IMG/VR virus record: IMGVR_UViG_3300037313_000691
Coordinates: 1-39,497 of that record
Length of the DNA stretch: 39,497 nt
Source of the DNA: a virus
Lineage: Duplodnaviria; Caudoviricetes
Reading direction: 5' to 3' (one strand)
Made by a program: the position numbers and the translations under genes. Numbering within the stretch: the first letter of the stretch is position 1; every line of letters starts with the position of its first letter. The notes beneath the pieces are model-generated. The model saw only the letters and a list, made by a program, of their open reading frames with translations, ran no database searches and had not been told where the DNA came from. This document shows, piece by piece, positions 1-39,497 of this stretch.

Positions 1-1
1 A

Positions 2-112
2 GCACTCGGAAACGTGGTCGAGTCTTGCAGCTCGCAATATCAGCGAGTGGCGGAAGAAGCTGACCGAGCTACTTCCGAAGCAATGACCCTGCGCCGTAGC
101 TGGCCTAAATAG
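2..112 (+). CDS. 3' end of probable Rz-like spanin (DUF2514-like), partial
   Basis: Frame 2 reads ALGNVVESCSSQYQRVAEEADRATSEAMTLRRSWPK*. The Cys, helical segment and terminal WP resemble betaproteobacterial phage Rz-like proteins; position fits the end of the late operon. Confidence 0.55.
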   Translation, partial: ALGNVVESCSSQYQRVAEEADRATSEAMTLRRSWPK

Positions 113-142
113 CTTTTCCACTTCCCCTATAGGAGGGGTCAC

Positions 143-439
143 ATGCGTAGTCTGATCATCGCCGCATTACTCGCGGCAGGCTCGGCTCATGCCGATTTGG
201 TTTCAAAAGGCGATAACGCAAAGCTCGTCCTGTTTGAGAACAAACCCTGCGACCTCCCGGAGCTGATGGTGGGCGTTCCACCTGAAATGATCGATCAGGT
301 TCATTCCGGATATGTGGAATCGGATGGAAGGGTGATCCGGCTTTGCTGGACGCGCAATGGGGACATCGGCCTGATTCGCGACGAGAACGGGGACGGTGGG
401 ATGGTGAATCTGGCTGCGTTCAAGCCGGACGGCGCATGA
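143..439 (+). CDS. Small exported hypothetical protein
   Basis: SD GGAGG at about 131; signal peptide MRSLIIAALLAAGSAHA; two Cys. Confidence 0.8.
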   Translation: MRSLIIAALLAAGSAHADLVSKGDNAKLVLFENKPCDLPELMVGVPPEMIDQVHSGYVESDGRVIRLCWTRNGDIGLIRDENGDGGMVNLAAFKPDGA

Positions 440-525
440 CTCCCAATTTCAGGCTTCTGGTGTACGCGCTAGCGCTCACCGGGTTTGTGTACGGGTTCTG
501 TTTTTTGCTTGGGGTGCTTGCGTGA
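436..525 (+). CDS. 29-aa single-TM peptide
   Basis: ATGA and GTGA overlaps with both neighbours; MTPNFRLLVYALALTGFVYGFCFLLGVLA is hydrophobic. Confidence 0.6.
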   Translation: MTPNFRLLVYALALTGFVYGFCFLLGVLA

Positions 526-932
526 CGACGATTGTTGCGACAACGGAAATGATGGCCGCTGACCGTCGCGTGACGGGCTCCCCGATGTTCGGCATCACGA
601 AGATTCAAAGAATCAGGGGCTCGCTCTATGGTGGGGCGGGGAACGTAGAACAAATCCTCAAGATGTTCGAGTGGTTCAAGAACCCCGACATGAAGCCTGA
701 TTGGAAGTTCGGCGTTGAGTTTGAAATCCTCCAACTCAACGCCGAAGGTCTTTTCCTATGGGGTGGAGAAATGATCGCTATGCCGCTGGATCTTCCCCAC
801 TATGCGATTGGAAGTGGAGGGCAACTGGCCCTAGGCGCTCTCGAATGCGGCGCTCCCCCTGCCGAAGCAATCCGGATCGCGCACAAGTTCGATCCCTATA
901 CCGGCAGAGAACTCGTCGTTCACAAGCTCTGA
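522..932 (+). CDS. HslV/proteasome-beta-like Ntn threonine protease
   Basis: N-terminal MTTIVA...AADRRVT, then GGAG, YAIGSGGQLALGAL and DPYTG motifs typical of the HslV/proteasome beta fold. Confidence 0.8.
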   Translation: MTTIVATTEMMAADRRVTGSPMFGITKIQRIRGSLYGGAGNVEQILKMFEWFKNPDMKPDWKFGVEFEILQLNAEGLFLWGGEMIAMPLDLPHYAIGSGGQLALGALECGAPPAEAIRIAHKFDPYTGRELVVHKL

Positions 933-933
933 C

Positions 934-1971
934 ATGACAGCCCCCGCTCGCGTAGACGAAGCCCTATTTCAATACGCGACTGAGAATCAAGCCATCGTCC
1001 TGCGTGCAATCCAGGAACATGGCGGGGCCCGACCAGCATCGGAGGTTCTGGGCTTCAGCCATTCCTATGTGGCCCGGGTCATCAGGGCCGTCGAGAAGAA
1101 GGCGGGGAGACTTCCAGAACCGAAAGAACCGGCCCGCGCTCCCGATGAGGGCAAGCGAATCATGGTCATCCCCGATGTGCAGGCCAAGCCCGGGGTTGAC
1201 TTTTCCTACCTCGCGCGCATCGGGCAGTACGCCGTCGAGAAGAAGCCGGATCGCATCGTCTTTCTGGGAGACTTTGCTGACATGAGTTCCTTGTCCTCCT
1301 ACGACAAGGGCAAGAAGTCATTCGAGGGGCGCAGGTACAAGCGCGATTGCGAAGCCGCACATTGGGCCATGAGCGCATTTCAGACACCTCGCATCGAATA
1401 CAACGCGCGCAACCCGCTCCATCAGTACAACCCAGAACAAGATCTTGTTTACGGCAATCACGAAGACCGCACGGACCGCGCCGTCAACGAAGACCCGAAG
1501 CTAGACGGGGTTCTGTCCCTCGCGGACCTCAAGTACGAAGACTTCGGCATCAAGTGCCATCCATTTTTGGAGGTGGTGATGATCGAGGGAATAGCGTTCT
1601 CTCACTACTTCACCTCGGGCACGATGGGACGACCCGTCACCACGGCTCAAGCCTGCCTCACCAAGAAGCACCAGAGCTGCATCCAAGGGCACCAGCAGGG
1701 CCTACAGATTGCCACTGGATACAGGGCTGATGGGGCGCTCCTAACCTCTGTGATCGCCGGCAGTTGCTATGAGCATAACGAGGACTACCTGGGGCCACAG
1801 GGAAACAACCACTGGAGAGGCTTTCTGATGCTCCATGACGTTGTGGACGGTGTTTTCGACCTGATGCCCGTCTCCCTCAAATTCATCAACCGCAGGTATC
1901 CACACATCACGGCCCCGACACCGAACTACTCGATGCCCACGGAGGCCGACATTCAGGCCGGGAGGATGTGA
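934..1971 (+). CDS. Calcineurin-like metallophosphoesterase with N-terminal HTH-like region
   Basis: Motifs IPDVQ, LGDFAD, GNHEDR, FSHY, QGHQQ. Confidence 0.85.
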   Translation: MTAPARVDEALFQYATENQAIVLRAIQEHGGARPASEVLGFSHSYVARVIRAVEKKAGRLPEPKEPARAPDEGKRIMVIPDVQAKPGVDFSYLARIGQYAVEKKPDRIVFLGDFADMSSLSSYDKGKKSFEGRRYKRDCEAAHWAMSAFQTPRIEYNARNPLHQYNPEQDLVYGNHEDRTDRAVNEDPKLDGVLSLADLKYEDFGIKCHPFLEVVMIEGIAFSHYFTSGTMGRPVTTAQACLTKKHQSCIQGHQQGLQIATGYRADGALLTSVIAGSCYEHNEDYLGPQGNNHWRGFLMLHDVVDGVFDLMPVSLKFINRRYPHITAPTPNYSMPTEADIQAGRM

Positions 1972-2135
1972 TGAAGCCCCACATCATCTACACGCGCGGC
2001 TGGTGGCGCTGCGGGCTCATGTGTGAGGACGTGCAGCTCGAGTGGACGTGGGGAGAGTCGCCGTCCCTTGCTTTGGCGAGGTGGGAATTCAGCCGGCAGA
2101 CCAGGGAGCGGTGCTTTGACGCCCGAACGCTGTGA
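1971..2135 (+). CDS. Small Trp-rich hypothetical protein (54 aa)
   Basis: TGATG coupling to the upstream gene, SD GGAGG; MKPHIIYTRGWWRCG... Confidence 0.55.
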   Translation: MKPHIIYTRGWWRCGLMCEDVQLEWTWGESPSLALARWEFSRQTRERCFDARTL

Positions 2136-2145
2136 GAAATTCTTG

Positions 2146-2298
2146 ATGCGCACGGAGTTCATCCTTGAGCTGCTGGAGCGCGAAGACGTACCGCAAGACT
2201 TGCGGGAGCGGGCATTGGTACTACTGAACCTCAATGAGAAGGCGACGTACTACGCACCGCCAGTCGTTCGCGTGGAGCAGGTACTAGAGCCCGAATGA
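2146..2298 (+). CDS. Small hypothetical protein
   Basis: MRTEFILELLEREDVPQDLRERALVLL..., helical and collinear with the operon. Confidence 0.5.
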   Translation: MRTEFILELLEREDVPQDLRERALVLLNLNEKATYYAPPVVRVEQVLEPE

Positions 2299-2317
2299 AA
2301 TAATTGTCGTCAACCGC

Positions 2318-2346
2318 TTAACAGTCCCGCGCGTTGCCTATACAAT
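2318..2346 (+). promoter_or_regulatory. Sigma70-type promoter for leader ORF/tRNA array
   Basis: TTAACA (2318-2323), 17-nt spacer, TACAAT (2341-2346); AT-rich upstream segment. Confidence 0.75.
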
Positions 2347-2352
2347 AGCGCC

Positions 2353-2460
2353 ATGAATCCGCAGCACCAGCCCCATCAAGCAATCGAGCATCGCGTCTCG
2401 GTTGTGGCTCGCGTGCGCGACACAAACACCCGATCATCACGAGCACGAACGCGCAGTTAA
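2353..2460 (+). CDS. Putative leader peptide (35 aa) preceding tRNA array
   Basis: ATG follows the -10 box by 6 nt (leaderless); MNPQHQPHQAIEHRVSVVARVRDTNTRSSRARTRS*; stop codon lies in the loop of hairpin 2448-2471. Confidence 0.5.
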   Translation: MNPQHQPHQAIEHRVSVVARVRDTNTRSSRARTRS

Positions 2461-2473
2461 TTCTGCGCGTTGT

Positions 2474-2550
2474 TCCGGGTTAGCTCAGTTGGTAGAGCGC
2501 CTCCCCTGTAAGGAGGATGTCGCGGGTTCGAATCCATGCACCTGGAACCA
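2474..2550 (+). tRNA. tRNA-Thr(TGT), non-canonical (C33, bulged T stem)
   Basis: Acceptor TCCGGGT/ACCTGGA, D arm GCTC-AGTTGGTA-GAGC, anticodon stem CCTCC/GGAGG with loop CCTGTAA, TTCGAAT, encoded CCA. Confidence 0.85.
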
Positions 2551-2557
2551 CTGAATT

Positions 2558-2629
2558 GGGCTGCGCGCTGGAGCGCAGGAAGCCCCCGCAAGGCATCCTT
2601 GCTCGGTTCGATACCGAGGCGGTCCACCA
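2558..2629 (+). tRNA. tRNA-Ala(CGC)-like, non-canonical (C33, short D region)
   Basis: Acceptor GGGCTGC/GCGGTCC with G3:U70 and A73 (AlaRS identity), loop CCCGCAA, T arm CTCGG-TTCGATA-CCGAG, CCA. Confidence 0.7.
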
Positions 2630-2632
2630 AGT

Positions 2633-2691
2633 TTCCGGTGCTGTGGGGGTTGCTGCCCGCAGCTTAATTGAGAGTTACGCCGAAGCCGGAA
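2633..2691 (+). ncRNA. Unassigned structured RNA within the tRNA array
   Basis: Closing stem TTCCGG/CCGGAA encloses hairpin GCTGTGGG/CCCGCAGC and a single-stranded segment; no T loop or CCA. Confidence 0.4.
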
Positions 2692-2694
2692 TTC

Positions 2695-2780
2695 GGGCGG
2701 TGCCGAGCAGGGCTCAAAGCTGTTTCGAAAGCAGTGGCACTCAGGGATGGGTGATGGTTCGATTCCTTCACCGCCCGCCA
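2695..2780 (+). tRNA. tRNA-Ser(CGA)
   Basis: Acceptor GGGCGGT/ACCGCCC, G73, loop TTCGAAA, long variable arm ACTCA-GGGA-TGGGT, very small D loop, CCA. Confidence 0.8.
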
Positions 2781-2782
2781 AT

Positions 2783-2872
2783 GGAAGGTTGCCGGAGTGG
2801 CAACGGGTCCGCTTGCTAAGCGGCAGCCGGTCAGCGATGGCCGCGAAGGTTCGATCCCTTCACTTTCCGCCA
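2783..2872 (+). tRNA. tRNA-Ser(GCT)
   Basis: Acceptor GGAAGGT/ACTTTCC, G73, loop TTGCTAA, long variable arm, GAAGG-TTCGATC-CCTTC, CCA. Confidence 0.9.
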
Positions 2873-2908
2873 CCGAATTCGGTTGCCCATGTGGGCAGCA
2901 TAGCGCGC

Positions 2909-3241
2909 TCAGCCTTTGCGGATGGCAGCGGCGAGTTCTTCGGCGGCGTCGATTTGCCCAAGCATCTGATCCTCGAAAGCGATGTCGCTCGTCCACTTGT
3001 CGCGTGGGCCGATCTCGCGCGCCAGCTCATCGGCAATCTTCGCGCATCGCTCCCTCTCAGCCCCGCGCCCAGCCTCATAGCACCTCATGCCGTATTCGCG
3101 CATCTGCTCGGCGGTGTAGGCCCGGTAGGGTATTTGCGATGCTCCAGCCAGCGGATTCGGATTCAACGCCATTTCGATCACGTTCGCGTTGATGGGTTCC
3201 GGCAATTCCGGCAGCTCTCGGGGTGATGTGCGGAAGGTCAT
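2909..3241 (-). CDS. Phage hypothetical protein
   Basis: Common phage motifs LPELPEP, YTAEQMREYG, ERERCAKIAD, AAAIR; ATGA coupling. Confidence 0.75.
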   Translation of the reverse strand: MTFRTSPRELPELPEPINANVIEMALNPNPLAGASQIPYRAYTAEQMREYGMRCYEAGRGAERERCAKIADELAREIGPRDKWTSDIAFEDQMLGQIDAAEELAAAIRKG

Positions 3242-3459
3242 TGGGAGTCCTTTCGTTGACGCTCGATCGCCAGCCTGAGGTCGGACTCCGCATTCCACAA
3301 GTCCGCTTGCGCTTGGCTGTAATCCATCGACAACCGCATCCGGTCGGCCTCATCCCTGCCGTTGACGTTCATCATCCCCAGCGATTCAACGCGCACCCGC
3401 CTTTGTGCGACGATTTTCGATAGCGCGTCGATTTCCAGATTGCGGACCGTTTCGCTCAT
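3238..3459 (-). CDS. Hypothetical protein
   Basis: SD GAAGGAG upstream; coupled to the next gene. Confidence 0.7.
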   Translation of the reverse strand: MSETVRNLEIDALSKIVAQRRVRVESLGMMNVNGRDEADRMRLSMDYSQAQADLWNAESDLRLAIERQRKDSQ

Positions 3460-3498
3460 GCTCTCTTCTCCTTCAATGACCTACCTAGAGGCAGGCAA

Positions 3499-3936
3499 TC
3501 ACTTTCCTTGTTTCACGATCCGGCGCGGCCCCATTTTCGCCGCAGCTTCCAATCGGCGGGTGTCCTCTCGCGTCCACGCACGCGGGGCGGGCTTGAGGCC
3601 CGGATGCAGGAAGAAGTCGGGATACACCACAGTCTGCCCGCTGCTGGTGGTGTAGTTCGGTTTCCGGTCTTCAACTCGATGGGCGATGGCCTGCGGGATT
3701 GACTGCACGATTTCCAACTTCGGCTTGGGAATCTGGATGATCAGCCCGCGCTGCTGTGAGGACTCCTCGCGCACCATGCGCTCCAGGTCCGCGATCAACC
3801 GTGTCGCCCCGTCCATCGCGTTGTAGGCGCGTGTCATCCAGTCCACGGCGGCGGCTTGAGTGTCGCACTTGCGCAGGCCGCGCATCAGCGTGTCCATTTC
3901 GGACAGGATGGCGCGCTTTCGTTCCTCGTGGCTCAT
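3499..3936 (-). CDS. Hypothetical protein
   Basis: ATGA overlap with the upstream gene; start MSHEERK. Confidence 0.6.
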   Translation of the reverse strand: MSHEERKRAILSEMDTLMRGLRKCDTQAAAVDWMTRAYNAMDGATRLIADLERMVREESSQQRGLIIQIPKPKLEIVQSIPQAIAHRVEDRKPNYTTSSGQTVVYPDFFLHPGLKPAPRAWTREDTRRLEAAAKMGPRRIVKQGK

Positions 3937-4400
3937 GGCGCGAGGCGCACTACTTTTTCGTCCTGCGGGGCTGGGAGCAGGTTGTCGGCCTGCACCTTGT
4001 CGATCACGCGGCGGCCATCGGCCAGGAGCATATGCGGCATGAACGCGGCTTCGAAACTGAGCACGCCGCACTCCACGGCGGTGATCTGGCCTTTCACCCA
4101 ATCTCGCAGGACGGAGCACACGGCAACCTTGCCGATTTCGAGTGCCTTGCGGTCGTAGGCTGCGCGATCATTGCCGCGCACTTTGGCCCAAGGATGAGCC
4201 CTTTGCCATGCTGCTGCATAGCCTTTCCAGTTCGCCTCTAGGCTCACGGTTCGGTCGCGCCACTTGAACTGCACCATCGTGCAGCCCTTCTCGTTGTCCA
4301 CCATCGTGCCGAAACTCTGGCAGCCGAACTTGGCGAGCGTTCGCTGTAGCTCGGTTAGCGCCTTATCTCCGCTGGTAGCGGTTTCATACGGCAGGCCCAT
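3933..4400 (-). CDS. Phage hypothetical protein
   Basis: SD AAAGGA before MGLPYETATSGDKA...; motif LRDWVKGQITAVECGVLSFEAAFMPH recalled from phage hypotheticals. Confidence 0.8.
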   Translation of the reverse strand: MGLPYETATSGDKALTELQRTLAKFGCQSFGTMVDNEKGCTMVQFKWRDRTVSLEANWKGYAAAWQRAHPWAKVRGNDRAAYDRKALEIGKVAVCSVLRDWVKGQITAVECGVLSFEAAFMPHMLLADGRRVIDKVQADNLLPAPQDEKVVRLAP

Positions 4401-4543
4401 CGCAGTTCCTTTCAATGACCGGCCATCGCCGGGTGGGAAAATCTTGACCAACTCGGTGCGGATGAGGCGCCTGGTGCACTGGACGCACGACCAGCGGCCC
4501 CAGCATCCATGCGGTTTCGCGACGAGCGCGCCGATTGCGCTTA

Positions 4544-4590
4544 GGATTGCAAATCCGTTCAGCTCGGTTCGACTCCGGGACGCGCCTCCA
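4544..4590 (+). other. attP: attP core: 3' half of tRNA-Cys(GCA)
   Basis: GGATTGCAAATCC-GTTCAG-CTCGGTTCGACTCCGGG-ACGCGCCTCCA is the anticodon arm to CCA of a proteobacterial tRNA-Cys (U73). The 5' half is absent, and it lies 60 bp from the integrase stop. Confidence 0.9.
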
Positions 4591-4649
4591 ATCACTACGC
4601 GGATTTGCTGCTATCGAAGCAGTAGCAACACGCAAACCGTGTGGGGAAA

Positions 4650-5618
4650 TCATGCCCTACGTCCGATTTTAAGGATGGCGTCGTTCAATCGATCGGTCGC
4701 CAAATGCGCGTAGCGTTTCGTGCTCGCCGCGCTCCTATGCCCCAGCACCGCGCCCACCGTGTAGAGGTCCACGCCCGAGTTAATCAACTCGCTGGCCGTG
4801 CTGTGCCTCAGGTCGTGGAAGTGCAGCCACGACATTCCCACAGCCTTGCGGGCCTTCACGAAATGGTAGTTCGTGACGAACCGCGAGCGCATCTCGAACT
4901 GCGCGCAACACCTGATCCTCGGATGGATCGGGATGATTCGCGGGTCGCCGTTCTTCGTGTCTCGAAGGACAAATTGCCCGTCGATCACCTCGGCGCGGTA
5001 AATCTCCCCAAGCCTCATCCCCGAATAGAACGCGATGCGGATCGCCGCCCGTGTAGCCTTGTCCTGGCACGCCTTGGCAAGCCGCAGCATCTCTGCGCGC
5101 CCGATGTAATGTTGCCGCTGGTTCTTCACTTGTGGGACTGCGATGCGCGCTCCGGGGTCGGCTTCGCCCATCGCGTGGTGCTTCCACGCATACCGACACG
5201 CGGCGCGAAGGTACGAGATGCGATTCTTGATCGTGGCGGGTGACAGGGGTTTGTCGCCGTGCTCCCGTGCAGATCGCAGGCTGATGGCCTTGCACACATC
5301 GGCCAGTGCCGACATGGGCCGTCCTTGGTAGGCCCAGAACGTCACGGCCAGCTCCTTCGCCACGTTGCGGCCGTGCTTGAGGCCTGGGGCGCGTTCACGC
5401 AGGTACACCGCTACTGCGTCTTCGATTGAGTAATCGGAATCACCGATGCCTCGCGCTGTGGCGTAGATGCGGCCCGTGTGTTCGCGGTCGAAGGCGTCCG
5501 CTTGGGCACGATTCCAAGCGCGCGGAAGGAGCTTTGTAGTGCGGACTCGTTGGCCGCCGATACGCGCGTCGAACTCAAAGCGGAAGCGACCGCGCGCCTT
5601 GTCTCGGTAAATCGACAT
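4650..5618 (-). CDS. int: Tyrosine recombinase (phage integrase)
   Basis: SGMRLGE, TKNG, FHDLRH, LGH, TKRYAH catalytic motifs. Confidence 0.95.
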   Translation of the reverse strand: MSIYRDKARGRFRFEFDARIGGQRVRTTKLLPRAWNRAQADAFDREHTGRIYATARGIGDSDYSIEDAVAVYLRERAPGLKHGRNVAKELAVTFWAYQGRPMSALADVCKAISLRSAREHGDKPLSPATIKNRISYLRAACRYAWKHHAMGEADPGARIAVPQVKNQRQHYIGRAEMLRLAKACQDKATRAAIRIAFYSGMRLGEIYRAEVIDGQFVLRDTKNGDPRIIPIHPRIRCCAQFEMRSRFVTNYHFVKARKAVGMSWLHFHDLRHSTASELINSGVDLYTVGAVLGHRSAASTKRYAHLATDRLNDAILKIGRRA

Positions 5619-5773
5619 TTCGCCTTGAACTCCTCGATGTCGGCCTGATCGAACACCACGCGCCGGCCAATTCGCGTGCAGGGGATTGGACCATTGGGGG
5701 CGGCCAGATCATATGCCTGGCGGGCAGAGACACCCAAAACCGCTGCTGCTTGCCTGGCGTTCATCGCGCTCAT
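5411..5773 (-). CDS. xis: Excisionase (MerR/AlpA-like HTH)
   Basis: MNARQAAAVLGVSARQAYDL...IPCTRIGRRVVF; overlaps the integrase 5' end by 208 nt. Confidence 0.85.
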   Translation of the reverse strand: MSAMNARQAAAVLGVSARQAYDLAAPNGPIPCTRIGRRVVFDQADIEEFKAKCRFTETRRAVASALSSTRVSAANESALQSSFRALGIVPKRTPSTANTRAASTPQREASVIPITQSKTQ

Positions 5774-6057
5774 TCCTTCCTATCCCTGATTGAAGCGGCG
5801 CACGCGGCAGCCCCGCCTGTGTTGGCGGCTCCGTTGTCAATTTCTTGTTGACGCTCAACGTCATCGCAAATCTTCGCGCAAGCCTCGCGCTCTTCTGCCC
5901 GCACTTTGTCGGCAAAGGTGGAGAGGCCGTCCATCGAAAACGTCACCGTGCCGCGCGAGATTCCGCCGTCAGGAAGCGTGAACTCATGGATTTGGATAAC
6001 GGCCCCACTCTCCCTAGCGAGTTCTACGAGGGAGTTCTGCACTTCGTTACTCATCAT
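5770..6057 (-). CDS. Phage hypothetical protein
   Basis: ELARESGA...FADKVRAEEREACAKICD motif common in phage early genes. Confidence 0.8.
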   Translation of the reverse strand: MMSNEVQNSLVELARESGAVIQIHEFTLPDGGISRGTVTFSMDGLSTFADKVRAEEREACAKICDDVERQQEIDNGAANTGGAAACAASIRDRKE

Positions 6058-6346
6058 CAGTACCTTCCGGCGAGATCGTGTCGCCGTGAAGCACCGTCAC
6101 GCCAGGGGCGTCTTTCTCATCGATTTGCGTTTCGGCCTCGTGCTTGAGCGTGATGCGTGTTTCGACGCCGTGTCGTCCTTCGCCCCACACCATGCGCATC
6201 TGCTTCCAGCTCCAGAAGTCGGAGCCGGTGTGAATCGCCGACGATGAATCGCGGAACGTCACATCGAGCGAGCCGATCTTGTGTTCGCGTGCGAGCGCGA
6301 CGAGAGCGCGGGCAAATTCCACATGCGCGGGCTTGATGTCGCTCAT
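6047..6346 (-). CDS. Hypothetical protein (cassette-like gene)
   Basis: SD GGAGG; C-terminus reads through junction motif J6. Confidence 0.75.
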   Translation of the reverse strand: MSDIKPAHVEFARALVALAREHKIGSLDVTFRDSSSAIHTGSDFWSWKQMRMVWGEGRHGVETRITLKHEAETQIDEKDAPGVTVLHGDTISPEGTDDE

Positions 6347-6403
6347 CGCTTTTCGCCTCCGTTACCTTGCGGCTGTGCCGCGTCAACCGCTGCGCCCACG
6401 CCA

Positions 6404-6694
6404 TCAGTGCCCCTTGCGTTCATGGATGCCTCCGGGGTTCGATACGTCGTTGAAGTCGCCGCTCGCCACCATGTCGAGCGTCTGTTGCGCCCAAGCGAGC
6501 GCCTGCTCTTTGCCCACGTCAGCGATCATTGAACCGACGCACGCACCGATGAAGCCCGCGTAGAGCTGGCCCATGTGCTGCGCAGTCGGATTTGCCTTGC
6601 GCGTGGCTTCGCGCACGATCGGCATGCACAGCCGCATAAAAACGTCAGCGCCGATCTGCACAGGCGGGCCGACGAATCGCTCCTGCTTAGCCAT
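6404..6694 (-). CDS. Hypothetical protein (cassette-like gene)
   Basis: SD GAGG before MAKQERFVG. Confidence 0.7.
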   Translation of the reverse strand: MAKQERFVGPPVQIGADVFMRLCMPIVREATRKANPTAQHMGQLYAGFIGACVGSMIADVGKEQALAWAQQTLDMVASGDFNDVSNPGGIHERKGH

Positions 6695-6745
6695 GGGTGT
6701 TACCTCGTTCGGAAGCCGAGGGCGCGCCATCATTACCTTGCTGAG

Positions 6746-7030
6746 TCATCGTGTCTTGATCCCATGGTTGAGCCGGTCGCCAGCGAACGTCGTGCAGCAG
6801 GCCGGATATTGCAGGCCGGTCCACACGCTGTTCTCGTATGGCTCGTGGATAGCGTTGCACTCCGGGCACATCCAGGCACGCCCGAAGTGCAACGACTTCG
6901 CCGCGATTGGCTTGTAGGTGTTCCGGTAGCAGTAGCGGTCGTTGAACGCCCTGGCGATGGCTGATCGGTTCGCGGCGTCCTTACGCTCCGCGCGGCGCTT
7001 CTTCAGAAACTCGATGAGGTCACTGAGCAT
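6746..7030 (-). CDS. Small Cys-rich (CPEC...CC) protein, possible Zn finger
   Basis: SD AAGGAGG; WMCPECNAIH...YPACC. Confidence 0.75.
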   Translation of the reverse strand: MLSDLIEFLKKRRAERKDAANRSAIARAFNDRYCYRNTYKPIAAKSLHFGRAWMCPECNAIHEPYENSVWTGLQYPACCTTFAGDRLNHGIKTR

Positions 7031-7910
7031 CGCTGTTACCTCCTTCGCTGGCGGAGCCGTGCAACCGATTCACGCCAGCATTACCTGCTGAGCCGTGGTG
7101 TTGCGGCACGCGCAGCGGGTTCGCGTATCCGGGCGGCAGGAAGGGCTGCAAGTCCTTCTTGACGTAGTGCCGCACGCCGAGCTTCTGGCACAGGTCGATC
7201 ATCCGGCGCGTGTAGTCGCACCAGTCCGTCGTGCGCGTGATCGAGCCGAGGTAGTTTGCGCGGCCGATCTTGAAGAGGTCCACGTAGCTGTGCGTCTTGT
7301 GGACTATTTCGAGGCTTGCCTCCACGTCGAGCGTCGGCTCCAGCGACACCCAAGTGAAGATGCCGCGCGAATGGAAAGCGTAGAGCGCGTTGAGCCGGTC
7401 GACCGGTAGAGCCGCGCCGCGCTCCCACTTCTTCGAGAACTCGTCATCCAGCGTTGTCAGCGTGCTGGCGAACGCATCACGGTCGGGGCGGAAGAGGTCG
7501 ATGTCCCGCAGTGCGCGCGTGCCGCCCTTGGTCAACGTGCAGAACCCCAAGCCGTGAGCGCGCAGCACCTGGAGCGTTTCGCGCGTGAGCGTCGTATCGC
7601 CGGGGTGGTACGGGTCCGTGGTGAAGGACAGCATGACCTGCTCGCGCGACCCCATCGCCTGGTACTTCTTCGCGTCCTTTGTGAGCGCGGCGAGGAAGCC
7701 TTCCCGCGGCACGGCCCCGGCGTCGAACTCGGCGCGCTTCATCTTGAGCACGCCAGGCACGTAGCAGTAGGCGCAACCGTGGCCGCAGCCCCGGTACGGA
7801 TTGGCCGCGAGCGGCGCGTACTCTCCGGCCTGTCCTGCCGGCGCGTAGATGTGGCTACATCCCTTGATCGCCACGCCTCGCGGCATGAATTCGATGGTGC
7901 GAGTCGTCAC
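7020..7910 (-). CDS. Radical SAM protein, spore-photoproduct-lyase-like family
   Basis: NPYRGCGHGCAYCY (CxxxCxxC), TDPY, LTK, WVSLEP motifs. Confidence 0.9.
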   Translation of the reverse strand: MTTRTIEFMPRGVAIKGCSHIYAPAGQAGEYAPLAANPYRGCGHGCAYCYVPGVLKMKRAEFDAGAVPREGFLAALTKDAKKYQAMGSREQVMLSFTTDPYHPGDTTLTRETLQVLRAHGLGFCTLTKGGTRALRDIDLFRPDRDAFASTLTTLDDEFSKKWERGAALPVDRLNALYAFHSRGIFTWVSLEPTLDVEASLEIVHKTHSYVDLFKIGRANYLGSITRTTDWCDYTRRMIDLCQKLGVRHYVKKDLQPFLPPGYANPLRVPQHHGSAGNAGVNRLHGSASEGGNSDAQ

Positions 7911-7971
7911 GAGTTACTCCCTCCGTCAGACGTTTTCGTGGCGACCGGCATGCCAGCAATACCTTGCTGAG

Positions 7972-8457
7972 TCATAGGTCCTCCAGCTTCGTGTCGTATC
8001 CGAGCATCAACGGATGCAGTGGGTCGCGGCTCTTGGTGCGGCCGAAGCATTTCATGGGCTTGCCCGTCCTGCGCAACAGCACGAGCGTGTTGTCAAAGTG
8101 GTAGCGCAGTCCGGCGTGAACCTTGGAGCGGTTGCCCCAGCATGGAACAAGAATGTCTGCGTCGGCGGCGATCTGCTTCAAGTGCTCGGCGTTGTCCAAT
8201 CCGGTTGGGTGCATGACGCCGGCCAGCTCGCGCACATCGGTCGCGCGATACGCGAACACGTTGCCGACAATGAACCGGCGTCCACCCCAGCGGGACACGA
8301 AGCCGATCCACTTGCCGACAGTCTGATCGTCAACGGTCGCATCTGCGGTGCTCGGGTTGATGCCGAAGAACGCATAGATCGGGCCGCTGGCGTCCGGTAT
8401 CTCCCGCTCCAGGCGGTAGCGGAATTTTCCGCAGTCGGAGAGGGTCGCGCCGTTCAT
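7972..8457 (-). CDS. DUF1643 family protein
   Basis: SDCGKFRYRLER, GINPSTADATVDDQT, GNVFAYRATD, CWG, PLHPL motifs. Confidence 0.9.
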   Translation of the reverse strand: MNGATLSDCGKFRYRLEREIPDASGPIYAFFGINPSTADATVDDQTVGKWIGFVSRWGGRRFIVGNVFAYRATDVRELAGVMHPTGLDNAEHLKQIAADADILVPCWGNRSKVHAGLRYHFDNTLVLLRRTGKPMKCFGRTKSRDPLHPLMLGYDTKLEDL

Positions 8458-8526
8458 GGCTTCGCTCCGGTTACATCGGTCCGCGAGCCGTTTTGCGCTG
8501 CGTCCACGCCATCGGTGACTTTCATG

Positions 8527-8742
8527 TCATGTGGCATAGCTAACTCCCAAGGCCAAGAGCTGCGCCTGGCATTCGCGGGCAAATTGCTCTGGCCCGTTCT
8601 CGCGGTAGAACTCCAAACGACCCGAGAGGAAGCGGACTTGCCGCCTGCGCTCGCTGCGCGCCTCCAGCCACAACATCAGCGGCAAGACCACGATCGGCAT
8701 GAAGACGATCGCTGCCATAGAGATGTTGGCGGCGGACATCAT
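8527..8742 (-). CDS. Small membrane protein
   Basis: TM segment AAIVFMPIVVLPLMLWL; ATGA coupling. Confidence 0.6.
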   Translation of the reverse strand: MMSAANISMAAIVFMPIVVLPLMLWLEARSERRRQVRFLSGRLEFYRENGPEQFARECQAQLLALGVSYAT

Positions 8743-8837
8743 GCGGCCCCATTTCTCGCAGCCAGCCAGGAGCCGACCAGCAGACCGATGAACACACCGT
8801 TGCCGAAGCACATATAGCCGATGACGACGTAGCTCAT
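8739..8837 (-). CDS. 32-aa membrane peptide
   Basis: MSYVVIGYMCFGNGVFIGLLVGSWLAARNGAA*; ATGA overlaps on both sides. Confidence 0.55.
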   Translation of the reverse strand: MSYVVIGYMCFGNGVFIGLLVGSWLAARNGAA

Positions 8838-9091
8838 TGCTTCCTCGCTAGATCGAAAACTGAGGCAATGCGCTGAGACTTGCGGTAGAACCCCGCACGC
8901 GAGCGGTTGTGGCGCGCTGCGGCTTGACGCTGAGGGCGAAGCGGAACGCCCAAGTAACGCAGGGCCGTTACCACGGATGTCTCACTGGCCTTCAAGATCG
9001 CTGCGACTTGGCGGCGAGACTTCTCCTCATCTCGGTACAGGATGGCGGCTTGGTGCATTTGCAGAGGGGTTAGGGCTTTCGCTCTCGGCAT
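8834..9091 (-). CDS. HTH DNA-binding protein
   Basis: LYRDEEKSRRQVAAILKASETSVVTALRYLGVPLR. Confidence 0.7.
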   Translation of the reverse strand: MPRAKALTPLQMHQAAILYRDEEKSRRQVAAILKASETSVVTALRYLGVPLRPQRQAAARHNRSRAGFYRKSQRIASVFDLARKQ

Positions 9092-10059
9092 CACGCGGGG
9101 GCCTTTGCTGCTGTCTTGCGCGCTTCGCCTTCCTTTTTTAAGCCGCTGCGCACGTTCGATGGAAGGACCGACCACAAGGCAACCTTCTGATCGGAGTCCA
9201 GGTTTTCGGCCTCGATGCGGTCGAAGGCAATGACAACGCCTGCCTCTTCGCTGTTGAAAAGGTCCGTCACTTCCGCGCCGAGGTCGCGCAGGTAGGTTTG
9301 CTGATCCGCGTCCACCATCGCCATTGCGCCCATCGTCGCGGAACTGCGGAAAGAGATCGTTTCCGTGCCGATGTCGGCCAGCCCTTCACCGCCTTCGGTG
9401 TTGAGGAAGTGGACGGCAGTGTCCAGGCGGTCGGTCTTGGGCCAGAGTTTGTAGGCGCGCTTGATGACCGTCTTTTTGATCATCTCGCCCTCGTCCGTCT
9501 TCCACGGACCCTTTTGCCCACTCTTCCACGAGCTGGAGCGATTGCGAATGTCGTACACCTCGTCAATCGCCATACAGGTGGTGAGGTAGTCGCCATCGCG
9601 GGTCTTGACGACCACATAGACGCCGACGATGGGGCCGCGCTCCTTGGCGAACGGATTGCGGTTATGGGACGGAGGCTTGTCGAAGCCTTGCAGCTCGAAG
9701 CGGTCTTGTTCGTAGACGAGTTCGGACTGCCCCCACATGATGGAGCCGGACTGGATGGCGAGGTCCAGCAGGCCCATGTAGCTGATGTCCAGGCAGATGC
9801 GCCCATCGCGCGGCACGAGGTACGCCTGCCGCTTGGCGGGGTTCAGGCTGATCCCGATGGCCGCGACGTTCGTCACCGCGTTGATGACGGACTGGCGGTT
9901 GTCCATCGACACACGCATGGTGTACTCGTTGGCCGTGACAATCTGAACGGCGAACCCGGCTTCACGTTCGAAGTTCAGCGCCCCACCGGACATCTTCTCA
10001 AACCGCTCGCGCGTGGAGTAGATGTCGTCGCGGATGATTTGCAAGCTGTTGTTCGTCAT
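9091..10059 (-). CDS. recT: RecT-family single-strand annealing protein
   Basis: [48 protein letters not shown] motifs. Confidence 0.9.
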
Positions 10060-10061
10060 GG

Positions 10062-10319
10062 TCAGTCTTCCAGTTGTTCGAGAATCGTTTCCTCGATGAA
10101 CTCGCGCTGGCACACATCCAGCATGTCCGTGATGTCCACGCCCGCGACACGGCAAGCAACGAGAGATGCGTTCGCCGGGTATCCGGGGCCTGGACAGGCG
10201 TCAACGTCGTAGCAAGGCGATTCGCCCGGCTCGTATTCGTAGTCGCACTCCATCTCGAAGCCCCACGGTTTGACCAGCGCCGTGCGACAGGCATACGTGA
10301 TTTGCAGTCGTGCATTCAT
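10062..10319 (-). CDS. Acidic hypothetical protein
   Basis: Collinear and coupled; YEYEPGE...PGYP motif. Confidence 0.7.
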
Positions 10320-10459
10320 TGCGACAACCTTTCATAAATCCAACCCCCACCCCCAACCACAACTACAGCGGTAAGGATTGCCACGAGAAACGCAAGCAAT
10401 GCACTTACAAGAGTGAAGGCTTGTTCACTTGATACGACTGGAGGGTCGGGAGGGGTCAT
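10316..10459 (-). CDS. Small single-TM protein
   Basis: LVSALLAFLVAILTAVVVVGG. Confidence 0.55.
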   Translation of the reverse strand: MTPPDPPVVSSEQAFTLVSALLAFLVAILTAVVVVGGGGWIYERLSQ

Positions 10460-10461
10460 GG

Positions 10462-10842
10462 CTAGTCGCGGCTGATGGCTCGCACTTCGACATGCGTCCA
10501 GCCTTCCTTCTCTGCCAGCGTCTTGCACTGCTCGGCGGCATCGAGCAGTTCGTAGGGCTTGCTGCGGACGGACTTCTTCTTGCATGTGCGAAGCCATGCC
10601 TCCAAGTCCCACGCCTTCGGAACCTTGACGGACTTGTCGTCCTGCGCCCGGCGAAGCGCGTCTGTGCGTGCGGCCTCGTGATGAAGCCGCGCCTCTTCGA
10701 TTGCGCCTTTGGGAAGGCCGAGCACTCGCCAGCCCTTGTGGTAGGAGCTGGGCTCTTTTTTCTCACGCTTGCGCGCGTGAAGTGATGGATCGAGCGAAAC
10801 AGGTTCACCCGCGAGATTCACGTAACGCAGTTCTGTGTTCAC
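10462..10842 (-). CDS. Hypothetical protein
   Basis: SD GGAG, GTGA coupling. Confidence 0.7.
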   Translation of the reverse strand: MNTELRYVNLAGEPVSLDPSLHARKREKKEPSSYHKGWRVLGLPKGAIEEARLHHEAARTDALRRAQDDKSVKVPKAWDLEAWLRTCKKKSVRSKPYELLDAAEQCKTLAEKEGWTHVEVRAISRD

Positions 10843-11009
10843 GCTCTCTTCTCCAACTTGATCGGCTTGACGTTTGCGGACTTCTTGACGGCCTGGTCTT
10901 CCTTCATCTGCCTGCGGATGCGAGCGAAGGTCTTTGCAACATCGGTGGCGTCCTTGGGCACGTAGCGCCAGTCCTTGTCCCAGCAGCGGGCTTTGGTCGG
11001 GTCTGTCAT
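10839..11009 (-). CDS. Small basic hypothetical protein
   Basis: WRYVPKDATDVAKTFARIRR motif recalled from small phage early proteins. Confidence 0.65.
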   Translation of the reverse strand: MTDPTKARCWDKDWRYVPKDATDVAKTFARIRRQMKEDQAVKKSANVKPIKLEKRA

Positions 11010-11055
11010 TGGTTCCCCATGCTCGTCTTTGAGCGGGCTATGCGAAGGACTCGGG

Positions 11056-12303
11056 TCATGACTCAAACGCAGGCGCGTAGTCTTCCGGCCGCGCGAATGC
11101 CACTTGCGTCTTGTCCCCGCGCTTGCGCCAGGTCGATGCGCTAGCTGCGATCAGTTCACGCCCCGCACGACCGCCGTACAGCGAACCATCAACCGGGATC
11201 ACGTACCGCCTCGTCGTGCCGTCCGGCTCCGGTGTGGAGTTCAGAACATCCAGCATCGTGATGCCGTTGATGTCCCACAGCTTGGCGGTGCGCAGTCCCT
11301 TGAGCGCGTGATCTTCCGACGCCGAGTCGATCAACTTCGCGTCAGACTCGCGCAGGTAGCGTTCGTAGCCGTACCGCTCGACCATGATGCGGCGCACTTC
11401 TGCGTTCGCTTCGTCCTTGATCTGCGCGAGCGTGATCGTTTCAGGCCGCATCACGACCTGCTCCGTCACCGCAACGCCGTGGATGTAGTACAGCGCCCAA
11501 CCGTCCGGGTAGGCGACCGCAGGACCATCCTCGCGGTGCAGTTGGTAGCGCCCGTTCGGTAGGCGGGTTTGGTGAATCTGTGAATGCCGCTCGCTCACCC
11601 AGCAGATGTGCTCGTGCGGGATGGCCCATCCCGCAGATTGCGCGAGCTCCCACAGCCCAGCAAGCTTTTCGGTCTGCGCCGTGAGGCCGCATTCCCTGGA
11701 AAAAAATTCGTAAAAACCAAGCCAGTTCGCGTCGTGCGCCCCGTAGACGCTGTCCCAGACGCTGTCCCTGACGCTGGCCCTGACGCTGGCCCTGACGCTG
11801 GCCCTGACGCTGTCCCCGACGCTGTCCCCGACGCTGTCCCAGACGCTGGCCCCGACGCTGTCCCAGACGCTGTCCCAGACGCTGTCCCCGACGCTGTCCC
11901 TGACGCTGTCCCCGACGCTGTCCCAGACGCTGTCCCAGACGCTGTCCCCGACGCTGTCCCAGACGCTGTCCCAGACGCTGGCCCCGACGCTGTCCCAGAC
12001 GCTGTCCCCGACGCTGTCCCTGACGCTGTCCCCGACGCTGTCCCAGACGCTGTCCCCGACGCTGTCCCCGACGCTGGCCGGGAGCTTCTGGACGATACTG
12101 CGCGTCAGCCCTTGCGACAAAGGCGAACCGCACCACACAACACGGGGCGGCTTCTTGCCGGCGATTTCGTACATGCGGCGAATCGCGGCTTCGGCGCGCG
12201 GGCGGTCTGCGGGCTTCGTGGAAAGACCGATGTTCGTCCAGCGGCGCACGTATTCAGGAAACTTCGCTTCCTGCGCGGCAGTGAGCTTTTCGATGCGGGT
12301 CAT
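11056..12303 (-). CDS. DUF6745-like protein with SV(W/G/R)(D/A) tetrapeptide repeats
   Basis: STKPADRPRAE, WCGSP, LHREDGPAVAYPDGW..YYIHGV, NAEVRR..ERYG, NSTPEPDG motifs. Confidence 0.85.
   Translation of the reverse strand: MTRIEKLTAAQEAKFPEYVRRWTNIGLSTKPADRPRAEAAIRRMYEIAGKKPPRVVWCGSPLSQGLTRSIVQKLPASVGDSVGDSVWDSVGDSVRDSVGDSVWDSVGASVWDSVWDSVGDSVWDSVWDSVGDSVRDSVGDSVWDSVWDSVGASVWDSVGDSVGDSVRASVRASVRASVRDSVWDSVYGAHDANWLGFYEFFSRECGLTAQTEKLAGLWELAQSAGWAIPHEHICWVSERHSQIHQTRLPNGRYQLHREDGPAVAYPDGWALYYIHGVAVTEQVVMRPETITLAQIKDEANAEVRRIMVERYGYERYLRESDAKLIDSASEDHALKGLRTAKLWDINGITMLDVLNSTPEPDGTTRRYVIPVDGSLYGGRAGRELIAASASTWRKRGDKTQVAFARPEDYAPAFES
11752..12075 (-). repeat. 27 x 12-bp coding tandem repeat AGCGTC(T/G/A)GGG(A/C)C
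   Basis: Directly visible; only two positions vary between units. Confidence 0.97.
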
Positions 12304-12305
12304 GC

Positions 12306-12731
12306 TCAGTCCTCGACGATGCGCGCCATGTTGTCGGGGCCGGCTTCGACCTGGACGGGGCAGTGATAGATGCCGGCCGGGATCGTGGGAGCCGAGTGCT
12401 CTTCATGCTTCATCGTGGAGGACTCGCGCACTTCGAGATACCACTCGCCGTCCGGGGCGGACCACATCTGCGCGGTGCGGCGGGCGCGGGCGCGCTCCAG
12501 TGCGGCGGTTGCCACTTCGGCACTGCGCGCGAGTTCCTGCTCGATCTTTTCGTCGGGCGTGAATTCGTAGATCGCGTGCGCATGGCCGGTCACTTCGCCA
12601 TGCGCCAGCACGAACCTGCGCCCGCCCTCGGGCTCGATGTGAACGCAGCCTGCGGGCAATGCCTTGACGGGGATCAGAAGTACATCTCCCTGCCGAATGA
12701 TGTAGGGTTTCATTGATTTACGTGTTTCCAT
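12306..12731 (-). CDS. His-rich partner of DUF6745-like protein (RQGDV...GEVTGHAH...HEEH)
   Basis: IRQGDVLLIP, LAHGEVTGHAH, MKHEEH..TIPAGIY motifs; lies immediately upstream of the repeat gene. Confidence 0.85.
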   Translation of the reverse strand: METRKSMKPYIIRQGDVLLIPVKALPAGCVHIEPEGGRRFVLAHGEVTGHAHAIYEFTPDEKIEQELARSAEVATAALERARARRTAQMWSAPDGEWYLEVRESSTMKHEEHSAPTIPAGIYHCPVQVEAGPDNMARIVED

Positions 12732-12820
12732 GTGACTCTCCGTTTGATTGCCGAAATGGCGGTTTGCGAAACGCCGTGCTCCCTTTGGGCGTGGTGGGTA
12801 AGTTGTTCACGATTCGGCGG

Positions 12821-13123
12821 CTACACCGCCTCCTTTACTTCACCATCAGCACGGCGAAGGGATTGATTCATCGCATCGCGCATGGCTTTGAGGCCGATCA
12901 GGACGAACTCCTGGGGGATGGGCCATGCGTATGCGACGGGTTCATCCTTGTTGTCGAAAAAGCGAATGCGCAGGGTGCGGCTCTGGCCTTCTTCCCATTG
13001 GAGGCTGGAGACTTCATCGATTGCCCCAATGACGTCTTCAAGTCCTTCCATGAGGTTGATGCGCTCGCGCAGTTCTTCTTGTGTCGGAGTTCTGGACTCG
13101 GGCGGGGATAGGGTGGGGGTCAT
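12821..13123 (-). CDS. Hypothetical protein
   Basis: ATGA coupling; SD GAGGTG. Confidence 0.7.
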   Translation of the reverse strand: MTPTLSPPESRTPTQEELRERINLMEGLEDVIGAIDEVSSLQWEEGQSRTLRIRFFDNKDEPVAYAWPIPQEFVLIGLKAMRDAMNQSLRRADGEVKEAV

Positions 13124-13488
13124 TGCGTCACCTCAGCCTCGACTTCGCGGAATAACTTCATGAGCGGGATCGCGTTCTCCGTGTCCACCGCAGAAAAATC
13201 CACCGGAACACCGGAGAGCATCGCGTTGAAGGCTCGAAGCGTATTGAGCGATTCGTTAATTCGCGCTCGGTCTTCCTCGCTTCCTGTCATCAGGATTGCG
13301 GCCAGCGCCGTGCGAAACCGCATGTCGCTCGTAAGCCGACCCGACATCCAGAAAATATCGCGCTCGTGGCTCGGGTCGAGCACATAGCGGAAGGCGAACA
13401 TCAAACGGTCTTCCAGCGATCCGTCCTTTGGAATCTGGTCCTTGAACGCGCTCGCTGCGATTTGCAATCCAACGGTGTCGGTGCTCAT
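13120..13488 (-). CDS. Hypothetical protein
   Basis: ATGA coupling on both sides. Confidence 0.75.
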   Translation of the reverse strand: MSTDTVGLQIAASAFKDQIPKDGSLEDRLMFAFRYVLDPSHERDIFWMSGRLTSDMRFRTALAAILMTGSEEDRARINESLNTLRAFNAMLSGVPVDFSAVDTENAIPLMKLFREVEAEVTQ

Positions 13489-13757
13489 TCGCTGCCTTTC
13501 TGTCCGGTGGAGGGGGCGGGGAAGGGCTTCCAGTGCGTCGGCTCCCAGAGGTCAACGTTCTCCACCGTGCCGCGACACCAGCCGTAAAGCGGGACGTGCG
13601 ATGCCTTGCCCCACCACGTCACGCGCACGGACATGGCAGTCCGCCAACCCGGCAAGATGCTTCCCGGCATCTGTCGAACGCGCAGCCGAAGCCGCCCTTT
13701 TCCGTGGAAGCGCGCCCCATCCTTCGGCGCGGTTTCGATGTTTTGCCATTCGCTCAC
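13485..13757 (-). CDS. DUF551-like protein
   Basis: SEWQNIETAPKDG...EPTHWKPFPAP signature. Confidence 0.85.
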   Translation of the reverse strand: MSEWQNIETAPKDGARFHGKGRLRLRVRQMPGSILPGWRTAMSVRVTWWGKASHVPLYGWCRGTVENVDLWEPTHWKPFPAPSTGQKGSE

Positions 13758-14032
13758 TTCTCTTCGCTCCCTTCTTGCTTGTTCCCGGTGATGTGGGAGG
13801 AGGCGGAAGCCCACTGCACGAATGCGCCACGCAAGTACACGGCGGTGTATGCAGCAACAAGAGCGGCGATACCCCACGCGCGCGACTGCCACGCGAACGC
13901 AATCCAGAACGCCTGCCCGATGAGGCCGACGATTGGGGCCCACTTCCGCTGCCCGATGCTTTGGCCCATCGCCATCCACAGAGCCGAGAGCCCGAAGGCG
14001 GCGATGCCAAGTTGAATCAGCGCGTCAGCCAT
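13754..14032 (-). CDS. Small multi-TM membrane protein
   Basis: RKWAPIVGLIGQAFWIAFAW..WGIAALVAAYT; three hydrophobic segments. Confidence 0.75.
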   Translation of the reverse strand: MADALIQLGIAAFGLSALWMAMGQSIGQRKWAPIVGLIGQAFWIAFAWQSRAWGIAALVAAYTAVYLRGAFVQWASASSHITGNKQEGSEEK

Positions 14033-14306
14033 TGCCGTTCCCCTTCGCGCGAATCGCCCGCAGCTCATTGAGTTCCGCGTGCCAAGCCTTCAAGTCCCAG
14101 CGGCGAGCGTTGGGGTCGCGTCCAACACAGAACATCCGCTTTTCGCCCGTTTCCACTTCGCTCCAGGCATTGCCGCTGAAGCTGTCCCCTCTCCATACAC
14201 GCCTGTCGTGTTCGGGAGTGCGAAGGAATGCAGGTTCGTTGGTCGCAGCCAGCCCGCACTTGATCGGATCGGCCTCGGCGCGAACAACATCTACGATGGC
14301 GTTCAT
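14025..14306 (-). CDS. Hypothetical protein
   Basis: Coupled overlaps with both neighbours. Confidence 0.65.
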   Translation of the reverse strand: MNAIVDVVRAEADPIKCGLAATNEPAFLRTPEHDRRVWRGDSFSGNAWSEVETGEKRMFCVGRDPNARRWDLKAWHAELNELRAIRAKGNGNG

Positions 14307-14581
14307 GCGGCACCTGTGGCTTTGGCGATGGCGGCGCGAAGGGCATCGGTCGCAGCTTGGAAGCCGAGCGTCGTGTCCTCATCGGCGGGGCACAGTTCCA
14401 TGTACCGCTGCGCTGCCGCTAGAAGTTCGGGCGCGGCTGCGATCAACTGCGCGTTCGCGCGAGCAATGCGATGGAATGCGCGCGCCCCCTCGACGGTTGC
14501 GATGATCGAGTCGCCCGCCCAAATCGCCGTGCCTTGCTTGCCAATAAGCCGCCAAGGCCCCGGAGTGAAGTTCGATTCCAT
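14303..14581 (-). CDS. Phage TPGPW...ANARLIAAAPEL family protein
   Basis: FTPGPW, ANAQLIAAAPELLAA, AAIAKATG. Confidence 0.85.
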   Translation of the reverse strand: MESNFTPGPWRLIGKQGTAIWAGDSIIATVEGARAFHRIARANAQLIAAAPELLAAAQRYMELCPADEDTTLGFQAATDALRAAIAKATGAA

Positions 14582-14612
14582 TTGCTTTTCTGTCTCCTGC
14601 AATGAGGGGGGT

Positions 14613-14927
14613 TCAGCAATCGAGCATGATGTGGACGCAGCCCGCGCGCTTCTCGCACTTCACGCGCTCGTCACAGCCCGCAAGGGCCTCGTCGCCTTGA
14701 TGACGCATGCGCCAGAGGAGGGTCGGGGAGCCAGTGGGGTTCGCGCTGTTGGCGAAGGCTTCCGCGTCGTCGTTGCTCATGGCTTCCGGCACGCACACTT
14801 GCATCGACAGCAGGGTGGTGCGGACCACCTCGGGTTCCGGCTTCGTCACGGACGACTGTGTTTCATACCGCCCGGAGGGCGTGCCAGCTTCCAACGGGCC
14901 AGATGAAACTGAATTCGACTCGCTCAT
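14613..14927 (-). CDS. Hypothetical protein (Cys-containing)
   Basis: SD AAGGAG; MQVCVP...NPTG...ERVKC...HIMLDC. Confidence 0.7.
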   Translation of the reverse strand: MSESNSVSSGPLEAGTPSGRYETQSSVTKPEPEVVRTTLLSMQVCVPEAMSNDDAEAFANSANPTGSPTLLWRMRHQGDEALAGCDERVKCEKRAGCVHIMLDC

Positions 14928-14943
14928 CAACTCTCTCCTTAGT

Positions 14944-15141
14944 TCAGGCGACTTGCTTGAGTTCCGGTGTGGGCGCGGGCGGCTCGAAATAGTCCTGGAG
15001 GACCTTCGCAACGCAATCGCCGTAGCTTTGGCGGATGTGTTCTGACACCGTCATTTCGGTAACGAAATTGGAGGGGATGTCGCCAACGAACGGCGCGACG
15101 GCGTAGCCGTCCTTCGCTTGAATGACCAGCATTGCTTTCAT
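14944..15141 (-). CDS. Hypothetical protein
   Basis: SD GGAG; IQAKDGYAV. Confidence 0.65.
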   Translation of the reverse strand: MKAMLVIQAKDGYAVAPFVGDIPSNFVTEMTVSEHIRQSYGDCVAKVLQDYFEPPAPTPELKQVA

Positions 15142-15318
15142 AGCCCGTGCTCCAGTAAAAGTTTGATTTCGTCCAACTTAAGCGCGTCGTCTTGGCGCGT
15201 GAAGTTGATGTGATGCAACTTGCCGTAGGCCCATGCGAGAAGAGCCGTCAGTCGCTGAATTTCGGCGGCGCACTCACCGTGCGGGTCGCCATCGGGTTGC
15301 TCGTCAAACACGGTTGCC

Positions 15319-15510
15319 TCAGACTGCGACGAGGCCGATGTGCGGCTCGAACTCGTAGTGCTTGGTGGCGTCTTTGTTCACCAGCTTCCAGCCGCGCGCC
15401 GTCTTGCCGACGATGCGAAGAGACAAGAAGCCGACCTTCACCTGCTCGCCAATGGTCCAGAGTTGCTGCGCGCTCTTGCGAGCTTGGTAGGGCATTCCGT
15501 AGTTGCTCAT
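15319..15510 (-). CDS. First gene of pL operon, small beta-rich hypothetical protein
   Basis: SD AGGAG; QLWTIGEQVKVGFLSLRIV...YEFEPHIGL. Confidence 0.75.
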   Translation of the reverse strand: MSNYGMPYQARKSAQQLWTIGEQVKVGFLSLRIVGKTARGWKLVNKDATKHYEFEPHIGLVAV

Positions 15511-15566
15511 CGCTTCTCTCCTGTTGTCGCGCCACTTCGAGGGGCGGGGCCTTGGGGGTAGGAGAG

Positions 15567-15608
15567 ACTGTAGGAAAGAATTCCTGCTATGTCAAGGAAT
15601 AAATTACT
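15567..15608 (-). promoter_or_regulatory. pL promoter with two repressor operators
   Basis: Minus strand TTGACA-17nt-TACAGT; operators AGGAATTCTTTCCT (15572-15585) and AGTAATTTATTCCT (15595-15608). Confidence 0.85.
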
Positions 15609-15628
15609 AGAGTAAGGCTGAGGGGAAT

Positions 15629-15650
15629 TAAAAAGCCGCCCGAAGGCGGC
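15629..15650 (-). terminator. Intrinsic terminator ending the cI operon
   Basis: GCCGCC-TTCG-GGCGGC-TTTT on the minus strand. Confidence 0.85.
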
Positions 15651-15687
15651 GTGAGGACCGAGCTGAGGAGGAACTCGCCCGGCTTGC

Positions 15688-16020
15688 CTAGCGGCAAGAC
15701 GTTGTGATCACTTGCCCGTTGACGACAGACATACAGGTCTGGGGCAAGGGAAGCGCCGGAGCGGGCGGGGGCTGCATGGCCCGCATGACGTTGATCGTGC
15801 TCTGTAGTTGTTGGGCTTGCGCTTGTTCCCGCGCAATGATGGCGGGGTAGAGCTGCCGGCAGTCCAAACCCCGCCTAGAAGCCTCGTTAGAGGCCACAAC
15901 AGCGTTATTGCCGCCCCGCATCGTGTACCGGCAAAGATCCCAGTCGGAAACGGTTGCTGGATCCGTCTGGGCGCACCCAACGAGAGCTAGCGAGATGATG
16001 CAAATGGGCCTGTATTGCAT
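15688..16020 (-). CDS. Lipoprotein, candidate superinfection exclusion factor
   Basis: Lipobox LVGC; co-oriented downstream of cI. Confidence 0.7.
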   Translation of the reverse strand: MQYRPICIISLALVGCAQTDPATVSDWDLCRYTMRGGNNAVVASNEASRRGLDCRQLYPAIIAREQAQAQQLQSTINVMRAMQPPPAPALPLPQTCMSVVNGQVITTSCR

Positions 16021-16229
16021 AGGTGTCTCTCCAGTGCGAATGTGGCTTGCAGGGCCTTTTCGGGGTTCCTTCGGTAGACCCCGGCCGTTCCGGCTCTGTG
16101 GTCGTCCGGGCCGAGTTTGACGACGTACGCTAGCCCGTTGATCTCGCCAGCTTCGGCGGCGGCTAGCAATGCTTTAAGTGCCTCCACGATGTCTTTTCTG
16201 CGATGTCTTTCCAGGTCGATTAACTTCAC
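15987..16229 (-). CDS. Hypothetical protein in cI operon
   Basis: GTG start; DIVEALKALLAAAEAGEINGLAYVV. Confidence 0.7.
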   Translation of the reverse strand: MKLIDLERHRRKDIVEALKALLAAAEAGEINGLAYVVKLGPDDHRAGTAGVYRRNPEKALQATFALERHLCNTGPFASSR

Positions 16230-16665
16230 CTGATTTCCCCTTGACTTGGCCGGTGCGAAGAACCTCGCCGGGAAGTCGGCCAAGACCCCCTTTTGTAACC
16301 GATTGTTGAGCTTCGGTGGTGGCAGTAGGACGCTGTGGTAATGCTGTCACAGCCTCGGTAGAAGTTAGTTCGGAATAAGCTCGCTCGATGTGCTCATAAA
16401 GGCGTCGTTCTTTCTCAGTCATTTCTCGGACGAGCTGCCACAACGGGATCGCCAAAGCCCGGGCAATCTTGTCAAGTTCTTCCAGCTTCGGAGATGGGAG
16501 CTTTCCCGTCGCGCTTTCGGCCCGCTGCTCGGGATTGAGGTAGTTGCTGATCGTCTTTTGATTCACCCCGGCCCGACCAGCAAGGGCCGCTTGGGTGAGT
16601 TCGGCCTGTTCCATCCAGTAGCGAAGGTTGGCGGCGACGACTTGGCTGATCGGTTTTCCTGACAC
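16174..16665 (-). CDS. cI: CI-like XRE HTH repressor (no S24 peptidase domain seen)
   Basis: LTQAALAGRAGVNQKTISNYL...PKLEELDKIARAL; divergent from cro. The GTG start is inferred. Confidence 0.85.
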   Translation of the reverse strand: MSGKPISQVVAANLRYWMEQAELTQAALAGRAGVNQKTISNYLNPEQRAESATGKLPSPKLEELDKIARALAIPLWQLVREMTEKERRLYEHIERAYSELTSTEAVTALPQRPTATTEAQQSVTKGGLGRLPGEVLRTGQVKGKSGEVNRPGKTSQKRHRGGT

Positions 16666-16689
16666 CGGATGAGCATCGCCCACGCGATT

Positions 16690-16731
16690 AGTAAAGTGTT
16701 CCTTGACGCCAAAGGAATTCTTTCCTAAGAT
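16690..16731 (+). promoter_or_regulatory. pR promoter with two repressor operators
   Basis: TTGACG-17nt-TAAGAT; operators AGTAAAGTGTTCCT (16690-16703) and AGGAATTCTTTCCT (16713-16726), the latter identical to the pL copy. Confidence 0.85.
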
Positions 16732-16737
16732 GGGCGC

Positions 16738-16938
16738 ATGTCCGAGTCCATCACCGCCGTCAACGAGGCGGAAATCAAAGCGGCCCTCAACGCTCGGAGA
16801 GGCGATTGGGAAACCATCCGCGCGAAAGCGCGAGTCAGCCATTCGTGGATCTCAAAGTTCGTTCGCAACGAGATTCCAAATCCCGGCATTGACACACTGC
16901 GCAAGGTGCAGACGGCTCTCAACGAGTTGGGGGCCTAA
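16738..16938 (+). CDS. cro: Cro-like HTH protein
   Basis: WETIRAKARVSHSWISKFVRNEIPNPGIDTLRKV; first gene after pR. Confidence 0.85.
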   Translation: MSESITAVNEAEIKAALNARRGDWETIRAKARVSHSWISKFVRNEIPNPGIDTLRKVQTALNELGA

Positions 16939-17289
16939 ATGGCGCGCGGTCGCACTCTCTCTGCGAGGAACCAGAAATTTGCGCACATCCCGGTCGGCTT
17001 GTCCGGTCTGTACCTGATCGATTTGGGCAACGGCGTCGTAAAGGTTGGGCGCTCGATCCGCCTGCGTGACCGCCTCATCTCTTGGCAATGCGAAGCCAAT
17101 CGGGCCGGGCGCGAGATCGGGCGCTACGCGATCTTTCCAGGCCACTACGCCCACGAGGTCTACGCAATTTCCGTGATGACTTTGAATGCCAAGCCCGTCA
17201 AGGGCTGCGTCGAGTATTTCACCGGAATCTCTTTCGATGATGCGCACGCACATATCGGGCGCGTTCTTCCAGAGCTGGAGACCGCCTGA
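16939..17289 (+). CDS. GIY-YIG/T5orf172-like protein
   Basis: GLYLIDLGNGVVKVGRS..LRDRL and EYF motifs. Confidence 0.6.
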   Translation: MARGRTLSARNQKFAHIPVGLSGLYLIDLGNGVVKVGRSIRLRDRLISWQCEANRAGREIGRYAIFPGHYAHEVYAISVMTLNAKPVKGCVEYFTGISFDDAHAHIGRVLPELETA

Positions 17290-17348
17290 ATGAACTTCCT
17301 CCTCGTCACGGTCATTCAACAGCGCATGTGCCGCGCTGGCCGTGACTT

Positions 17349-17378
17349 CGCCTCGCTGTGTGCGGGGCGTTTTTCTTT
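17349..17378 (+). terminator. tR1-like intrinsic terminator
   Basis: CGCCTCGC-TGTGT-GCGGGGCG-TTTTTCTTT. Confidence 0.75.
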
Positions 17379-17440
17379 CGGTGACTCGCTGCTTCATGGC
17401 GGCGATTCTTTGGCCCGCCGTTGATAAGCAGGGATATACG

Positions 17441-17815
17441 ATGAAATCCGCAGTTATCGCGCAACCCGAAGGTCAACTCACATTGAGTTTTGAGCAGGGG
17501 ATCAGCGAGCGGCATTTGACGCTGCGCGATTGCATCGCGGCCAGCATCTACCAGCGCGGGCTAGGCAATGTGGCGTTGGACTTGAACAAGGCTCCGGGGA
17601 ATCTGAGCGTGGAACTTTCGGAAGATCCCTCGCGGCATTTCAGCGTGGACAGCCTGGAGCGATACATCGAGAAGACGCGCGACACCACGCCTATCTACTA
17701 CCTCATCGATAAGTTTCTCAACGACAACGGCCAGAAGCAGAACGCCGCTATGGCGCAGCTCGCACCGATGCTGAAACAACTTGCGCCGTTAATGAAGCAG
17801 GCGGGGCTCATCTGA
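17441..17815 (+). CDS. CII-like regulator
   Basis: Position between cro and the replication genes; GLGNVALDLNKAPGNLSVEL...RHFSVDSLERYIE. Confidence 0.65.
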   Translation: MKSAVIAQPEGQLTLSFEQGISERHLTLRDCIAASIYQRGLGNVALDLNKAPGNLSVELSEDPSRHFSVDSLERYIEKTRDTTPIYYLIDKFLNDNGQKQNAAMAQLAPMLKQLAPLMKQAGLI

Positions 17816-18087
17816 TGATTTCTTTCGCCCAAATGTTCGGGACGCTCTCCCCCGATTGCACACAAGTCTCCCCGCAGTGCAACACGGCAGTTTGTAGGAA
17901 TTCGACTGTTACTGCTGTCGGCACGCTGACCGACGAGCAGCGCGAAGCCGCGATCACGCGCGCTAGTCTGCTGATAGCAAAAGGCGGTGTTGGAGCCAAC
18001 CACGCACGAACTCTGCGCGACCAACTGATTGCCGGACGTTCTCCCGAATCAATTGCCCGTATTGCACGGGCGCTAGGAGCGATGTGA
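17815..18087 (+). CDS. Hypothetical protein
   Basis: TGATG coupling; RDQLIAGRSPE. Confidence 0.55.
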   Translation: MISFAQMFGTLSPDCTQVSPQCNTAVCRNSTVTAVGTLTDEQREAAITRASLLIAKGGVGANHARTLRDQLIAGRSPESIARIARALGAM

Positions 18088-18284
18088 TGAAACAGACGAT
18101 GACGGACAGGCTCGTGAAGCTGATGAAACGCAGATACGTGACGCCCTTGGATGCGCTCCAGCACGCGAACTGCCTTTCACTCTCCCAACGCTGCGGCGAT
18201 CTCCGTAGGGCTGGGATCGAGGTGATCGACAAATGGGTTGACCTGGACTCGGGCAAGCGCGTGAAGGCATATCGGATTGCGTGA
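18084..18284 (+). CDS. Small winged-HTH protein
   Basis: VTPLDALQHANCLSLSQRCGDLRRAGIEV...VKAYRI. Confidence 0.8.
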   Translation: MMKQTMTDRLVKLMKRRYVTPLDALQHANCLSLSQRCGDLRRAGIEVIDKWVDLDSGKRVKAYRIA

Positions 18285-18301
18285 CGACTGAGAAGTAAAG
18301 C

Positions 18302-19219
18302 ATGGCCGGTGACTGGATCAAGATGCGCGTCGGGCTGACGAACCACCCGCGCGTGATGCGAATTGCCGAGGCCCTACTGGAAAGCGGCGCGTTTTTAGGC
18401 TGGTCCGGCATGAGCTACGGAATTGGCGGATACCCAGCTCCTTCGGAGGAAGAGGCTCGCGCAGAGCGTCACTGCGCGTTACGCGTTACGCGTTACGTCA
18501 CGGTGACGGCGTTACTCAAGTTTTGGGGTTACGCGAACGAGCACGCAAAGGGCGATTCCATCGACGGAATTTGGGCCGAGGATGTGGACGAAATCGTCGG
18601 CGTCCCGGGCTTTGCTGAGGCGATGGAGGCCGCAGGGTGGGTCGAATTCGACCGCGAGCGCGGCGGGTTGCGGATGCCAAATTTCGAGGAGCACAACACC
18701 TCTGCCACAGCGAGAACGAGCGGCGGAGCGGAGCGGCAACGAAGGTATCGAGAGCGGCAAAAGGCGTCACCTGAAAGTGACGTAACGCGTAACGTAACGG
18801 TGACGGAGAGAGAAGAGAAGAGTAGAGAAGAGAAGAATCTTGTATCCGGTGTCGCGGAAAAGCCGAGCCGTCGCAAGACGAAGACCAAACTCCCGGAAGA
18901 CTTTGAACCCGACGACAACGGCAAGCGCGTTTGTGTCGATGCGGGTTTTTCATGCGTTGAGGAGTTGCTGAAATTCCGCAACCACCACGAAGCGGCTGGC
19001 ACGTTGATGGCGAACTGGCAGGCGGGCTGGCGCACTTGGATTGACAAGGCGAAGACTTTCCGCAAGCCGTGGCAAACACCAGTGAGCATCACGGTTCCCG
19101 GCCCGACAGGTCCTGATCCCGGCCTCGAAAAGATTAAAGCCGATGCGGCCAGGTCTGTCCCTCCGCCCCCTGAAATTCGCGCGCGGATCGCAAAGGCGTT
19201 GGAAGGCAAGGTGCATTGA
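18302..19219 (+). CDS. Phage replication initiator (O-like, DnaT-like C-terminal domain)
   Basis: MAGDWIKMRVGL, PGFAEAM..GW, PNFEEHN, AERQRRYRER, EKSREEK, KFRNHH...NWQAGWRTW. Confidence 0.85.
   Translation: MAGDWIKMRVGLTNHPRVMRIAEALLESGAFLGWSGMSYGIGGYPAPSEEEARAERHCALRVTRYVTVTALLKFWGYANEHAKGDSIDGIWAEDVDEIVGVPGFAEAMEAAGWVEFDRERGGLRMPNFEEHNTSATARTSGGAERQRRYRERQKASPESDVTRNVTVTEREEKSREEKNLVSGVAEKPSRRKTKTKLPEDFEPDDNGKRVCVDAGFSCVEELLKFRNHHEAAGTLMANWQAGWRTWIDKAKTFRKPWQTPVSITVPGPTGPDPGLEKIKADAARSVPPPPEIRARIAKALEGKVH
18476..18836. repeat. Candidate iteron-type origin within initiator gene
   Basis: GCGTTAC x4 and GTCACGGTGAC at 18476-18515; inverted GTAAC/GTGAC cluster at 18777-18806; purine tract at 18807-18836. 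Confidence 0.55.
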
Positions 19220-19344
19220 TGGACTACATGAGCCGAGACAGGGCCAATGAAATCCTGACCCTGTGGAAGTTGGGGCTGGAGTGGTTCCCGGCCCGAATCA
19301 TCAGCCAGGCCCTGTATGTCACAGGCGACCTCGATCAATCCTAG
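19219..19344 (+). CDS. Small hypothetical protein
   Basis: TGATG coupling; MSRDRANEIL...ISQALYVTGDL. Confidence 0.6.
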   Translation: MDYMSRDRANEILTLWKLGLEWFPARIISQALYVTGDLDQS

Positions 19345-19683
19345 TTGCCTGACATGCAAGAACTGGAACCCGCGAACAAACCATTCTATGGCGAAGCACG
19401 GGTTTTCAGCTTGCAGTCTGGAAAAGAGTTGGACCTATTGGAGTTGGAACTATTCATGCAAGAGACACGAGACCGCATCGAGCGAAATTCTGACTCCGCG
19501 TTTGGCATGGAGCAAACGACTGTCGTTGTGATCGAGATGAAGCACTTCGGGGATTTACCCAATGGCTTTGCCGACAAGGTTGCGCAAAGGGCCTACGACT
19601 ACGCAGCCAGCCAAGGGGTTTACATGCGGGGGTCGGATGCGAAGGCGTCTGTCTCGGGTTATGCGCTGCCGGTGAAGCAATGA
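19345..19683 (+). CDS. Hypothetical protein (start uncertain)
   Basis: ORF coupled to ninB by ATGA; an overlapping Cys-rich alternative ORF at 19316-19531 is also plausible. Confidence 0.45.
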   Translation: MPDMQELEPANKPFYGEARVFSLQSGKELDLLELELFMQETRDRIERNSDSAFGMEQTTVVVIEMKHFGDLPNGFADKVAQRAYDYAASQGVYMRGSDAKASVSGYALPVKQ

Positions 19684-20096
19684 CCTCCATCGCTCTGTAC
19701 TCCCCCCAACAGGCTCACGCGGCCCTGAGTGCCCTATGGGCGCAGATCAAACCATCGCTGTTGGACGGCAAGCGGTTGACTGTGAAGGTCACTCCCGTTT
19801 CCAAGAGCCGTGAGCAGGAAGAAAAGTACCACGCAATGATCGGTGAGATCGCCGCGCAGGCAAAGCACCTTGGATCGACGTGGGACGCAGAAGGCTGGAA
19901 GCGCCTATTGCTGGACGACTTCGCCAAGGAAACAAATAGGCCGCGCGGGAGATTGATTCCGAGCCTATCCGGCGACGGGGTTGTGGAGGTTGGCCTTCTG
20001 TCGCGGAACTTCTCCGTTCAGGACGGGGCGGATTTCATCGAGTGGCTTTACGCCTGGGGATCGGAGCATGGCGTGACATTCAAGGAGCAGACATGA
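19680..20096 (+). CDS. ninB: NinB-family recombination protein
   Basis: KSREQEEKYHAMIGEIAAQ, EGWKRL, FIEWLYAWGSEHGVTF. Confidence 0.85.
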   Translation: MTSIALYSPQQAHAALSALWAQIKPSLLDGKRLTVKVTPVSKSREQEEKYHAMIGEIAAQAKHLGSTWDAEGWKRLLLDDFAKETNRPRGRLIPSLSGDGVVEVGLLSRNFSVQDGADFIEWLYAWGSEHGVTFKEQT

Positions 20097-20317
20097 AAAC
20101 CATTGCCGTCCTGCTGTCCGTGGCGCTACTCGCTGGCTGCACCAGCAAAACGGAGTTCGGTGATTGCATCGGCATTGCGGACGACCGCGATCCGACTCTC
20201 ACCTACAAGGTCAGCGCGTGGAACGCCATTCTCGGAATCTTCTTCTTCGAGTTGATTGCCCCGCCCGTGATCGTGCTGGTGAACGAAACCTATTGCCCGG
20301 TTGGAAAGAAGAAGTGA
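20093..20317 (+). CDS. Small lipoprotein
   Basis: Lipobox LAGC plus a second hydrophobic segment. Confidence 0.75.
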   Translation: MKTIAVLLSVALLAGCTSKTEFGDCIGIADDRDPTLTYKVSAWNAILGIFFFELIAPPVIVLVNETYCPVGKKK

Positions 20318-20877
20318 ACCCCCGCCTATGCGCCTACGAACCATGCGGAAAGACGTTCATTCCTCTTCGCATGGGTCAGAAGGTGTGCGGGCCTGTTTGT
20401 GCGAGTCGATTAGTCAAGGCAGACAAGGCAAAGGGAAAGAGGGAGCTGCGCGATCGCAAGGCAGCACTGAAACGGATTCCGGAGATTGAAGACGAATGCC
20501 GGCGCATCGTTCAGAAGATCGCAAGACTGAGGGACAGAAATGACGGCTGCATCTCTTGTCATGTCGGCCCTGACTATCGGGGCATGTGGCACGGCTCCCA
20601 CTACCGAAGCGTTGGGGCTGCATCCAGCGTGCAATTTTCCCTCTGGAACATCCACAAGGCTTGTGAGCAATGTAATTACTTCAAGGGCGGAAACCGAGAG
20701 GGCTACCGGCCTCGGCTTATCGAAAAGATTGGCCTGGAGCGCGTGGAATGGTTGGACGCCCAGAACAACGTCAGCAAGCGAGGCGGAGCCGAGTACCGGG
20801 AGTACCTGTTCCGATTCAAGAAGGTAATGGGCAAGAGGTTGAGAAGGATGGAGAAGCGAATCAATGAGCGTATGTAA
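20314..20877 (+). CDS. ninG: NinG/Rap-family HNH-like nuclease
   Basis: QKVCGPVCA, RLRD..GCISC, WHGSHYRSVGA, NIHKACEQCN, LIEKIGLERVEWL. Confidence 0.9.
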   Translation: MNPRLCAYEPCGKTFIPLRMGQKVCGPVCASRLVKADKAKGKRELRDRKAALKRIPEIEDECRRIVQKIARLRDRNDGCISCHVGPDYRGMWHGSHYRSVGAASSVQFSLWNIHKACEQCNYFKGGNREGYRPRLIEKIGLERVEWLDAQNNVSKRGGAEYREYLFRFKKVMGKRLRRMEKRINERM

Positions 20878-21112
20878 GCGAATCTGGCTGACGCTCGCAA
20901 AGAACGGGCGCATGACCGCGAAAGAGGTCCGTGAGGCCGTGCAGATCGACGGCGGGCACGTTGATATGTCGCTTTCGAGAATGTTCAACGGCGGGATGAT
21001 CGTGCGGTTTGGCGAGAAGCCTTCGACCTACGGAGTCACATCAACCTGCATCACTCCGCGCATGACGAGCGTCGCTGAAATTTTGGAAGCGGTGAACGGA
21101 GCCAAGCAATGA
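20864..21112 (+). CDS. Winged-HTH hypothetical protein
   Basis: GRMTAKEVREAV...VDMSLSRMFNGGMIVR. Confidence 0.7.
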   Translation: MSVCKRIWLTLAKNGRMTAKEVREAVQIDGGHVDMSLSRMFNGGMIVRFGEKPSTYGVTSTCITPRMTSVAEILEAVNGAKQ

Positions 21113-21465
21113 TGCTTCCTACGTGGACGGGTAGTGATGTTCTTACAGAGAAGTCGGCCCCATCTATTGCTTCTTTGCCTTGTATGCGAACAATCGGATG
21201 TGGGGCGCGCAATGGCTTCACGCGCGCAGCACATAGCTTGCATCGGCTGACCCAACAAAGACCGGGAGCGGAATCACCTACCGCAGTCCCGACGCAGCGT
21301 TGGTGTAGCGACTGCGGCAAGGTTCGCGTGAATGTGACGGGCAAGAGCGCGCGCACCGTTCGACTACATCCCCCAAGGGCACTTGGGCTGACGGGCACAG
21401 AAGCGGCCTCCAGCCGGAGAAATGGCTACGGTCACCCTGCCGAACTTTTGTCGAAAGGAATGTGA
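21109..21465 (+). CDS. Hypothetical protein
   Basis: ATGA coupling; CSDCG motif; weak support. Confidence 0.4.
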   Translation: MMLPTWTGSDVLTEKSAPSIASLPCMRTIGCGARNGFTRAAHSLHRLTQQRPGAESPTAVPTQRWCSDCGKVRVNVTGKSARTVRLHPPRALGLTGTEAASSRRNGYGHPAELLSKGM

Positions 21466-21650
21466 TGTACCCCGCATGGCTGCATCCCTACGTAGCAAAG
21501 TTAACAGGGAGTTCGGACGAGTGCTACGACGGTGAAATTCCTCCCGCTCCCCCTCCAGGCCCAGAGATACCAGCCGAAGTACACAACCACCAGCCTTTCG
21601 ATGCTGAGAGGGCATGGGCCGCGACGTTGATTGCTTGCAAGGGAGTTTGA
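21462..21650 (+). CDS. Hypothetical protein
   Basis: SD AAAGGA; coupled. Confidence 0.55.
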   Translation: MMYPAWLHPYVAKLTGSSDECYDGEIPPAPPPGPEIPAEVHNHQPFDAERAWAATLIACKGV

Positions 21651-21869
21651 GTGATGTTTTTAGAGACTGAGCAGCTACCTCATGACTTCATCGTGCTCTA
21701 CGATGGACCGCGAGAAGTCTTGCGGGTCAAACACCCAGACGGCGAAGTAATTTTCGGAGATGGCGCGACTCAAGATGAAGCGGCTAGGTTGTTTTGGAAG
21801 CATCTTGGCGGTTTCATCGCCGCTCAGGTTGCGCAGTTGAAGGAGCCGGAGCCTAGCCGTTCTAGGTGA
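21651..21869 (+). CDS. Hypothetical protein
   Basis: EVLRV..PDGEV...DEAARLFW motif. Confidence 0.7.
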   Translation: MMFLETEQLPHDFIVLYDGPREVLRVKHPDGEVIFGDGATQDEAARLFWKHLGGFIAAQVAQLKEPEPSRSR

Positions 21870-21883
21870 TTGAAGGAGAAAGT

Positions 21884-22108
21884 ATGAACTACGAAAACGA
21901 AGCCTCAGGGCAAATGCTGGTTGGTGGCTATTCCCGCGATCTTTCGATGGGCGGTAGCGACACAACGGTGTCCCAAAACATCGACAACCGGATAGCCCAA
22001 CTGCGCGAACAAATCGCCCGGCTTGAGGCAGTAAAGGAGAAGTTGTCGGGCGGGTCGATCCTCGACATGTCCCTGCCAGACCTCGCACTGGCGATGGCGC
22101 GCTACTGA
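21884..22108 (+). CDS. Coiled-coil hypothetical protein
   Basis: SD AAGGAG; IDNRIAQLREQIARLEAVKEKL. Confidence 0.7.
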   Translation: MNYENEASGQMLVGGYSRDLSMGGSDTTVSQNIDNRIAQLREQIARLEAVKEKLSGGSILDMSLPDLALAMARY

Positions 22109-22261
22109 CCGTGACCCTCCAAACCGCCCTAGAACAAGCAGAGCTCCTCTCCCGAGAGTGGGAAGAGATAGGACGCCTATTCGTTCAAAAGGGCTTGGAG
22201 TTCCAAGAGGCATTGGCCCAGATCAGTGCTTTGCTGGCGATTGAAAAGGCAAAGGAAGAAC

Positions 22262-22672
22262 ATGGGCCGAGCCGCTGAAATCGAACCCCGATGGCTCGTG
22301 AGCCTGCTCAATCAATGGGCCATCCACGACCTAAGGGGCGAGACAGGGGGATTGGGGTACGCCTCCGGCTCCAACTGGATGCGGGGCCTGAAATCCTCGC
22401 CGGCAAGCTCGATCGATCCGACAGGGTACGCAGCTCGCGATTTCCGCGACATTGAATCCGCAATGAACGATCTTCGGCAGAAAGGAACCAACCTTTGGGC
22501 GGCGGTGACGATGTATTACAAACCGTGGGCGGTCAATTCGTTCAGGGAGCAGGGCTACCCGTTCAACACCAGACTTTATTGGGATCGACTCCACCGGGCT
22601 CACAAGGTCCTGGCCGACTCGATGGAGTCCATTCGCCTATCCCGCGCGATCCTTGCCAAGCGCGCAGCATGA
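22262..22672 (+). CDS. Late-gene regulator, antiterminator Q-like
   Basis: LLNQWA...GGLGY..S, IESAMNDL, YWDRLHRAH; last early gene before the late operon. Confidence 0.6.
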   Translation: MGRAAEIEPRWLVSLLNQWAIHDLRGETGGLGYASGSNWMRGLKSSPASSIDPTGYAARDFRDIESAMNDLRQKGTNLWAAVTMYYKPWAVNSFREQGYPFNTRLYWDRLHRAHKVLADSMESIRLSRAILAKRAA

Positions 22673-22896
22673 ACCCTTGGAAGCTGTCAGCCAGAGAAGA
22701 AACAGTCCTGACCACGTTGAGCAAGGTTGGGACAGCCAAACTCGCGGCCAAGGAAATTGGCATCAGTTTTCGGACGGTGGAAATCTACCTTCGACGCGCG
22801 AGGGACAAGATGCAAACCCAATCGACTCTCATCGCGGTCTTAATGTGGGATCGATACGTGTTCGCCCGTATGTGTAAACCAGAGACAGCGGAGTAA
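22669..22896 (+). CDS. Stand-alone LuxR/GerE-type HTH protein
   Basis: LSAREETVL...AKEIGISFRTVEIYLRRARDKM. Confidence 0.85.
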   Translation: MNPWKLSAREETVLTTLSKVGTAKLAAKEIGISFRTVEIYLRRARDKMQTQSTLIAVLMWDRYVFARMCKPETAE

Positions 22897-22939
22897 AGTG
22901 CCAAATTAAGTGTAGGAGTGAAGAAGTCACTCCGCAAAC

Positions 22940-23015
22940 GCGGCTAAGCTCGCGGGCCGAGTCCGGGGCCTTCCAAGCCTTCGAGAGCAGAGTTCGATTC
23001 TCTCTAGCCGCTCCA
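22940..23015 (+). tRNA. tRNA-Gly(TCC), atypical D arm
   Basis: Acceptor GCGGCTA/TAGCCGC, U73, loop CTTCCAA, TTCGATT, CCA. Confidence 0.8.
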
Positions 23016-23023
23016 CAATTCCC

Positions 23024-23060
23024 GCCCGCCATTCACAAGATCGGCGGGCTTTCTTCATTT
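23024..23060 (+). terminator. Intrinsic terminator before terminase (tR'-like)
   Basis: GCCCGCC...GGCGGGC-TTTCTTCATTT. Confidence 0.7.
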
Positions 23061-23152
23061 GGGAGCAGCTCTCCCGATTCTTACGGGGCCACCGCTCGCG
23101 CAGCGCCGGCTACCACCTTAAAGAGCGGCTGATCCCAAATCCTTCAACCCAA

Positions 23153-23512
23153 ATGGCCCGCCCCACAGACTACGACCCTTCCTACTGCGAACGAGTGATC
23201 GAGTTCGGCAAGCAGGGGAAGTCCGTCGCTTGGATGGCCGCTGAACTCCAAGTCAACAAGGACACTCTGTACGAGTGGGCCAAGGTTCATTCGGAGTTTT
23301 CCGACGCCTTTACACGCGCCAAGCTCGAATCGCAAAGATGGTGGGAAGACGCTGGGCAAATTGGCATGGTTTCGCCCGGGTTTGGCGCTTCGGTGTGGTC
23401 CAGAAGCATGGCCGCTCGATTCCCCGAGGACTGGCGCGAGAAGTCCGGGGTTGAACTAACCGGCAAGGATGGCGGGCCGATGGAAACGTCGGTCAAAGTC
23501 ACCTTTGAGTGA
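23153..23512 (+). CDS. terS: Terminase small subunit
   Basis: MARPTDYDPSYCE, TLYEWAKVHSEFSDA, VELTGKDGGP. Confidence 0.9.
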   Translation: MARPTDYDPSYCERVIEFGKQGKSVAWMAAELQVNKDTLYEWAKVHSEFSDAFTRAKLESQRWWEDAGQIGMVSPGFGASVWSRSMAARFPEDWREKSGVELTGKDGGPMETSVKVTFE

Positions 23513-24779
23513 AACCCTCGCCCGGTTTCCCAAGAAGCTCAAATTCCTCTTCGAGCCTTCCCGCTACAAGGTAGCAAGAGGGGGCCGGGGATCGGCCAAG
23601 AGCTGGTCGATTGCACGAGCGCTTCTGATCATCGGCGCTCAACGACCTTTGCGGGTCTTGTGTACGCGGGAAGTGCAGAAGTCCATTCAGCAATCGGTCC
23701 ACCAACTGTTGAAGGACCAGGTTCAAGGGTTGAGCCTCGGGCACTTCTACGAAGTTCTATCGACCGAGATTCGGGGAAAGAACGGAACGCTGTTCTTGTT
23801 CTCCGGCCTGTCGGACATGACGGCGGAAAGCCTCAAGTCCTTTGAGGGTGTTGATGTGTGCTGGGTCGAAGAGGCTCAGTCGGTCAGTAAGGCGAGCTGG
23901 GACATCCTGATCCCGACCATCCGCAAGGAAGGTTCGGAGATTTGGGTTTCGTACAACCCACAGCTCGAATCAGACGAAACGCACCAACGTTTCACGATGA
24001 AGCCGCCCCCCGACTGTGTGAACGTCGAGGTCAACTGGCGCGACAACCCATTCTTTCCCAAGGTGCTCGAAGCCGAGCGCAAACACGCGCAGGAGTCCAT
24101 GAAGACCGAGGACTACGAGCACATCTGGGAAGGCAAGTGCAGGCCGGCGGTCGAAGGGGCGATCTACTTCGATGAGATGTCCCGGGCCGAAAAGAGGATC
24201 GGGAACATCCCCCACGACCCATTGCTCAAGACGCATGCGGTGTGGGACTTGGGGTTCAACGATTCCATGTCGATCATCCTCGTGCAGAAGCTTTCCAGCG
24301 AGATTCGGGCGGTTCACTACATCGAGGGAACGCAAAGAACCCTGGCCGACTACTCGGCTGAACTGAAGGCGTTGAAGCTGGACGACCAGCCGATCAACTG
24401 GGGAGAACATTTCCTTCCCCACGATGGATTTGCTAAGAGGCACCAGACGGGAAAGACCGATGCGGATGTCCTGCGGTCTTTGGGCTGGACGGTGCGCCGT
24501 GTTCCGGGAACAGATGTTGAAGGCGGGATCAAGAGGGCAAGAGAACTCTTCCCCCGAGTGTATTTCAACAAGTCCCGCACCGAGAGATTGATCGAGTGCT
24601 TGAAACGTTACAGGCGGCACATCAACCAGCAGACGAACGAGCCTGGAAATCCTGTCCACGACGAGTTCAGCCATGGAGCCGATGCGTTCCGCTACATGGC
24701 TTTATCGGTAGACGAGATGACCAACGAGTCGAGTAATTGGGACAAGCCCCTGAGCGTGAACACCAAGTACATCGTTTAG
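23505..24779 (+). CDS. terL: Terminase large subunit (PBSX/P22-like)
   Basis: GGRGSAKS (Walker A), WVEEAQ (Walker B), SYNP, WDLG, SHGADAFRY; TTG start inferred. Confidence 0.95.
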   Translation: MSETLARFPKKLKFLFEPSRYKVARGGRGSAKSWSIARALLIIGAQRPLRVLCTREVQKSIQQSVHQLLKDQVQGLSLGHFYEVLSTEIRGKNGTLFLFSGLSDMTAESLKSFEGVDVCWVEEAQSVSKASWDILIPTIRKEGSEIWVSYNPQLESDETHQRFTMKPPPDCVNVEVNWRDNPFFPKVLEAERKHAQESMKTEDYEHIWEGKCRPAVEGAIYFDEMSRAEKRIGNIPHDPLLKTHAVWDLGFNDSMSIILVQKLSSEIRAVHYIEGTQRTLADYSAELKALKLDDQPINWGEHFLPHDGFAKRHQTGKTDADVLRSLGWTVRRVPGTDVEGGIKRARELFPRVYFNKSRTERLIECLKRYRRHINQQTNEPGNPVHDEFSHGADAFRYMALSVDEMTNESSNWDKPLSVNTKYIV

Positions 24780-24789
24780 AACACACAAG

Positions 24790-24808
24790 GCATCGCTGAG
24801 AAGCGACC
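24790..24808 (+). promoter_or_regulatory. GAGA-tetraloop hairpin before portal (copy 1 of 19-nt repeat)
   Basis: GCATCGCTGAGAAGCGACC, identical at 27528-27546. Confidence 0.7.
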
Positions 24809-24811
24809 CGA

Positions 24812-26977
24812 ATGGATAACACAACCCTCATCTCCATCATCAGCTCGCACCGCAGGGATTCGCTCGGCTATGAGTCGGGTGAGCTCTCCCAAGAGCGGGC
24901 AGCGGCGATGGACCACTACCACGGACGACCCTACGGGAACGAGGTAACGGGGCGTTCTGCGGTTGTTTCGCGCGACTTGGCAGAGACTGTGGATTGGGCG
25001 CTGCCCGCGATCATTCGCGTGTTCATCCAGTCGGGGAACTTGGCGGAATTCTCCCCTGTAGGACCGAAAGACGAAGAACTCGCCCAACAGGAGACCGACT
25101 ACACCAACCAGGTCATCATGAAGGACAACGCAGGGTTCATGATCCTGCACGACGCCATCAAGGACACCCTTCTCTTGAAGAACGGGTACGTCAAACACTG
25201 GTGGGATGTCGAAGAAAAGATCACCGACGAGGACTACTCCGGCCTCACGATGGACTCGCTTACCGCGATGATCCAGGAGCTGGAGTCCTACGGGGCGGAA
25301 GTCGAGATCAAGGGGCAGGAGTCCAGGATCGTGGACACGCCGGCAGGCCCCGTCGAGTTGTTCGACGTAAAACTCCAAGTCAAGAAGAAGTGCGGCAAGG
25401 TCCGCATTGAAGCCGTCCCCGCCGAAGAAGTGCGGGTATCGAGAAAGTGCAAGGGCTCGCTCCAGCAGTCTCCATTTACCGAGCACGTTACGAAGAAAAC
25501 GCGCTCAGACCTCATCGAAATGGGAATGGATCGAAACTTTGTTGACTCCCTTCCTGCGTTCAACGAAGAAGACAACTCCCGCGAACGACTGGCCCGCGAT
25601 TCCGTCACCGACGAAAACCGCGACATCGACACCTCCTTCTCGGACAAGTCGATGGACGAGATCGAGTTTGCCGAGGCGTACCTGAAAGTCGATTACGACG
25701 ATGACGGAGTGGCGGAACTGCGCAAGGTCGTGACCGTGGCGGGGAACAAGATTCCCCCCGGTGATGAGTGGAACGAGGCAATCACTGCTGTTCCCCTGAC
25801 CTCGTTTGTCATGAAGCGAGTTCCCCACCGCCATGTGGGTGAGTCCCTTGATGATGAGCTGGCGGACATCCAGGAAATCAAGACGGCGCTCGAACGTCAA
25901 CTACTGGATAACGTCTACCTCACGAACAACCAACGTATCGCAGCCAATGAGCGGGTGAACTACCGCGACCTCATGACCTCGACTCCGGGCGGGATTGTCC
26001 GGGTCAATGGGAGTGAAGCGATCGGCGATTCGCTGGAGCCGATCCAGACCACGCCGATCTTGGACAAGATCCTTCCGGCCATCGACTACTGGGACAAGAC
26101 CAAGGAAATCCGCTCAGGCATTCGCCCCGGCTCCGACATGGACCCGGACATGCTCTCGAACGTGACCAAGGGTGGTTTCTTCGAGGCGATGAATCGGCTG
26201 TCCGAGAAGATCGAGATGATGACCCGGATGTTGGCGGAGTCCGGTGTCAAAGACATGGTGCTCATGGTCCACGACCTGTTGATTCGGAATCAGGATCAGC
26301 AACGAGTTGTCCAGATGCGAGGCAAGTGGGTTCCGGTCAATCCCAAGGAGTGGAAGGAACGCACGGACCTGACGCTCAAGGTTGGTCTGGGAACCGGGAA
26401 CAAGGAACAAAAGAGGCAAGACCTCGGAATGCTGTTCCAGATGCAGCAAGCAGTCCTCCAGGCGGCCACAGCAGCCCCGCCTCCGGTGTATGCGCGGGTC
26501 TATGCGCTGTTCTCCGACCTAGCAAAGACGATGGGTGTCGATGTTCCTGAGAAGTACGCAGTGCCTCCAGGCTCTCCTGAGCACATGCAGATGCAGCAGC
26601 AGGCGTCCCAGCAACAAAACCCGCAGATGGCAAAGGTGCAAGCTGATTCCCAAGCCGAACAGGCCCGTCTTCAGCAAGAGGGGATGCTCAGGCAAGCCGA
26701 GATGCGCATGCAGGCGCAAGTTGACGCCCACAGACAGCAGGTCGAAGCGCAGCAACAGCAGGCTCGGATGACGATGGAACTCCAATTGGAGCGCCAAAGA
26801 AACGAGATGGATATGCAGCTCGCCCGCGAGAAGGCGCAGATGCAGGCTCAGATCGATGTGATGCTGGCCCGGATCAAGGCGGAGGCCCAAATTGATGCCG
26901 CGCAGATCACCGCACAGGCGACATTGAGCCAGCAGCAGGAAACCGCCGCCGATAACGCGGTTGGAGACGAAGCATGA
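24812..26977 (+). CDS. Portal protein (P22-like, long Gln-rich C-terminal coiled coil)
   Basis: 721 aa following terL; GRSAVVSRD, DTLLLKNGYVK, PGGIVRV, VGLGTG. Confidence 0.92.
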   Translation: MDNTTLISIISSHRRDSLGYESGELSQERAAAMDHYHGRPYGNEVTGRSAVVSRDLAETVDWALPAIIRVFIQSGNLAEFSPVGPKDEELAQQETDYTNQVIMKDNAGFMILHDAIKDTLLLKNGYVKHWWDVEEKITDEDYSGLTMDSLTAMIQELESYGAEVEIKGQESRIVDTPAGPVELFDVKLQVKKKCGKVRIEAVPAEEVRVSRKCKGSLQQSPFTEHVTKKTRSDLIEMGMDRNFVDSLPAFNEEDNSRERLARDSVTDENRDIDTSFSDKSMDEIEFAEAYLKVDYDDDGVAELRKVVTVAGNKIPPGDEWNEAITAVPLTSFVMKRVPHRHVGESLDDELADIQEIKTALERQLLDNVYLTNNQRIAANERVNYRDLMTSTPGGIVRVNGSEAIGDSLEPIQTTPILDKILPAIDYWDKTKEIRSGIRPGSDMDPDMLSNVTKGGFFEAMNRLSEKIEMMTRMLAESGVKDMVLMVHDLLIRNQDQQRVVQMRGKWVPVNPKEWKERTDLTLKVGLGTGNKEQKRQDLGMLFQMQQAVLQAATAAPPPVYARVYALFSDLAKTMGVDVPEKYAVPPGSPEHMQMQQQASQQQNPQMAKVQADSQAEQARLQQEGMLRQAEMRMQAQVDAHRQQVEAQQQQARMTMELQLERQRNEMDMQLAREKAQMQAQIDVMLARIKAEAQIDAAQITAQATLSQQQETAADNAVGDEA

Positions 26978-27255
26978 GCCCAGAAGAACGTCAATCCAAA
27001 GCCATTGAGGCTCGCCAATTCCTGGAAAGCTCGACGTTCAAGGCGATGTTTGAGGGCGTTTCCGACTCTCTTGAAGCCAAAGCACTTTCGTGCGATCCAA
27101 CGGACGAAAAAAGAGCTTCCGACATCATCCGCTGCAAGCAACTGTTAGTTGCGATGCGGCGCGAGATTGAACGAGTTGCACAGGATGGTGACTTTGCAGC
27201 GTTCGAGATTGCCGAGTTGCAAAAGCGCGGCCTCACGCGGATGTTCCGGCGTTGA
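26974..27255 (+). CDS. Small head-associated hypothetical protein
   Basis: Coupled to portal; EARQFLES..FKAMF. Confidence 0.75.
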   Translation: MSPEERQSKAIEARQFLESSTFKAMFEGVSDSLEAKALSCDPTDEKRASDIIRCKQLLVAMRREIERVAQDGDFAAFEIAELQKRGLTRMFRR

Positions 27256-27256
27256 T

Positions 27257-27475
27257 ATGGCCGAAGAAACAAGACTAAAGAGGTTCGTTCAGGACCAAGA
27301 AGAGGCCGTGCAGCTCGCCAGGAGCACGCCAGAGGGCAGTGATTCCGTTCGCGTGGATGCGATCAATGTTGCCCTGTCGCTAGCTCATTGCAACGCCGAA
27401 CCCGGAGTAACAGTTACCGTTTCAGAGCTGATCGAAAGTGCGAAAGCCGTCGAAAAATATCTGAGATCAAGTTAG
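27257..27475 (+). CDS. Hypothetical protein
   Basis: RVDAINVAL...LIESAKAVEKYL. Confidence 0.65.
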   Translation: MAEETRLKRFVQDQEEAVQLARSTPEGSDSVRVDAINVALSLAHCNAEPGVTVTVSELIESAKAVEKYLRSS

Positions 27476-27527
27476 TAAGCCGACCGCCACCGGCTAACTA
27501 AGCCCACACGGGCTTGTTTGTGGCAGC

Positions 27528-27546
27528 GCATCGCTGAGAAGCGACC
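27528..27546 (+). promoter_or_regulatory. GAGA-tetraloop hairpin before scaffold (copy 2)
   Basis: Identical 19-mer, directly upstream of SD GGAG. Confidence 0.7.
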
Positions 27547-27560
27547 GCACGGAGAAAACG

Positions 27561-28631
27561 TTGGACCAAGAGAACCCTACCACTGGCGACAGTGGCGCAA
27601 GTATCGAGGACAGGCTGGTTGCCTACCTCTCTGCTGGGGAGGAACCAGAAAAGACCCAAGAGGCGAAACCTTCGCAAGAAGCCAAGACCTCTGAGCCAGC
27701 AGAACAAACGCAGTCGGAAGAGCCGAAAGAAGGCGTCCAGGAAGAAGAGTCGCAGCCGCAGGTTTCGACCACCGACCTAGCCAAACTTCTCGGAATCGAT
27801 GAATCCATGCTTGACGTGGACGATGATGGTTCCTTGAAGATCAAGGCGAAGATCGATGGTCAGGAGACGCCCGCCAAGCTCGCAGACCTTTTGAAGGACT
27901 ACCAGATTCGGGGTCATGCCGAAAACGAATCGCGCAAAGCAGCCGAAGCAAGAAAGGCGGCAGATGCGCGGATGCAAGAGGTGGAGCAACAGGCGCAAGC
28001 CCGTTTGCAAAACGTCGAAGCGTTGACCGGCCTTGCCAAGCAGGACCTGATGCAGGAGTTCCAGTCGATCAACTGGAATCAGCTCGAAGCAGAGTCCCCG
28101 GGGCAAGCCGCACTCTTGAAGCAGAAGTTTCAGGAGCGAGCCAATCGATTGGATGGGGTTCAAAACTACGTCCAACAGCAGAAACAGGCTCACTTGATGA
28201 ACATGGACAACCACCGAAAACAGGTTGTCCAGCAGGAGCATGAAAAGCTCGCGCAAGTCATTCCCGAATGGAAGGACGCGGAAGTTCGCTCGAAAGAGAC
28301 TCAGGAAATTTGGAAGCTCGCCCAAGCCAAGGGCGTCCCACCCGAAATCCTGTCGATTCTCTCGGATGGACTGACGACTCCTGTGGGTGTGATTCCGCCG
28401 AGTGCAGGACTCATCGCGATCTTGAGGGCCGGTCTGTTGCAGCAAAAGCAGCAGGAAGCCAAACCCTTGATCGAGAACAAGGTCCGCCAAGCTCCCAAAC
28501 TCGTCAAGCCCGGTCAGGCAACGCAGAACGGCAAGGAAACGCGCCTTGCAGACCTCAAGCAATCAGTCCGTAAGTCCGGTGGAAAGAACGGCTCTCTCGA
28601 AGAGTATTTGATCCGAACCGGAAAGGTTTAA
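27561..28631 (+). CDS. Capsid scaffolding protein
   Basis: Acidic N-terminus, KIDGQE..L.DL..DYQ, coiled coil, IPEW, APKLVKPG; precedes the capsid gene. Confidence 0.85.
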   Translation: MDQENPTTGDSGASIEDRLVAYLSAGEEPEKTQEAKPSQEAKTSEPAEQTQSEEPKEGVQEEESQPQVSTTDLAKLLGIDESMLDVDDDGSLKIKAKIDGQETPAKLADLLKDYQIRGHAENESRKAAEARKAADARMQEVEQQAQARLQNVEALTGLAKQDLMQEFQSINWNQLEAESPGQAALLKQKFQERANRLDGVQNYVQQQKQAHLMNMDNHRKQVVQQEHEKLAQVIPEWKDAEVRSKETQEIWKLAQAKGVPPEILSILSDGLTTPVGVIPPSAGLIAILRAGLLQQKQQEAKPLIENKVRQAPKLVKPGQATQNGKETRLADLKQSVRKSGGKNGSLEEYLIRTGKV

Positions 28632-28663
28632 CCCCTAACGCCGAGAGGCGCTGGAGAAATGAA

Positions 28664-29617
28664 ATGGCTCTTCCGAGCAACACGCTCGCGACCTACGAAG
28701 CCGTAGGCAACCGCGAGGACCTGGCTGACATCATCTATGACGTCACGCCGACCGAAACCCCGTACCTATCTTCGATCCCGAAGGGTTCGGCTTCTTCGAC
28801 CAAGCATGAGTGGCTGACGCGCTCGCTTGCCGCCGCAGTTGGCACCAACGCCAAGCTCGAAGGCGACGATGCGACGACCGACGCCGCGAACGCAAACGTC
28901 CGCGTCTACAACTACTGCCAGATTTCGAGCAAGACCGCTCGCGTCTCAGGCACGCAGGAGAGCGTGGACAAGGCCGGCATGAAGTCCGTTATGGCCCGCG
29001 AGATGTCGGACAAGATGAAGGAACTCAAGCGCGATGTCGAAACCGTGCTCCTCCAGGACGTGGCCTACGTCTCCGGCGGGGATACCACGGCTCGTAAGAG
29101 TGCTGGTCTTTCCACGTACATCAAGACCAACATCGACAAAGCGTCGGACGGCACTGCCGCGACCGGCAACGGTTCGGACACGTACACCGAAGGCACGGCG
29201 CGAGTTCTGTCCGAATCGTCGGTGGAGGCGTGCCTTGCCACTGCATGGTCGAACGGTGGGCAACCCTCCAAGGGCTTCCTCAACGCCTTCCAGAAGCGCA
29301 AGTTTGCCTCGTTCTCGGGCAACTCGACCCGCACCTCCAACGGTGATGGTAAGCGAGTGGTGAACGCGGTCGATGTCTACATCGATCCGCTGGGCAATGA
29401 GGTTTCCCTCGTTCCCTGCCGCCAGATGCCCACGGACCGCATCTACTTCGTTGACCCGGATTACGTGAAGTTCTGCCCTCTCCAGGGCCGCAACTTCCAG
29501 TCGTGGGATCTGGCGAAGACGGGCGACTCGATGCAGAAGCAAATCCTCGTGGAATACACGCAGGAAGTGTGCAACGAGAAGGCCCACGCCGCCGTGTACG
29601 ACCTCACGACCTCTTAA
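28664..29617 (+). CDS. Major capsid protein (SU10/DUF5309-like)
   Basis: GNREDLADIIY..PTETP, HEW, NYCQI, KELKRDVE, LAKTGDS, NEKAH. Confidence 0.92.
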   Translation: MALPSNTLATYEAVGNREDLADIIYDVTPTETPYLSSIPKGSASSTKHEWLTRSLAAAVGTNAKLEGDDATTDAANANVRVYNYCQISSKTARVSGTQESVDKAGMKSVMAREMSDKMKELKRDVETVLLQDVAYVSGGDTTARKSAGLSTYIKTNIDKASDGTAATGNGSDTYTEGTARVLSESSVEACLATAWSNGGQPSKGFLNAFQKRKFASFSGNSTRTSNGDGKRVVNAVDVYIDPLGNEVSLVPCRQMPTDRIYFVDPDYVKFCPLQGRNFQSWDLAKTGDSMQKQILVEYTQEVCNEKAHAAVYDLTTS

Positions 29618-29629
29618 GCAAACCTCGTA

Positions 29630-29655
29630 GGAGTCGGGCCTACGGGTCCGGCTCC
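29630..29655 (+). promoter_or_regulatory. Strong hairpin after capsid gene without U tract
   Basis: GGAGTCGGGCC-TACG-GGTCCGGCTCC. Confidence 0.55.
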
Positions 29656-29673
29656 GCATTAAGGAGAAATCAC

Positions 29674-30267
29674 ATGGGTTGGAAATTCCACCAGAGGGAC
29701 GGCAGCCTCATCATCACGGACGGTGGTGTTGACCTGACGAAGTTTGTCGGCACCAGGGCTGCCGTTGCGGGACTGTCGGTCAAGCACGCAGCGATGGGGC
29801 CGTTCATTCAAACGACGCTTACGCTCGATAACGTCGCGCAATCGGTTGTGAATGGTACGGAGTATCAAAGCACCAAACTATTCACGTTCCCCGAGACGCG
29901 CATGTACGTTGTGACCACGGTTGCAACGCTCCAGCAGAAAACGACCTCGGTTCTCGCCTCCACGCTGAACGCAAGTTCGACGGGCGCGATTTCCGTGGGC
30001 ACGGCTGCGGCGTCGAACGTGTCCCTGACAAGCACGATGGTCGATTTGCTGCCTTCGACGGCGTTCACCTCCTCGGCGACGATTAACGTCGCAGGGACGG
30101 CGGTGACGGCGGTTCTGGCGGCTGCGGCTTTCCTGGACGGTACGGCAACGGCCAAGAGCGCGTATTTGAACACCGCTTACGCAACCACGACTGACGTGGA
30201 CGCGGACGCGACCCAGACCATCTCTGGGTCCATCGTCATCACCTGGCTCAACTGCGGCGACAAGTAA
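29674..30267 (+). CDS. Virion structural protein (capsid decoration-like)
   Basis: SD AAGGAG; Thr/Ala/Ser-rich beta protein directly after the capsid gene. Confidence 0.65.
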   Translation: MGWKFHQRDGSLIITDGGVDLTKFVGTRAAVAGLSVKHAAMGPFIQTTLTLDNVAQSVVNGTEYQSTKLFTFPETRMYVVTTVATLQQKTTSVLASTLNASSTGAISVGTAAASNVSLTSTMVDLLPSTAFTSSATINVAGTAVTAVLAAAAFLDGTATAKSAYLNTAYATTTDVDADATQTISGSIVITWLNCGDK

Positions 30268-30284
30268 GGCAAGGCAATTAAGGG

Positions 30285-30310
30285 ACGGGGCTTCGGCCCC
30301 GTTTTCTTTT
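30285..30310 (+). terminator. Intrinsic terminator
   Basis: ACGGGGC-TTCG-GCCCCGT-TTTCTTTT. Confidence 0.9.
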
Positions 30311-30319
30311 GGAGAAACC

Positions 30320-30628
30320 ATGTACGCAAACGGTCGGGCTTTCCAAGCCACTGAGGCCACTCAAAACGCAGCCGTCACCGGCAGTGCTGCAACGATCACA
30401 TTTGTCTCGAAAACCTCTGATCTGGACGGTGCTGTCCGCGTTGCCAACATCGGTACGCAAACCGTCTTCATCCGACTGGATGGGACGACCCCGACGACAT
30501 CCACGGGCATTCCTATCCTCGCCGGCACCGCCGAGGTGTTTTCGACGCCCACAGGTTCAACCACGGTAAAACATATCGCCGCAGCGACGGGCTCCACGAT
30601 CTACGTGACTCCTGGCCGGGGTGTGTGA
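30320..30628 (+). CDS. Small virion structural protein
   Basis: VRVANIGTQTVFIRL...PILAGTAEVF...IYVTPGRG. Confidence 0.75.
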   Translation: MYANGRAFQATEATQNAAVTGSAATITFVSKTSDLDGAVRVANIGTQTVFIRLDGTTPTTSTGIPILAGTAEVFSTPTGSTTVKHIAAATGSTIYVTPGRGV

Positions 30629-30945
30629 TGAGGGAATACCTCTACGACGAAGCGACCAACACGTTCGGCATCAAAACGTCCTATGACCCCACCGAAGTCA
30701 TCGAGGCGAACAAGGCGCAGAAGGCCCAAGGCCGCGTGATGATCGGATCGAAGGGTCAGCAGATGCTCCACGCAATGCGGATCGACATTGACCACGTAGA
30801 AGCCCTCATTAACAAGGGCTACAACCTTCTATCCCCTGACCCCGACGAAGTGCGCAGAGCACTCCTTTACATCCAGCAGAACGAACAGGACTGGATGGTC
30901 ACGGATGGAAAAGTGATCGCCCAGACCAGGCAGAGGTGGGTGTGA
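30625..30945 (+). CDS. Hypothetical protein (head region)
   Basis: Coupled on both sides. Confidence 0.7.
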   Translation: MMREYLYDEATNTFGIKTSYDPTEVIEANKAQKAQGRVMIGSKGQQMLHAMRIDIDHVEALINKGYNLLSPDPDEVRRALLYIQQNEQDWMVTDGKVIAQTRQRWV

Positions 30946-31427
30946 GGGTCGCAATCGTCGGGATGTCTCAATCCAAAAACGACGCCCCGGCAGATTGGCC
31001 CAAGTGGGGCGTTGCGGATGACCCGGACGCCTTGAGATACGACAGGGTTTTCGAGATGCACGACGAATGGCGCGAGTTTCCACACGCCGATCAACTGGAG
31101 CATTTCGCAAGCCTTGTCATGCAGGGGGCTGACCTTCCGAATGCGACGAGATACCCCATTGAAGAAGTCACCGATTCGGTGACGGACTACCTCGAATCAA
31201 CAGTGGCCTATATGTTCGCTCTCGCGATTCATGACGGGTACGACGAGATTGGTTTGTGGGGTGTGGACATGAAGGCCGACGACGAGTACGGCTACCAGAA
31301 ACCAAACATGGAATACCTCATCGGATTTGCTCGGGGAAAGGGGATCAAGGTGTCGATTCACCCCTCTAGTCCCCTATGCAAGTTCTCTGGGATGTTCGGA
31401 TACGCCGGAAGGTACGGGAAGCGATAA
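30942..31427 (+). CDS. Glycosyltransferase-like (GT29/GT42/Maf-type Rossmann) protein
   Basis: VAIVG N-terminus and STVAYMFALAIHDGYDEIGLWGVDM motif. Confidence 0.5.
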   Translation: MRVAIVGMSQSKNDAPADWPKWGVADDPDALRYDRVFEMHDEWREFPHADQLEHFASLVMQGADLPNATRYPIEEVTDSVTDYLESTVAYMFALAIHDGYDEIGLWGVDMKADDEYGYQKPNMEYLIGFARGKGIKVSIHPSSPLCKFSGMFGYAGRYGKR

Positions 31428-32087
31428 ATGCCGATCATCGTTGGCGGAACAAGCCCCGGCCCGGGGGCGATCACGGACTATGCATCCTTGGTCCAGACCG
31501 TAGCCGACTGGCTTCATCGGGATAACACGAGCACGGACCTTGGGAATTTCGTTCCCACGTTCGTCCAGTTGGCGCAAGAGCGCATCTACCGCGAGCTTCG
31601 TGTTGCGGAGATGGAAGAGACGTTTTCCACTGCCATTTCTTCGGGAGTCATCGCTGTTCCCACGGGGTACATCGAGCTCAAGAATGCCTACATCGACGCC
31701 ACTCCGATCCAAAAGCTCCAGAAGAAGGATGCGGAGTGGATTTATCGGAATTACCCGACGCGATCGAGCGATTCAACTCCTAAATTCATCGGGCGTGAGA
31801 AGACGAATTTCATCTTCGGCCCGTACCCAGATTCGACGTACACCGTCAAAGGGACGTACTACAAACAACTGACGTCTTTGTCAGGGTCGAACACGTCGAA
31901 CTGGCTTATCACCGATGCGCCGAGCCTGATTCTCTTCGCTTCGCTGTGTGAAGCCGAACCCTACCTGATGAATGACCCTCGCATGACGTTGTGGGAGCAG
32001 AAATACCGCGAGACCCGCGACAGGTTGCAGAACCAGGATAACCAGGAGGAGTTTTCTGGTGGTCCTCTTGCGATGACGGCGGGGTAA
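31428..32087 (+). CDS. Head-tail adaptor protein
   Basis: ITDYASL...WLHR, FVQLAQERIYRELR, P..YIE, GPYPD.TY, NWL..AP.LIL..SL.EA.PYL.ND.R. Confidence 0.85.
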   Translation: MPIIVGGTSPGPGAITDYASLVQTVADWLHRDNTSTDLGNFVPTFVQLAQERIYRELRVAEMEETFSTAISSGVIAVPTGYIELKNAYIDATPIQKLQKKDAEWIYRNYPTRSSDSTPKFIGREKTNFIFGPYPDSTYTVKGTYYKQLTSLSGSNTSNWLITDAPSLILFASLCEAEPYLMNDPRMTLWEQKYRETRDRLQNQDNQEEFSGGPLAMTAG

Positions 32088-33799
32088 TGAGACTCAAGGA
32101 TTGGGGCAAGGGGCTGAATCTAGACCAGCCCCCGTGGGAACTTGCGCCCGGATATTGGAGCGCCGGCCAGAACATCAGGTTCAGAGCCGGCAAGGCTCAA
32201 AGGGTAGGAGGGATTGCGTCTTCCCTCACTCCTTCGATCACGCCGTATTTCATCCTCCCCTATTCGTCGGGTGCGACGAGGTATGCGCTTTATGCAGGGC
32301 TGACGAAAGCTTACGTCCACGACGGGACAACCGAGACGGAAATCACGAGGACTTCGACCTCCGCCCCGGCCACGGTTTCCTCTGCCTCTGTTTCGGCTGG
32401 GACGTTGACGATTCAGACCTCTACAAACCACGGCCTGGCGACGAATGACATCGTGACGACGTATGGGTTCATGCCCACGACGTTCAACAAGACCAACAAG
32501 ACCATCACCGTCACCGACGCAACCCACTTCACGATTTCAGGAATTCCGGGCTCTGGTTCTGCTACGACGATAGGCGGCTACTCGGTTGTCTACCAAGCCG
32601 CAGCCTCGGTAACGAACTTCACTGGAGCAGTGGACGACAAGTGGACGGGTGGAAATTACAACGGGGTCGCGTGGATCAATTCGCCGGTTGATGGGTTTTT
32701 CTACTGGGACCAGACCGTCACCGGAAAGCTTCACTCATTCGCCGATTCAACGCTCACGAAGGCGGACGCAGCTCGCTCCTTCAAGAACTTCATGTTCTTT
32801 CTGGCCCCGACCACTGGCGGGACCAAATACCTGCATCGCGTGATGTGGAGCGCGTCAGCCGACCCCGGAACGGTCCCCACGACCGTCACGGCGGCAGCGA
32901 CGAACGATGCTGGGTCACAAGACCTCGTGTCCGATGGGAAGATGGTCGATTCTCTGGAGTGGGGGGATGTCCTCTACATCTACAAGCAGGACAAGAGGTT
33001 TTCTGCTCGGTACATCGGTGGACAATATGTATTCGACCTCCAGTTGGTGACGGGGAACCACAAGGACGATGGGCTTCTAGCCCAGAACTGCGTAGTCAAC
33101 ACGCCCAAAGGACAAGTGTTCTTCACCGATGGGCACGACATCCGCATTCACACAGGAGGTGAGTCTCAGTCCCTTGCCATCGGGCGTGTTCTCGACTACG
33201 TCAAATCGAACATCGACACGACCTATCGGAAACGAGCGTTTCTCTGCGTCAACCCTCCATTCAATGAGGTTTGGATCTGCTACCCGAAGACGGGAAGCAC
33301 GACCTGTAATGAAGCGCTGATCTGGAACTGGGAAGACGATACATGGGGAATCAGAACCCTTACGAACGTCACCCACGCCTCGTCAGGCGAGTACCCCACG
33401 ACGATTGCGAACGACGCTCGTCTGTTGGTGTGCAACACCACTCCGAAGATTGGTCTTGCTGATTCTGGTTATACGGACTTCGGCTCAACGATCACGACAT
33501 ACGGTGAGCGGACTGGGTTGGATTTGGAGTCCCCTGGCTTCAAGATGATCTCTCGGTCCATGCCGAGATTCGATGGGTCCACCAATTTCACGGCATCGAT
33601 CTATCACGGAGCATCGAAGACGCAAGACGCAAGCCCGACGTATTCCTCCGCTTCGACCTACACCCATAACACCACGAGCTGGGTTCATTCTTTCTCTGGG
33701 TCGGGAAGGTATCTCGCATTCAAGTGGTCCACCACCGCGAGTGACACCCCCTCTCTCATCAGCGTGGATTTCGACATCAAGACGCAGGGGCAGTATTAG
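32087..33799 (+). CDS. Tail nozzle / DNA stabilisation protein (beta-propeller)
   Basis: GLNLDQPP...NIRFR, RVMWS..ADP, NEVWICYP, ALIWNWEDDTW, SGRYLAFK. Confidence 0.8.
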   Translation: MRLKDWGKGLNLDQPPWELAPGYWSAGQNIRFRAGKAQRVGGIASSLTPSITPYFILPYSSGATRYALYAGLTKAYVHDGTTETEITRTSTSAPATVSSASVSAGTLTIQTSTNHGLATNDIVTTYGFMPTTFNKTNKTITVTDATHFTISGIPGSGSATTIGGYSVVYQAAASVTNFTGAVDDKWTGGNYNGVAWINSPVDGFFYWDQTVTGKLHSFADSTLTKADAARSFKNFMFFLAPTTGGTKYLHRVMWSASADPGTVPTTVTAAATNDAGSQDLVSDGKMVDSLEWGDVLYIYKQDKRFSARYIGGQYVFDLQLVTGNHKDDGLLAQNCVVNTPKGQVFFTDGHDIRIHTGGESQSLAIGRVLDYVKSNIDTTYRKRAFLCVNPPFNEVWICYPKTGSTTCNEALIWNWEDDTWGIRTLTNVTHASSGEYPTTIANDARLLVCNTTPKIGLADSGYTDFGSTITTYGERTGLDLESPGFKMISRSMPRFDGSTNFTASIYHGASKTQDASPTYSSASTYTHNTTSWVHSFSGSGRYLAFKWSTTASDTPSLISVDFDIKTQGQY

Positions 33800-34380
33800 T
33801 GCTCACGTTTCACCATGACGAACCTCCGCAAGACGTAGAGCCGAGGTTGAGGACGTGGCTGTCCGACCTGTCTTCCAAGGTAAAAAAAGCCTCCACGACG
33901 GCCGTTGATTTTCTGTATTTGCGAACGACCAACTCGGACCCGACAAGGTATCAGGACGGCGAGATTCGCATTGCAGACGGGACGAACTGGAACCCTCGCT
34001 TTGGTCAGGGCCCTTATTACTACTCATCAACCGACTCCGAGTGGAAGGGGTTTATATGGGTGGGTTCGGGTGGATCGGTCACTCAGTCCACGAACAAAAC
34101 AACCGCAGTCACGCTCGATAAGACCACTGGGCAGATCACGATGAACAACGCCAACCTCGCGGCAGGTGCGCAGGTGGCTTTCACGTTCAACAACGCAACC
34201 CTCAAAGCCAATGACCTGCTGGTGATCAACCAGCAGAACTCGACATTGGGGGCGTACATCTTTAATCCCGTCATCACGGCGGCGGGGTCGGCAACGATCA
34301 CCGTGACGAACATTTCTGCCGGCGCTTTGGCAGAGGCGGTTCGGTTTCGATTCACTCGGATTCCGGGGAGCACAAGCTAG
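33799..34380 (+). CDS. Tail-associated protein
   Basis: ADGTNWNP..G.G.YYY, then GGSVTQSTNKTTAVTLDKTTGQITMNNA. Confidence 0.7.
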   Translation: MLTFHHDEPPQDVEPRLRTWLSDLSSKVKKASTTAVDFLYLRTTNSDPTRYQDGEIRIADGTNWNPRFGQGPYYYSSTDSEWKGFIWVGSGGSVTQSTNKTTAVTLDKTTGQITMNNANLAAGAQVAFTFNNATLKANDLLVINQQNSTLGAYIFNPVITAAGSATITVTNISAGALAEAVRFRFTRIPGSTS

Positions 34381-35268
34381 ATGGCAAATCTCACGCAGGA
34401 CCAGATCAATCAACTCATGCAGGCTTACGGCCAGCAAGGGTTGGGGGGAAATTCCCAGATCAACGGTCAATATTTCGCTCCCGCAGGCGTTCAGTCCGTC
34501 ACTGATGGTGGTGTGCAAAACACGCTCAACGGGTTTTCTCAATACGACCCCAATCACCTGAACCCCGGCGACTCGTATCAATACTTCGACCCCAACGGGC
34601 AAAGTGCCGGTACTCGCCAATGGCAGAACGGCAACGACCCCAAGATGCTGATGCTGGCTCTCGCGGCTGCGGGGGGCATGGGTGCGTTTCTTCCTGGCGG
34701 ATTCATGGCGGGGGGCGCTGGGATGGGCGGCGCGGGCTTGGGCGCGGAAGTCGATCCGATGATGTATGGTGGGTCGGGTGCGGGGACGTGGGGTGGTGCT
34801 GCGAACACAGCCGCGATGGGTGCTGGTGGTTCCGCATTCAGCCCCGCAGTCGATAGTCAACTTGCGAGTTCACAACTTGGGTTGACGGCCGCAGATACAT
34901 CGGCTGGCGGCATTCCCAGCGTGGGCACCGCTGGCAATATGGCTGTCGGTTCGGGTGGGAGTGGGTTTTCTCTATCCAACCTTCTGCCAAGCAGCATGAG
35001 TGGCGTCGGCGGTCTTCTGGCCCCAATCATTGGCGCTGCTCTCGGGTCCAAAGGCCAACAAAGCTCGACCACCCAAACCCGCGACATTCCCGACTGGCTC
35101 AAACCCTACGTGCAAAAGCAGCTCGGATATGCGGGTGGTCTTCTGGACCAACAGATGAAGCCTGAATACATGCAAGGGGCGACGGACATCCGTAATCAAG
35201 CCTTGCAGGGACTTCTCGCAGGCCCACAGCAAAACGCGAACTTCGCTCGATTCTTCCCGGGACATTGA
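34381..35268 (+). CDS. Probable DNA ejection (internal virion) protein
   Basis: Gly/Ala-rich; IIGAALGSKG, PDWLKPY. Confidence 0.65.
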   Translation: MANLTQDQINQLMQAYGQQGLGGNSQINGQYFAPAGVQSVTDGGVQNTLNGFSQYDPNHLNPGDSYQYFDPNGQSAGTRQWQNGNDPKMLMLALAAAGGMGAFLPGGFMAGGAGMGGAGLGAEVDPMMYGGSGAGTWGGAANTAAMGAGGSAFSPAVDSQLASSQLGLTAADTSAGGIPSVGTAGNMAVGSGGSGFSLSNLLPSSMSGVGGLLAPIIGAALGSKGQQSSTTQTRDIPDWLKPYVQKQLGYAGGLLDQQMKPEYMQGATDIRNQALQGLLAGPQQNANFARFFPGH

Positions 35269-35269
35269 C

Positions 35270-36250
35270 ATGCTGAATACGATGTATCAGATGGCGGGCT
35301 ACGCTCCTGCCGCGAGTACCGGCATGCCTCCTTCTCCGTGGGGATCTTCCGGTTTTCCTCCGGGTAGCATGGGGACTTCCCCTCCAGCCTACGGGCAGCC
35401 CCAGCAAACGCCGCCTTCGAGCGGCGTTTCTACTTCTGGGCCGTACTCGATGCCTTCCGGCTCATTCAGTGGGTCATCGTGGAACCCTGGCCAAGTGAGT
35501 AATTCATTCGGCCAGCAGGGCTACACGCCCAATCCGTATCTGACGAGTCAGATCAACGGGCTCGAACATCAGTACAACAACAACCTCACGCGAAACCTTC
35601 TGCCCGCGATTCAATCCGGGGCCGCAGCAGTGGGGGGAATTGGTGGATCGAGGCAGGGCATTGCCCAAGGATTGGCTGTCGGAGACTCACAGGCAGGCTT
35701 TGCCAACGCCGCGTCCAATCTCATGGGCCAGTCCTACGAGAACGACCAGAACCGAGCCCTGCAAGCGTATGGGATGAACTCCGCCCAGAACTTGGGGATG
35801 CTCAATTCCGACCGGAACTACGCACTCGGAGTGGGTGGGCTGAACAATCAGTACGGGCTTGGCATGGGCAATCTCGGGCTCGGCTACACGCAAGCCGCGA
35901 ATCAATATAGCCTTGGTCAGCAGCAGAACGCGAACAACCGATACGGCCTTGACTTGAACTACCAGCTTGGCGTTGGAAATCAAGGGCTGGAGAACCAGAA
36001 TCAACAGCTCAATTTCTTCAACCAGCAAGGCTCGCAGGATATCCAGCGTTACCTCGCGCAGTTGCAGGGCTACCAGGTCGGAACCAACTCGCCGTGGGGG
36101 CCACTGACCAACTTCGGCCAAATCACCTCTCCCTACACCGGCAACGGTACGACCACGCAGGACAGCTCGCAGGGTGGTGGAGCTCTTGGCGGGTTCGGCG
36201 GTGCTCTAGGTGCCATGCAGTTGTGGCAACTGATGAACGGAGGCCACTAA
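35270..36250 (+). CDS. Probable DNA ejection protein
   Basis: G/Q/N-rich; NPYL, GGSRQGIAQG, C-terminal GGALG. Confidence 0.7.
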   Translation: MLNTMYQMAGYAPAASTGMPPSPWGSSGFPPGSMGTSPPAYGQPQQTPPSSGVSTSGPYSMPSGSFSGSSWNPGQVSNSFGQQGYTPNPYLTSQINGLEHQYNNNLTRNLLPAIQSGAAAVGGIGGSRQGIAQGLAVGDSQAGFANAASNLMGQSYENDQNRALQAYGMNSAQNLGMLNSDRNYALGVGGLNNQYGLGMGNLGLGYTQAANQYSLGQQQNANNRYGLDLNYQLGVGNQGLENQNQQLNFFNQQGSQDIQRYLAQLQGYQVGTNSPWGPLTNFGQITSPYTGNGTTTQDSSQGGGALGGFGGALGAMQLWQLMNGGH

Positions 36251-37891
36251 ATGGCGGGTCTTCTCGACATCCTCGGAACCTCGATGGACGACCCGAAGAC
36301 GATGGGCCTTCTCGCACTCGCGGGCTCAATGGTCAAAGGAGACTTCGGCGGCGGTCTTCTTGGGTATGGGCAGGCTTACCAAGGGGCGCAGGACAATTTG
36401 CTCAAGCGCGACCTGACCAAAGCCCAGCTTGACAACCTCAAGAGCGAAGTCGAAGCGCGCAATGCCGCTCTGGATCGGCAGAAACAGCTCATGGGCCTGC
36501 TCCCTCGGGTCCTTGGGGCGACACAACCCGCACAACAAGGCCAGCTCGGCTCCGGCACGTTCGGAATTATGCCGACAGCGCAAGGGGTTCCTGCGATCCC
36601 CCAAGGCAGTGGCGGCATCGGTAACGCAAACATCAGCGACCTCGCCACGATTGAAGCTTTGGGTGGCCCGAAGCTGCTGGACTACTACAAAGCCCAGAAC
36701 GAAGGCTTTGAGCGCAAGCCCGGGTCTTTCTACGACCTACCGGGCAAGGGCCGTCAATACATCGCGGACCCGACCAAGGGTGTCGATTTCCAGGGCGGTC
36801 GCGTGAGTGCCCTTCCGGGGTATGCCGATTTCCTGACCCAACAAACATTGGCGACGGAAGCGCCGAAGACGCTCCTTTCATCGGCTGCAACCATCAACCT
36901 GCGCGACAACCCGGATGGGACAAAGAGCCCCGTATCCGCACTTCAGGAAAACCCGACGCTCCAGAATGTCCTCGGCGGAGTATTCGGCCAACGTCAAATT
37001 CAGCCTCGCCCGCAACCGGCTCCCGTTCAACAACCGATCGTCACACCTCAATCGGGCGTCGTTGGCAAGTTCGAGGGCGACCCGGCTGCTGTTTCTTCCG
37101 CTATCGAGAACATCCGCGACCCGCAAGAGCGCACAAATGCTCGCGCTGCTTTTGAGCAGCAGATGCGTGCGAATAACGGCCAACTGCCGATCACCTACGG
37201 CAAGACCACAGCGCAAGAGTCTCGGGACACAGCCAACAAAGCATTCCTCGAAGGCCGTGCAAAGGACTCCAACGCTTACGAAAGCAACCTGAATGGGCGT
37301 GTGGCGCAGGGCACTGAGCTGAACATGCGCCTGCAAGAACAACTTGCGGCGTTGCAAAACTTCCGCGCAGGTGGTGGAGCTGAGACGCGCGCGCAGCTTG
37401 CTCAAATGGCCCAAGCCATTCCCGGTATTCCTCAATCAGTTGTCAACGGTATCGCGGGGGGGAGTCTCGCTTCAATGCAGGAATTCAATAAGCTTGCAGC
37501 TCAGACCGCAATGGAGCAGTTGAAGCAATCGATGGGCGGGGCCGGTCGAATCTCGCAGTACGAGTTCAAGGTCTTCCAGAACAACAACCCGAACCTCTCA
37601 ACGGACCCCGACGCCATCCGCAAAATCTTCGAGTTCAACAACAAGATTTACCGGCGCGATCTTTCCGAGCAGCAGGCGTTCAATGCTCACATCAACTCAG
37701 GCGGAAACCCCGGCGATTTCCCGGCCCAGTGGGCGCAGCGTCTTGCAGCCTCTGGCGTTACTGTGCCAGACATGAACACCAACGCCACGCAGGCGGCGAG
37801 CCTTCCGACTCCGGTAAAGGGGATGGTGCGAAACGGCTACCGCTTCAAAGGCGGAGATCCGTCTAATCCCAATAGTTGGGAGAAACAGTAA
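36251..37891 (+). CDS. Probable DNA ejection protein
   Basis: MAGLLD start, GRISQYE, C-terminal NGYRFKGGDPSNPNSWEK. Confidence 0.7.
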   Translation: MAGLLDILGTSMDDPKTMGLLALAGSMVKGDFGGGLLGYGQAYQGAQDNLLKRDLTKAQLDNLKSEVEARNAALDRQKQLMGLLPRVLGATQPAQQGQLGSGTFGIMPTAQGVPAIPQGSGGIGNANISDLATIEALGGPKLLDYYKAQNEGFERKPGSFYDLPGKGRQYIADPTKGVDFQGGRVSALPGYADFLTQQTLATEAPKTLLSSAATINLRDNPDGTKSPVSALQENPTLQNVLGGVFGQRQIQPRPQPAPVQQPIVTPQSGVVGKFEGDPAAVSSAIENIRDPQERTNARAAFEQQMRANNGQLPITYGKTTAQESRDTANKAFLEGRAKDSNAYESNLNGRVAQGTELNMRLQEQLAALQNFRAGGGAETRAQLAQMAQAIPGIPQSVVNGIAGGSLASMQEFNKLAAQTAMEQLKQSMGGAGRISQYEFKVFQNNNPNLSTDPDAIRKIFEFNNKIYRRDLSEQQAFNAHINSGGNPGDFPAQWAQRLAASGVTVPDMNTNATQAASLPTPVKGMVRNGYRFKGGDPSNPNSWEKQ

Positions 37892-39306
37892 TGGCGCTTC
37901 CGTGGGAGGAGTACGCCACGGCGCAGACGCCTCCGTGGCAGGAGTATTCGGCTGCGTCGAGGATCAACAACGATGCGATTAGCCAAGGCGCGCGCGCATT
38001 TCCCGGTCAAGGCTCCGACGCTCTCGGCGGTCTTTCGCAATTCGCGTTGAATTTGCTCGGCGGCGGGGTGCGCGGCGCAGGTTCGATTGGGTCCACGCTT
38101 GCTCGTCCGTTCGAGTCATCCCAAGACAACGCAGAAAGGCGAGCGCGAATCGATCAGAACATGCAGATGGTCGGGGCGCAGCCTAATTCATTCGCGTATC
38201 AGGGTGGGAAGCTGGGGGCTGAAATCGCAGGGACTGCGGCTATTCCCGGCATGGCCGGGAAATCGGCGGCAGCACTTCTTCCGGCTCTCGGCGTGTCCGC
38301 TCCAGTGGCGAATACCGTTGCAACCGCGCTTGCGACGGGCGGTTTCCGTGCTCCTGGCGCAAGCGGCATCCCGGCTCTTGCATTACGTATGGGAGCTGGC
38401 GGGTTGACGGGCGGGGCTGCGGCTGGGCTGGTTGATCCGACGCAGGCTGGTGACGGGGCCTTGATCGGCGCGCTTCTTCCGCCAAGTGTTCAGATGGCTG
38501 GGGCGGTCGGGCGCATGGCCTCGGACGCAATGAAGAACGGCGCTCGATCATTGATGCAATCGGCTGCGAAGCCCACACTTGCACAACTTAAATCGGGAGA
38601 CGCGGCAACAGCCATCGATACGATGCTCAAGAACGGCATCAGCCCGAACATGCGTGGTGTCGAAAAGGTTCAAGGGCTCGTGGATGCGACGGACCAGCGA
38701 ATTTCGGATGCCATTGCCAACTCAACTGCGACTATCGATAAGGCGAACGCCTTGGCTCCCGTGCTCCAAACGCGCGCGCAGTTTGGCACTCAAGTTAGTC
38801 CAGGCTCCGACTTGCAAGCCATTGACGGCGCGGTTTCTGGGTTCCTGAACCACCCAACCTATCCGGGAATGGATTTGTCCGTGCAGGACGCCCAAGCATT
38901 GAAGCAGGGGACGTATCGAGTTCTCGCGAAGAAATACGGCCAGCTCGGGAGCGCAGATACCGAAGCGCAAAAGGCACTCGCTCGCGGACTGAAAGACCAG
39001 ATCGCCGCTGCCGTGCCCAGCGTGTCTCAGGACAATGCACAGTTGTCGAATCTTCTGAGCACACTGGACGTGATCCAGCGCCGAGCATTGATGGAGGGGA
39101 ACAAGAACCCCTTCGGCCTCGGCTTGCTGGCCCCTTCAAAGGCCGGGCTTCTCGGGTTTCTCGCGGATCGCAGCGGTGCGCTGAAAGCACTGGCGGCGCG
39201 CGGGATGTATTCGGCTTCTGATGTTCCTGTGACGGGGCTTCTGCAAAACCCCGCCCTCATCCCGTATGTCAGGCAAGGGTTGTTGGCTACCGAAGCCAGC
39301 CCATGA
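37891..39306 (+). CDS. Probable DNA ejection protein
   Basis: PWEEY repeats and Gly/Ala-rich hydrophobic segments. Confidence 0.7.
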   Translation: MALPWEEYATAQTPPWQEYSAASRINNDAISQGARAFPGQGSDALGGLSQFALNLLGGGVRGAGSIGSTLARPFESSQDNAERRARIDQNMQMVGAQPNSFAYQGGKLGAEIAGTAAIPGMAGKSAAALLPALGVSAPVANTVATALATGGFRAPGASGIPALALRMGAGGLTGGAAAGLVDPTQAGDGALIGALLPPSVQMAGAVGRMASDAMKNGARSLMQSAAKPTLAQLKSGDAATAIDTMLKNGISPNMRGVEKVQGLVDATDQRISDAIANSTATIDKANALAPVLQTRAQFGTQVSPGSDLQAIDGAVSGFLNHPTYPGMDLSVQDAQALKQGTYRVLAKKYGQLGSADTEAQKALARGLKDQIAAAVPSVSQDNAQLSNLLSTLDVIQRRALMEGNKNPFGLGLLAPSKAGLLGFLADRSGALKALAARGMYSASDVPVTGLLQNPALIPYVRQGLLATEASP

Positions 39307-39373
39307 ATCCCGCAATGAACGCCAGCACGACCAGAACAGCCGCCTTGACGAGCATGTAGCCAACAAAAGTCAT
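39287..39373 (-). CDS. 28-aa hydrophobic peptide antisense to late operon
   Basis: MTFVGYMLVKAAVLVVLAFIAGFMGWLR*; TAGAAT -10 box 7 nt upstream. Confidence 0.55.
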   Translation of the reverse strand: MTFVGYMLVKAAVLVVLAFIAGFMGWLR

Positions 39374-39391
39374 CCCGCCAATTCTAGCCAC

Positions 39392-39420
39392 AGCCCGCCC
39401 CTGAGCGGGCTTTTTCTTTT
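39392..39420 (+). terminator. Intrinsic terminator
   Basis: AGCCCGC-CCCTGA-GCGGGCT-TTTTCTTTT. Confidence 0.85.
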
Positions 39421-39437
39421 CCGAAAGAGCCATCCCC

Positions 39438-39497
39438 ATGTTGAGAGCAGTCGCAAATATCCCCCTCTACATCGGTTCGTACACCTACGCAACCCTG
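39438..39497 (+). CDS. 5' end of next late gene (partial)
   Basis: ATG opens MLRAVANIPLYIGSYTYATL to the window edge. Confidence 0.45.
   Translation, partial: MLRAVANIPLYIGSYTYATL

Follow-up and report, generated by a model that had tools for sequence, protein, structure and literature searches.

The window, the whole 39,497-nt stretch of DNA that was analysed (Caudoviricetes record IMGVR_UViG_3300037313_000691), carries on its minus strand an array of small genes, with a RecT-family annealase gene upstream (9091–10059; PF03837, phrog_148) and an excisionase-like gene (5411–5773; phrog_66) and a phage integrase gene (4650–5618) downstream. After int lies a plus-strand tRNA-like segment (4544–4591), read as the 3' half of tRNA-Cys, which is likely attP and contains no TGGCGTG. 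A sequence-only reading had placed six minus-strand junctions here, delimiting five genes, and we recovered all of them at the same positions. In order of transcription, the genes are a DUF1643 gene (7972–8457; PF07799), a radical SAM gene (7020–7910; PF04055) and a Cys-rich gene without a Pfam or PHROG match (6746–7030), which we regard as cargo, followed by genes at 6404–6694 and 6047–6346, the last three of the five being of unassigned function. The stop codon of the gene at 6404–6694 overlaps the left arm of the fifth junction, while the gene at 6047–6346 ends in a core and tail. A stop present in many relatives is missing from the radical SAM gene, whose frame continues through the third junction.

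The junctions are direct-orientation copies of a 25-bp DNA site, composed of a 7-bp core, TGGCGTG, flanked on each side by a degenerate 9-bp arm, the two arms being inverted relative to one another, with the consensus layout YRYY-NN-core-NN-RRYR, and the cores are arranged at gene ends and between protein domains. On the minus strand the sites are J1 at 8496–8520 (core 8505–8511), J2 at 7940–7964 (core 7949–7955), J3 at 7062–7086 (core 7071–7077), J4 at 6714–6738 (core 6723–6729), J5 at 6388–6412 (core 6397–6403) and J6 at 6089–6113 (core 6098–6104), with two of the six cores degenerate (TGGCATG in J2 and TGGCGCG in J4). All junctions are open reading frames, which was missed in the first reading of the sequence. 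J1, J2, J4 and J5 are minigenes of 20–27 codons that overlap the genes on both sides (minus strand 8454–8537, 27 aa; 7907–7975, 22 aa; 6687–6749; and 6343–6423, respectively), and J3 and J6 lie inside the C-terminal tails of the upstream genes, the J6 tail spanning 6055–6104. The TGGCGTG core reads as x-Gly-Val, its frame is identical at all six junctions, and J3 differs from J2 and J4 by a one-base gap, whereby the radical SAM frame continues into that of the core.

Across six phages with such arrays, an ORF tiling that was blind to the motif placed 38 of 44 cores in the Gly-Val (GV) frame, with four off-frame and two untiled. The core is fixed at the level of DNA, synonymous positions included, as z scores of 4.0–15 were obtained at synonymous positions −6, −3, 0, +3, +6, +9, +12 and +15 (pyrimidine/purine or core-base tests), and Gly-Val pairs in long ORFs use the core codons in only 12 of 288 cases. 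The site also has dyad symmetry at the consensus level. Profiles of the left arm and the reverse-complemented right arm correlated with r=0.66, a value reached by none of 2000 null draws, and this dropped to 0.27 or less when the profiles were slid against each other; likewise, the arms of held-out phages were predicted from the opposite arm of the remaining phages (p about 1e-13). The arms are weak, as of the 42 on each side 34 have the complete YRYY on the left and 16 have RRYR on the right, and no covariation between arms was detected at individual sites. An invariant, asymmetric spacer of 7 bp flanked by inverted arms is the anatomy of a tyrosine-recombinase site; such sites in general have two inverted binding arms flanking an asymmetric spacer of 6–8 bp, with crossover at the spacer. 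Here the arms are weak, and breaks fall at 7955, 6403 and 6104 and at the GV of proteins. Of the bipartite, hairpin-forming repeat that had been described earlier, the TGGCGTG core stands, while the remaining anatomy is replaced by a dyad around it. As single-stranded DNA only J6 folds better than its shuffles (2/200), the other five giving z scores of −1.2 to +1.1, and the proposed GTAAC half, which follows none of 39 exact cores in five other phages and is GGTACT in J6, is local to the window phage.

In the stretch that follows the recombination genes, the site shows both enrichment and strand specificity. In the arrays of the six phages we counted 44 exact cores in 17,945 nt, compared with 48 in 414,495 strand-nt elsewhere, a 21-fold enrichment, with 44 cores in sense and three in antisense orientation. 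As the tails are partly related these counts are not fully independent, and two of the arrays were themselves found by motif search; however, the three phages that were identified solely through RecT homology contain 25 cores in 10,014 nt versus about 1.2 expected. Enrichment over background within the window was borne out for the core, with five exact copies in the 3.3-kb region versus 0.38 expected (P=5e-5), one of the five being an incidental copy within the radical SAM gene, but not for the pattern YRYYNNTGGCRYG, which has four matches window-wide versus 2.1 expected, a count of at least four being reached by 16 of 100 shuffles. Because all four of these matches lie at junctions, the signal of YRYYNNTGGCRYG resides in clustering and position and not in number.

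Comparison of contigs from relatives shows that breakpoints coincide with the site, in line with the earlier proposal of gene shuffling with breaks in the core: gains, losses and swaps at the core are seen. In a relative present in two studies (runs X1 and X2), a J1-like head is joined to the J2 tail (joint 8543–7955), and the 556-nt DUF1643 module, which extends from core to core (minus strand, 7956–8511), is missing, removed at the J2 core. The J5 tail (6354–6403) is flanked by different genes in runs X2 and X4, with matches that stop exactly at 6403, and the J6 tail (6055–6104) is matched by another contig in X1 up to exactly 6104, so that behind foreign sequence both tails break at the first base of the core. 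Two further X1 joints, 7092–8503 and 6749–7070 (side 23 nt), were excluded from the breakpoint count. The contigs showed neither excised circles nor deletions within a population. Shuffling at the site extends to domains and tails inside proteins. Four proteins (P0003, P0023, P0024 and P0025) are identical up to STS-GV and then have four different tails, and in P0001 and P0002 the head or a domain is exchanged at GV. Among homologs of the product of 6404–6694, the C-terminus up to the core is kept in the 11 closest of 15, and the four closest homologs of that of 6047–6346 part ways at (G/S)V and continue into different tails. Tails also switch partners at their ribosome-binding/start end (loose ends at 6354 and 7030), for which the core gives no explanation.

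The core was found in the early-left operon, just 3' of the recombination genes, in five other mosaic phages. RecT lies just upstream of the array in four of the six, which had been found by way of RecT, and in the window phage, G006 and G007 it has no adjacent exonuclease; in G410 the protein at this position has no RecT-family match (phrog_10048 instead). The tails group into related families, whose members in different phages share up to 90% identity across about 30 nt. Searches with tail patterns returned 54 and 37 loci, with new arrays from G009 and G410 only; another candidate, G411, was rejected, as it has the appearance of a Mu-type phage and carries no array. The exact J2–J4 head pattern had no match in IMG/VR, a two-core pattern scan covering 25 of 64 parts gave at least 121 loci with no array recognised, and a search with P0023 gave four loci, none new. 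Against INPHARED, the region from int to recT matched only with pieces of recT, int and DUF1643 among the 30 of 91 records listed, and the G007 array had no match; against plasmids, only DUF1643 of the window array was matched. No array was detected in 401 genomes of the Hydrogenophaga family by DNA search or profile A2; a triple-core pattern occurred in 87 of the 401 at a background-like level, with no array at the 30 loci inspected. Nor was there an array at 80 metagenome and 46 genome RecT loci, and 78 RecT/int loci yielded no clear clade-specific 7-mer besides TGGCGTG. A host search via the att segment gave a best match of 88% (10 genomes), and an ESM Atlas look-up returned nothing usable. 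The idea that the core complements a tRNA 3' end was discarded, as none of the five window tRNAs ends in CACGCCA. A literature search conducted mostly among openly accessible papers turned up no account of the site.

On balance we favour, by a modest degree, the interpretation that related phages have exchanged genes, domains and tails at the 25-bp site in one reading frame, likely via a tyrosine-type site-specific recombinase, with the host as its probable source. The parts exchanged are heads of ATG, about 4–9 codons and a core; domain modules running in frame from core to core, as well as whole-gene modules; and tails of a core and about 5–20 codons containing the next ribosome-binding site and a stop. 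A head joined straight to a tail, as in J1, J2, J4 and J5, is an empty site. We envisage that recombinase monomers would occupy both arms and cleave at either boundary of the core, and that core identity would be needed between recombining partners; this would account for an invariant core with loose arms. Such a need is known for most tyrosine recombinases, which require identity in the overlap (PMC2817482). Modules would be excised by recombination between sites in direct repeat, and inserted or swapped through sites carried by prophages or by phages that infect the same cell; the product of every exchange would be in frame and translationally coupled. New cargo would initially arrive through ordinary illegitimate joining at the ends of genes, as proposed for radical SAM and the gene at 6047–6346, and would then move along with the sites.

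With regard to the enzyme, the sole tyrosine recombinase among 32 proteins scanned is the phage integrase with its xis and att. No gene is common to all five phages compared, and the four integrases fall into three unrelated groups; the enzyme is likely host-encoded. Of the drivers named in the sequence-only reading, the nearby integrase is unlikely to act alone, as array phages carry unrelated integrases, and RecT is not common to all of them. That the phage's own integrase, with Xis, uses the sites as relaxed secondary core-type sites is in our view highly improbable: the array does lie directly before xis-int in the four phages with int on the contig, and all four integrases match phrog_1 or occupy that position, but the site is the same although the integrases are 36% identical (window and G007) or unalignable (G008 and G410), the att regions differ and contain no core, no copy of it occurs in the stretches after int, and, of 80 loci encoding a relative of the window integrase, 79 have no array.

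Mosaicism through boundary sequences would require no dedicated enzyme, with annealases joining short similar linkers, selection acting for in-frame joins and the commonest word spreading. The position of RecT in four of the six phages (given how these were found) and the relatedness of tails between phages agree with this, as does the published idea of short conserved boundary sequences (PMC3029335), and it also accounts for exchange at the start-codon end of tails. We consider it rather unlikely nonetheless. Red-beta requires about 23–27 bp of identity (PMC3945230), and despite this need proteins with identical upstream parts change tails at, or a few residues from, GV, while around joint 8543–7955 J1 and J2 have the core alone in common; furthermore, dyad symmetry is not predicted, and G410 has no RecT-family match where RecT would be expected. 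A sequence-specific cutter is improbable, be it host AddAB/RecBCD responding to a Chi-like signal or a nuclease that nicks or makes staggered cuts, with the ends at the core then annealing or ligating to another core. The extended form GCTGGCGTG is similar to Chi words such as GCTGGCGC (PMC12315714). The strand polarity of the core and a RecT without adjacent exonuclease in three phages also fit a cutter; against it, TGGCGTG is under-represented (z −2.2 and −3.0) and of weak polarity (98/77 and 76/59, strand by local skew) in two genomes from the likely host family, each sampled over 400 kb, an indirect test given that the actual host may differ. Published Chi-rich phages mostly have no recombination genes, and Chi is not known to carry inverted arms. 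Very little credence is given to an RNA or translation signal (processing, regulator binding or an aid to coupling) or a protein linker with recombination incidental, an RNA signal having been the alternative raised originally. The junctions are all open frames with coupling to the genes on either side, and the one-base gap of J3 keeps the radical SAM frame in register with the core; yet Rfam gave no match at E<=1 in 5500–9200, five of six junctions have no folding signal and individual sites no covariation, fixed synonymous bases are not expected of a protein linker, and exact breakpoints are left unexplained by either.

The interpretation we favour, recombination by a probably host-supplied enzyme, has parallels in several known systems. 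The pdif modules of Acinetobacter plasmids (XerC/XerD) are alike in being mobile elements with repeated sites whose accessory modules are shuffled by a recombinase that is not self-encoded. The dif site has 11-bp arms and a 6-bp spacer; the array site combines loose arms with an invariant core of 7 bp, is embedded in phage reading frames and has no dif-like 11-6-11 structure. The shufflon of IncI plasmids (Rci, sfx) shares a 7-bp conserved core between arms, several sites and segment-swapped protein variants. Its sfx site consists of a 12-bp arm, a 7-bp core and a second 12-bp arm (PMC11852207). However, shufflon sites invert segments, whereas array sites are direct repeats, as their orientation shows, with modules gained, lost or swapped between phages; there is no rci-like gene or shared recombinase beside the arrays, in contrast to the adjacent rci; and both arms are degenerate, unlike in the shufflon. 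Integrons and attC clusters in phages (PMC9892861) likewise consist of cassettes of one gene each, every junction being marked by a site. The sequence-only reading was correct in setting the junctions apart from attC, as RYYYAAC/GTTRRRY ends have no match on either strand of 5900–8600; moreover, a single-stranded hairpin is present at one of six junctions only, the one tyrosine recombinase among the 32 proteins scanned is a phage integrase with xis and att, and array sites, unlike integron sites, are located in open frames and also divide proteins into domains.

Boundary (linker) sequences reportedly go back to original work on phage HK620. They too are short conserved sequences at gene boundaries of a mosaic early region (PMC3029335), but are thought to act via homologous recombination, while array crossovers cluster within 7 bp, between dyad arms and in one constant frame. 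Modular proteins of the EPVAW type in other lambdoid early-left operons, which we take to be of the Eaa/Ead/DUF551 style, share genome position and a module pool with the arrays (the DUF551-like domain in P0022 and P0002). The EPVAW codons vary, with GTGGCGTGG used in 16 of 41, so this linker is kept at the protein level and in another frame; it is not the TGGCGTG core read in another frame. In Rhs (DPxG) and CdiA (VENN) proteins a fixed peptide word also marks an in-frame C-terminal swap point, as at the array site. Exchange there relies on long upstream homology and concerns toxin tips, whereas the arrays have many unrelated modules on both sides of a 7-bp core.

Why the mosaicism of phage genomes follows gene and domain boundaries exactly is a long-open question, usually answered by illegitimate recombination and selection, and the joins seen here in several unrelated phages carry a defined site of 25 bp. 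We see about even chances that temperate phages with a host group in common, but not otherwise related, share an undescribed site-specific recombination standard, in which a likely host-encoded recombinase builds and rearranges genes and multi-domain proteins from a common in-frame pool. If a recombinase acts on the site, this would be a cassette system apart from integrons, shufflons and pdif modules, whose recombination site is short and codon-compatible, with Gly-Val as its only scar. It would explain the origin of small multi-domain accessory proteins, and would represent a natural modular cloning system at the level of domains and a new way for phages to assemble and reshuffle their accessory genes.

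All six junctions listed in the sequence-only reading (J1–J6, minus strand, 6058–8526) were found in the window. On the coding strand of this 3.3-kb region we detected five exact copies of the core TGGCGTG vs 0.38 expected (P=5e-5), one of which, within the radical SAM gene, is incidental. A looser junction pattern was not enriched in count over the whole window (4 vs 2.1), and its junction signal is position rather than count. What had been overlooked is that an open reading frame runs through each junction. Four of them (J1, J2, J4 and J5) form minigenes of 20–27 codons, each made up of a head (ATG, a few codons and the core) and a tail (the core and codons to the stop), which overlap the preceding stop and the following start, and the other two, J3 and J6, form C-terminal tails. 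The core is read in the frame xxT GGC RYG at all six junctions, mostly encoding Gly-Val (GV). GTAAC, proposed as the second half of the junction, followed none of 39 exact cores in five other phages, and it therefore belongs to the tail family of the window phage.

Breakpoint evidence at the DNA level comes from contigs only. In contigs from sequencing runs X1 (possibly the source sample) and X2 (a different study), position 8543 is linked to 7955 through 30 letters, with a short side of 34 nt. In our comparison with the J1 head, these letters agree at 24 of 30 places, so that a relative carries this head immediately before the J2 core and tail and lacks the 556-nt DUF1643 module; the table is silent on whether its variable core base is G or A. 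Contigs from X2 and X4 match only 6354–6403 (J5 core and tail), flanked on either side by other sequence, one from X1 matches 6055–6104 (J6 core and tail), and one from X1 carries the J2 head and core but departs from the window 4 nt later into another tail. An X2 contig starts at 7077, where the J3 core begins; as a contig end, this is weaker evidence. An X1 contig with a depth of ~38 belongs to a second abundant phage that seems to share DUF1643 and a J2-type head, seemingly with a different tail and with a J3-like unit behind another gene.

Among homologous proteins, P0003, P0023, P0024 and P0025 are identical through STS-GV and then enter four different tails of three types, P0001 equals a protein of the related phage G007 from GV onward but starts with another short head, and P0002 has the first domain in common and changes after GV. 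For the gene at 6047–6346, the four closest of 12 homologs diverge at (G/S)V into different tails, and this ending was absent from the inspected tails of 110 distant family members. Of 63 radical SAM relatives, at least 24 end immediately behind QHH, the point at which the window gene continues into J3, and one of the 63 has a core downstream; as these relatives are mostly without a site, the cargo would have been captured from site-free contexts. Relatives thus differ by loss or swap at the J2, J5 and J6 cores and at GV, which supports the earlier proposal of gene shuffling with breakpoints at the core. At odds with a one-site picture, partners of tails are also exchanged close to the following start codon, as seen in loose ends at 6354 and 7030 and in N-terminal extensions of P0144 and P0152.

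The same repeated core was present past the recombination genes in three of 80 viral loci with a related RecT (G006, G007 and G008), all found without using the motif. G006 and G007 are the two closest RecT relatives (85%), and relatives at 78–80% had no core array; G009 and G410 were added by a tail-pattern search. There are 15 exact cores between recT and int in G007, and the six arrays together hold 44 cores in 17,945 nt (and three antisense) vs 48 in 414,495 strand-nt outside the arrays in these records, with 25 in 10,014 nt vs ~1.2 expected in the three motif-independent phages. Motif-blind ORF tiling placed 38 of the 44 cores in the Gly-Val frame, four off-frame and two outside tiles; three of the off-frame cores sit where the tiling picked the wrong frame, with homologs backing the GV frame for two. 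The resulting grammar comprises heads, in-frame domain modules, whole-gene modules and tails; three phages also have empty head-plus-tail minigenes. In the G009 array (locus L268) a degenerate core is expanded as a 9-nt tandem repeat within a tail. The fetched loci also gave 63 matches to [EQA]PVA[WY], an EPVAW linker at the protein level between modules of the same early-left region in many other phages, and a triple-core pattern matched a bacterial repeat (G310:C9:10147-10796) with a ~71-nt period and a GC-rich stem-like part.

In the arrays, T-GGC-GTG accounts for 44 of ~100 such 7-mers, but long ORFs of the same phages use it for only 12 of 288 Gly-Val pairs; the constraint acts on DNA. 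Across 42 sites (two incidental copies dropped) and with two codon-usage backgrounds, synonymous third positions were fixed or biased at −6 and −3 (pyrimidine), 0, +3 and +6 (core), +9 and +12 (purine) and +15 (T), with z of 4.0–15. Left and reverse-complemented right arm profiles correlated at r=0.66 (control: 347 in-frame cores), a value reached in 0 of 2000 null draws and dropping to 0.27 or less when slid. Arms of a held-out phage were predictable from the opposite arm in other phages (p ~1e-13; 1550 control cores), and no arm pairing was seen per site (3.26 pairs vs 3.27 after reassortment). The synonymous constraint and matching profiles together give a site of about RGNYRYYNN-TGGCGTG-NNRRYRNCY, the arms of which are weak (full YRYY in 34/42 and full RRYR in 16/42 sites).

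The 39.5-kb window has the layout of a lambdoid temperate phage, with a repressor at ~16.2–16.7 kb, recT (9091–10059, minus strand) in the leftward early operon upstream of the junction region, and xis (5411–5773) and int (4650–5618), both minus strand, past it. The tRNA-like segment after int is read as attP; this segment matched eight of ten genomes (best 83–88%), and the nearest RecT in named genomes was in Hydrogenophaga MAGs and an unclassified Pseudomonadota MAG (74–79%). In the window, G006 and G007 (L001, L002), no exonuclease gene neighbours recT, and one adjoins the array in G008, G009 and G410. Several small leftward genes at 2909–4400 (minus strand), one matching phrog_17260, lie past int and the likely attP, facing a tRNA cluster, and no array site was recognised there. 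The five tRNA genes (plus strand, 2474–2872 and 22940–23015) are Thr(TGT), Ala(CGC), Ser(CGA), Ser(GCT) and Gly(TCC). A DUF6745 gene (11056–12303, minus strand) contains a long 12-nt tandem repeat at ~11674–12163 with units SV(W/G/R)(D/A). Past int in G008 (L063, ~13550–14050), a tRNA-like segment is followed by an ORF that we take to resemble a TROVE/Ro protein, possibly as a phage Y-RNA/Ro pair.

The analysis shows a site of dyad symmetry, present as direct repeats, whose 7-bp centre is invariant and asymmetric and at which in-frame exchange has taken place; exchange at the core is well supported. Such anatomy would be that of a tyrosine-recombinase core site, for which excerpts of two sources describe a need for overlap identity and arm binding that may be loose (PMC11852207, PMC2817482). 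No gene was shared by all five phages in the BLAST comparison, the four integrases show 36% identity or cannot be aligned, and the stretches behind them lack the core, so that we lean towards a recombinase from the host or a helper element, the enzyme itself being a prediction. The same observations make the nearby integrase an unlikely sole driver, and action of the phage's own Int, among the least-fitting readings, is very improbable.

The main rival, annealase-driven microhomology with selection, we consider unlikely: RecT, one of the drivers suggested earlier, is indeed present upstream, but a different protein family occupies the annealase position in G410, the minimal Red-beta pairing given in an excerpt is 23–27 bp (PMC3945230), and dyad symmetry is not expected from this rival. 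Less probable again is a Chi-like or nuclease signal, which 400-kb samples from two genomes of the likely host family did not support, although the true host may differ; variants tested in the Chi survey were, as excerpted, limited to single-base changes of the E. coli octamer (PMC8022716). In these samples (G178 and G255, L610–L649) CTGGCGTG was among the most under-represented 8-mers (z −3.7 and −4.3), which could be site avoidance or a codon effect. An RNA or protein signal is the least probable and also among the least-fitting readings, as Rfam gave no matches at the junction region and hairpins, noted earlier as frequent, are not a general junction feature, with folding better than shuffles in one of six junctions.

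The predicted host- or helper-supplied recombinase and the gain and loss of modules recall pdif modules, and the 7-bp core and protein variants recall shufflons; however, the phage arrays do not qualify as integrons, shufflons or pdif modules by the tests that define these systems. We found no account of such a site in the literature, coverage of which was incomplete. Within the scope of six phages and contigs only, with no excised circles seen, this is a real and apparently undescribed in-frame module-shuffling site common to mosaic phages.
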